Assembly (NCBI GenBank): GCA_964016885.1
Contig: OZ024740.1
Span: forward strand, 261,206,001-261,270,000
Direction of reading: 5' to 3'
DNA length: 64,000 bases
Origin: Eledone cirrhosa
Lineage: Eukaryota
Shown here: one piece after another, positions 1-64,000 of the stretch
Numbering within the stretch: the stretch's first letter is position 1
How the letters are laid out: every line of letters starts with the position of its first letter
Position numbers and translations under genes: made by a program
The notes under the pieces: model-generated
Told to the model about the DNA's origin: nothing
The model's input: the letters and a program-made list of their open reading frames with translations, nothing else
The model's database searches: none

Positions 1-89
1 ATGTCAAGATCGTAACGTCGAAGCTCCTTTGCAACAAGAGCGGTCCTTCGTTCAGGACGCTCCAAGGAATCCCTGTTAAGCAGCGTCCG
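1..89 (-). mobile_element. RTE/BovB-type LINE, N-terminal APE endonuclease fragment (runs off window)
   Basis: Reverse strand reads RTLLNRDSLERPERRTALVAKELRRYDLD, matching the RPERRTALVAxEL motif at the start of RTE/BovB endonucleases. Confidence 0.75.
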
Positions 90-127
90 TATATATAATA
101 TATATATATACATATATATATATTATA

Positions 128-197
128 TACAGGGTGTCCGTAAAAATGTATACACACTTTTATTAGAATGCTGTTGAAGTGTGTATACATTTTTATT
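128..197. mobile_element. Tc1/mariner-type MITE remnant
   Basis: TA-CAGGGTGTCC terminus followed by an internal inverted repeat (aaaaatgtatacacactt ... aagtgtgtatacattttt). Confidence 0.4.
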
Positions 198-1406
198 ATA
201 CATATACATATGTATTAATATTATGGTTATAATAATATTAACTAGTTTAGTTAAATTCATTTACCCGTTGATTTAGAGCTCAATGTAGTGGAGGTCATGC
301 AGAGCTGTTATATATTAATTTCAGAAACACTGAAGATTCAAAGCGTTATCAAACAAGCAAATGTTTCTGCCAGCATAGAATTTCAACCACTGGGTTATAA
401 TTTTATAATTTAACCCCCAGTTTTCAATTTGGGACTGGTGTCATCAGAGTTTATTAAAGGCTTCCTTAATATTTCACACGTAATAACAATGCATTACATT
501 AAAACACTCATAATGGTAACAATTACAGAATGCAAAAGTTGCAGAAGTTTCAAAAATTTCAAGAAAATAAAACAAAAACAGTTCGAGAATGGCAATGATG
601 AAGAGATGCCTACGTTTGTGAGTTAGAGAGAATTTTATTTTGAGTTACAATTTCAGATAATCTTATTTCAAAATAAGATTATCTCAAATTGCAACATTAG
701 GAGAAGATTCAGTGTTACTCATCTCATAAAAAGTAGACTGCTCTAAAAGATGCTGCCCAGCACACTGCAGCATCTCTTGGCAAGATGCCATGGAAACTGG
801 CAGCACAGCAAAGCTGAGACAGGTATCTGTTGCAGGTACTATTTGCCCATAAGCTGGGGTATGGATTGGTATTAAGCCAGGGCATATCCATACTGTGAAG
901 GGCCATGCGCCAAATACCTTCTGTAGGGTTGCTACTCCTCCTTAGTCAAAGTCTCATTAATTGTATTACCTTCATGGACAACACATCCCAAAGGGGACCA
1001 AGCATGACAAGTAAAAAACAAGTTAAAAGATAAAAAGAATGAAAAATGAAAAATATTTAATGTTTAATGTTTTTATAAAAGTATATAGAGATAGAAGACA
1101 CGTGCACACACATACGCACTATTTGGGTGGCCGTTGATGTGTGTATATACAGTTGCGATCAAAATAAGAGAACAATAAATTAACTTTTCATTATTTTTCT
1201 TATTTGACAACATTTTTCCTTTAAAATTTGAAAGAACATTTGCAGTATATGTAGGTCTTGTGCTAAAATATCTTCGAAATAATCAAGGATATAAAAAAAT
1301 AATGATATACCTTTAATTTTAAAAAAATGCAAAGATATATCTGACAACATTACTCAACAGGGTCAAGTTACCAGTATGTTCCGTTTTCCTATCAACTCTC
1401 GCAAGA

Positions 1407-2290
1407 TGTTGATTCATTCAAAGGTAACTGAAGCTCTCCAACGTAAAGTAGTTTAGATGAAGGGTGGTGGACTCTCTCTCTTGACCATTGAAAGGGAAGT
1501 TAGCCATTCTAAAAGTGTTATAGTGAGGATATTGAAATTGCATAATGAAACCAACTCATTCACGTCTATGAAGAAGACCGGCTGTCCACGTAAAACAAGC
1601 CAACGAGTGGACCACATGATCCCCAGAATGTCTATGGGGAACTGCTTCAACACTGCAGCTGGAATATCATGACAAATCAGTGCTAATTTTGACAAGGAAG
1701 TGTCTCTCGTTGTCTGGCAGAAGTCGGATTGAAAGTCCACTCTCCAGCAATCAAACCTCTTATCAGCAATAAAAATAAAATTGCTAGACTTGCCTTTGCT
1801 GAGAAGCATGTTGTATGGAGTGAAAGAAAACTGGTCCAAAGTTCATTTTAGGGATGAAAGCAAGTTTAATTTAGTTGGTTCAGATGGTAACCAATATGTA
1901 AGATGTAAAACTGGGAAAAGACTTCTTTCTAAGTATGTCAAAAAGTGTAAAATTCGAAGGAGGCAGTGTCATAGTTTGGGGAATGTTCTCACCATCTGGA
2001 GTGGGGCCTCCCATACACTTAAATGGTACTGTTAATGCTAATGTGTACCAGCACCTCCTTCAGCACCATCTCTTTCTCTCTTTACGGACTTCTCACAATT
2101 AACCAGCCATTTTTATGTAAGATGATGCTCCGTGCCACACTAAAAAATGAGTGAAAAAATTTCTCGAAGATGAGGAAACAGAAGTTTTGAAATGGTCAGC
2201 CCAGAGTCTGAACTTAAATCTAATTGAGAACTTTTGAAAGATCATAGGGGACGACATCATGGCGAAAAAAATAGCTACAAGTACTGAATG
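1407..2290 (+). pseudogene. Tc1 DD34E transposase, frameshifted with stops
   Basis: Motifs GCPRKTS (GRPR-like), WSKVHFRDESKFNLVGSDG, FM*DDAPCHT and WSAQSLNLNLIENF spread across frames. Confidence 0.85.
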
Positions 2291-2332
2291 TGCAATACAT
2301 ACTTTTATTCACAGTCGTATAAAAAGAAATAT

Positions 2333-2511
2333 AATAATTGTTTCTACTTTTGGCACAAGGCCAGCAATTATCCCAGTGTATTACTGGTACTTTATTTTAT
2401 CGAGCCCATAAGGATGAAAGGCAAAGTTAACCTCGGCGGGATTTGAACTCAGACCATAAAGGGACATAACTCTGGCGTCCGACCCTCTACCGATACTGCC
2501 AATCCACCACC
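2333..2511 (-). mobile_element. SINE family A (tRNA head, Nin/Deu-like core)
   Basis: A-box TGGCAGTATCGG, B-box GAGTTCAAATCCC, core CTTTGCCTTTCATCCTTA..GGG.TCGATAAAATAAAGTACCAG and a (TAT)n tail. More than 15 copies in the window. Confidence 0.85.
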
Positions 2512-4265
2512 TTAAGAAATATAATAAAAAGAAATATAATAATATAATGCTTATAGAACAAAAACACAAACAAATATAATATCTGCAAAGGAAAGGCAAA
2601 GAAAAAACAAAAAAGAAAGAGGAAAAGAAAGAGAAAAAACATAAGCAGATGGTACACAGATCTAGGACCACATACAACAAAAGGCAGGTGAAAGCGATGG
2701 ACAACCAAGCCGCTACCAGAGCAAATGATAACAGTATTGCGAGGAGCATTGGGAAACCTCTCTAATAATTTTTGAGGCAAGCCAGCACGCTTGCAGCATA
2801 ACCTTGGGTGATGGCGAGGCTGATGCACTGGAACAACCAAGCGCCCTCACAAGCTTCACCAGTCACCTCTGTTAGGCGAGCCACCAGTGAAGATAAGAAC
2901 CTTGCTGTCAGTAGCATGACTTCCCCAAACATCTCGAACGCCACAGGCTGGAAAATGTAGTTAGACGACAGATCGCAGTATTTTAGGATTTTGTTCCGTT
3001 CAGCTGCAGAAGCTGTGGCTCTCGCCCTTACCATTGCCTCCAGGATGTAGGAAGAAGCAAAACAGTCACTAACTGTGATGTCCCAGATAAGGCACCTGCC
3101 TCTTGACCAGGGGCACAGAATAAGACGGTTCCAAAATTGAGGGAATGTTTGCCTAGACCAAAGCTCTCTTGAAAATGAGGCTTAGCTCCATGTGGCATGC
3201 AAAGCAATTGCCATTCAGGCAGCAAGAAAGACCTTGGAGGCCTGTGGAGTCGAGGAGTTTGCCACATCAACACCTCAGACCTGTACAGACGTCAGCTCCG
3301 ACTCTGAGGGCAATGGAGACATGAAGCCCGTCTAAGCTGAGTAGGCCACCAACATTAGCGATGGGTAGGGCATCAACCGAGTCACCTGCGTATTTGGCAC
3401 TGGCAGACAATAAGCAGCACCTTGAGAAATGATCTTACTGGTGAAAGGTGGCCCTCGAACTTATGCTGTCCCAAGCTCTCTGACTTTGTCTGTCCTTTAT
3501 CTTGTCAGGAACAGACAAGCCCAACTCACTCCATGGTAGGAGAGCTTCATCTAACTTCCTGTTGGAACTAGTTCATGTTGGAGAGGAGAGGATGTTGCTC
3601 ACCATGGTGGAGCAAGCATGGGTGGAGGAAAGGAAGCAAGAGAGAGAGAGGGATAAACATTTTTGAAGACCAAGGCCCCCAAATCGCTTGGGTAACATAG
3701 CCTGATCATAGGGCTCTGGAGAGAGCCTGACATTGACCAAGCACATGAGTCTCTCGAAGATTAGGTCATCAAAGCATTGGAGGCATGATGAAAATGTGCG
3801 AGATGAGCTGACTCTGAGCATATATAGAAGCTTAGGAATCGAAAGGTAGTTTCTGAATATGAAAAAAACCTTGATGGGGTTCGATTGACTCAATATTCTT
3901 CAACAATTGCTCAAGGCCAACTATCTTCAACTGGAAGATTGACTTGAAGGCAAGGTTTGTAACTGGGGCTCTAAGGAGCACCAAGCTGGCGGGGGAGGGA
4001 CCGCAATGGAAGGGAAGGACTCTGCAAACAGGTCAATTGTCTATTGATGTTGAAAAGCCAGATGGTTGAATATCCAGAGATCACAATTGGAACCATTGAC
4101 TTGGAGATCCTTATGACCAAGTTCGTCAATCATTTTGTTAACAGTGGCGAGAACCTTATCTGGAGGTACCCCCAAACAAGCGTCATCAAGATACTGAATT
4201 ATAGAAGAAACTGGAGAAAGAGTGGAATAATATGACTCCAAAATTGTGCAATACGATGGTGATTT
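2512..4265 (-). mobile_element. CRE-like (RLE-endonuclease) non-LTR retrotransposon, decayed
   Basis: YLDDACLG (RT), LSIPKLLYMLR, LPKRFGGLGL, then C-terminal FQPVAFEMFG...WLFQCISLAITQGYAASVL typical of CRE-type RLE domains. T-rich 3' UTR. Confidence 0.8.
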
Positions 4266-4622
4266 CATGTGGATGCAGATGTGCCGAAGTTATCCAAAAC
4301 AAGGGCCTCTACACTTCCTATTAATGTTTGAGAATGCATAAACCCTAGTTTGTAGACCAAATCTCATGTTTAATTGTGTTTTCATAAAGATTATATTTCC
4401 GTACTCTTATTTTGATCACTGTATTTTTTCAAAATTAAAGGTATATCAGTAATATCTTGTTTATACCCTTGATTATTTAGAAAATATTTTAGCACAAGAC
4501 AGATATATATATATACTACAAATATTCTTTCAAATTTTAAAGGAAAAATTTTGTCAAATAAGAAAAATAATGAAAAATTAATTTATCGTTCTATTATTTT
4601 GCTCGCAACTGTGTATATATAT

Positions 4623-4966
4623 ATGAGTGTATATGAATTTTCATAGGGTAGCTGTAAACAGCTTGATACTATTCTTTCTCCATCGTTTTTATTCCTTTTT
4701 CGTAATCCTCCATAAGTTCTGTTCCATCGATCTCATTCCCGCTTTTCTCCTCTCCTCTTCACTTCTCTCTACCTGTACTCCTCTCATTATTCATCTCATG
4801 CTTTAGACTCTTTCTTTCTTTCTCTCCTATTTTCTGTTCGATATGAGGTTATATCATAACCTCATACCTATATATATATAGTATCTATACATATAGTATT
4901 CAGCTGTTTACAGCTACCCTTTGCACTGAGAATACTACAATTTTATGAAAATTCATATACACTCAT
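4623..4966. repeat. Diverged inverted-repeat cassette between (TA)n tracts
   Basis: atgagtgtatatgaattttcat/agggtagctgtaaacagc at 4623-4662 recurs in reverse complement at 4900-4966. Internal hairpin tatgaggttatatcataacctcata. Confidence 0.6.
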
Positions 4967-5061
4967 CGCTTCAAACCTTTTCAATTAATGTTTACATATA
5001 TATATAAAAAGAAGTAAACAGAGAACAAAAAACAGAAAAACGAAGAGGCGGTACAAATGTT

Positions 5062-5250
5062 GTGGACTGGCAGTATCGGTAGAGGGTCGGACGCCATGCT
5101 TTGACGCATAGAGTTACGGCCCTTGCCATTCTGAGTTCAAATCCCGCCGAGGTTAACTTTGCCTTTCATCCTTATGGGGTCGATAAAATAAAGTACCAGT
5201 AATGCACTGGGTAACTGCTGGCCTTGTGCCAAAAGTAGAAACAATTATTA
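5062..5250 (+). mobile_element. SINE family A
   Basis: Full A-box, B-box, core and tail consensus. Confidence 0.85.
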
Positions 5251-5393
5251 TTAGTTTTATATATATATATATATAATATAATATTGCCCAAGCGATCTGG
5301 GGGTCTTGGTCTTCATAAATGTTTGTCCCTCTCTCTCCCTTGCTTCTTTCCCTCCACCCATTCTTGCTCCATCCTGGTGAGCAACATCCTCCC

Positions 5394-6165
5394 CTGATGG
5401 ACCAGGTTATGAAAGTAACAAAAAGAGTTATAGCACAGTTGATTAGGGACCGGGTAAAACTAAATGAGATGCTGTTTGGGTTTGTGCCAGGAAAAAGCAC
5501 CACTGATGCTCTTTTCCTTGTGAGGCAGTTACAGGAAAAGTACCTAGCTAAAAGTAAACCGTTATACCTGGCATTTGTCAATCTGAAAAAGCCTTCGACA
5601 GAGTACCCCCCGTGTTATAATCTGGTGGGCTCTTAGAAAACTAGGAGTAGATGAATGGCTTGTGAAAGCTGTACAAGCCATGTATAGGGGAGCAGTCAGC
5701 ACAGTTGGGATTAACAATGACTATATCGAGGAATTTAGCAAACAGGTTGGCGTCCACCAGGGCTCTGTTCTTAGCCCTCTCCTGTTATTATTGTACTACA
5801 AGTGATAACAGAGGAGTTTAAGACCAGCTACCCATGGGAACTTCTGTATACGGATGATCTTACACTTATAGCTGAATCTATGGCGGAACTAAAGAAGAAA
5901 TTCCAAACATGGACGCAGGGACTAGAAAGAAGGGGTCTCAAAGTCAACCTGTCAAAGACTAAGGTCCTCGTAAGTAGACGAGAAAACAGAACCCAGATCT
6001 CCTCAGAGAAATGGCCTTGCTCTGTATGTAGGAAAGGTGTAGGTAGGAATTCCATCCTCTGCCCCAAATTCAAACTATGGGTACACAAGAGGTGTAGTGG
6101 GATCTCAGGAAGCTTAGTTAGGAATGTAGGCTTTAAATGTAGCAGCTGCACCACTAAGCCATGAG
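5394..6165 (+). mobile_element. RTE LINE RT fragment with PHD-like finger
   Basis: FGFVPGKSTTDALF, LYLAFVNL, GVHQGSVLSP, ELLYTDDL, KWPCSVCRKGVG...WVHKRCSG...CSSC. Confidence 0.85.
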
Positions 6166-6518
6166 TAGTTTCAGGCAGGTTATAAAAAAATGAAAAGTTT
6201 GTTCATCGATGTATATATATAAATATAATTGTCTTCTTTGTAGCATTTGACTAATTTCTGGTCTAATAAGTGTTTGACAGAGATAATGTCATGAAACAAC
6301 ACAGTATATGTCATACACCTATAGTATGAGACTGTATATATATATATTATTAAAATGGATACAATTTAACCAAATACAAATTTCAAGAGCATATGCCATA
6401 TCAAATGTTAGACATGAGCAAGCAGATAACAAAGAGCGTAAGTGAATTAATGTATATATATATATCAATTTATTATTAGCACAGAGTAAAAGATTAAGCA
6501 AATAATTTCTGATTTTAC

Positions 6519-6603
6519 CCTGAGCGGGATCACCTGAAACTGAGAAATATCATTCTGTGGATGCAGAAGAAAATATTTCAAAAACATAATGAGCAAACAT
6601 TGC
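6519..6603 (-). CDS. Candidate host-gene internal exon (QCLLIMFLKYFLLHPQNDISQFQVIPLR)
   Basis: Pyrimidine tract plus AG, GT donor, only one open frame, and phase-compatible with the 9584-9640 candidate. Product unknown. Confidence 0.3.
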
Positions 6604-6995
6604 CTTTAGAAAATAGAAAGACATAACAGTAGCATGTGAGGAAGCTCTCTTCGGGTGAGTGAAATCTATCCAAGGAGAATTACATCATTAGGTGAAACGA
6701 GAAGAACAAATTTTTGCTATGAAAAATATCAGGGGACTAATATTTATTTTAGAATAGCCAAATAATTTCCAGCTGCCATATATGGAAAATGATATTAATA
6801 GTAATATGATTAAATATAAAGGTTTTTCTATTACTACCAATCTTTATAGAATGCCTTTCAAAAAAATTATATATACACATATCAATGATGATGGTATTTT
6901 TATCGTCTTCTTATTCACAAACCAATGCATTGTCCTCCTGTTTTCCTTCAGTTGTAACATTTTTTTTTTTAAATATTTACTTCTGCATCTACAGA

Positions 6996-7085
6996 TTGAT
7001 TTTTTCTCGGTTTCAGAAAATCCCGTAATAGGGTCAAAGCAGCAATTCTTTGCTTAAATTTTAATCTGTATTAATAATAAATAAA
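6996..7085 (+). mobile_element. Fragment of PLE terminal (pLTR) sequence
   Basis: gtttcagaaaatcccgtaatagggtcaaagcagcaattctttgcttaaa is homologous to 26093-26200, 32965-33050 and 51557-51706. Confidence 0.55.
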
Positions 7086-7309
7086 TAAATATATATGTGT
7101 GTGTGTGTATAAGGAATTTGTAGTTTACTTGAAGCATTTTATATTGTATAAGGAATTCGAAGTTTGAAAGCCACAACAGCGGATTGGATGGAAAATAATC
7201 AAGTCGTAAGATACAAGGGATGTTTTTTTTAACCTTAATTTATTCATGTGTCCTGATATTTTGAGATTAATATTTCTTCTTCCGAGGAAAATAAAGGAAC
7301 TATTGCAGT

Positions 7310-7861
7310 GTCCGATTTGGACACTAAGGATAGGATGGAAAATGTTTAGAGAGCTACTTCCACTGTTGACTACAAAAGAATTCTCCCAATGTACAAAGGG
7401 ATGACTGTATGATGCCTGTGTGCGAAGTGTGATGCTTCCTGGTAGTAAAACATGGGCTGTGACTGTAGAGTACATGCATAGGCTGGAGAGAAATGAAGCA
7501 ACCATGCTTCATTATTAGTGCAATGTGTGAGAGAAATGCAGACCTTGGGTGAGCTGAGGGAGCAGTTTAAGAGGAATCTGAGGTGGTGTTCAGGATAGAA
7601 GACTACATTGGTACAGTCATGTGATGTGCATGGATGATGATCAATGGGTGAAGAAGTGCCAGGAAATGACAGTGGATGGAAGCCACAGTAGAAGTAGACC
7701 AAGAAAGACTTGGGTAGAGGTTGTGAGAGCTTACCTCAAATTGCTGAAATTCATAAGTTGACAAATGAATGCAATGAGTGGAGAGATGCTGTGCTGAGAA
7801 AGATCCATCCAACCCATACAAGTGTGGAAAAATGGACGTTATAATGATGATGATGATGATG
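7310..7861 (+). mobile_element. RTE LINE 3' fragment, decayed
   Basis: GWKMFRELLPLLTTK...LYDACVRSVML, ending ggacgttataat(GAT)n. Confidence 0.75.
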
Positions 7862-7992
7862 AGACTAGTTTACTTAAGCAGCTAAATATTCGACACACTG
7901 AAGTTAAATGTCTGAGAAGCATTATAAAATTGTTAATTTTTCAGAATGTTAACCTTTGTTTTTTTGAAAATTATTGTAATATTTACATCTAC

Positions 7993-8190
7993 AGTATGTG
8001 GTTAGAATGTCTACGGAAATAATTGCTGGACAGATTTTACGGACAAAGCCAACCGATAGGAGACTCAGAGGAAGATGGTTAGATAACACCCATGAGCTCA
8101 GCTGGTCTTGCTTAAGGATCCAGTCAGATCAATTGGACACAGTTGCATCTGACAGGACCTGCTGGAAGGTGTGTTTGAGGACTCTGCCTC
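7993..8190 (+). mobile_element. RTE LINE 3' fragment (same family as 13640-14278)
   Basis: VVRMSTEIIAGQILRTKPT..RGRW is homologous to 14030-14230. Confidence 0.6.
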
Positions 8191-8295
8191 CACAAAACAG
8201 AACTCATAACCTTCCTAAAAACATCTAACCAAAAACGATTCTACATAATTGAAAAATATTTCTCCACAAAAAGTTTTTTATTATATTAATAATAG

Positions 8296-8613
8296 ACAAG
8301 TTGAGAGTGAAAATGTGTATAAGAGGGATAAACTGTAGTGTGCGGGAGAGAAGACTGCGTTGGCATGGACATGTGATGCGCATGGAGGATGACCCCTGGG
8401 TGAAGAAGTGTCAGGAAATCCCGGTGGAAGGAAGACGCAGTAGAGGAAAACCACAAAAAATCATGGGCAATGGTGGTGAGAGCTCACCTCGGATCGCTGA
8501 AGCTCACAGAGGAGATGACGAAGGAACGCGATGAATTGAGAGATGTTGCGTTGAAAAGGACCCGTCTCACCCTTGCAAGCAAGGAAAAGCGGATGTAAAA
8601 TGATGATGATGAT
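8296..8613 (+). mobile_element. RTE LINE 3' end
   Basis: RERRLRWHGHVMRMEDDPWVKKC; tail cccttgcaagcaaggaaaagcggatgtaaaat(GAT)n. Confidence 0.8.
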
Positions 8614-8734
8614 AATATATCATCCACTTTTTATTTATATATTTGTCTTTGTATTTTCAATAGAATTTTCAATCATCCTGATATCTATTTTTAGCTGTTT
8701 TTATTTATTTGTTATATTTTTGTTTTGGTATTTG

Positions 8735-8915
8735 CGGTCATACCCTTGGCAGTAGAGACTTCTGGTGTCTTTGGCCCTAGAGCTACCTCCCTACTCACCA
8801 CCATAGGCGCTGAGCTGGCCAGCCGCAGGTGTGAGCTTCACGAGTTGGAATGGCTCTTCCAGCGCATCTCGCTTACCATCCTCCGTGGTAACGCCTTCTC
8901 CATTCTCTCTGCCGG
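8735..8915 (+). mobile_element. CRE-like LINE RLE C-terminal fragment
   Basis: IPLAVETSGVFGP...WLFQRISLTILRGNAFSIL. Confidence 0.7.
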
Positions 8916-9306
8916 GGCTGTGGGGAGGCCAGCACATGGGACCCAATTTGCTCACCATACGGAGAGATGGGGAGAGCGAGAGAGATAGAGGTGATGACAG
9001 TGGGAGTTCGGCTGTTCTTTCATGTCTTCTTAGGTTACAAGTGCATTGTGATAAGAAACAATAGGGTATAAAATTCTAAAGTATGAACTTGTCTATGTTG
9101 AACTCTTGATACAATGGAATCCACACCTAAATACACCCACAAAGTTCAAAACCAAATGCCATCTGGACTTTTATTCTGAATGTAAAAGTAACGTTTTATC
9201 TAAATAAATAGAATTTTCTAATAAATCAATTGAATGTCCTCTTTCATAAAGTATATATATATAAGAAGAGATTTGAGAGTAAATTCACATATGTTTTAAC
9301 TCACAA

Positions 9307-9394
9307 CAGATTATGAAAACAAACCTTTTGAATATTTTATAAGATTGTTACAGACTATGAAAACAAACCTTTTGAATATTTTATAAGATTGTTA
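9307..9394. repeat. Tandem duplication of a ~43 bp unit
   Basis: acaga(t/c)tatgaaaacaaaccttttgaatattttataagattgtt occurs twice in tandem. Confidence 0.85.
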
Positions 9395-9583
9395 TAAATT
9401 TATTTAATGTAACAAATATAAAAGTATTTATTCTGTCAGATTAAAGAAAAAAATAATTTTACAATATTATATACAAATGTATTAGCAGAAAATGCACACA
9501 GTTACATAACTTGTACAAACAAATGCATCATTACCTCATCAGTCTCCTTGCTAGCAGTGCAGTCTCATGTATTTAGGTCTTAC

Positions 9584-9640
9584 TGCACTTGTGATGCCAG
9601 TTTGTGTAACAGATCAGAGCCCACACTATTGGTGTGATGC
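9584..9640 (-). CDS. Candidate host-gene internal exon (HHTNSVGSDLLHKLASQV)
   Basis: Long pyrimidine tract ending CAG, GTAAGA donor, 57 nt, phase 2-2. Compatible with both neighbouring candidates. Confidence 0.35.
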
Positions 9641-9942
9641 CTGTGAGATGATAACAAAACAAAGAATAGACAGGAGAATTTACATGTGTCTTTTGACCAA
9701 ATAAGATAAATACGTGAAAAATTACAACTAGAATTAAATGGACAAGAGATTGCGCATGTAAATGTGCAACACAAGACAGAATTTTTGTCCATAAAATGAG
9801 GCGAAGTATGGAGCAATGAAATTATTGTTACTTACCAATGCTATTGACCGAAATAAGGAAGAGAACAAAAGGGTAATAAAGAAAGTAAGGGTTAAGCAAG
9901 TAAAAACATATAGTTTATCAAAATAGATGCTTGTTAGTGTGG

Positions 9943-9989
<47 letters not shown>

Positions 9990-11875
9990 TATATATTGTT
10001 ATACTTTGGAAGGGTCATGTTGCCAATAAGAAACACACGCACCACCAATTCCTTTCACTCCAATTTATTATAAATAAAAATTTTTTTTTTTTTTTTTTCA
10101 AAAAAATTTATAAATTTCCGGTTGGTTGGTTGGTTAGTTCCACAACCGGACGGTTGTTCATATATTGTCAAAGTTCTTTCGTCACACATTCTGTGACCTC
10201 TTCAGTGACTGGGGATTCTTTTCTTTGTTTTGTGCCTCTCCTTTGTTCTGTCCTACGCCATCTTGTTTTTGTGTGTGTTGTGTGCTTAGTTTGCGCATGT
10301 GTTACATCCGGGTGTCTGTGTGTGTTTTTATTTGTTTATTTATTTGTTTATTTACATGTTACTGGTTGGTTGTTTGTTCTATGTGTGTGTGTTTTCATTT
10401 TGTCCTTAATTGTTCATTTATGTTTATTGCCTCGTTAGACATTGTCTAATAAACATTGCGCCTTTTCTGTGTAGATATTATTTTTATTTCTATGTTCTCT
10501 AATTTGCCCTTATGTTCTATTTTAGCATGTTTGTGGAGTATTGATGATTTTTTCCTATCTTGAAGCTCTCGCCAGTGTTCATTTAACCGTTCTCCTATAC
10601 TACGAGCTGTCTCACCTATGTACACTATATGCTTATCTTTACATTGTCCTTCAGTACATCTTATGCTATATACTATGTTTCTAGTTTTACAGTTAATATG
10701 GGGGCTTAGTTTACAGATTATGCATTTCTTATCTATACAGGGAGGTCTTTGAAAAGGGTATGTATTACTAATAAGTGTTTTTATGGAGGTACCTGGTCTT
10801 TCTAGTATCTTAATATTAAGTTTAAGTTTATCTAGGGCCCTTCTAAATTTGTAAGCTAATTCACCTCTAGGGGTTGTATTGATGAACATTACACTCTGGT
10901 ATTTATTGCTATCATACCATGAGTTTATTCTATTAACCTTATTCTTAGTTCTTTCTATTCTATTCCAAAATTTGCTCCTATACAAGGGGCAGGTCCCATT
11001 TGTATCATTATTTACCATTTTTTCCCATTTGGTTCTGGCTCCTCTATATACTCTGATTTTATCTCTCTGATTGTAACCAGAGAACTGCATACGGTGGATG
11101 AAGTATTGTATGTGTCGCTCTAGTTCTTTGGGGTTGCACATGTGGGACACGTTTCTCACCACCCGTACCAAATCCGCAATCAGTATGTTGATTTTGGTGT
11201 GATCTGAAACAGCTGAGTTTCGGTGGATCAGATATTTGGAAGTCATGGGTTTGGCATAATGGGAGTGGAAGATTTATTAATGGTTTCTAACTAGAGCTCT
11301 GTGTCTAGTACAGGTAATCGATTGTTGGGGTGTTTGCTTGGGTAGTCTATAGTAACTCTAATACTCTGGTGGATGGAGTTAGCTATTTTCTGGATGCTTT
11401 CTATGGTGTTTTTCTCTAATTCCTGACTGTTCTCTAGTGGGGGTGTTTTTACTACGATGTTTATATCATCAACGTAGCAAGAGTACATTATCAAGGTTAA
11501 GAGGTTGCTGTCTTCTAATTGTTCTTTAAGTTTATTGTCCCACCATACCATGAATAGGTTAGCTATGTCACCTGATATGTCAATGGCTGCTCCCTCCTCT
11601 TGGGCATATGTTTTTCCATTAAATTTGAGCATATGTTCCTTAAGGGTTAGTTTTATACTGGCCCCCACCGCATGTGCAATCATTTTCTTTAATTCATCGT
11701 GGTTTTCGAGGGTCCGTATGGCACTGGTCCACCCGTTCCATCTTTCTGTGTGGGTTTTCTTGGCCATTGAGGTAATGGTAGGTGATCTGCCTCTTGGTGG
11801 TCTTGTGGGTCAGAGTTTGCTAAGCAACCTTTGCTTAGCAGATTATTGCCCAATCTTTTCAACGTTTTGATTTTC
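9990..11875 (-). mobile_element. Penelope-like element (RT + C-terminal GIY-YIG), 5'-truncated and decayed
   Basis: GDIANLFMVWWD, YSCYVDD, LPVLDTEL, C..C..C..C then NIVYSIRC...VYIGETARSIGERLNEH. The terminal region abuts (TA)n. Confidence 0.9.
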
Positions 11876-11987
11876 TGAGTAAAATTCTTTCAAAATGAAT
11901 GCAATTCAAAGTATCTGATTTCAAAGAAATGTTTTCGAAGATACGTCCGTAAATTTATACATATATATACATATATATACATATATA

Positions 11988-12030
<43 letters not shown>

Positions 12031-12181
12031 ACATCTATATATATATGGTAGTTGAAGTGGTGGTGGAGATGGTGGTGGAAGGTGAAATTTGAAACTTTTA
12101 AAAGAATTAAATCCTGAAATATGCAATACATTAAATTATTTATGTTTAATCATGTGTTACAAAATTTAGTAGATAAATTAT

Positions 12182-12370
12182 ATAATTGTTTCTACTTTAG
12201 GCACAAGGCCAGCAAATTACCCAGTGCATTACTGGTACTTTATTTTATCGACCCCGTAAGGATGAAAGGCAAAGTCAACCTCGGCGGGATTTGAACTCAG
12301 ATCATAAAGGGACGTAACTATGCTGGAAAGCATGGCGTCCGACCCTCTACCGATACTGCCAATCCACCAC
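12182..12370 (-). mobile_element. SINE family A
   Basis: Full consensus, reverse strand. Confidence 0.85.
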
Positions 12371-12403
12371 CCATAAATTATATAATAACATGGGTTAGAC
12401 GAA

Positions 12404-12600
<197 letters not shown>

Positions 12601-12697
12601 AAGTTCGTCTGTGGCCGTAGTGGTAGGTGTGGAGGCAGTAGAGGGGCTGGTCTGGGGTTCAATCTCAGTCACGAATCTCTCGAAAAATTTTATTTTG

Positions 12698-13045
12698 TGG
12701 AGGCACATGGCTTTGTGGTTAGAGCATTGGTCTTGCAATCGAAAGGTTGTGAGTTCAATTCTCAGACCGGGTGATGTGTTGTTTCCTTGAGCAAGTCACT
12801 TTATTTCACATTGCTCCAGTTTACTCAGCTGTAGAAATGAGATGCTAGGGACTGAGGTCCCTATCATTCCACTGCAAAGTGGTTGTGGAGGTGCCACGGC
12901 AAAAAAGACCCCAGCACTTACTGTAAATGAGGTTGGTGTTAGGAAGGGCATCCAGCTGTAGAAATCAAGCCAGTATCATTTTCCGTCCCACCCTTGCAAG
13001 CAGGGAAAAAGCGGACGTAAAATGAAATGATGATGAATGATGATA
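12698..13045 (+). mobile_element. SINE family B (tRNA head, V-like and Meta-like core, RTE tail)
   Basis: TGGCTTTGTGG A-box, GAGTTCAATTCTC B-box, tccttgagcaag.cactt, ttggtgttaggaagggcatccagctgtagaa, and RTE-type tail gcggacgtaaaatg(ATG)n. Confidence 0.8.
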
Positions 13046-13059
13046 TATAAGGCAGATAA

Positions 13060-13167
13060 GACACCTGCCAGGGGCACAGGGTAAGACCATCATGTCTTTT
13101 CCCATCAATTCTAGACAACCCAGACAGTTCCAAAATTGAGGGGATATTTGCCCGGGCCAAAGCTGTT
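13060..13167 (-). mobile_element. CRE-like LINE RLE fragment
   Basis: ALARANIPSILELSGLSRIDGKRHDGLTLCPW (DGKRPDG-like motif). Confidence 0.7.
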
Positions 13168-13274
13168 AAGTGGTAATAGGACAGTGTGTGTATGTGCACA
13201 CGCGTGAGTTTGTCGGGATTCTTAAATTAGAGACGCGTGTGTGTATGTGTGTGTCATATATATGTGTGTATCAC

Positions 13275-13324
<50 letters not shown>

Positions 13325-13327
<3 letters not shown>

Positions 13328-13436
13328 AATGGCTTCTACAGGACTAGAACTGTTTCATTCAAAGGAAATCACCAGGAAAGCTTTCCTGATGATTTCCTTT
13401 GAATGAAACAGTTCTTGTCCTGTAAAAGCCATTTCT
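13325..13436. repeat. Fold-back palindrome with hammerhead-like core
   Basis: 56 bp arms, no spacer, 3 mismatches. Right arm reads CTGATGA-tttc cttt gaat-GAAAC..GTC (core at 13386). Confidence 0.8.
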
Positions 13437-13639
13437 ATATTAAATATTTATACTCTGCTATGTATTGAGTACCTTATTTACTGTGGTTAACCCTGATTGA
13501 ACTCAGGAGATACACACACACACATATATATATATATACATGCGTGTGTGTGTGTCACTGTTTTTAATTTCCCAGTAATCCCCTTCGTTCCCTTTACACA
13601 CACATACATTCACACAAACACACACACAGGTTGTGTGAT

Positions 13640-14278
13640 GGATGGATGGACAGAAGTCGCTCAAATTGATATACATGTGAATGGAGTTCCATTGAAGCAG
13701 GTAGAGAATTTCAATTATCATGAGTGATGGAATGCAGGAGCCTGTGCTGTAATGCACCAGCTTCTGCATTCAGTAATCAGAAGGAAGATGGGAGTAAAAG
13801 CTAAACTTGCTGTCTTTCTGGTATTCCTGCCAACCCTTACCTATGGTCATGAATCTTGAGTAATGACTGAAAGAATACAATTGCAAATACAAGGGGCCGA
13901 TATGGGGTTCCTCCAAAGGGTCTTTGGAGTAACTTTAGTTGATAAAGTGCATAGTTCGGAGATAGGAGAGTCACTCCAGGTAGAGCCGCTACTTCTCCGG
14001 TTCAAGAGTTCACATCTCAGATACTATGGACATGTGGTTAGAATGTCTCAGGAAAGAATCACTGGACAGATTTTACAGGCAAAACCAACCGGCAAGAGAC
14101 CCAGAGGTAGACCCTGAGCAAGATAGTTGGATAACATCCATGAGCTTGGCTGGTCACGCTTTAAGATCCAGCTGGATCAGTTACAGATGTTTGCTACTGA
14201 CAGACTCTCTGGAAGGAGTGTTTGAGGAGGACTTATCCCCTATGACCCTCTCAGAAATAAGTGGGCGAAGAAGAAGAT
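13640..14278 (+). mobile_element. RTE LINE 3' part (Expander-like subfamily)
   Basis: PLKQVENFNY, PTLTYGHES, MGFLQRVFGVTLVDKVHSSEI, LRYYGHVVRM, GKRPRGRP, then a (GAA)n tail. Confidence 0.8.
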
Positions 14279-14394
14279 ATTGTCAATTTACTTTTCAATT
14301 TACAAATATATATGCATAAATATTTGCGTATAATACCAATACGCACACTACATATGCCAACAGAAAACTTACCAAAAGGTGGTTCTTCTGCTAG
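14278..14394 (+). mobile_element. Non-autonomous Helitron 3' end
   Basis: Homologous to 38915-39041; ends in hairpin plus CTAG|T. Confidence 0.6.
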
Positions 14395-14616
14395 TGGATA
14401 TAAGGATGTAAGCTTTTCAAATTATTAAAAGCCCAAACAATGAATAAAAATAGTTAAAACGTGTTTTATTCAGAATTTTCAATGTAGAGAGACTCTCATA
14501 AGTGAATATAAGATCTATTTTGTTTTACACAAAAGGAACTTTTTAAAGTTGGTTAATGGTTGAAGTTTGAAAAAATATAAGCTTTAGTTGAAGTAATTCT
14601 AAAATTTGTAGCTCAC

Positions 14617-14735
14617 AACTTAATAAATTTGAAAATTATTCTAAATGCCTTCTCAGATGCATGTAAAATGTTCTTTATCAGCTCATCATGTAAGGCTTGT
14701 TTGACCATTAATAAATGCTTTTCTGAAATGTCACA
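14617..14735 (-). CDS. Candidate host-gene internal exon (CDISEKHLLMVKQALHDELIKNILHASEKAFRIIFKFIK)
   Basis: Strong acceptor tttttcttttcctctcctcAG, GTGAGC donor, single open frame, ends in phase 2. Confidence 0.4.
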
Positions 14736-15547
14736 CTGAGGAGAGGAAAAGAAAAATACACGCATAATCTATAATCTGATCAACAAATTTTGGAGGGACT
14801 TCAACTAGAGCTTATACCTTTTCAAACTTCAACCGTTTACTAACAGTCAAAGGTTCCTGTGGTGATTGGAGGAGTGTATGTGTGTGCATGCATTGTGCAT
14901 GTGAGTGTCTGTCTCTCAATACATGTGTCCTTGAGCAAATGGCAACACCTGCAGGAATCTATACAAATCTAACAAATCTAACAAATTAATTCACTATATA
15001 AACATTATAAACGTTTACAACTATATAAATCATTAGATCATCAGATAGGTTTTGGTATCTGATCTCTATTAGGATGTTGTGTGTGTATATATGCATGTAC
15101 ACCTGTGTGTATGAATCCATGTAGTCATATGCTTATGTGCGTGTGTATGTTTGTATATGAAGGCAGCGAATTGGCAGATAGAATCTCTTCGCAGTATTAA
15201 TTCTGGTTCTCTACTCTCTGAGTTCAAATCCCACTAAGGTTAACTTTGTCTTTTTCACTTCTATTTTTTTCACTCTCATTCCTTCTCTGGAAGAAATCTG
15301 CTGTATTAGGACCTGAATAGGAGATGGGCTATTCTAGGGGGTTTTTTTTAAATGTCCTATAAAAGTTGTATGTCAATAGAGTGCCCCTATAACTCCCACA
15401 GGGTTTCCAGGTTCATATAAACAAACAAAATTATATATTTTCTGTATGTCTAAAATTATCTACAGAGGGTACAATAATGTTTTATGTAAAGGTATTTAAG
15501 GTAACAAATAGGTACTGCCACATTTGAACTCTTTAATTGCTCTTGTG

Positions 15548-16890
15548 ACCTGTCAATGGATATTATCGCTTTTCGACCATCGACAGCCACTGTAAAGTGT
15601 TTTGGTGTGTGCGAAAGCACACGAAAAGGTCCATTATAGGGTGACGTAAGCGGTCTCTTGACGGAATCATTCCGTATAAAAATATCTGTCCAAGTAGAGA
15701 TGTCCGATGGGACAGCAGAAGAAATAGACTGGTCACGAGGGTTCATTGGTGGAAGATCCAAGAAATACGAACGAATCCTGGTGACATATGATGCTGGGTC
15801 AAGATGCTTAGGTCACAAGATGCTTAGGTCACAAGATGCGATGAATCCACTGGTGCTAACATTTGTCCAGGAAGAGTCAATGTGGTACCATAAAGAAGTT
15901 CAGAAGAGAGAAACCTCAATCTGTCTTAATGGCAGAACGACAACCAAGAAGCACAATTGGCAAAAATTCGGTCCAGCGTTGCGGATCAGGGGTAGCGCGA
16001 AGTGCAGCTTTCAACTGTCTGTGAAACCTCTCCACCATTCCATTGGAGGCTGGGTGATAGCTGGTCGTATGAATATGATGAGCACTCAAAAGTCGTGATA
16101 TTTCACGAAATAAGGAAGCTTCGAACTGGCGTCCACGATCCGTAGTTATTTCAGTAGGAACACCAAAGCGAGCAATTCAATTGGAAATGAAAGGTCGGGC
16201 AACAGACTCTGCTGTTATGTCCTGTACTCCGTTGACCGCAAAATACGCATCGAGCTGGGCGAACCACAATTTGGCATCGCCAGAATACGCTGGTAACGAT
16301 GTGTTGCTCATGATGAAATTTGGTCGAGAGAGATGATTTTCTTTTTCAAAACGCCGGGAGAAATTATATATTCAAACGTCGGTAGAAATTATTTGTTCAG
16401 ACGTCGATAGAAATTATATGTTCAAACGGGGTCACCACTTTTAGTGAGTTGGTCCCAGGGTTACTTACTCCAGTAAGCACCACCGGATCCCAACTACTAA
16501 ATTTAATAGAAATAAGATATAGTAGAATTTTTCATACAATTTCTTTTTGTGAGAATTATCTCTCACTACATTTGAAGTAATAACTGAGGCATGATAAGCT
16601 TCTCAAAACAAGTATCAAAATAACTTGCGTTTATTGTAGTCCATGTATTACAAATGTGCTAAACAAATGCGCCTCGTGGCATGACAAGGTATAATCCTGA
16701 ATTATAAGATATGGTTGAAAAAAGGTTAGCATGCTTGCGCTCGATGTGACCAGTTTGAGAGGTGCCGCCAAAAGAGAGTAAGTGAGAAAGAGAGGTCGAG
16801 TGACGTCAGCACACTCCCTTATATACTGGCCACGGAGAAGTAACTCCAATTAGTTTTTTCTCCCCGAGCAAGGTGGCACTAGTCGCTACA
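15548..16890 (-). mobile_element. Gypsy LTR retrotransposon, internally deleted (5' LTR, PBS, gag start fused to integrase)
   Basis: LTR ~16441-16890 begins TGTAG; PBS TGGTGACCCCG follows. Gag-like LWFAQLDAYF is joined to [18 protein letters not shown]...[17 protein letters not shown] and PLTSPYNGPFRV (GPY/F). Confidence 0.85.
16427..16437 (-). promoter_or_regulatory. Primer-binding site (tRNA-Trp-type) of the Gypsy element
   Basis: TGGTGACCCCG lies about 3 nt inside the LTR end. Confidence 0.7.
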
Positions 16891-18400
16891 CTTTTTAAGC
16901 TTCTTTTTTTGCTCAGATGACATCTTTGACCTCTTGATTGAAGTCCTCCTGCCACTCAGTGCTACACAAAGCTGCTTTTGCCCGCAACATTTAACAACTG
17001 AAACAAAAAATGCTAAGCTGAACAGTCTCCCCTCCATTTTGTCCTCAGTTTGTTCAGGGAGTTCTCTGAATTTGGATGTAATAGTATCTGCATACCTAGT
17101 CCTGACTTCTTTATAAGCCAGTACTTCCTACTTTATCCTGTGAGTGGAGCTGGATCTGTCAGTTTTGTGGGGTTTTTGATAAAAGATAGTTTCAGGCTGC
17201 AGATAACTAAATAGTGACCAGTATAGTGCTCAGCCCCTTTCTTTGCATAAACATCCAATACAGAATTGAAGAGATCAGAAACAATAACAAAATTGATTAT
17301 TGATTCCCCTTATACCATGTATATTTATGGATGTCTTTGTGCTGGAAGAATGGTGTTCATAATAGAGAGGCCATTACTAGAACAAAAGTCCAATCTCCAT
17401 TTGTATTTAGACAACAATCGACATTCCTTCCAAACATTCCTTTCCATGTCAAGTAATCACTGCCAGTATATGCAGTCTCCCATTGCAGTCTCCCTATTGA
17501 AGTCTCTCATTACGATATACAACTCAGTCTTAACTACATCTAATGCTGCAGTGACTTCATCAAAGAAGGATCTGTTTCAGACTCTCTGTTTGGTGGATAA
17601 ACTTGCACCACTCACCAAGACCTTTCTTTCAGCCAAAGCTTCAAAAGATCCAGTCCATAACACATTACAACTGTTGGTGACTTGCGACTATCCCCACTCC
17701 CACCTGTGCAGTCATTTCTGACACCGTACCTATATAGTGAAGTTTCCAGTTTCCATCCAAGTCTATGTTACTGGCGGCACAGAACTTTACTGAGGAAACC
17801 CTGACTATATCTAGCCGGTGGCATCTAACCTCCTCCATTAGTTCCTGCTTCTTATCTGTGAGGGTTATAACATTTCAATTGCCAATTCTTAAGATTTGCT
17901 CCATTCTGGACCCTTTTTGAGGTCTCAGAATACACAATCTTTGTGGGTCCATCTCATGCTTCCCAGAACTGGTCGCAGGCCATCACTATTTCCCACAAAG
18001 TTGGATGAAGACGGCAATGTCATTTTTTAATAAGCCTTTCACCTAAGGCTTGAACACATCTCTTGTTACCCTGCGCGAAGAACGATGGGGGTATGAATAC
18101 TTTTATTGCATCTGGTCATACTTCAGTGTTTTGGTGGTTTCATTCTTGCCAGTCACCAATTTGCTAATTTTTTCAGACATGCCTAGACCTTTTAGATGTG
18201 AGCTTTACTCGCCTCATCATAGCTACATCACTGGGTTGTAAGAGTTTTCTTGAGATCTAATGGTGTCATCCATTGCTCCACTCCCTCTAGTAGTTTACTT
18301 CTGTTTGTTCCATGGTTGCTTATTTGTTCAGCAGGATCTAACCATCATATCTGGTAGCCATATTGCTATCCACCAGCTGTCACTTGTTCTGTAGCATAGC
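16891..18400 (-). mobile_element. RTE LINE 5' part (APE endonuclease plus upstream region), decayed
   Basis: LRIGN*NVITLTDKKQELMEEVRCHRLDIV from ~17905; MGDCIYW; VLDVYAKKGAEHYTGHYLV (resembles VKRGAELSTDHHLV). Upstream boundary uncertain. Confidence 0.65.
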
Positions 18401-19190
18401 AGCTCTGACAAAGAAAGTAAAAAAACCTAACTGAGCAAATAAACAAAGATTGTCAATGTATCATCTACTCATATAGAACTTTTTCTTTTATCAGTGTGGA
18501 CAGCTGCTATTTTGTTCAAACCAACATTGAACAACCAACAGCAGATGTCACAATATGCAAAATATTAAATTTATTTACAATTCCGATTAACTTCCATAAC
18601 TAACAATAAACTGTTTAGATGTAGTGTTTATGTCAGAATTCAATTTCTTTCATAATCAGTGCTTCTGTAATTGAATAATCTCTAACTAACGTTCTACTAT
18701 AGTCACAAGAAAGCATTACTGGAACTCACAGGCAACAAACATCCATACCATGCGCTTTCACTTTTACAGGTGTAAACTGATCACATTTATCAAATGTCTA
18801 TTGTGTACAGTACTTATAATTGCTGCTTTTAACGGTAAGACTATAAATGATTCAATTTTATTTATCAATTAAACACTATCACTAAGACAGTCTCTCTTTT
18901 TTTCCTCTTTCTTATCTCTCTCAAACTCTCTCCATCGAGCTCACTCTTACACTCTCTCTGCCTCCTTTTCTCTTTCTTAGATACTCTCTCTCTCTCATTA
19001 ATGGCTGACTACCAACTACACTTCTTTTCCTCTATTTTCCTTTCTTTTAATCTCATTTGTTTTCTTTTCTCTCTCTAACAAACATCCTCTCTTCCCTTTA
19101 TTTCTGTCTTCCAATGAAGGAGTCGTGTCCAAAATGTTAAGATTCTATTCCAACTTTTTTATGTGTATTGTATTACTGTATTGTATTATT

Positions 19191-19261
<71 letters not shown>

Positions 19262-19280
19262 TAAAACTGATCTATATTAT

Positions 19281-19343
19281 ATTTTATCTGATGAAAGCAC
19301 ACCATAATTTAACTTGGTGTCCTTGAAATATGTATAATGAAAT
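19281..19343 (+). ncRNA. Minimal type-I hammerhead ribozyme motif
   Basis: attttat-CTGATGA-aagcacacca..tggtgtcctt-GAAA-tatgta-TA-atgaaat: stems I, II and III, followed by AATAAA. Sits between (TA)n tracts. Confidence 0.65.
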
Positions 19344-19384
19344 AAATATGGTTTTATAAATATAATTTCCATTTGTTAATATCG

Positions 19385-19417
<33 letters not shown>

Positions 19418-21814
19418 ATATTTGGAGTTGGTCATGTTGCCAATATTGCCAATAGAAAGAAACACGTGCATCATTTTATCGTTATTGTTTGTTATTCATT
19501 TGTTTATCAAAGTTCTTTCGTCACACATTCTGTGACCTCCTCAATGATTATCTATTTTGCCTCCTCTTTTTCCTGGTCTTAAACTTCTAATCCATCTTTT
19601 CTTTGTTTGTTTTGTGGTGCATTTTTGTGTTTCATGTCTGTGCATGCATTTGCGCCTGCATCTCCGTGTGTGTATGTGTTTTGGTATCATGTCCACGTGT
19701 GTTTTATGTGTCTGGAAGTTTGTATTGTTTGGTGTTTTGCTGTTTGTGTCTTTATTCTGTCTTCAGTCATGAAGCTATGGGTTGTTACTATTTCACCCGT
19801 GTTTTCTGTTCAGGTTAGGACTATCTTCTATCATGTGAGTAGCCTCCTTAATTTCTCTGGATGTTGCGTCAGTTTTATGTGTGGATAAGATCTTTATTTC
19901 TATGTTATCTATTGAGCCCTCATGTTCTAGTTTGGCATGTAGGTATAGCACTGATGAACTTTTTTCCTCCTTAAGTTCTTGCCAGTGCTCCTATAAACCC
20001 TCTCTACAGGCTGTCTCTCCAATCTATATCGTTGTCTTGTTTCTGCATCATCCCTCTGAACATCTTATCCTATTGACTACATTTCTAGTTTTACAGTTTG
20101 TCTGTGGACTTATCTTACAGACTATACAGTTTATATTAGTAAAGGGGATCTTCCTAAAGAGGTATGTCCTACTGATCTGGAATTTTATGGTAGTGCCTGG
20201 TGTTTCTACTACTTTTAACCTAAGGTTCATTTTTTTTCTAAAGCTTTTCTAAAATGATATGCTAGTTAACTTCTAGGGGTAGCATCGACGAACACTCTGG
20301 TATGTTTTGGCTGCCATACCATGAGTTGGCGTTCCTTATTGTTTTTAGTCCTTTTTGTACTATTCCATGTTTTGTTCCTGTATAGTGGGCAAATCCTATT
20401 CATATCATTCTCCATAATGGTTCTGAATTTAGCCATGTCTCCTTTGTACACTCTGACCCTGTGTCTTTGGTTATAACCAGACAACTGCATGCGGTGGATA
20501 AAGTGTTGTGTGTGTCTCTTTAACTCTGTTGGATCGCACACGGTGTTAGCTATTTGCTGCATGCTCTCTGTGGTTTCTAGTTCCGATTCATGGGTACTCT
20601 CTGGTAGGGTAGTTTTAACCGCTATATTGATATCGTCAAATAATAAGAGTACATGGCTATGGCTATGGAGTTCTCAGCTAAGCGTTCTTTGAGTCTCTTG
20701 TCCCACCACACCCTAAACAGATCGGCCACATTGCCAGAGATGCTGATGCCGATGGCCGCTCCCTCCTATTGGGCATATGTTTTATTATTGAACTTAAACA
20801 CATGGCCATTTAGAGTAGTATTAATACTCATTTCCACTGCATGTGTGATCATTCTTCTCACTTGGTGATGGTTTGGGGGGCTCTGTATGGCTTTGGTCCA
20901 CCTGCTCCATCTTTCTATGGAGATTTTCCACAGTAAAATCAACATCGATAGATGAGTATAAGGTACTACATCCATGCTGCTTATTTTGTCGTTTTTCAGG
21001 TCATGGGTTTTGTTGCACTTGAGGAAGTCCTCTGTGCTATCACACACGTCTGGGGACATCTTGACTATGAGGTGTATGATCATTGTGAGAAAGTAGGAGA
21101 TCCTGTAGTTGTTGGCAATGTTTGCTCTACAGACAGATCTCGTTGGTGGTCCTGCCACAGGATTGGTGGTTATTTTATGATTCTTGAGGAGCCCATACAG
21201 TGCTGGGATGTCATTATTTGAGGCTTGGAAATTGTTGATCATGCACTTCCTTGATCCTAGGATGTCAGACCACATCAGTAGATGAGCGTTGAGGATTTTT
21301 TCTCCCTCCTCATGGGCTTGTGTTGTTGTTTCACTCATGTTGACGATGTGGGGGTTCCATTGCCTGGATATAGTTTGGCAGTCTGTCTATTGACATTCTG
21401 TCAGACTTATCTGCGTGGAAACACACGATCTCTCCATTCCTCGTGTGTTGTATGAGTTTATGTAGGCCCTCTGTGGATTTATTACCAAGTCATTGTGCTT
21501 CCGTCCGATTCTATCTCCTAGTGTATTGTTCTAGAATTTGTCGGAGTTTTGTCCTAGCTGTGGTGAATTGTGCTTCTGTTTAGTCATCTGTTTTTAGTGG
21601 AATATGAACCCACTTATTAAATGGTTAGTTTGCGGAGTAAATGTGATTCATATCATATGTATTGTCAGTTGGATTGAAAAACATGTTGATAGGGTTTCTA
21701 TGTGTATCTATGTCCCTTATGTTAGTTGTGTTGTTTTCAGTGATACTGAGTGTGTTGTTGTTGCTATTAATATTGTTATTATTATTACTGTCCAAGGAAT
21801 ATAAGAAACCATTA

Positions 21815-22408
21815 TTACTGGCAGTATCGGTAGAGGGACGGACGCCATGCTTTCCAGCATAGTTACGTCCCTTTACGATCTGAGTTCAAATCCCGCCGAG
21901 GTTTACTTTGCCTTTCATCCTTACGGGGTCGATAAAATAAAGTACCAGTAATGCACTGGGTAATTGCTGGCCTTGTGCCTAAAGTAGAAACAAGTATTAC
22001 TATCCAGGGAGGTGGATTGGAAGTATCGTTAAACATTGAATAACATGCTTCACAGTATAGAGTATAGAATTACGGCCCTTTACATTCTGAGTTCAAATCC
22101 TGCCGAGGTTAGCTTTGCCTTTCATCCTTACGAGGTAGATAAAGCACCAGTTATACACTGGGGTCGATTTAATCCACTCTCCCCTCTCCCAATATTGTTG
22201 GCCTTGTGCCTAAATCAGAAGGTGGATTGGCAGTATCAGTAGAGGGTCGGACGCCATGCTTTCCAGCATAGTTACGTCCCTTTACGATCTGAGTTCAAAT
22301 CCCGCCGAGGTTGACTTTGCCTTTCATCCTTACGGGGTCGATAAAATAAAGTACCAGTAATGCACTGGGTAATTGCTGGCCTTGTGCCTAAAGTAGAAAC
22401 AATTATTA
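21815..22408 (+). mobile_element. Three tandem SINE family A copies
   Basis: Copies at ~21815-21995, 22010-22215 (older variant) and 22220-22408, within a (TAT)n tract. Confidence 0.85.
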
Positions 22409-22504
22409 CTATTATTATCATTATTGCTGTTGTTACTGTTGTTCACGTTGTTATTGTTATTATTCCTATTGCTACTGTCATTGTTGGTGGTGGTGATTGA
22501 TTTA

Positions 22505-22785
22505 TCTGTGTGTGTATGTGTGTTGTTGTTGCTAGTGTGCTCTCTGTTTGTTTGTCTATTTGTGTATGTGTGATGTTGTTGCTAATGTGCTTTCTATTTG
22601 TCTGTGTGTGTGTGTGTGTTGTTGTTGTTGTTGCTAGTGTGCTCTCTGTTTGTGTGTGTGTGTGTATGTGTTGTTGTTGTTGTTAGTGTGCTCTCTGTTT
22701 GTGTGTGTGTGTTGTTGTTGTTGCTAGTGTGCTCTCTGTTTGTGTGTGTGTTGTTGTTGTTGTTGTTGCTAGTGTGCTCTCTGTT

Positions 22786-22816
<31 letters not shown>

Positions 22817-23150
22817 TGTTGTTGTTGTTGCTAGTGTGCTCTCTGTTTGTGTGTGTGTGTGTATGTGTTGTTGTTGTTGCTAGTGTGCTCTCTGTTTGTG
22901 TGTGTGTGTGTGTGTTGTTGTTGTTGTTGCTGGTGTGCTTTCTGTTTGTGTGTGTGTGTGTGTATGTGTTGTTGTTGTTGCTAGTGTGCTCTCTGTTTGT
23001 GTGTGTGTGTGTGTTGTTGTTGTTGTTGCTAGTGTGCTCTCTGTTTGTGTGTGTGTGTGTGTATGTGTTGTTGTTGTTGCTAGTGTGCTCTCTGTTTGTG
23101 TGTGTGTGTGTGTTGTTGTTGTTGTTGCTGGTGTGCTTTCTGTTTGTGTT
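22505..23150. repeat. Compound minisatellite: GCTAGTGTGCTCTCTGTTT-(GT)n-(GTT)n, about 16 units
   Basis: A constant ~19 bp core alternates with variable-length GT and GTT runs. Confidence 0.9.
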
Positions 23151-23699
23151 GTCAATACATTTCATGTTTCTAACCCTTTCCCCCTCCAACCTTACCAGTT
23201 CCTTCATCCCACTTTGTTCTGTTGCTATCATTGTTCCTTTCTATGTTCATGTGTTCGTTTCTGTCACCCTTGTTATTGTTGTTGCTGTTATTCGTGATAC
23301 TGTCGTTTGTGTTGTTGTTGTCAACGTCTTTTGAGTTATTGTTGTGGTAGTTGTTCATGTTGTTACTGCAGTTGTTGTTTGTGTTGTCATAGTTCAAGTT
23401 TCATCGAACTTTTGTAAACATTTTTTTTTCAATTTCCGACAAAAAATTTATGTTACTGATCTTTCTGTATACTGCGAACTTGGGTGGTAGTTGGAGGATC
23501 ATTTGTTCATCGAGGTCAGCTGTTGTTTCTTCATAGATGTTTGCCTCATCTTTATTGAGTTCTGCTGCAAGTGGGACATCCACCATATATATATACCCTC
23601 AACCTTGTTTGGGTATTTTTTCCTCTCTTCTTGCTCATGTTTTCTGTGTATAATCTACATATAATTCTATCATTGAGTGATCGTAAAGCCACTTGCATG

Positions 23700-24010
23700 A
23701 TCGTTAAAACCACCCTTCGGCTGGTTTTCTGCTAGAATGTGTAGTGTGTATATTGATATTATATGGAAGTATATATACATGTAGATAGGATATATCAAAT
23801 AAAATCGTAATTGACAATATACACAGAAATTGAACGAAGACTGCGTTACACTGTCTTATGTAATCAGCAACGTAATTCATGATACATTAAAAAAAGACGA
23901 TATTATATATAAACTGCATTAGGAGAACATTATTGACAGAAATATATGAATATTTATTTAAACGATCGCTAACCAGAAGTGTTGACATTTGAAAATTTTA
24001 AAGAAATGAA
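23700..24010 (-). mobile_element. Non-autonomous Helitron 3' region
   Basis: Reverse complement of ~38780-39035, including the aaaaccacccttcgg.tggttttctgctag hairpin. Confidence 0.6.
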
Positions 24011-24316
24011 TCTTTAAATAAATAATAAAATATATTTAATGAAGAACCACGAAATTTAGTAGATAAATTATGTAATATTCATTCATTATTTATTCAAACT
24101 AATCCAACTTATTTTACTAAGGGGATAAAAAATTATAAACCGTACGCAGTCCCGCGTTTCTTACTTTATTATAGTTAAGATTTATCAATCTCTTTTGATA
24201 TGTATGCTTCTAGCTTTGGTTGAGGAGCAGATTTTGTGAGCTAATGTGAGAGCTATTTCTAACGTTACCAGTTACGAATGTCATCCAATCGAACATTGTA
24301 ATTTTATTATTATTAA

Positions 24317-24672
24317 TAGTTACGTCCCTTTACGTTCTGAGTTCAAGTCCCACCAAGGTTAGATTTGCATTTCATCCATACGGGTTTGATGAAATAAATG
24401 ACCAGTAACGCACTGGGGTCGATATGATTGACTTTCCCCTCTTCCCAAATTGCTGGCCTTGTACCTATAGTAGAAATCATCGGTGGATTGGCAGTATCGG
24501 TAGAGGGTCGGACGCCATGCTTTGACACATAGAGTTACAGCACTTTCCATTCTGAGTTCAAATCCAGCCGAGGTTAAATTTGCCTTTCATCCTTACCGGG
24601 TCGATAAAATAAAGTACCAGTAATACACTGGGGTAATTGCTGGCTTTGTGCCAAAAGTAGAAACAATTATTA
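24317..24672 (+). mobile_element. Two tandem SINE family A copies
   Basis: A 5'-truncated older copy at 24317-24478 and a full copy at 24481-24672. Confidence 0.8.
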
Positions 24673-24859
24673 TACATGTAGCCTGAACAATGGCTGGTCT
24701 CCCGTTCTTTGGGAACTTGTATTTCTCTGTTTTACAAGATGTCGACTGATGATTGCTAGCTCTTGGCTTCTTCAATTTTTTTACGTGAAAAACAACCAAT
24801 AGCTCTTGGCTTCACAATTTGCTGATGTCAATCAACGGTAAATGTTGATGAATTTTGTT

Positions 24860-25550
24860 GCCAGGAGTTGTTAAAAAGAATTCCAAATGTTTTGAAGCTC
24901 TATTGATCTGTTGACTCTGTGGATAAACAGTCAGAAGCAGTCAATTACCCAACAGAGTTTCTCAACACTTTAGAACCATCAGGAATGCCTCCACATGTCT
25001 TTTACCTTAAAGAAGGAGCACTCATGATGTTATTGAGGAATTAGGATCCACCAAGTCTATGCAACGACACTCGATTGGTTGCAAAAAATATATATCCACA
25101 CGTGATTCAAGCCACCATTTCAACAGGATGTGGTAGGGGAGAGGATGTATCCATTCCAAGAGTTCCTTCTATCCCCACTGATGTCCAATTTCAATTCAAA
25201 CAACTTTAATTTCCAGTCTTAGTTTTGTTATGACAATCAACAAATCACAAGGACAAACATTTTTGGTTGCTGGTTTACACGTTGAAGAGCCCTGCTTTAC
25301 CCATGGTTAGCTTTACGTTGGATGTTCAAGGGTAGGAAGCCAAAAAAATCTTTACGTCTATGCATCAGATGGGAAAACAACAAACATTGTTTATAGAAAC
25401 ATTATAAATTGACCCAATTAATACAGAAATCCATCCTCATCAAGGAGACTATCTTTCAGGTGTGACATGGTCTGACACGAAATAAAAAAAAATTGAAATA
25501 AAGACATACTGTTGTGATTATTGCCTTGCAATGACAGGCTATTCAGCTAG
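24860..25550 (+). mobile_element. Helitron PIF1-helicase C-terminal fragment and 3' end (second family)
   Basis: [58 protein letters not shown]; ends gccttgcaatgacaggc..CTAG|T. Confidence 0.85.
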
Positions 25551-25559
25551 TATATATAT

Positions 25560-26005
25560 ATATATATATTTATATTTCGTTTCTGAATTTGTTTAGCAAG
25601 ATTCTTTATCTGAAAACGTGTGTTGAAACCGATATTGTTATGCTTTTTTTTCGGGGGGGGGGGGGCATGTTGCCAATAAGAAACACACACAGACACCCAG
25701 ATGTAACACATGTGCAAACTAAACACACAACACACACAAAAACAAGATGGCGTAGGACAGAACAAAGGAGAGGCACAAAAACAAAGAAAAACAAAGAAAA
25801 ACAAAGAAAAGAATCCCCAGTCACTGAAGAGGTCACAGAATGTGTGACGAAAGAACTTTGAAAATATATGAACAACCGTCCGGTTGTGGAAGCAACCAAC
25901 CGGAAATTTATAAATTCTTAAATTATAAATTTAATTTATAATAAATTGGAGTGAAAGGAACTGGTGCGTGTGTTTCTTATTGGCAACATGACCCTCCCAA
26001 AGCAT

Positions 26006-26012
<7 letters not shown>
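25560..26012. mobile_element. Solo PLE terminal region with inverted ends
   Basis: 25680-26012 is the reverse complement of ~9990-10325. 25632-25690 mirrors 25967-26012. (TA)n on both sides. Confidence 0.75.
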
Positions 26013-26092
<80 letters not shown>

Positions 26093-26098
<6 letters not shown>

Positions 26099-28700
26099 TA
26101 ACAGATTAAAGTTTAAGCAAAGAATCGCTGCTTTCACGCTTAACGGGATCTTCTGAAACTAAAAAGTCAATCTATGAACGCAGAAATAAATATTTCAAAA
26201 CCGTTGCAGCCGGAGGAAAACAGGAAGACCATACTTTGGTTCGTGGAAACGTTCCCTGGCAAAGAACGGGAAAAAACGAAGATAATGCGTCATTATTTGG
26301 AGTGGTGAAAAGCAATTAATTACACGCAAAGACAAAACCACGTTTATGGTATAAAAGAAGTCGTAGACTAATATTCTATTAGGTGGTTCATGGCGACGTT
26401 CTCTGGCAATGAACGGACAAAACGAAGATAATACGTCATTATGTGGAACGCGGAGAACGATTGCACGCAAAGACAAAACCAACCACGTAAATGGTATAAC
26501 TGAAGTCGTAGACTAAAATTCTAACTAGGAAACCGAATGATTCTCGGCATCAGAGTTAAGAATAAAGTAAATAAAATACAGAGGTAATTGAAATTAAATA
26601 AATACATACACGCATCAATATACGTACATACACAAGCATACGCGAAAACATTCGCCATAGGTATACAAATACAAGCACGTACACAAAAAAAACCCGCACG
26701 CACATACAGAACCCACGCAACGCCTGTACCCGCACACATACGAATGTATACACCAAATACACATTAAAATATATATATATAAAAAAGATATATGTGTGTG
26801 TGTGTGCGTGTATGCATATAATTAAAAAACGTATATAAATAAATAAATAAGTATATAACGCGTGCACACACATACCTACATGTAAATACACATATGTTCG
26901 GAGACGTACGTCAACCAAAACACAAAGTACACTTATACACACACCCTACATACGTACGAACCCGCATACTCACACAGATGCAAAACTCCTGTATACACAT
27001 AACCAAATGCATATGTACCAGAATATATAATATATACGCCATAACATATACAATCAAATATACGTACGAGAAAGTATACGTACCTTCACGAAAAATACAA
27101 GTAATATATACTTACCTATACAAATAAGTAATGGTATAACATATACTTAGCTACCACATCAAGACGTAAAATATCCGCGTATAGTTCGTACTATCCGTTA
27201 GGGTATAATGTGGGGCTGTAATACAGGAAAGTTTTGTGCAATTTATGTTTACAAGCAAAAATTGCCTCAGATTTTTTGTTTAAGATGTGGTCTTTGGCGT
27301 AGAGTATTTCCAGAGCCTCAGCGGCGCAGAGGTCACATGGTCTTTTATTTCCGTTATACGATCTAGCCCCTAGCTAGGATCGCCTAGTGTAACTTATATT
27401 GGGTGTGGTTATCTTTTAGACTCCAGATATAAGCTGAAAGTGACGTCATATTCCTTCTTAAAGGGTTAAGAAAAGAATGGGTATGCATGTAAAGACGCTG
27501 CTTGAATCTATTGGCGGTTAACCCTATGTAGGCCCTACGGGACGTCGGTGTTTCAACCTTGCATTTGTAAACAATGTTACTAGCGAGGCATTTCCCGGAT
27601 AGGGGGCAGTCAACCAATTCCTACAATTACAGTTAGTACTAGCTACAGGGTTGCACGTGTTCCTACGGCTAGGTAGTTTAGCTAAATTTGAAGCTGTGAT
27701 GTTATGTGCAAGGTTAGGAGTCGTAGAGTAAGACATTTTAATGGTATTTCTATTAAAAATTTTACTATATTTATGTGTTGGGGGAAAATGCTTCATAATA
27801 AGGGAGAGAAAGATCTTAGCTAATGGTGTGGCCACCTCCATATTATATGGTGGGTTATACCATATAATGCGTCGGGATCTATTTTTTCTAGGTCTATACT
27901 CGTACTCTCTATATGCTACATTATCGACAAATCCACTCCGAACAAGAGCTTCATTATAATATGTGGAATGGTCGTTGAAAATATGCTCGTTAGTAGATAG
28001 ACGGGAAAGCCTCAATGAATCGTTTCTTACCAGGTTCTTGGTTATGCTGGCAGGATGGTTAGAATGCTTGCTTATGTAATTAAGCGTATCATTCGGCTTT
28101 CTATACGGGTAGTGCAAGCCATTTGACAAATTGAGGGTAACGTCGATGTAATTAACGACTGAGAGGTTGGCCTCAACCTGTATGGAGAGGTTGAAGCCTT
28201 TAAAGAAGGCTGTGAGTTCTTTTCTGAACCTGTCGCAAGCACGTGGGCCGCACTTTGTCATGGTCAAAAGACTATCATCACGATACAAACCACCGCCCAC
28301 GTTGGGGGAATTCTTCCTTGATAGAGAAAAGAATGAAAAAACCGATAAGATCAGTAACCTCCGCAGAATCGCTGGCGCCCATACTCACGTCGAATAGGGT
28401 ACTATTAGATTTTTTAATCCAAATAGAGTCGTCGAAATTAATCACCGACTTGCGGGCATTTAGGATGACATCAACTTAGAAATCCTTAACCACTGTGAGT
28501 GTTTTAGCGAAATTGATAGCTCTAAGGAGAAGTCGTAAAGTGATGGAGGAGAGTAATTATTGATGTCGAATTGGATAAAACGGCAATGTTCCTTGTTGCA
28601 TATGCCGTTGAACCAATCAATCACCGCGAAAGAATTGTTCCACAGTGCAAGAGGGGCCAAACTTCTAATTTCAGGTATAATTCTATCTAAAATCCTTTTT
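26093..28700 (-). mobile_element. Penelope-like element, second lineage (YRDD RT + C-terminal YIG endonuclease; possibly Hydra clade)
   Basis: FIQFDINNY, GASDSAEVTDL, GGLYRDD, YRKPNDTLNYISKHSNHP, IIWYNPPY, CNCR..CPLSGKCL..IVYKC..YIGLTANRFKQR, CDLC. The long 3' region carries a ~150 bp internal repeat (26230-26520). Confidence 0.85.
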
Positions 28701-29099
28701 TCTCATGGTAGGTGGTCGCGGTCTAAGGTATCCTCGTAGAAAATCAATCCAGGTTACAGAGTTATTTACATATATGTGAGTTTGAACACTAAAGCCAGAA
28801 GCCAGGTGTAGGTAGAGAGTTAGTTCATTGTTTAACGATCGCTAGTCGACGTATCGACTAGCATGGTAGTGGTTAGGTTACTATCTATTAATAGGCTCGT
28901 TACATAAACACTAAACTCTAGTTTATGGTCAATTATTGATCTCCACCGTCACCAACTGTGTACAATTTGCATATCGAGTGCGTTAATCGGCCGGGTGCAC
29001 CGAAAACGATAAACGGAAAAAATGAAACGAAATTTCATTTCCCACTCTTAGTACATGACCGCTCAGAACAAGCACAGGGCAACCCGTCTAGGAGAGCAA

Positions 29100-29523
29100 C
29101 CACTACGAATAAATTGGTACGGGGCGGTGAAGCCCCCTAAGTCCAGTAAGTGTTGGTGGCATTAATAAAAGCACCTGGTCCATGCTGTAAAATAGAGGTG
29201 ATGAAAGTGGCATTCAGCCATTAAAACCATGCCAGAGTATGGGGTGGAGAAGGCCCCTGAGTTCAGTACGACAACCTCGCTAGTGTTGGTGGCACAAATA
29301 AAAGCACCCAGTCTATGTTGTAAAGTGGGGCTGGTGATAGGAATGGTATCCAACCAGTACATTATTAATGCCAAATTAGGAGCACAAAATTTTATAATAG
29401 TAACTGCGTAAACAGTAATAACACTAACCATGTTATGGCTGCACACAGTAGTGGGGTGTCTAGTTCGGCCATGTGCGAGAAACCCCAACCGTCATCAAGC
29501 AGTTGTACAACAACAATAACAAT
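29100..29523 (+). mobile_element. Meta-domain-like SINE or RTE 3' UTR, diverged
   Basis: Two copies of gtgttggtggca..aataaaagcacc..gtaaa, then ggtgataggaatggtatcc and a (CAA)n tail. Confidence 0.45.
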
Positions 29524-29583
29524 CTGCGTCCGTTTTATATTTTTTAATCCCATTAGTAAAATAAGTTGGATTACTTTGAATAA

Positions 29584-29882
29584 ATAATTGTTTCTACTTT
29601 AGGCACAAGGCCAGCAATGACCCAGTGCATTACTGGTACTTTATTTTATCGACCCCGTAAGGATGAAAGGCAAAGTCAACCTCGGCGGGATTTGAACTCA
29701 GATCGTAAAGGGACGTAACTATGCTGGAAAGCATGGCGTCCGACCCTCTACCGATACTGCCAATCCATCGCCCTTACTTTGAATAAATAATTGTTTCTAC
29801 TTTTGGCACAAGGCCAGCAATTACCCAATGCATTACTGGTACTTTATTCTATCGACCCCGGAAGGATGAAAGGCAAAGTTAC
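29584..29882 (-). mobile_element. Two tandem SINE family A copies with triplicated target site
   Basis: ttactttgaataaataa occurs at 29571, 29774 and 29879, bracketing a full and a 5'-truncated copy. Confidence 0.85.
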
Positions 29883-30009
29883 TTTGAATAAATAATGAAT
29901 GAATATTACATAATTTATGTACTAAATTTTGCAACACTTGATTAAACATTCTGCTCCTTCCACCCCTCCCTCCACTTCACCACCTCTATCTCCACCACCC
30001 ACGTCTACT

Positions 30010-30920
30010 TCTTAGACATCTCCATCGCCATCGACCCCTCCCACCGCTCCCACGTCACCTCCGCCTTCTTCAAACCCACCGACTCTCACTCCTACCTCGA
30101 CTTCACCTCCTCCCACCCTACACACACTAAACACTCCATTCCCTACTCCCAACTCCTCCGGATCCGCCGCCTCTGCAGCCGAGATGCTGACTTTGAGTCC
30201 CAAGCCCTTTCCCTAGTCAGCCATTTCATCCGGCGAGGTCCCCCCCCCCTCGTTCACACCGCCCTCACTCGCGCCCGTGCTGTCCACCGCTCTACCGCCC
30301 TCACCCCACGCCACTGCACACCCACCCACCGTCTCCCCTTCCTCATCACCTACCACACATCCACCTTACGCCTCCACCGCACCATCCTTCGCCTCTTCCG
30401 ACGCCTCCAGTCCGACCCCTCCACTTCCCCCATCTTCCCATCCACACCCCTCCCCTCCTTCAAACGCGCACGCAATCTCCGCACCCTCCTCGTCCACAGC
30501 TCCCTACCCCCCCCCCCCAATCCACGCTCTTCTCCGCCCCACGGTTCACTTCCCTGCTCGAGGCCTCGTTGACACACCTGCCCCACATCACCAACACCAC
30601 CACCTTCAGCCTTCCCCGCTTCGACCCCTCCGCCTCCCTCTCCCAACTCCACCCTCCACCACCCTTACACGCCTCACACCCTTCCAGCACTTGTTCATCT
30701 TATTGCTTATTCTTATGTTTATTTTTACGTTTATTTTTATTTTTATTTATCCTAAATGTATTTCCACACCCCCTCAGAACTCTCTTCCTAACCTATTTAC
30801 TCCTGAAGAAGGGCTTATGCCCGAAACGCCCCCCCCCCCCCCCTCCACACTCTCAAGAGCGTAAACCTAATAAACCTTTATTTGTCTGCCTCTCTGTTTT
30901 GTTCCCGTCTAAATTTGCAC
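30010..30920 (+). mobile_element. Penelope-like element, third lineage (Neptune-like, C-rich), 3' part
   Basis: FLDISI..FKPTDSHSYLDFTSSHPTHTKHSIPYSQLLRIRRLCS, PFLITYH, SFKRARNLRTLLVHS; 3' hammerhead core and AATAAA. Confidence 0.85.
30796..30828 (+). ncRNA. PLE hammerhead core (3' side disrupted by a C-run)
   Basis: CTGAAGA-a-gggc ttat gccc-GAAACG. Confidence 0.55.
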
Positions 30921-30943
<23 letters not shown>

Positions 30944-30953
<10 letters not shown>

Positions 30954-31271
30954 AGATCAAAAGATGGTTAAAGGAGTTCCATGTATTTTATTATGCGCAT
31001 TTCAAAAACAAACATCATCATGCAATAATATTTGTGTTTTCATCAGATAAAACAGGAGAACATGATATGAAGGCTAAAAAACACTTGTGGATAGTGCAGT
31101 TTTAAATCAACAAAACTGCACTATCCACAAGTGTTTTTTAGCCTTCATATCATGTTCTCCTGTTTTATCTGATGAAAACACAAATATTATTGCATGATGA
31201 TGTTTGTTTTTGAAATGCGCATAATAAAATACATGGAACTCCTTTAACCATCTTTTGATCTTATATATTAT
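30944..31271. repeat. Apparently perfect fold-back (~160 bp arms, 8 nt loop)
   Basis: The arms read as exact reverse complements by eye; the ORF track shows the same peptide on both strands. Confidence 0.95.
31163..31229 (+). ncRNA. Minimal type-I hammerhead ribozyme (mirror copy on - strand at 30986-31052)
   Basis: ttttat-CTGATGA-aaacacaaatattatt gcat gatgatgtttgttttt-GAAA-TGCGCA-TA-ataaaa: intact core, stem I, long stem II and palindromic stem III. Confidence 0.75.
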
Positions 31272-31409
31272 GTATACTCCAGTCCTACAAACTGTAGAGT
31301 GCTTCTTATTCGATATCTGCATTGCTTTATTGTACTACAATAAAACTCACCTCCTACACATATATATATATATAGTGCAAATTTAGACGGGAACAAAACA
31401 GCATATGAA

Positions 31410-31519
<110 letters not shown>

Positions 31520-31789
31520 TTCATATGCCTCAGCTGTACATTGTGCTGCTACCACTGTTGTTATAACTATCTCATACTACTCCCTCTCTCTCTATGTCTG
31601 ATGTAGGAAATAGCAGACAATCATACATTTATATGAACGAATATATAAATATATTCATGCAAAAACAGACACACTTACAAAAATATATACTTACAGCCAT
31701 TCATTCACACATTAAGTGGTAATAGGTATGCTATATTTTTATCGCTATATCACATCGCTTATATATCATCTTATAATATATAACCAGCA

Positions 31790-32255
31790 ATTTCTCTGTC
31801 TGTCTGTCCGACGCGTAGAGAGAGTGAGAGTGAAAGAAAGAGACAGACTACAAGAGGGGGATAGCGGGAGGGAGAGAGAGAGAGACGCTGGAAGAAGGGA
31901 AGGAAAGCTATGTCTTGCTGTCTGCATTACAATACATATATATATACACACACACACTGAGCGCGTCATAATGACGTAATGCAGACAGCCAGACATACAG
32001 ACAGATATTATAAGGGCGCAACGTTATATCTATGTATCTATCTAAAAAGAAAGACTAAGAATTATATAGAGAGAACGCTAAATCGCCCAATGCGGTCCCT
32101 AGGGCATTGAAAATTTGAAATAATTTTTGCTCAAAACACTCACAGGACCATAAGTATTACATGTCTAAAGTTTGAAAACAATCGGTTGGATGGTTCTCAA
32201 GTTTTAGTGAGCTGACAGACAGACAGACAGACATTCTCTGTTTTAGATATATAGA
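31790..32255 (-). mobile_element. Non-autonomous Helitron 5' region
   Basis: Minus strand starts TCTATATATCTAAAAC then (CTGT)n and caaccgattgttttcaaacttt, typical of invertebrate non-autonomous Helitrons. Distal end uncertain. Confidence 0.55.
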
Positions 32256-32759
32256 CTAGCAGAAAACCGCCCCCGGGTGGTTTTCTGCTAGTCTCTCTAT
32301 ATATAAAACGGAATATGTCTGTCAGTGTGTGTGTATGATTTTTATGCATTTCCACATTTCTCTACCGATTTTGATGATTGTTTTTCCAATGTGCTCCAAA
32401 TTTACCAAGAATGGTCAACGCGTAATAAATTTCCTGTTTCTATGAAAAAAAAATCGAGAAAACTAAATACATGCTGTAACCCTCTCTCTTACACGCTTAA
32501 TTCCTCTCACTACTACCCTCAAAAATCTATGAAACTACATACATGTTGCAACTATCTCTCTCTCTATATATATATCACACACACACACATATACATATAC
32601 ATCTAAAGAGAGAAAGGGAGATAGAGAGAGAGAGAGTGAGATAGGTCGTTATACAGAGAGAGGTACAAGATAATCAGAGAGAGAGAGGGGGGGGGTGGCG
32701 ACGAACGCTGGTTCACACACACACACACAGACACAAACACATATATATAAAGACAGATG

Positions 32760-32837
<78 letters not shown>

Positions 32838-32964
32838 GAGAGATCTGCGCGTTCTTTATTGTTCTCCATTCTGTAGAGGAAGAGAGAGAGGGGGTATGAG
32901 TGAGAGAGAGAGAAAGAGAGAGAGGGTATGAGAAAAAAGGGAGAGGGGTTGAGAAAGAAAGAAA

Positions 32965-33290
32965 TTTTAAGCAAAGAATCGCTGCTTTCAACATTAACGG
33001 GATCTTCTTAAACTAAAAAATTCAATCTGTGAACGCAGAATTAAATATTTCGAGAAACGTTTCAACCGAAGGAAAACAGGAAGACGATATTTTGGTTCGT
33101 GAAGACGTTCCCTGGCAATGAACGGAAAAAAAGCGAGGATAATACGTCGTTATGTGGACTGAGAAGAACAGTTTCATGCAAAGACAAGACCAAGTTTATG
33201 GTGTAAATGGAGTCGTTAGACTAATATTCTATTTAAAATAACTGAATGATTTCTAGCCCCGGAGTTTAAGAATGAGGTAAATAAAATTGT
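32965..33290 (-). mobile_element. PLE terminal region (homologue of 26110-26590)
   Basis: ttaagcaaagaatcgctgctttca...ttaacgggatcttc and downstream blocks match. Confidence 0.7.
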
Positions 33291-34449
33291 AAACGAAAAT
33301 GACAGAGGTTATTAAAGTAGTTGTTTCTACTATGGTACAAGGCCAGCAATTATCCAGTACATTACTGGTACTTTATTTTATCAACCCCGTAAAGATGAAA
33401 GGTAAAGTTAACCACGACGGGATTTTAACTTTGCCTTTAACCATGCACACACACAAACACACACACACGCGCGCGCGCCTGTGTGTGTAAACCTTATGCA
33501 TTTCTACAGTATTTCACCAAACTTAAGACATAGGTTACTTATGTACTCCGGATGGTCATGGGCGCTTTCATTTTTCCAGATATTGATTATAGGGCTCTCC
33601 TTTAACCGCTACCTTGGAGTCGACTGAAGCACTGCAGTGCAATGCAACAGAATGTCATAACTTCTGGAGTTCGCAACCGATTTTCACAAAACTTGACACA
33701 TGGGCTGTGTTTGTTCTACAGATGAATGTGAAAGAAACTTAACATTGTAACTTTAACACAGCTACTGAGCAGCCCCGAGCAATGCCGGGCTTTACTGCTA
33801 TAGGCGATAAAGTTGTGCAGACAGACAGTCGTGCAGAGAAGTGATATAGGAGATAAAGTTGTGCAGACAGACAGTCGTGCAGAGAGATGATAGGCGATAA
33901 AATTGCATTTCTTTTTTGTTTTTCATGTCCATCCAATTTCTTTGTTTCAAAATAACTGATAGTTTAGTTACGCTGATGTTTTTCTCTGAGACAAGTGTTG
34001 CAGTGTTTACATTTTCGATTTTTGTTAATAGATTACCAGTGCAGTTTTGTTTTAACATTCGGGTTATGGTTATGTTTTCTTAACTTCATAAGGCATACTG
34101 TTGGTTGAGGGAATATTAATCAAAAGTACCTCATGAAAGTCTACACTGTAGACTCTACAGTTTTTAAGCCAAGAAAGGAACTTAACATTGTAACTTTAAC
34201 ACAGCTACTGAGCAGCCCCGAGCAACGCCGGGCTTTACTGCTAGTTATATATATAAACGTTCATATATTTCCATCGTTCTTTCATAACGTTTATATTTCC
34301 CGTCTCTCATATGTTTCAAACATATATTTATTTCAAAGATTTCTTTTCTCTGCATCAGCTTTATTTATTTATTTTTTTTTTTTTTTTACTTGTAAGATTT
34401 CACTGTAGAGATAACATATATATTTATACATACATGACAGAAAGTAATC

Positions 34450-37400
34450 ATGGGATGCAGAAAACATTTCTCATCTAAATCTCAAACTTGGCAACAGACG
34501 CACAATGACAAAGAGAGATAAGGGCAAATCAATCAAAAAAATAATCGCTCTACAACATCCCAACAGATTTCTACACATATAGTTCAGCTAACACACCAAC
34601 AACAATTTGCACCAAATACACCAAACCTCAGAGAGGAAGGAACAGGTCAATTGAAGGTCTGGCAAAGAATCCTACAGATGAACTATTCCAGGAGCAAACT
34701 GTTCTTTCCATAATGCCACAACATAATGCAGGGAGTCTCTTTGCCTCTGTTTGTCTGCACTGCAAAGCTTGTATCTGGCCACATGAACCCAAATCTCTGT
34801 GCTGCTTCCAGGGAAAAGTGAAACTCCCTCAACTTCCTCCTCCTCCACCAAATATACTGATATATTTCAATATCACTCAGGCAGGAAATTCTTTTCACCA
34901 TAAGATACGGGCATATAACAATGTGCTTGCCTTAGCTTCAATTGGTTGTAAAGATATTAGAGCACCAAGATTTAGTCCTACATTTAAGATCCAAGGTAAG
35001 GTTTGTCATGTTATTGGATCACTACTTCCAAGTGATGTTTCCCCCAAGTTTGCGCAGCTTTACTTCTATGATAAGATCATGAGCTTCAGAATCGCTTGCA
35101 TCATGCTAATTTACATGCTACTGTCCTGCAAAAAGACTTGCACTGCTGCAACACCTATATAAGAAGCTTCAAGGTAATCATTGAAATGCCAGTCTCTGAA
35201 AATGTGAATATTGTCCTACATGGTGACACAGTAAAACCGATTGATTTTCATTGTCGCACATATAATCTTCCCATGGCATCTGACATTGCTGATATTCAAC
35301 CTGATACAGCATTAGGTCTTTTGGATGTTATCATTCATAAAAGAGATGGTCGTCTTCAGAGGATTCATCAGTTGCACCATTCTTATGATTCTTTGCATTA
35401 TGTGCAAAAATAGAACATTGTTGCCTCAAATGGGCCCACACAATCAAACCAGGATATGAGCTGAAAAGTATAAGGGTTTATATGATGCTGTAGCTGAAGG
35501 AGATTCAGTAAATACAGGCCGGAGAATTGTTCTTCCTCCTTCAATCTATGGTTCCCCTCGCTTCTACAGTGAGTGTTTCCAGAATTCGATGACTGTGGTT
35601 TGACACATGGGAAAGCATCTTATTTCATCACAGTAGCAACTAACCCTAACTGGGATGAGATAAAAAATAGTTTGCACTCTGGTGAAGAACCTAGGGACCG
35701 TCCTGATATTTGTGCAAGAGTCTTCAAGATCAAGTATGACAGCCTCGTGGATTACACATTGAAAAAAAATGTCCTAGGAAAGGTTGTGCTTCATTCTGCT
35801 ACAATAGAGTGGCAGAAAGGAGGCCTCACTCATGCTCATATTCTGCTGATAATGGCTGAAGATAGCAAGCCCAAAACTGCTGATGCCATTGATCAGGTAG
35901 TGTACTGTGAGATTCCTGATAAAGAGACCAATCCAATTCTGCATAAGATCATCACATCCTGCAACATTCATGGACCATGTAGACAAGCTAATATGATGTG
36001 CTCATGTATGGAAGGACTAGGACAACAACGCCATTGCTCAAAAGGTTATCCTAACGCATTCAGACAAACCACATTTGTTGCCGAAAATTCTTTTCCAGAG
36101 TATAGTAGGAGGGATAGACAGCATGGTGGTCACACCCATACAATCCAACTTAAAGGTCAAGAGTTTACTGTTGATAATCATTGGATTGTTCCATACAACC
36201 CTTTCCTCTCATTGAGATATCAGTGCCACATCAATTGTGAGGTTGTCCACAGTGTCAAGGCTGTTAAGTACTTATATAAGTACATCACAAAAGGTCACTT
36301 TCACTATTAAGGATGATCAAGGAAATTGTGTCCATGCCCAAAATAAGCTTGACCTATATCAATGCACGGTACATCTCAGACAGTGAAGTATTCTGAAGAA
36401 TCTATAAATTTCCGTTACATCATCGGAAACTGCCAATTGAAACATTACCTTGCCATTTACCTGGGATACAGGTAAATGGTCGTGTATGAGCGAGGGCAGG
36501 AAGAAAGTGTTGTTTCTAGGGGACAGCCAATGATTAAGTCGACAGAATATTTTCAACTGAATATTAGAGACCCACTGGTACAAAATATATTGTATATTGA
36601 TATTCCTAAATATTTCACTTGGACAAACAAAAGGTGGCAAAGAAGTAAAAAGGGACATCTGGATGGTGATCAACAATTTATGAGTGAATCTCTTGGACAT
36701 ATTCCAACAGTATCTCTTAGTAGACATCAATCTGAATTATATTATCTCAGGATGATCCTACATCACAAGGCTGGGTCAACTTCATACAAAGATTTGAGGA
36801 CAATTGAAGGAGTTGAATTTCCAACATTCCAAGAAGCATGCAGGAAACTTGGTCTGTTAGATGAAGATGGAGAAAAAGACAAAGCTATGGTAGAAGCCTC
36901 ATCCATTATGCTTGGTCCTCAGCTGCGAGAGATCTTCTGCACCATTTTATTGTACTGCATGCCAAGTGACCCTCTGCAGTTCTGGGAGAAATCGAAGAGT
37001 TGTCTTGCAGAGGAAATCATGCATGAACATCATGAGCAAGTTATGTCCAAGAAAACTGTGCAGATTGTTCTACTGAAGATCCAACAAAGACTTCAACATG
37101 ATGGCTTGGACATTCATGTCAACTATGAATTTCCTTGGCCAGACACAACTATTGTTGCCATACCTGAAATCAACAGGGTTCTAATGGCAGAAATTGATTT
37201 CAATACACACCAACTGCAAGCAAACATAAATGAACTTCTGCCAACATTGAATCCTGAGCAACTGGTTATTTTTCACAAAGTCATCATCTCTGTAAATGAA
37301 AATGAAGGTAGAATTTTTTGCTTGAATGCAAGTGCAGGCACAGGAAAGACTTATGTCATCAATATCATTTTGGATTACCTCCAGTCTCTAAAGAAAATTG

Positions 37401-38560
37401 TACTTGCTACTGCCATATCTGGAATAGCGGCCACTTTGCTTCATTCTAAGTGCAAGATTCCTTTCAATGTGACTACTGAATCAACTTGCTCCTTCACAAA
37501 GAGGGATGCCACAGGTAAACTTATGCAGCAAGCTGACCTGCTAATCATTGGTGAGATAAGTATGGGACATAAACATATCTTTGAATACATTGACAGGAGC
37601 TTTAAAGATGTTCGAGATTGCAAAAAGCCATTTGGTCGTCTAACAGTATTACTATCTGGTGACTGGAAGCACATTCTTCCAGTTGTACATCATGGTGCTA
37701 GACCACAAATAGTTGAGGCAACCATCAAGAGATCTTATCTCTGGAACTATGTGGAAACCATGGAGATGACAACCAATCAACAGTTACTTAATGCAGAGGA
37801 TTCTGATGAAAGACAGTTTGCAAACTACCTTCTTGATTTGGGAAATGGTAATATTCAAACTGTACCAACTGTAGGCGTATCATTCACAGTTCCTCTGCCA
37901 AATGATCTTTGTCTGGACTGTGTGATTTTGTGTATACAAATCTTCTAGGAAACTACACAAACCCACTATGGCTTGCAAATAGAGCCATTATCACTCCAAC
38001 AAATGATGCAGCAAGATTGGTGAATGAGTTCATGTTCCCTGGTCATGAAATAATCTACAGAAGCTCTGATTCAGTAGATAATGAACTGCAATATCCAATC
38101 GAGTTCATCAACAAACTTACTCCATCAGGCTTCCCAACACACATACTTAAACTGAAGAACGGCAGTTGCATCATGCTTCTGAGACTTCTGAATCCTCTAA
38201 ACGGGCATTGCAATGGCACACGCTACATCATCGTCAGTTTACATAATCATGTAATTGAAGCTGAAGTGGCATTGGGTCCCAATGCTAGAACAAAGTTGTT
38301 AATCCCAAGGATACCTCACGTATCTCAAGAGCTTGAGTTCCCTTTCACCTTTACTCACAAGCAATTTCCTGTTAAACCAGCCTTTGCCCTTACATGCAAC
38401 AAGGCACAAGGGCAGACATTTAAAAAGATAGGTGTATATCTATCAACACAATTCTTCTCACATGATCAGATGTATGTTGCATTATCATGAGTTACAAAAA
38501 AAGAAAATATAAAAATATTAAATGAAAGGGGTCTGTTTGCTGCAAACTGTGTCTACTAAG
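34450..38560 (+). pseudogene. Helitron Rep (HUH) - PIF1 helicase, multiple frameshifts
   Basis: CLHC..CC zinc motif, YFITVATNPNW, EWQKGGLTHAHILL (HUH), YLYKYITKG (Y2), ASAGTGKT (Walker A), SGDWKHILPVV, CNGTR, ALTCNKAQGQT, FSHDQMYVALS. Confidence 0.95.
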
Positions 38561-39044
38561 CAATTCTACAGTGATGTGAAACAGCTATCACTCTCTTTTA
38601 ATTGAAATACATATCAGTTTTTTTTTAATTGCTAGAAAAGGGACATATAAAAACTTAAGTCTATATGTGAATACAGTAAAACAACAATAGCAAAGGTCAA
38701 CTCTTCATATTGGTAAATGCAATTCATTCATTCATACCAGCAGCTTCTATTTTCAAATTCACTGGTTGAAGTTTCCCATCGACATTCTCAAGTGAAGATT
38801 GATGAACATTTTCTGTCAAAAGTTTCATCGCTTTTCCATCTTCATTATCGCCTTTTTTTTAAAATGTATCACGAATTACTTTACTGATTACAGTCTTTGT
38901 TCAGTTTATGTGCATATTGTCAATTTACTTTTCAATTTACGTATCATATCTATATGCATATACATATATATATTTGCGTATATCAATATACACACTATAT
39001 ATGCTAGGAGAAAACCGCCCGAAGGGTGGTTTTTCTGCTAGTAA

Positions 39045-39352
39045 CAATAATTGTTTCTACTATTGGCACAAGGCCAGCAATTATCCAGTACATTACTGGT
39101 ACTTTATTTTATCGACCCCGTAAGGATGAAAGGCAAAGTTAACCTCGGCGGGATTTGAACTCAGAATGGCAAGGGCCGTAACTCTATGCATCAAAGCATG
39201 GCGTCCGACCCTCTACCGATACTGCCAATTCACCGCTAGTAATCTGCTAGTAATAATTGTTTCTACTTTAGGCACAAGGCCAGCAATTACCCAGTGCATT
39301 ACTGGTACTTTATTTTATCGACCCCGTAAGGATGAAAGGCAAAGTCAACCTC
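39045..39352 (-). mobile_element. Two tandem SINE family A copies at the Helitron 3' end
   Basis: A full and a truncated copy separated and flanked by tctgctagtaa repeats. Confidence 0.85.
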
Positions 39353-39423
39353 TGCTAGTAATAATAATAATGATAATGAGTTTACATATTTTTCCTTGCA
39401 GACAAAAAGAAAAATCAATAAAA

Positions 39424-42385
39424 GATGACACATCTCAGGATTGCTACATTTACTGTTGGCACTCTGAGAGGGAGATCTGGTGAGATAGTAGAGATGTTAG
39501 AGAGAAGACATGTGGATGTGTGTTGTGTGCCAGAGGTGAGATGGAGAGGTACCTCAGCAAGGCTAATCACAGGCAAACAGCTTAGCTATAAGCTTTTCTG
39601 GGTAGGAAACGATGATGGGTTAGGTGGGTTAGGCATTTTACTGACTGAGAAGTAGATTGACAAGACAAAAGAAGTAGTTACAGTAAGTAATAGAATCGTT
39701 AAGATTAGATTAGTTGTAGACAATAGACTGCTGACAATTATCTCTACCCATGCTCGCCAAGCGGGCCTGGGTAAAGAAGCAACATTTACAAGCAACTTCT
39801 ACAGACAACCATAGTGACAGAAAATAGAGACCTAGTTATACTAGCAGGTGACTTCAATGGTCATGTTGGACAGCTCCAGGATGGATACACTGGGGTACAC
39901 AGTGGTTATGGTTATGACTCAAGAAACGAAGGAGTGAGGCTTCTTGAATTTTGTGATGCAAGTGAACTAACCCTTTGCAACACTAACTTCAGGAAACCTG
40001 CCAATCACCTAACCACCTTCCAATCAGGCTAGCACATAAGCATTTCTTGCTTGTTAGGCAATGAGACAGACAGATGATTACAAATACTAAGATATATACT
40101 CTGAGGAAGAATGCACCCCCAACAATAAGCAAGAGACAGAATAAGATACACAGGAAGGTATGGAAGAGGGAGATCTGGAAGCTAAAGGACCTTTCACTTA
40201 AATGTAAGTTTAGGAAAGTCCTATGGGATGTGTATGATGAGAGAGAAGACGAATTAGAATTGTATGATATAGAAGACAACTGTAAGTTCTTACGCGACAA
40301 TCTACTGCATGCAACTGAAAAGACTTGTGAATGGAGCAAAGCTCCAACCAGACAGAGGATGACTTGGTGGTGGACAGCATGGTAGATAGAGTCATTAAAG
40401 ACAAAAGACAAGCATGGAAGAATTGGAAAAATGTACATAGCATGCAGGGAAGCTGAGAGTAGGAGGTTTGCCAATGTTTTTCGACAAGAGGATCAAAGAC
40501 GTAAAGTGTTCCGCATTGCAAGGCAGTGCCTGCGTGTAAATCAGGATGTTGTTGGAGATAAGTGTGTCCGAAATGATGCTAGTTCATTTCGCATCACTGA
40601 TGCTCAGAAAAAAAGAGGCCTGGAATTGTCACTCTGAGAGACTGATGAATGTTGAGAACGAATGGGAGAGAGAGAAACTACCCCCAGCAGACCCAACAGG
40701 GGGACCAGCTATTGAGGTTGATGACTATAGGGTCAAAGAAACTATTAAAGAAATGAAAAGTGGTAAGGCCGCTGGACTGTCAGGGATAGTCACGGGGATG
40801 TTAAAGGCATCAGAAGTAAGAACTAAACTGGTTGCTCGCATAGTCAATCAAGTAATATACGGTGGAGTCATACCCAAAGACTGGTGTAGCAGTATACTTG
40901 TTAATTGCTACAAAGATAAAGGGGATGCTCTGGAGAGGAGCATTTATAGGGGCATAAAACTGATGGATCAGGTTATGAAAGTGACAGAAAGAGTGCTAGC
41001 ACATCTAATTAGAGAAAGAGTCAAATTAGATGAGATGCAGTTTGGTTTTGTGCCCGGGAAAAGTACAACAGATGCCCTCTTCTTAGTGAGACAACTACAA
41101 GAGAGGTTCTTAGAGAAGAATAAGCTACTATATTTAGCTTTTGTTAACCTAGAGAAGGCCTTTGATAGAGTACCCCGATCTGTCATCTGGTGGTCCCTAA
41201 GGAAACTAGGTGTAGAGGAATGGCTTGTGGGGAGAGTGCAAGCTATGTGCAGAGGGGCTGTCAGTAAAGTGGGAATAAGAATGGAGTTTAGTGAGGAATT
41301 CCAGATATAATTAGGAGTGCATTAGGTTTCGGTCCTAAGCCCACTCTTATTCATTATAGTCCTCCAAGCCATAGCAGAGGAGTTTAAACTGGCTGCCCAT
41401 GGGAACTTTGCTATGCTGACGATCTGGTACTTATAGGAGAATCAGTGGAGAAGCTAGAGAATAAATTCCGGCTGTGGAAACAAGAGTTAGAATCAAAAGG
41501 ACTGAGATTAAACCTAGCAAAGACTAAAGTATTGATAACTAGGAAAGAGGACAAGACTCTTATTCCTTCAACGAAATGGGCATGTTCGATATATAGAAAA
41601 GGAGTTGGCATAAGCTCTATAAAATGTACACAATGCAGATCTTGGGTACACAAGAGGTGTAGTGGGATAGTAGGCAGACTAACAGGAAAGGAAAACTTCA
41701 TATGTAGTAGATATTCAGGAAAAATTGATAGTAGAAGTGTCAGTGATAGGCACATTTTTCAAATGTAGCTAGGATCTATAGAGGTGGTTGATAGCTTTCG
41801 ATATCTAGATGATCAGATTATCAAGGGAGCAGGATGCACCGATGCCATAGTATCTAGAACAAGATGGAAAAAGTTTAGGGAGCTGCTTCCTGTTGACAAC
41901 AAAGGGTTTCTCCATGCGAATGAAAGATCAGTTATATGATGCCTGTGTGAGATGCTACATGGTAGTGAGACATGGGCAGCAAGTTGAGGATATGCGAAGG
42001 CTGAAGAGAAATAAAGCAAACATAATCCGATTGATGTGCAATGTCAAAGTGTGTGAACAACCAAGCATGGACGAGTTGAGAGTGAAACTGTGTATAAGAG
42101 GGATAAACTGTAGTGTGCAGCAGAGAAGACTGAGTTGGCATGACCATGTCATGCACATGGATGATGACTGCTGGGTGAAGAGGTACCAGGTAATCCCTGT
42201 GGAACAAAGACGCAGTAGAGGAAGACCACGGAATACATGGGCGGAGGTGGTGAGAGCTGACCTCAGAACACTGAAGCTCACAAAGGAGATGAGGAAGGAC
42301 TGTGACAGATGGAGAGATGATGTACTGAATAGGACCTGTCCCACTCTTGCAAGCAAGGAAAAATGGACGTAAATTGATGATGATC
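39424..42385 (+). mobile_element. Near full-length RTE LINE (APE-RT with PHD-like insert), decayed
   Basis: LRIATFTVGTLRGRSGE, AGDFNGHVG, KSGKAAG, YRGIKL, QFGFVPGKSTTDA, LEKAFDRVP, YADDL, WACSIY..CTQC..WVHKRC, RRSRGRPRNTW, (GAT)n tail. Confidence 0.92.
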
Positions 42386-42395
42386 CTACATGCAT

Positions 42396-42467
<72 letters not shown>

Positions 42468-42472
<5 letters not shown>

Positions 42473-43660
42473 CTCAAAGTCAACCTGACAAAGACTAAGG
42501 TCCTTGTAAGTAGACTAGAAAACAGAAACCAGATCCCCTCAGGGAAATGGCCTTGCTCAGTATGTAGGAAAGGTGTAGGTAGGAACTCCATCCTCTGCCC
42601 CAAATGCAAACAATGGGTACTCAAGAGATGTAGCGGGATCTCAGGAAGCTTGATTAAGAATGTAGGCTTCACATGTAGCAGCTGTGCTGAGACAGCAAGC
42701 AGCAAACAGCCACAGGAAACAAGTACCACCAATCTCTGGGAGGCCTCTGTAGAAACAGTAGACAGCTTCTGCTACCTAGGCGACCGAATTAGCAGCGGAG
42801 GTGGGTGTTCAGAAAGTAGAATAACTAGGGTAAGAACGGGATGGAAGAAGTTCAGGGAACTACTGCCACTGCTAGATGCAAAAGGCTTTTCCCTCAAAAT
42901 GAAAGGCAGACTGTATGATGCGTGTATACGAACAGCAATGTTACATGGTAGTGAGACCTGGGCGCTGAAGGTGGAAGACTTACATAGATTAGAAAGAAAC
43001 GAAGCCTGCATGTTCCGATGGATGTGTAATAGTAATATACGCGAACGGCAAAGCATAAATGAATTGAGAGAGAGACTGACCATAAGAGGAATCAAATGCT
43101 GCGTGCAGGAGAGGCGGTTACGCTGGTATGGACATGTGATGCGTATGAAGGATTAGAGCTGCATAAAAAGGTGCAGAGCACTAGAAGTCGATGGAAACCG
43201 CGGAGTGGGGAGACCCAAGAAGACCTGGGCGGAGGTGATAAAAGCCGACCTTACCCAATTACACCTCTCAAAGACAATGACACACGACCGTGACTTCTGG
43301 CGTTACGCAGTAATACAGAGTACCCGACCTCCCATGGGTACAAGCTGAAGCATATAGACAATATGCCCCCACACCCTCCCACTGCAAAGTGGTCGTGGAG
43401 GTGCCACGGCAAAAAAGCACCCAGCCCACACTGTAAAGTGGACGTGTAGGTGCCACGGAAAAAAGCACCCAGCACTCACTGTAAATGAGGTTGGTGTTAG
43501 GAAGGGCATCCAGCTGTAGAAATCAAGCCAAAATCAGTTCCTGTATGAGCATGGCATGGTCAGCCGACCAGACACTGCCCACAACAGGACAACCCGTCTA
43601 ACCCATGCTAGCATGGAAGAACGGACGTAAAACGGTGATGATGATGATGATGATGATGAT
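42468..43660 (+). mobile_element. RTE LINE 3' half, subfamily with long Meta-domain-like 3' UTR
   Basis: PHD-like finger, VDSFCYLG, RRLRWYGHVMRM; UTR 43330-43660 ends ggacgtaaaacggt(GAT)n. Confidence 0.88.
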
Positions 43661-43717
43661 GATATATATTTTCAGCCCCATGGATTTTGTCTATTATATC
43701 CCTTTGTTATATTTCGA

Positions 43718-43776
43718 ATACCTGATGATGTCACTGGATTCATACTGAACCCGGTCATTGAAATGAATTATAGTAT
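43718..43776 (+). ncRNA. Minimal hammerhead motif (same family as 52057 and 55561)
   Basis: atac-CTGATGA-tgtcactggattc..gaacccggtcatt-GAAA-tgaatta-TA-gtat, then AATAAA and (TA)n. Confidence 0.6.
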
Positions 43777-43781
43777 AATAA

Positions 43782-43844
<63 letters not shown>

Positions 43845-46800
43845 CGGCGATGAATTAGTTTTGCGAGGTTTTTGATACGAAATCGTGTGTCGAAACATAT
43901 ATTGTTATACTTGGGAGGGTCATATTTGTGTAATATTGCCAGAATTAGTAACAGAACACACCCACTGTTTGGTTGGTTTTCGCTTTTCGCTTCTGTGTCT
44001 TTTATATCGGTAATCTAATTTATTCGGTCCTCAATGTTGCCATTGACTGACCAACGGTCAAAAATAATACAGATACAATATAGACACAAACACATATATA
44101 TAGTTTATCAAAGTTCTTTCGTTGCACATCTGCAACATCGTCAGTGGTGCTATTGTTTCCTCCCGTTGCATTGTATTTTCTACGCCATCTTTATTTAATC
44201 TGTTTATATATTTATTTATTTGTTTATTTTATTTTGTCTTCTTTGCGCATGCGTTTGCGTGTGTGTATAGTGTTTTGTTTGATGTGTGTTCGTGATTGGG
44301 TGACTGTGTATTGGTTAATGTATTCTATCTTTACTAGTGTGTGTTTATATGTGTTTGTTGTTATTGTGCTTGTGTATGTATTTATTTATTTATTTATCTA
44401 TTTATCTATTTATACTTCTCTTAGGTAATTTTTGTTTGTTTGGGTGTTGTTGTTATTCCATTCATTCTTTCTGTTTAGCCTTGGCCTTCTAAGTTCTATT
44501 TCACTGGCCTCTCTGATTTGCCTATCTGCTGGGTCATTTCTATGTTTAGATATTATTCTGATTTCTATGTTGTCTATGTTACCGTCGTGTTGTTTTCTGG
44601 CATGTTCGTATAGTACTGAACCGTTTTTTCGTCCTTTTAGTTCCCCCCAGTGTTGGTCTATCCTTTCACCTATGCTACGATTTGTCTCGCCTATGTATGT
44701 TGTTGTCATGTTTCTGCAAGTACCCTCTGTACATCTTATGCTATAGACTACGTTTCTAGTTTTACAGTTTATCCGGGGGTTTACCTTACATATGATACAT
44801 TTCCTATTTGAACAGTGCGTTTTCTTAAAAGGGTAGGTTTTGCTGATCAGGGATTTTATGGTGGTTCCTGGCTTTTCTACCACCTTAAGTGGGTCTTTCT
44901 CAGGTCCTTTCTACACTGGTTAGCTAATTTCCCTCCAGGGGTAGCGTCCACAAACATGACACTCTGGTATCTCTGGTTGTCGTACCACGAGGTGGCTTTC
45001 CCTATCTTATGTCTAGCCCTATCTAAGCTATTCCATGATTTGCTCCTGTATAATGGGCAAATTCCTTTCATGTCCAGTTCTATGAGGGTCTTATACTTCT
45101 CCGTGGCTCCTTCGTATACTCTGATTCTGTCTCTTTGGTTGTAGCCAGAGAACTGCATGCGGTTGATAAAGTGTTGGATGTGTCTTTCCATTTCTGTTGA
45201 GTCGCACATGCGGGACACGTTCTTCATCACTCGTACCAAGTCTGCGATCAGAATATTAAACTTAGCACTACTGGACATTGCTGAGTTTTTGAGTATCAGG
45301 TATTTGGTGGCCATGGGTTTAGCATAGTGTGAGTGGAGAATTTGGGCTCTCTCGTTTATAGTGTTAATCCAGAGTTCCGTGTCTAAAACAGGTAGTCTAT
45401 TGTTAGGGTGTTTGGAAGGGTAGTCGATAGTTAGTTATACTCTGGTGTATGGAATTAGCTATCTGCTGGATGCTTTCCATTGTGCTACGTTCTAAATCCA
45501 ACTTGTTAGTGCTCTCTTGTGGGGATGTTCTTATAACTATATTGATATCGTCTACGTAACGAGAGTACATGATGAGGTCTATGGAGCTCTCATTAAGGAG
45601 ATCTTTAAGTCTCCTTTCCCACCATACCATAAAAAGGTTGGCAACGTCACCAGCTATGCTGACGCCAATGGCTCCTCCCTTATTTTGGGCGTAGATCTTC
45701 TCGTTGAACCTGAATATGTGGCCCTTTAGGGTAGTTTTGATACTAGCCCCTATTGCATGTGCGACCATTTTTCTTACCTGATCATTGTTTTGGGGGTCCG
45801 TATAGTTTTGGTCCACCCAATCCACCTTCCCATGGAGTCTTTTTAGACATTGAGGTTATGGTGGGGGGGGGGTCTACCTCTTATGTGTCTACTGGGGCAG
45901 AAACGTCTAAGGTCATGGCTGTCTAGGTAGTCAGTGTCGTAGGTAAGTCTAAGTAGGAGGCCCAGTTCGTCTGTGTCCACGTGCAAGACTCCACATCACT
46001 CTCAATGATCATCTCCACACATTTTTCCACAGCAAAATCAATGTTAATGGATGGGTACAGTGATACCACATCCATGCTGCCTATTATGCAGTTGGATAGG
46101 TTCCTGTTTTTGTTGCACTCACTGATTCTACTGAGGAGTTCCTCTGTACTGTCACATACATCTGGGGACATCTTGATTATGGGGCGTATAACCATTGAGA
46201 GGAAGTAGGAGATCCTGTAGTTACTAGCTATATTTTCTCCGCATACAGGTCTTGTTGGTGGTCCTGTTGTCGGGTCGTCGACTGTCTTGTGGTCTTTGCG
46301 GAGCCCATACAAGGGTGGTATGCCATTGTTGGACGCCTGGAAGTTGTTGGCAGTGCGTCTGCTCGGCTTTAGGATGTCGGTCCATATCATCATGTGAGCG
46401 TTGAGGATTTTTTCTCTCCCATCATGTATTTGCTGTGCAATTTCGCTCGTGTTGGTGATGTGGGGTTGCATAGCCTTGATATAGTTCGGCATGCTATCTA
46501 TTGACATCCTACCAGACTTATCCGTGGGTAGACATACTATCTCACCATCCCTTGTGCGCTGCTGTTGGGCCTCTGGTCTGCTCTGTGTCTTAGTATACCG
46601 GTCTACTATTTGTCTAATCTTATTTCTAGCTATGGTGAACTGTGCCTCTGTCTCGTCATCTATTTGTTGTGGTATGCAAACTCTTTTATTAAAGGGTAAC
46701 CTCGTAGGATAGATATTACCCATCTTATATGTTTTGTCAGTTGGGTTGAAGAATAATTTCTCTAAGGGGTTGTCATTATATCTATCGTCATAGTTGTGTG

Positions 46801-48142
46801 TGTTGCTATTATTGTTATTATGGTGGTTGTTGTTGTTCCTATCATTAGCATTATTATTATTGTTATGATTGCTAGATGTATTGTTGCTGTGATTGTTGTT
46901 TTCTTCACCGTTATTGTTGTTGCTACTGTTATTTCTACCATTGTGGTTGTTACTTTTATTATGTTTCTTGTTTTTGTTGTGTCTATCATTAATGTTGCTA
47001 CATGTATTATTTCTATTATTAGCACTGTGGTTGTTGTTATTCGTATTGTTACCGTTATTACTACTGTGGTCGCTGCTGCTGTGTCTGTAGTTAATGTTTC
47101 TATTATTATTATTATTATTATTACTTTGCCTTTCATCCTTACGGGGTCGATAAAATAAAGTACCAGTAATACACTGGGTAATTGCTGGCCTTGTGCCTAA
47201 AGTAGAAACAATTATTATTATGGTTGTTGTTGTTGTTCTGTCTATCGTTAGTATTATTACCATTATTACTATTTCTCACTCTCCTGCTATTGTTATTGTT
47301 ATGACTATTACTATTATAGCTGTTATTTCTATACTCAGAGTTATTGTTTATATTACTACTACCGTTATTATTGTTGTTGCTGTCCGTATAGTAGTTGTTG
47401 TTGTTGTTGTTGTTTACTTTTGCATTCCAACGTATTTTTGTGAAACACTTTTCCAGCTCCGTTTTGCACTCAATAGGGTTAATCTTTTTGTAGATGGCAA
47501 ATGTTGGTGGTAGCTGCAGGATTTGTTGTTCTTGTTCACTGATTAAAGTGTTCCCATAAATATTTACTGTGTGGTCATTGGTAAATTCTTCCGGTAGTTT
47601 TACATCAGTCATACGGATATTGTTGATGTTATCTGGGTATTTTTGAGAATATTCTATTTTCCTTTCTTCTAGTTTTTTCTTATTCATCCATTCTAATTTC
47701 TTATTGAAATGCCTATTGCATTCTTTTCGGGCGTATTTCGTTTCGCGTCGGATGACGCTCATGAAGTCATCCCTTTCGTTTGGTGCGGTGAGATTTTGGA
47801 CATCCTTACCGTTAATGCGTTTCTGTCTGTAGAGTTCGTTGACTTTTGTGTATGTTGTTCTTTTCATATTAACTGTTATTGGGTGTTTTAGTCGTTCAGC
47901 TTGAGTTTTGTTCAATAATAAATTATTTACTTGTTTTGATATGTTTGTTGTGTATGTTTTGGAGGAAACACAGTGTTTTAAGAAGCGGATTTGTTCTGTT
48001 GTTATTGTAGTTTTTATATAACAGAAAACGGTGACTTTCAATAACCTTTCAGCTTGGCACAAGCTAATGCTATAACCACGATGAATTAGTTTTGCGAGGT
48101 TTTTGATATGAAATCGTGCGTCGAAACAAATATTGTTATACT
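43845..48142 (-). mobile_element. Near full-length Penelope-like element with 64 bp terminal direct repeats, inserted in (TA)n
   Basis: ORF pieces from 48062 to 44410: N-terminal domain, Asn-rich tract, PTDKSG, LYGLRKDHK, GSMDVVSLYP, GGAIG, YSRYVDD, GIY-YIG (VVYSIRC..YIGET..REA). Repeats at 43848-43911 and 48079-48142. Confidence 0.93.
47123..47218 (+). mobile_element. 5'-truncated SINE A inside the PLE Asn-rich tract
   Basis: Core and tail consensus between (TAT)n runs; breaks the PLE ORF. Confidence 0.85.
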
Positions 48143-48241
48143 ATATATATATATATGTATGTAATTATATTATATTTTGAGAATAAACTCTCAGTCATTT
48201 ACAATAATTAAGCTCCAGGAAGGGTCTCTTCCGAGCAGTTA

Positions 48242-48528
48242 ATACATTTAAAGTGTACGATAAACACGAAATGTGTTTACATTGCAACAGACAAAGTTAG
48301 CTATTAATGAAATAAACTAATAGAAGTGAATACAATATGTCTGTCTCGATATAAGTCAATAAAGACAATATTATATTGGCAACAGCCATGCCAATATAAT
48401 ATTGTCTTTATTGACTTATATCGAGACAGACATATTGTATTCACTTCTATTAGTTTATTTCATTAATAGCTAACTTTGTCTGTTGCAATGTAAACACATT
48501 TCGTGTTTATCGTACACTTTAAATGTAT
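48242..48528. repeat. Apparently perfect fold-back (~139 bp arms, 9 nt loop)
   Basis: atacatttaaag...tattggc AACAGCCAT gccaata...ctttaaatgtat, flanked by (TA)n. Confidence 0.95.
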
Positions 48529-48535
48529 ATATGTA

Positions 48536-48577
<42 letters not shown>

Positions 48578-48729
48578 CGAAACATAAGTCAATTGCATGA
48601 ACTCATAATCCTTTATTTACTGCTATATATATTTCAATGATAGCCATTGAATGGCTATGACCAGTCAGTTCTTAGATATGCCAGCTCTGTGTTTATAGTG
48701 TGTATATATATATATATACACATGTACAA

Positions 48730-49110
48730 GAAGGCGCATGGCTTAGTGGTTATTAGCAATCAAAAGGTTGTGAGTTCAATTCTCGAACCAGGTGATGTGT
48801 TGTTTCCTTGAGCAAGACACGTTATTTCACATTGCTCCAGTTTACTCAGCTGTAGAAATGAGATGATAGGACTGGAGTTCCTATCATTCCACTGCAAAGT
48901 GGTCGTGGAGGTGCCACGGCAAAAAAGCATCCAGCACTCACTGTAAATGAGGTTGGTGTTAGGAAGGGCATCCAGCTGTAGAAATTAAGCCAGAATCAGT
49001 TCCTGTATAAGCAAGACAAGGTCAGCCGACCGGACACTGCCCACAACAGGACAACTCGTCTAACACATGCTAGCGTGGAAGAACGGACGTAAAACGGTGA
49101 TGATGATGAT
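48730..49110 (+). mobile_element. SINE family B with the long tail of the 42468-43660 LINE
   Basis: tRNA head and core; 3' part matches 43470-43650. Confidence 0.82.
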
Positions 49111-49121
49111 ATATATATATG

Positions 49122-49742
49122 ATGGCTGCCCCCTCGTTATCGAGTATGGCCATTGCACGATATACCATTATTAATAATTATTTATTAATTCTATCGTGCA
49201 ATACCTGTGCGTGAAGATATTTTTTAAAGTGAGAAAAGACTGTGCACTGAGCCAATCCCACTCTCTGAGCGACAGTAGCTATAACCCAAAAAGAAGAAAA
49301 GATCAACATCATCGGTAGCTTCTGAGCTGCAGGTTTTATATCGGAGTTATCCCAGTTTCCTGAGTTGCCTTCTCCTAGAAGAATTCCTTGACAAAGGCTA
49401 GGGGTCCTTCACTCTCAGTGGTTTAACCGCGCGATCGGGTGTCCAGCCCGACTATTTCTATGTCCCAGCGCATATACATACACATGCACCCATGTATATA
49501 CACATGTACATACATATGTACATGTGCATATACATATTTACACACTTTTGGATGGCCGTTGACTCTTGTGAGTTCTACCACCCTTTGTTTCCGCCCTCAG
49601 GTTTTGTTTTTTGTCCTGCAGGGTGTCCAAAATCACCCTACTGACCAAGTAAACTTGGCGGGGTTGCTGGTTTAGTCGCTGACGACCCGACCATGCGACA
49701 GGCTGTACTGGGTTACATGTTACCAGTAGCACTCAAGAGACT
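49122..49742 (-). mobile_element. Probable RTE-derived non-autonomous element, interrupted by simple repeat
   Basis: ctcgataacgagggggcagcc resembles a BovB-type 3' end; the gagttgccttctcctag block resembles RTE UTR sequence. Confidence 0.3.
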
Positions 49743-49746
49743 CGAC

Positions 49747-49801
<55 letters not shown>

Positions 49802-49866
49802 ATAAACGACCGGTAAGTTTCAGAAACCCAGTACAATGCGGTAGAAATTATTATATAAAATATAAA

Positions 49867-50260
49867 TGGAGGCACATGGCTTAGTGATTAGAGAATTGGC
49901 CTTGCAATCGAAAGGTTGCGAATTCAATTCTCAGACCGGGTGATGTGTTGTTTCCTTGAGCAAGACACTTTATTTCACATTGCTCCAGTTTACTCAGCTG
50001 TAGAAATGAGATGATAGGGACTGGGGTCTATATCATTCCACTGCAAAGTGGTCGTGGAGGTGCCACGGCAAAAAAGCACCCAGCCCACACTGTAAAGTGG
50101 TCGTGGAGGTGCCACGGCAAAAAAGCACCCAGCACTCACTGTAAATGAGGTTGGTGTTAGGAAGGGCATCAAGCTGTAGAAATCAAGCCAGAATCAGTTC
50201 CCGTCCCACTCTTGCAAGCAGGGAAAAAGCGGACGTAAAATGAAATGATGAAATGATGAT
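49867..50260 (+). mobile_element. SINE family B (short RTE tail)
   Basis: Same as 12698-13045, with the ~43 bp internal unit duplicated. Confidence 0.85.
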
Positions 50261-51139
50261 AAATAAAACATAACAAAGTAATGTTTTTACACAGTATATT
50301 TCAACATAATATTTCAGGGCAATTACCTCTTTCCAGATGTAAAAATGAAGATGGTTCAAACCAAAACAAACAATCGATGTGTTCTTTGCTTACTTTTGTT
50401 TAATATTCTGTTATTATTTCTTTTATCAGAAATATTTAGGAGACAAAGATCTACCATTTCAAGAAAGAAAGTAAGTAATTTACCAGCTATATTCCAAATA
50501 TTTATGAATTCTAACGATTTTAGAACAGTTTGAAATTGTCAATGTATTAGAAACTGAGGCATAACTTCTGATTACAGCCTCTTCCTCCCACCAGCTTTCT
50601 TTTCTCATATCTTTCTTAATAACGCAAATTTTTAAACGAAATTTTGCAGTAATGTATTTTCCATTATGTAGATGATGATGATGTTGATGAAATTAAAACA
50701 AAAAGAAACATTTTTTAAGGCTTTCATTATTGTTCCTTAAGGTTTTCCTTTATTGAATACTTCTGTGTACTCATCCGGTAAATGAGAGATGTAGGTTTGA
50801 TTCCCATGTGCGCAGATACCCATCTTTTTCCATTCAGTGGGTTTATACGTCCCATTACACCGTGTAACATATTTTTTGTTCCCCGGATATTTTGTCATCA
50901 TGTCTTCGAATTTCATGTTGATAGTGAATAATATCAATTATGATCATGACATAAACTTTCTACAGAAATGCATCGTCATTTCTACAACTATAATTGCAAA
51001 AACAAAAACAAAAACAAAAACAAAAACAAAAAACAAAAATTAAATAGAAAACATTTCTTTGAAATGTTGTCAACAAACTATGCGTATTTATAAATATACT
51101 TATGATGTGTATTTATGTAGTAGTATATTTAAAATTAGA

Positions 51140-51300
51140 GTGGCGAATTGGCAGAGTCATTAGAACATTGGATAGAATGCTCAATGGTATTTGTTTTGGC
51201 TCTCTGCTCTCTGAATTCAAATCCCGCTGAGGTCAACTTTGCCTTTCAACTATTCCAGGCTGATAAAAAAGATAGCAGTCTAGTACTGGGGTTAATTCTT
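51140..51300 (+). mobile_element. Older SINE family A-related copy
   Basis: tggcagagtcattagaac, gaattcaaatcccgctgaggtcaactttgcctttca. Downstream ~51325-51460 is homologous to 15265-15420. Confidence 0.65.
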
Positions 51301-51556
51301 GCTATATATCTCTTTTTCATTTGTATTCTTTCACTCTCATTCCTTCTCTGGAAGAAATTTGTTGTATTCAGACTTGAAGAGGAGATGAGCTCTGTCAGAT
51401 TTTGAAATGCCCTGTAATTGCCGTATTGATATACGGCGTACCTATGACTACCTTGGGAGTTACGGGTTCATACATATATATTTAAAATTAGTGCATGACT
51501 GCAAGTCAAAGTCTTTGATTGTGTACTGATTACTGTATATATATATATATATAAAT

Positions 51557-51706
51557 TATTTATTAAAATAACAGATTAAAGTTTAAGTAAAGAATCGCTG
51601 CTTTCACCCTTAACGGGATCTTCTGAAACTCCTGTTTCAGAAGATCCCGTTAAGGGTGGAAGCAGCGATTCTTTGCTTAAACTTTAATCTGTTATTTTAA
51701 TAAATA
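51557..51706. repeat. Fold-back (~73 bp arms) of PLE terminal sequence
   Basis: Arms match 26093-26160 (3' end of the YRDD PLE); loop tcct; 2 mismatches. Confidence 0.9.
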
Positions 51707-51787
51707 TTTGCTCTACAGTTCTTATATATTTGATATATATTTATCCTTATCGAGCCCTGTTTGGATTTTAGTCTTCAAATTTATTAT

Positions 51788-51864
<77 letters not shown>

Positions 51865-51866
<2 letters not shown>

Positions 51867-52309
51867 TTTGTTGGTTCACCACTGGATAGAATTGGTCATT
51901 CCGTATGGTCAATCTTGATGTAATATTATGGAGAGTAATCAACGTAGTGCAGTTCATCCGTCTTCGTTTGTATAGTTGGTGGTGCTAATACGAAGTTAAT
52001 TATTATAAATAAAATAACAGGAGGCAGGACTGGTGTAAATCCTTGAAAGGTTTATTATACTATGATCATTTCAATTACCGGGTTCCGTATAAATCCGGTG
52101 ATATCATCAGGTATTCGAAATATAACAAAGGAATATATAAAATCCATGGGTCCGAAATCAGAGACAGAGAGGACGACTGATCAACTAGCTGCTTTCACCT
52201 CGGTCAGTCGCCCTTAAGTGATGGCAACTCGGTCTACTAATGACCATCTGGTGAGGGGGTCGAAGGCTTATAATGTACTACCACCTCTCCGTCAGAGAAG
52301 GAAAAAAGA

Positions 52310-52350
<41 letters not shown>

Positions 52351-52680
52351 AGAAAAGTCAGAGTAAGGGTCATGCTAGAAGACACCGCGAAAAATGTTAT
52401 TCTAAAGAACCCATATTTTAACAAAGGCATATATATGGGTGTGACCGATTGACGCTCTTGTTGGTGAATTGATTTTTTGGGTGGGGCTGTTTGCTTTGAT
52501 TGTATATTTTTGTGTATTTTATTTATAAGGTTCCTACCAACTTTCAATTGGTTATATGTATGTATTTCTATCTTCCTGGTTTTTTATTGCCTTATCTATT
52601 TTTCTATTATCTATAATCTATATCTGTCTCTATATTGGTACACCACTAAAACACATGTGTACACCATCTGTTAATTTGCA
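51865..52680 (-). mobile_element. Non-coding hammerhead-bearing element (retrozyme- or pLTR-like)
   Basis: Starts at (TA)n; 51865-52120 is homologous to 54850-55115; no credible ORF. Confidence 0.5.
52057..52114 (-). ncRNA. Minimal type-I hammerhead ribozyme (duplicate at 59598-59655)
   Basis: atac-CTGATGA-tatcaccggattt..aacccggtaatt-GAAA-TGATCA-TA-gtat. Confidence 0.7.
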
Positions 52681-52784
52681 TTGATACACACTCACTCTCA
52701 CACTCACTCTCTCACACACACACACACACGCGCACACACACACACATACATACATATATACATATATACATACATATAGGTCTA

Positions 52785-54210
52785 TAATCTAAAGGTCTTA
52801 AAGTCAACCTGGCAAAGACCAAAGTCCTAGAATGTAGAAAGAATAACAGCCCAGATTTACTCAGGGTAATGGCCATGCTCAGTGTGCAGGAAATGCAAAC
52901 TATGGGTACACAAGAGATGTACTGAGATCTGAGGTAGGCTGGCAAAGAATGCAGGTTTTATATGTGGTTGTTGCACTGATGCAGTCAGTAGCAACAGCCC
53001 ACAGGATACTAACTCCTTTAAATGCCTAGAGGGCTGGGTAGAAGTAGTTGATAGTTTCTGTTACCTGGGAGACCAAATTAACAGTGGAGCTGAATGTTCC
53101 AAAAGCACCTCAGCTATAATGAGAATGGGATAGAGGAAGTTCAGGGAGCAACTTCCGCTACTAGCCACAAAAGGTTTTTCCTTCAAAATAAAGGGCAGAT
53201 TGTGTGATGAGTGTATATGAACAGCAATGTTGTATAGCAGTGAGACCTGGGCACTGTGTGCAGAGGACCTGCAAAGAATGGAAAGAAATGAAGCTTCCAT
53301 GCTTCAATGGATGTGTAATAGTAATATACATGAATGACAAAGCATAAATGAATTGAGAGAGAAACTGGGTTTATGAGGAGTCAAATCCCATGTGCAGGAG
53401 AGGAGAATGTGCTGGTATGGATATGTGATGCGTACAAAAAATGACAGCTGTATAAAGAGGTGCAGGGGGCTCAAGCTTGATGGAAGCCTTGGTGTACAAA
53501 GATTTAGGAAGAATTAGGATGAGGTAATAAAAGCTGACCTTGCACAATTGCACTTCTCAAAGGCGATGACATGGGATTGAAATCTCTGGCATTAAAGAGA
53601 GTCGGACGCCATGCTTTCACGCATAGAGTTACGGCCGTTGCCATTCTGAGTTCAAATCCCGCCGAGGTTAACTTTGCCTTTCATCCTTACGGAGTCGATA
53701 AAATAAAGTACCAGTAATGTACTGGGTAATTGCTGGCCTTGTGCCAATAGTAGAAACAATTATAAAGTAATACAGAAGACTCGTCTTCCCATGTGCATGG
53801 GTTGAAGCATACATCTTGTATGCACTACCTTTCCCCTCTCTCTTCCATACGCCTCCAAGTCATAACACTCCACTCATGCCTCAACACCTTACCATCTCAC
53901 ACACACATCTAGATCTACCTCTCCAATCCCCCCCCCCTCCCAAGTTCCCAGCCCACAATGTAAAGTAGTTGTGATGGCGACAGCGCCTAGCCCACACTGT
54001 AAAGTGGCCATGTAGGTGTCATGACAAAGCACCCAGCTCACACTATAAAATGGTTGTGTAGGTGTCATGCAAAAAGCATACACTGCAAATGTGGTTGGTG
54101 TTGGGAAGGGTATCCAGCTGTAGAAACCAAGCGAAAACCAGTCCTTTATGAGCAAGACATGATCATCTGACGTGGCGTGTCTCACAATGAGGTGACTCAT
54201 CTACCCATAG
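52785..54210 (+). mobile_element. RTE LINE 3' half (Meta-UTR subfamily), decayed, with a SINE A at 53596-53762
   Basis: GLKVNLAKTKVL, VDSFCYLG, SETWAL; UTR repeats and ttgggaagggtatccagctgtagaaa. Duplicate at ~60347-61772. Confidence 0.8.
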
Positions 54211-54368
54211 TTTGCATTTGGGACTGAGGATAGCAAACAACCATAGCCATTTTTAATCATCCCAAATATTTTCAGATTTACCATCCATTATCAAGGTGAG
54301 TTCATAGAGGGACTTCAGAGAGAAACCTGAGAAATGTCATAAATGCTTGTTCAATTTAGTTTTTAATC

Positions 54369-54403
<35 letters not shown>

Positions 54404-54410
<7 letters not shown>

Positions 54411-54710
54411 AAAAAGAGATGAAATCGAAATGCAACTGGAGTCTTATTTTTTTTTAAATATATATATTTATTTGGTTCCTTTACCGGTTTCGCAGTTCTT
54501 CTGCTTTTCAAAAGGTGAGTTGAGATGGAGGGTCTGTGGTTTTTCTCACATCTGTTCACATGTGAGAAAAACCACAGACCCTCCATCTCAACTCACCTTT
54601 TGAAAAGCAGAAGAACTGCGAAACCGGTAAAGGAACCAAATAAATATATATATATATTTTTTTAAATAAGACTCCAGTTGCATTTTCGATTTCATCTCTT
54701 TTTCTTTATA
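54404..54710. repeat. Fold-back (~148 bp arms) between (TA)n tracts; duplicate at 61988-62295
   Basis: Arms are reverse complements apart from homopolymer and TA slippage; loop ctgttcac. Confidence 0.95.
54596..54633 (+). ncRNA. Minimal hammerhead with U3-A8 variant core (mirror on - strand at 54478-54515)
   Basis: cctt-TTGAAAA-gcag aagaa ctgc-GAAA-ccgg-TA-aagg, then AATAAA. Confidence 0.65.
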
Positions 54711-54765
54711 CTTTCACTCGTGTAGGACACCTCGGTTATTTTTCATTTTGTAAAAAAAACCTCAC

Positions 54766-54830
<65 letters not shown>

Positions 54831-54849
54831 TATATATATATACATTTAA

Positions 54850-55684
54850 GTGTGGTGGTTCACAATGGGTAGAACTGGTCATTCCGTATAGCCAACCATG
54901 ATGTAATATTAGGAAAAGCACTCAACGTTATGCAATTCATCCATCTTTGACGTTAAATCTTGTTGGTGGTGCGAGAATGGAGTTAATTATTATTGAGTAA
55001 AATGACAGGAGGCCGGACTGGTGAAATTCCTTCAAAGATTTATTATAGCAAACACTATATACATTTCAGTGGTCAAGTTCCAGAAGATCCTGGTGACATC
55101 ATCTGGTGTTTATTGCATAATAGTTATATAATAACGGAATCATTATAACTAATAACTGTCTGGCATACGTTGCTTCACCGGCCAACTGTACTGACTCTTC
55201 TGGTCATGTGGGGCATGAGCCGGTGGACGTTTCATATAATAAAAATAATAGAAATAATAGAAATAATAGAAATATTTCCCAACTGAACATATTTCTCTGT
55301 AACCTGATCTCCTTTACCACTAGCATGTGTCTAAATAGCAGTGAATTGCAGGGTAGTAGTATTAAGCATACTAAGCATACAACCCCCTGACCAAACCGGT
55401 AAGACAAAATTGATGAGAATCCACACTCGCAGGTGGTCAGCCAAACAGACAACAACTGGCCCTCTTCATTGCCTTCGAGGCAAAAGCATTTTTCTTTTCT
55501 TTTTATAGTCTCTTGGATTGTGTTTACCATTAGTCCTTTATTATATAACTATTATGAAATAAACACCTGATGATGTCACCGGGATCTTACATAACTTGTC
55601 CACTGAAATGTATATAGTGTTTGCTATATTAAATCTTTGAAGGAATTTCACCAGTCTGGCCTTCTGTCATTTTACTCAATAATA
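54850..55684. mobile_element. Hammerhead element with ~150 bp inverted ends and ~400 bp spacer; duplicate at ~62431-63265
   Basis: 54989-55138 mirrors 55534-55684; (TA)n on both sides. Confidence 0.7.
55561..55622 (+). ncRNA. Minimal type-I hammerhead ribozyme (duplicate at 63142-63203)
   Basis: aaacac-CTGATGA-...-GAAA-tgtata-TA-gtgttt with a perfect 6 bp stem I. The mirror copy at 55050-55111 has a mutated core (CAGATGA). Confidence 0.7.
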
Positions 55685-55695
55685 TATATATATAT

Positions 55696-57885
55696 ATCAT
55701 CACCATCATCATTTTACGTCCGCTTTTCCCTGCTTGCAAGGGTTGGATGGGTCCTATTCAGCACAGCAACTCTCCACCGGTCACGGTCCTTCATCATCTC
55801 CTCCGTGAGTTTCAGCGATCTGAGGTCTGCTCTCACCACATCCGCCCATGTTTTTCGTGGTCTACCTTTACTGTGTCTTCCCTCCACTGGGACTTCCTGG
55901 CACTTCTTCACCCATTGGTCATCCTCCATGCACATCACATGTCCACACCATCTCAGCCGTCTCTCCTTCACACCACAACTTATCCCTCTTATACCCAGTT
56001 TCTTTCTCATCTCATGCTTGGTCGTTCATGCACATTGACATTTCACATCCAACGGAGCAAACTTGCTTCATTTCTCTCCAGCCGTCACATATCTTCTGCA
56101 GTTGCTGCCCATGTCTGACTACTATTCAACATCGCGCATCTCACACAGGCATCATATAACCGTCCTTTCATACGCAGGGAGAAACCCTTCTTTGTCAACA
56201 GAGGGAGCAGTTCACTAAACTTCTTCCAACCCGTCCTTATTCTAGATACTATGGCCTCGGAACAACCCCCTCCCACGCTAATCTGATCACCTAGGTACCA
56301 GAAGCTATAGCACCCATCTGCATTGGAAAAATGAGTCTATCACTGCGATTACTACTGTCAACTTTCCCTGTACATCTACTGCATACGTAGTTTTCCCTAC
56401 CTGTTAGTTTGCCTGATATCCCACTACATCTCTTGTGTACCCAAGATCTGCATTGCGTACATTTTATGGAATTTATGCCAGTTCCTTTCCTACATATCGA
56501 ACATGGCCATTTTCCTGATGGAATCAGAGTATTGTCCTCTCTTCTACTTATCAACGCCTTTGTTTTAGCTATGTTCACTCTCAGGCCTCTTGATTGCAAC
56601 TGCTGTTTCCATAGCCAGATTTTATTCTCTAGCTCCTCTACTGATTCTGCTATAAGAACCAGATCATCAGCATAAAGAAGTTCCCATGGGTATCCAGTCT
56701 TAAACGCCTCCATTATGGCTTGGAGGACTATAATGAACAAGAGTGAGCTGAGGACAGAACCTTGATATACACCTACTTGTATCTGGAATTCTTCACTAAA
56801 CTCCATTCCTATTCTCACTTTACTGACAACACCCCTGTACATAGCTTGCACTGTCCTCACAAGCCATTCCTCTACCCCTAGTTTCCTTAGGGACCACCAG
56901 ATGACAGATCGGGTACCCTATCAAAGGCCTTCTCTAGGTCAACAAAAGCTAAGTATAGTGGCTTATTCTTCTCTAAGAACCTCTCTTGTAGTTGCCTCAC
57001 TATGAAGAGGGCATCTGTTGTACTTTTCCGAGGCACAAAATCAATCTGCATCTCATCTAAATTGACCCTTTCTCTAATCAGTTGCGCTAATATTCTCTCT
57101 GCCACTTTCATAACCTGATACATCAGCTTTATGCCCCTATAAATGCTCCTCTCCCGAGCATCCCTTTACCTTTGTAGCAATTTATGAGAATACTGCTGCA
57201 CCAATCTTTGGGTATGACACCGCCATATATAGCCTGATTGATGATGCGTGCAACCAGTTTAGTGCCTACATCCCCTGTTGCCTTCAGCATCTCAGCAACT
57301 ATCCCTGACGGTCCAGCGGCCTTACCATTTTTCATTTCCTTAATCGCCTCATGGACCCTATATTCGTCAATCTCAATAGCTGATCCTTCTGTCGGATCTA
57401 CTGGGGGTTATTTCTCTCTCTCTCCCATTCGTTCTCCACATTCATCAGTCCCTCATAATGACATTTCCAGGCCTCCTTCTTTTGATCATTCGTGACACTA
57501 AGTACATCGGCATCATTCCAGACACACTTATCTCCAACAACATCCTGATTTACACCTACACACTGCCTTGCAATGCGGAACACCGCACGTCTCTGATCTT
57601 CCCGTCGCAGAACATTGGCAAACCTCCTACTCTCAGCCTCCCTGCGTGCTAAGTACATCTGACATCTAGCTTCTCTCTTAGTGGCTGTGTATCCGTCTCT
57701 ACTCCCATCATTTTTCCAAGCTTTCCATGCCAGTCTTTTGTCTCTAATGGCCCTATCTGCTGTGCTGTTCCACCACCAGGTCACTCTCTGTCTGGTGGAA
57801 GCTCTGCCCCAACCACAGTAGCCTGCAGTAAGTTGTCACGCAAGAAATTCCAGTTATCATCTATGTCATACAACTCTAAATCGTG
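55696..57885 (-). mobile_element. RTE LINE (5'-truncated) with PHD-like insert; partial duplicate at 63277-64000
   Basis: MTWWWN, KNGKAAGPSGI, AFVDLEKAFDRVP, QGSVLS, LLYADDL, intact C4HC3 motif, RRLRWCGHVM, (GAT)n tail. Confidence 0.92.
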
Positions 57886-57910
57886 TATATATATATATAT
57901 ATATATACAT

Positions 57911-58289
57911 ATCATCATCATCATCATCCTTTTACATCCGCTTTTCCCTGCTTGCAAGGGTGGGACGGGAACTGATTTTGGCTTGATTTCTGCAGCTGGA
58001 TGCCCTTCCTAACACCAACCTGAGTGGTGGGTGCTTTTTTTTCCGTGGCGCCTACACGTCCACTTTACAGTGTGGGCTGGGTGCTTTTTTGCCGTGGCAC
58101 CTCCACGACCACTTTACAGTGGAATGATAGGGACTCCAGTCCTATCATCTCATTTCTACAGCTGAGTAAACTGGAGCAATGTGAAATAAAGTATCTTGCT
58201 CAAGGAAACAACACATCATCCAGTCCGAGAATTGAACTCACAACCTTTCGATTGCAAGGCCAATGCTCTAACCACTAAGCCATGTGCCT
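57911..58289 (-). mobile_element. SINE family B (short RTE tail)
   Basis: Reverse complement of the 49867-50260 consensus. Confidence 0.85.
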
Positions 58290-58290
58290 C

Positions 58291-58373
<83 letters not shown>

Positions 58374-58378
58374 CATAT

Positions 58379-58426
<48 letters not shown>

Positions 58427-58446
58427 TATACATATACATATCATAC

Positions 58447-58477
<31 letters not shown>

Positions 58478-58523
58478 CATATATATACATATATATACAT
58501 ATATATACATATACATATCATAC

Positions 58524-58554
<31 letters not shown>

Positions 58555-58595
58555 CATATATATACATATATATACATATATATACATATACATAT

Positions 58596-58659
<64 letters not shown>

Positions 58660-59099
58660 TATAGAGAGAGAGACTACTGCGTTAGTTCAGACCTAGCTGT
58701 CGAAACGGCCAGAGCTCAGCTGGTACAACCACAAACATACATTTAATAGGTCGGATAAAAAATCTTCCACTTCACTTTCACATTTGATTTGGAATTTAAA
58801 GGACAACAATATAGGCTATTCAAAATCTTGGGGAACGATTTCGAAAGCACCTGCATACCAAATAATTTTTTTAAACAAACTGTTAATCCTTTTTAAATTA
58901 ACGTAAATACAAGCTCTTCTTTCTTTCTCTTTCTTCTTCCTACACATACATATATCCTAATAATTATTTTAATCTACCTAGCGTCTAAAAATAACGTTTT
59001 TTTTTCAGCCCTATACCTCAAACTCATTTGCATACTCATCTTAATAATTTGAAATATTTGACTTTTCTTCTCTATCCCTTCTTTCATTTACTATCCAGG

Positions 59100-59345
59100 A
59101 ATAACTTGAACCGTTAAGATCTTATTCCTGAGTATGTCAATATTTATAAAACAAACTTTGTATTTCATCTAATGAGAGCGTACCAAAGTTTTGGTACCCT
59201 TGAAATATATATAATAGAATAAATATGGTTTTATAAATATAGTTTACATTTATTTAATATCATTGAATATTATACTCCAGAAAACTTGTCAAGTGCTTTG
59301 AATCAATTATAAACATTTATATTTGTTGAATTACCAACAAATTAA
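59100..59345 (+). mobile_element. Hammerhead-like cassette (19281 family), mutated core
   Basis: tatttcat-CTAATGA-gagcgtaccaaagttttggtaccctt-GAAA-tatata-TA-atagaata; the downstream aaatatggttttataaatata is shared with 19345. Confidence 0.5.
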
Positions 59346-59579
59346 ATATCCCTTTTGCTTATATATATATAAACGGAAAAAATGAAACGAAATTTCATTT
59401 TCCACTCTTAGTACGGCTGTTACTTAAATATAAGTATGTACACGTACATACATATATGTATACAGATGTACAGTAGTATGTATATATATACATACATGCA
59501 CACATATATATATGTACGTATGGATTCACCGAACATTTATTATAATGCTCGGTGTGTTTGTAAACAAACATCCCGTATT

Positions 59580-59850
59580 ATCCTTGAAAGGTTTATTATA
59601 CTATGATCATTTCAATTACCGGGTTCCGTATGAATCCGGTGATATCATCAGGTATTCGAAATATAACAAAGGAATATATAAAATCCATGGGTCCGAAATC
59701 AGAGACAGAGAGGACGACTGATCAACTAGCTGCTTTCACCTCGGTCAGTCGCCCTTAAGTGATGGCAACTCGGTCTACTAATGACCATCTGGTGAGGGGG
59801 TCGAAGGCTTATAATGTACTACCACCTCTCCGTCAGAGAAGGAAAAAAGA

Positions 59851-59895
<45 letters not shown>

Positions 59896-61927
59896 AAAGA
59901 AAGAAAGAAAGAAGAAAAGTCAGAGTAAGGGTCATGCTAGAAGACACCGCGAAAAATGTTATTCTAAAGAACCCATATTTTAACAAAGGCATATATATGG
60001 GTGTGACCGATTGACGCTCTTGTTGGTGAATTGATTTTTTGGGTGGGGCTGTTTGCTTTGATTGTATATTTTTGTGTATTTTATTTATAAGGTTCCTACC
60101 AACTTTCAATTGGTTATATGTATGTATTTCTATCTTCCTGGTTTTTTATTGCCTTATCTATTTTTCTATTATCTATAATCTATATCTGTCTCTATATTGG
60201 TACACCACTAAAACACATGTGTGCACCATCTGTTAATTTGCATTGATACACACTCACTCTCACACTCACTCTCTCACACACACACACACACGCGCACACA
60301 CACACACATACATACATATATACATATATACATACATATAGGTCTATAATCTAAAGGTCTTAAAGTCAACCTGGCAAAGACCAAAGTCCTAGAATGTAGA
60401 AAGAATAACAGCCCAGATTTACTCAGGGTAATGGCCATGCTCAGTGTGCAGGAAATGCAAACTATGGGTACACAAGAGATGTACTGAGATCTGAGGTAGG
60501 CTGGCAAAGAATGCAGGTTTTATATGTGGTTGTTGCACTGATGCAGTCAGTAGCAACAGCCCACAGGATACTAACTCCTTTAAATGCCTAGAGGGCTGGG
60601 TAGAAGTAGTTGATAGTTTCTGTTACCTGGGAGACCAAATTAACAGTGGAGCTGAATGTTCCAAAAGCACCTCAGCTATAATGAGAATGGGATAGAGGAA
60701 GTTCAGGGAGCAACTTCCGCTACTAGCCACAAAAGGTTTTTCCTTCAAAATAAAGGGCAGATTGTGTGATGAGTGTATATGAACAGCAATGTTGTATAGC
60801 AGTGAGACCTGGGCACTGTGTGCAGAGGACCTGCAAAGAATGGAAAGAAATGAAGCTTCCATGCTTCAATGGATGTGTAATAGTAATATACATGAATGAC
60901 AAAGCATAAATGAATTGAGAGAGAAACTGGGTTTATGAGGAGTCAAATCCCATGTGCAGGAGAGGAGAATGTGCTGGTATGGATATGTGATGCGTACAAA
61001 AAATGACAGCTGTATAAAGAGGTGCAGGGGGCTCAAGCTTGATGGAAGCCTTGGTGTACAAAGATTTAGGAAGAATTAGGATGAGGTAATAAAAGCTGAC
61101 CTTGCACAATTGCACTTCTCAAAGGCGATGACATGGGATTGAAATCTCTGGCATTAAAGAGAGTCGGACGCCATGCTTTCACGCATAGAGTTACGGCCGT
61201 TGCCATTCTGAGTTCAAATCCCGCCGAGGTTAACTTTGCCTTTCATCCTTACGGAGTCGATAAAATAAAGTACCAGTAATGTACTGGGTAATTGCTGGCC
61301 TTGTGCCAATAGTAGAAACAATTATAAAGTAATACAGAAGACTCGTCTTCCCATGTGCATGGGTTGAAGCATACATCTTGTATGCACTACCTTTCCCCTC
61401 TCTCTTCCATACGCCTCCAAGTCATAACACTCCACTCATGCCTCAACACCTTACCATCTCACACACACATCTAGATCTACCTCTCCAATCCCCCCCCCCT
61501 CCCAAGTTCCCAGCCCACAATGTAAAGTAGTTGTGATGGCGACAGCGCCTAGCCCACACTGTAAAGTGGCCATGTAGGTGTCATGACAAAGCACCCAGCT
61601 CACACTATAAAATGGTTGTGTAGGTGTCATGCAAAAAGCATACACTGCAAATGTGGTTGGTGTTGGGAAGGGTATCCAGCTGTAGAAACCAAGCGAAAAC
61701 CAGTCCTTTATGAGCAAGACATGATCATCTGACGTGGCGTGTCTCACAATGAGGTGACTCATCTACCCATAGTTTGCATTTGGGACTGAGGATAGCAAAC
61801 AACCATAGCCATTTTTAATCATCCCAAATATTTTCAGATTTACCATCCATTATCAAGGTGAGTTCATAGAGGGACTTCAGAGAGAAACCTGAGAAATGTC
61901 ATAAGTGCTTGTTCAATTTAGTTTTTA

Positions 61928-61994
<67 letters not shown>

Positions 61995-62350
61995 AAAAAG
62001 AGATGAAATCGAAATGCAACTGGAGTCTTATTTTTTTTAAAATATATATATTTATTTGGTTCCTTTACCGGTTTCGCAGTTCTTCTGCTTTTCAAAAGGT
62101 GAGTTGAGATGGAGGGTCTGTGGTTTTTTCTCACATCTGTTCACATGTGAGAAAAACCACAGACCCTCCATCTCAACTCACCTTTTGAAAAGCAGAAGAA
62201 CTGCGAAACCGGTAAAGGAACCAAATAAATATATATATATATTTTTTTAAATAAGACTCCAGTTGCATTTTCGATTTCATCTCTTTTTCTTTATACTTTC
62301 ACTCGTGTAGGACACCTCGGTTATTTTTCATTTTGTAAAAAAAACCTCAC

Positions 62351-62411
<61 letters not shown>

Positions 62412-64000
62412 TATATATATATACATTTAAGTGTGGTGGTTCACAATGGGTAGAACTGGTCATTCCGTATAGCCAACCATGATGTAATATTAGGAAAAGC
62501 ACTCAACGTTATGCAATTCATCCATCTTTGACGTTAAATCTTGTTGGTGGTGCGAGAATGGAGTTAATTATTATTGAGTAAAATGACAGGAGGCCGGACT
62601 GGTGAAATTCCTTCAAAGATTTATTATAGCAAACACTATGTACATTTCAGTGGTCAAGTTCCAGAAGATCCTGGTGACATCATCTGGTGTTTATTGCATA
62701 ATAGTTATATAATAACGGAATCATTATAACTAATAACTGTCTGGCATACGTTGCTTCACCGGCCAACTGTACTGACTCTTCTGGTCATGTGGGGCATGAG
62801 CCGGTGGACGTTTCATATAATAAAAATAATAGAAATAATAGAAATAATAGAAATATTTCCCAACTGAACATATTTCTCTGTAACCTGATCTCCTTTACCA
62901 CTAGCATGTGTCTAAATAGCAGTGAATTGCAGGGTAGTAGTATTAAGCATACTAAGCATACAACCCCCTGACCAAACCGGTAAGACAAAATTGATGAGAA
63001 TCCACACTCGCAGGTGGTCAGCCAAACAGACAACAACTGGCCCTCTTCATTGCCTTCGAGGCAAAAGCATTTTTCTTTTCTTTTTATAGTCTCTTGGATT
63101 GTGTTTACCATTAGTCCTTTATTATATAACTATTATGAAATAAACACCTGATGATGTCACCGGGATCTTACATAACTTGTCCACTGAAATGTATATAGTG
63201 TTTGCTATATTAAATCTTTGAAGGAATTTCACCAGTCTGGCCTTCTGTCATTTTACTCAATAATATATATATATATATCATCACCATCATCATTTTACGT
63301 CCGCTTTTCCCTGCTTGCAAGGGTTGGATGGGTCCTATTCAGCACAGCAACTCTCCACCGGTCACGGTCCTTCATCATCTCCTCCGTGAGTTTCAGCGAT
63401 CTGAGGTCTGCTCTCACCACATCCGCCCATGTTTTTCGTGGTCTACCTTTACTGTGTCTTCCCTCCACTGGGACTTCCTGGCACTTCTTCACCCATTGGT
63501 CATCCTCCATGCACATCACATGTCCACACCATCTCAGCCGTCTCTCCTTCACACCACAACTTATCCCTCTTATACCCAGTTTCTTTCTCATCTCATGCTT
63601 GGTCGTTCATGCACATTGACATTTCACATCCAACGGAGCAAACTTGCTTCATTTCTCTCCAGCCGTCACATATCTTCTGCAGTTGCTGCCCATGTCTGAC
63701 TACCATTCAACATCACGCATCTCACACAGGCATCATATAACCGTCCTTTCATACGCAGGGAGAAACCCTTCTTTGTCAACAGAGGGAGCAGTTCACTAAA
63801 CTTCTTCCAACCCGTCCTTATTCTAGATACTATGGCCTCGGAACAACCCCCTCCCACGCTAATCTGATCACCTAGGTACCAGAAGCTATAGCACCCATCT
63901 GCATTGGAAAAATGAGTCTATCACTGCGATTACTACTGTCAACTTTCCCTGTACATCTACTGCATACGTAGTTTTCCCTACCTGTTAGTTTGCCTGATAT
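59580..64000 (+). repeat. Segmental duplication, copy 2 (runs off window)
   Basis: Matches 52039 onward, with an offset of 7541 at the junction rising to 7581 through microsatellite length differences. Confidence 0.97.

Follow-up and report, generated by a model that had tools for sequence, protein, structure and literature searches.

The hairpin characterised here, within a 64 000 nt stretch of Eledone cirrhosa DNA (hereafter the window), is a stub of a Penelope-like element (PLE): the 5′ end of a Hydra-clade element, present as two head-to-head arms that have different fixed outer ends and lie within (TA)n, and likely produced by two separate target-primed reverse transcriptions of a capped, uncleaved RNA (a reading to which we give a probability of about 0.7). 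The locus represents the pLTR end of a Hydra-type element, has no coding sequence and is one of thousands of such stubs. The head-to-head inverted copy and the one-sided tail are known PLE features (in the available parts of PMC8557442 and PMC3846280); what is new is a sharp 5′ boundary, an extra G that occurs on either arm type, and partner arms that in some cases do not overlap, which together point to two separate target-primed cDNAs.

The locus itself is a 415-bp insertion without an ORF, set in a (TA)n tract (Table 1). A sequence-only reading of the window had described a perfect hairpin with arms of 160 bp carrying two intact, opposed hammerheads, and this holds: positions 30944–31103 and 31112–31271 are complementary at 160/160 positions, and the same core is found, pointing outwards, on each strand. 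The hairpin loop comprises 8 nt, AAATCAAC, and complementarity ends at position 161. Two corrections to that first description are required, in that the 8-nt loop is native element sequence of the left arm rather than a spacer, and that the right arm extends 87 nt past the hairpin, to 31358.

Table 1. Features of the hairpin locus (window positions)
Feature	Position	Strand	Remarks
(TA)n target, left	30921..30943	.	
Short (S) arm	30944..31112	-	Element +4 to ~+172 of the inferred transcript; ends at internal TA-rich site, the tail start; takes in the 8-nt loop and one A common to both arms
Mirror hammerhead copy	30984..31054	-	Core from 31046; predicted cut after 30992, minus strand
Head-to-head junction	31104..31112	.	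1-nt microhomology; the 5′ boundary common to the family is missed by 3 nt (S arm) and 12 nt (L arm)
Long (L) arm	31112..31358	+	Element +13 to +259; hammerhead plus 87-nt tail, to the family's fixed long end
Type I hammerhead	31161..31231	+	Core CUGAUGA 31169–31175 and GAAA 31212–31215; palindromic stem III 31215–31222; predicted cut after 31223
One-sided 87-nt tail	31272..31358	+	In full elements followed directly by an 84 nt leader and the ORF start
(TA)n target, right	31359..31374	.	
Inverted copy of left flank (30894–30920)	31375..31401	.	Past the right (TA)n

A PLE parent had been suggested from the sequence, and such an origin is borne out by the wider family, the unit leading into ORFs of about 800 aa. 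Each of the 40 scored places (out of 114 candidates) matches the 249 nt from 31112 at 92–100 % identity. Across the 3.0-Gb genome the hammerhead pattern occurs 22,339 + 22,027 = 44,366 times, in several related families (0 + 1 for the control), and the head-to-head centre pattern of the locus family at 1,972 places (0 for the control); since the latter pattern does not fit the studied locus itself, these 1,972 stubs are a lower bound. In one element (L019) the unit continues into an ORF, the start of which has 1,474 candidates, and 5/26 longer fetched stretches contain an open frame of 803–816 codons. The canonical hammerhead sits in the pLTR of this parent element, the unit measures ~3.5 kb from tail end to short end in two copies (L047 and L057), and nearly all terminal ends read adjoin (TA)n, with a few adjoining (CAT)n.

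The parent ORF, taken from a natural copy (P0001, 808 aa), harbours reverse transcriptase (RT) motifs, YRDD, RWI, a CxCX5C linker (CNCPVKNKC) and a C-terminal endonuclease-like region, in addition to CxxC (CNLC) and CxH (CLH). DKG is changed to DKT (HSDKTNN), and RWI occupies the place where RWK is expected, with RWK seen in one relative. Its 37 database relatives are 28–41 % identical, and the only named one is from argonaut. A Pfam analysis of the parent ORF and two relatives returned no family at E 0.05, and the domain names used here rest on motif comparison and on alignment by eye to the Hydra rows of the PMC8557442 supplement; both fit a Hydra-clade PLE as parent. In common with that clade (Craig et al. 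2021, PMC8557442; e.g. Hydra-1_Obim), the element has a single ORF with RT and a C-terminal region that, by eye, aligns with the GIY-YIG endonuclease (EN) of the clade, DKT, CxCX5C and CxxC/CxH near the C-terminus, a hammerhead within the pLTR and insertion at (TA)n, and segments of the ORF align by eye with the supplement. It differs in possessing RWI rather than RWK, in a unit of ~3.5 kb where PMC8557442 gives ‘generally <3 kb’ as a tendency, in belonging to a different family from Hydra-1_Obim (by hammerhead and N-terminus), and in a very high copy number, as judged from the 44,366 pattern matches of several families. Two other assignments were discarded: a Naiad element (N-terminal endonuclease, no canonical hammerhead) on account of the C-terminal endonuclease-like region and the hammerhead, and a non-LTR retrozyme on account of the opposed arms, the lack of a tandem array and the existence of an ORF-bearing parent.

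The outer ends of the arms are of two fixed kinds. Terminal copies stop at (TA)n either ~48 nt (short) or ~135 nt (long) past the ribozyme cut, and sister families display the same two end distances. Among 41 loci taken from the first 100 matches listed for the hammerhead pattern, and chosen by that pattern alone, 17 of the 19 divergent pairs combine one short and one long end; as for the exceptions, the long–long case (L104) is a pair of unrelated insertions separated by 3.9 kb, and in the short–short case (L120) other DNA interrupts one of the arms. When loci were instead chosen by tail or ORF, the short–long combination was present in 20/22, with 2 unscored. Separately, four long copies (L053, L058, L063 and L064) start at the short-end site and hence carry the tail 5′ of the ORF, preceded in one case (L063) by an inverted long-end piece of 15 nt, and an ACTC...GAGTGCTT motif near the tail start is common to otherwise dissimilar families.

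Arms of a pair have the same haplotype: per 122 nt they differ at 0.88 positions, compared with 5.98 for arms of different pairs. Identical arms are common (8/17 sampled pairs) because both derive from one source at insertion. For the same reason, only part of the earlier proposal that the event was ‘very recent or homogenised’ is retained: the copy is young, another genomic locus being 100 % identical to the long arm over 247 nt, its recent age accounts for the perfect arms, and homogenisation is not needed. Nor does the locus qualify as the best candidate for an active copy, given that it has no ORF, that identical arms are widespread and that its ribozyme cores would be buried in read-through RNA; it is not special within its family. 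Young copies of its subfamily at two other loci (L044 and L046) have in common a rearranged, partly duplicated 3′ UTR, and this subfamily possibly represents a distinct source that was active recently.

The 5′ side of the arms is equally sharply delimited. Genome-wide, 4,746 copies carry a non-native base directly before the A at +1, as against 173 when the boundary is set 8 nt further in (+9) as a control; this A is part of an initiator-like CA and precedes the ribozyme cut by 124 nt. At all 30 loci read at the boundary, native upstream sequence is missing, making these true junctions. A further 5,106 copies keep the upstream sequence, and here the base is C in 100/100 among the matches listed; at the boundary, counting by eye among 100 matches listed, the base at −1 is G in 44, T in 39 and A in 17. 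In two sister families the boundary again falls on the A of a CA, at ~115 and ~135 nt before the respective ribozyme cut, and G occupies −1 in 44 and 39 of 100 matches listed (likewise by eye), the boundaries of families B and C having been picked from few examples and the interior control covering the locus family alone. By locus, G occupies −1 in 30/70 against 69/461 at −3 to −10, counts in which some insertions appear twice, and in family B alone the figure is 5/20 loci read.

Hairpin centres display the same limit, with native upstream sequence entered by none of the first 50 listed. Sorted by eye, 20 of these form perfect palindromes in which the arms overlap by the 4 nt ATAT, in 6 the overlap is 2 nt and 7 take other forms; in the remaining 17, G lies directly 5′ of one arm's start, 2 of them having it on both arms. 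For 7 of the 17 the G is a single filler base that could also be the other arm's native C, and several boundary junctions have GATA in common between arms. The extra G is found on either arm type; the studied locus has none, and neither of its arms reaches +1. In L1 and SVA an untemplated G is interpreted as copied from the cap, and so identifies capped RNA (in the available part of PMC4859970), and the Penelope promoter is internal and of the initiator type (according to the accessible text of PMC2377424). From the DNA copies we infer that a capped RNA starts at this A; the G could alternatively stem from non-templated addition of C at any RNA end, or from a microhomology bias with the partner arm. 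A literature search, weak in that few subscription journals were covered, found no report of twin priming or of cap-derived G in PLEs. Short repeats of the first 8–20 nt of the RNA, often each with a G, are present at the junctions of five loci (L017, L022, L160, L187 and L203), suggestive of template jumps that recurred at the 5′ end.

Whether the two arms were made together or apart can be judged from how far they overlap. The 30 boundary loci represent 25 distinct insertions, of which 22 pair with an arm of the complementary type, 2 lack a partner and 1 has a broken one. In 9/25 the short arm runs from +1 and the long arm is cut back by at least 9 nt, with the reverse arrangement in 2. At three of these nine (L145, L153 and L165) the long arm lies wholly downstream of the short end, and at two loci outside this set (L042 and L044) each arm holds sequence that its partner is without. 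An account based on fold-back, in which cDNA or antisense RNA self-primes so that the second arm is a DNA copy of the first, with later central deletions giving the asymmetry, has a published precedent in a proposal that head-to-head PLE palindromes arise by self-priming from an antisense template (PMC3846280, available in part). It accommodates both the perfect palindromes at 20 of the first 50 centres listed and a haplotype always common to the two arms. However, an arm cannot be copied from sequence that its partner lacks, barring later deletion, and this argues against fold-back copying: short arms start at +1 with G where their long partners begin only at +179, +206 or +236, leaving nothing to copy; the two loci with private sequence on each arm pose the same difficulty; G stands on both arms at 2 of those 50 centres; and at the studied locus the short arm extends further 5′ (+4) than the long arm (+13). 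Asymmetric deletions at the centre of a palindrome after insertion could mimic independent arms. Overall we regard fold-back as unlikely, and the non-overlapping arms and cap-like G favour a sense template, arguing against the antisense self-priming advanced in the available part of PMC3846280.

Two separate target-primed reverse transcriptions would proceed from features read directly in the DNA, namely the family identity, the (TA)n target, the short and long ends, the common haplotype, the sharp 5′ boundary with its excess of G, and hammerheads left intact across the cut site. An internal promoter would start a capped RNA at the A of the initiator-like CA, and the element's endonuclease would cut both strands of (TA)n. 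Reverse transcription would then begin at the tail end on one strand and at the tail start on the other, each cDNA extending to or near the 5′ end of the RNA and often adding a C opposite the cap, before the cDNA ends join at microhomology, be it the self-complementary ATAT or another stretch, and gap filling follows. At the studied locus the two cDNAs would have halted 3 and 12 nt before the RNA 5′ end. These templates presumably escaped cutting by the hammerhead, which in read-through RNA of the locus would lie within duplex. That the template was uncleaved follows from the arms spanning the cut site intact and from only 76 copies possibly beginning there, a search that missed junctions to TA and in which 6 of 15 matches read proved to be 3-nt deletions in an otherwise present ribozyme; no 5′-end hot spot was seen at the cut. 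A more specific version, in which a probably dimeric protein primes both cut (TA)n strands on one capped, uncleaved sense RNA, one strand per tail end, with the cDNAs joined at their cap-marked ends, has in our estimation an even chance of being correct. The strict pairing of short with long ends is not explained by the two-priming model itself. In L1 twin priming, attributed to Ostertag and Kazazian (2001), both target strands reportedly prime cDNAs, and their joining at microhomology is said to yield an inversion; the L1 cDNAs copy different parts of the RNA, whereas here it is usually the same 170 nt, from fixed starts.

A template in the form of a small, ribozyme-made and retrozyme-like circle, copied from two fixed points, was also considered. 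Type I hammerheads with a palindromic stem III do form circles in tandem retrozymes (bioRxiv 10.64898/2026.07.22.740005, available in part). A circle has no 5′ end, yet approximately half of the copies with the boundary 20-mer stop at one base with an excess of G; moreover, there is no short tandem array at the locus, and long arms run on into the 3′ UTR and ORF of the full element. This makes copying from a circle very unlikely.

The hammerhead itself has the canonical composition reported from the sequence, on both strands (Table 1). The AUA cleavage triplet is present; stem I has the 6 bp described, all Watson–Crick, and reaches 8 with one G–U; the long stem II comprises 3 bp, a C·U mismatch and then ~12 bp; and the self-complementary stem III (UGCGCA) lies within a palindrome of 8 nt (A15.1-UGCGCA-U16.1). 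Stem covariation among genomic homologues occurs in stems II and III and across families: in 21 aligned copies from several families, 7/8 stem II pairs and 1/4 stem III self-pairs vary on both sides, and 95 % of cells are paired (0/500 shuffles as high; slid controls 36–56 %), for a set of related copies in which the core and much of stem I are fixed by the search pattern. CUGANGA, GAAA and U16.1 H17 are invariant in 21/21, although the pattern used for picking holds the core. The G10.1–C11.1 pair is replaced by A–U at the locus, the 21 copies having A–U in 13, G–U in 6 and G–C in 1. Stem III is fully self-complementary in 88/94 motifs, and its predicted self-duplex at the locus has 8 bp and −10.5 kcal/mol. 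Rfam at the gathering score gave no match in the window, folding of the hammerhead monomer was no more stable than that of shuffles (z −0.4 to −1.2), and the folding z-score of the tail yielded no signal. The ribozyme assignment is supported by core and covariation, which mark the predicted hammerhead as a conserved PLE motif, probably dependent on dimerisation or on protein.

Comparison with PLE type I hammerheads (Cervera and De la Pena 2014, PMC4209133, available in part) reveals the same core, unstable palindromic helix III, long helix II and covarying families. The suggestion of dimeric cleavage, as in PLE minimal hammerheads, is upheld insofar as the palindromic stem III matches the dimer-type motifs described there. 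It fails in that the motif is not a min-HHR, loop 3 being present as a 6-nt palindromic insert, and a tandem dimer within one RNA is impossible because the two ribozymes sit on opposite strands; A10.1–U11.1 in place of G–C, and an opposed rather than tandem arrangement, are further departures. Predicted folding of RNA read through both arms, from either strand, leaves every core base paired, and in RNA running only from the centre outwards the core is mostly open.

These properties bear on the idea of a retained functional unit, a twin ribozyme or dsRNA source with homogenised arms and cleavage active on both strands. The perfect arms, the intact cores and their mostly open state in centre-out RNA would suit such a unit, and hairpins of this kind would be expected to serve as substrates of a dsRNA pathway. 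Set against this are the identical arms of 8/17 pairs and the at least 1,972 similar hairpins, the full pairing of core bases in read-through RNA, the A10.1–U11.1 pair instead of the typical G–C, and the poor in vitro cleavage of PLE hammerheads, including the dimer type, in the available part of PMC4209133. A maintained function is thus even less probable than a circular template.

The existence of this exact locus rests on the assembly, whilst its architecture recurs at thousands of places; in the DNA contigs and RAD reads examined, no piece spans 30944–31358, and the junctions found there are at the level of the family. Even so, a fold-back read or assembly artefact is the least credible origin of the perfect hairpin, as the outer ends of the arms differ and are family-fixed, the centre is asymmetric, the same build recurs elsewhere with diverged arms, and short-read contigs contain the same kind of junction.

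The two-priming reading has its closest parallels amongst other PLEs. Penelope, the Adineta Pen families and Naiad, all with an inverted 5′-truncated pLTR, possess the same head-to-head inverted copy and palindromic junction with a tail on one arm; the tail is 87 nt here and 30–40 nt there, and the one-short-one-long rule and the fixed 5′ boundary with extra G are countable in the present family (compared with the available parts of PMC8557442 and PMC3846280). The anole PLE Poseidon_Ac nicks and extends both strands in vitro, from two RT start sites that bound the tail and without the need for ribozyme cleavage (Frangieh et al. 2024, PMC11167929, available in part). These two start sites, the AT-rich target and the extension of both strands correspond to what is seen here. 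In the accessible text of PMC11167929, by contrast, the hammerhead overlaps the ORF start and the start site has no strand preference, as opposed to a cut 218 nt upstream of the ATG and strictly complementary pairs in E. cirrhosa.

The hairpin locus is in itself of little weight, whilst its family provides a natural data set on the inverted ends and one-sided tails of PLEs. Among retroelements, PLEs are the nearest relatives of telomerase. Two-priming and self-priming models can be told apart by the cap-like G and by partner arms that do not overlap, and the stub family would supply exact start and end points of the RNA that are usable in vitro. With at least ~2,000 near-perfect hairpins of 170 bp, the genome may also contain a large potential source of dsRNA. 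If two-strand priming is correct, a single step would account for both the head-to-head pLTR and the one-sided tail in every endonuclease-bearing PLE, Hydra promoters would be mappable from DNA alone, and the idea of antisense self-priming would be overturned; the hammerhead would then be a switch that takes RNA out of transposition rather than preparing RNA for it.

Several other features were observed in the window. The (TA)n tracts at 12392–12613 and 31401–31529 are bordered by inverted repeats of ~10–12 bp, a pattern that, together with the 27-bp inverted flank at 31375–31401, may point to fold-back repair where (TA)n tracts end, though it was not general when tested. A regular inverted duplication of one flank at insertions was dropped as an explanation, with non-repetitive sequence in only 2/34 checked. 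Immediately before the hairpin, 29945–30920 (+) holds a 3′ fragment of a different, C-rich PLE, the frame of which resembles by eye the Neptune-type RT/thumb rows of the PMC8557442 supplement; it ends in a minimal hammerhead-like core (~30803–30827), followed by the (TA)n that the hairpin stub entered. A hammerhead of a sister Hydra family lies between two (TA)n tracts at 19278–19346 (+), with a stem III that is self-complementary via G–U, and Hydra-like ORF remains of other families, 34–50 % identical to P0001, occur at 27227–28699 (−) and 58664–58897 (+). Finally, 52039–56419 and 59580–64000 form a direct duplication of at least 4.4 kb with 98.8 % identity, ~7.5 kb apart, which reflects either tandem duplication or assembly redundancy.
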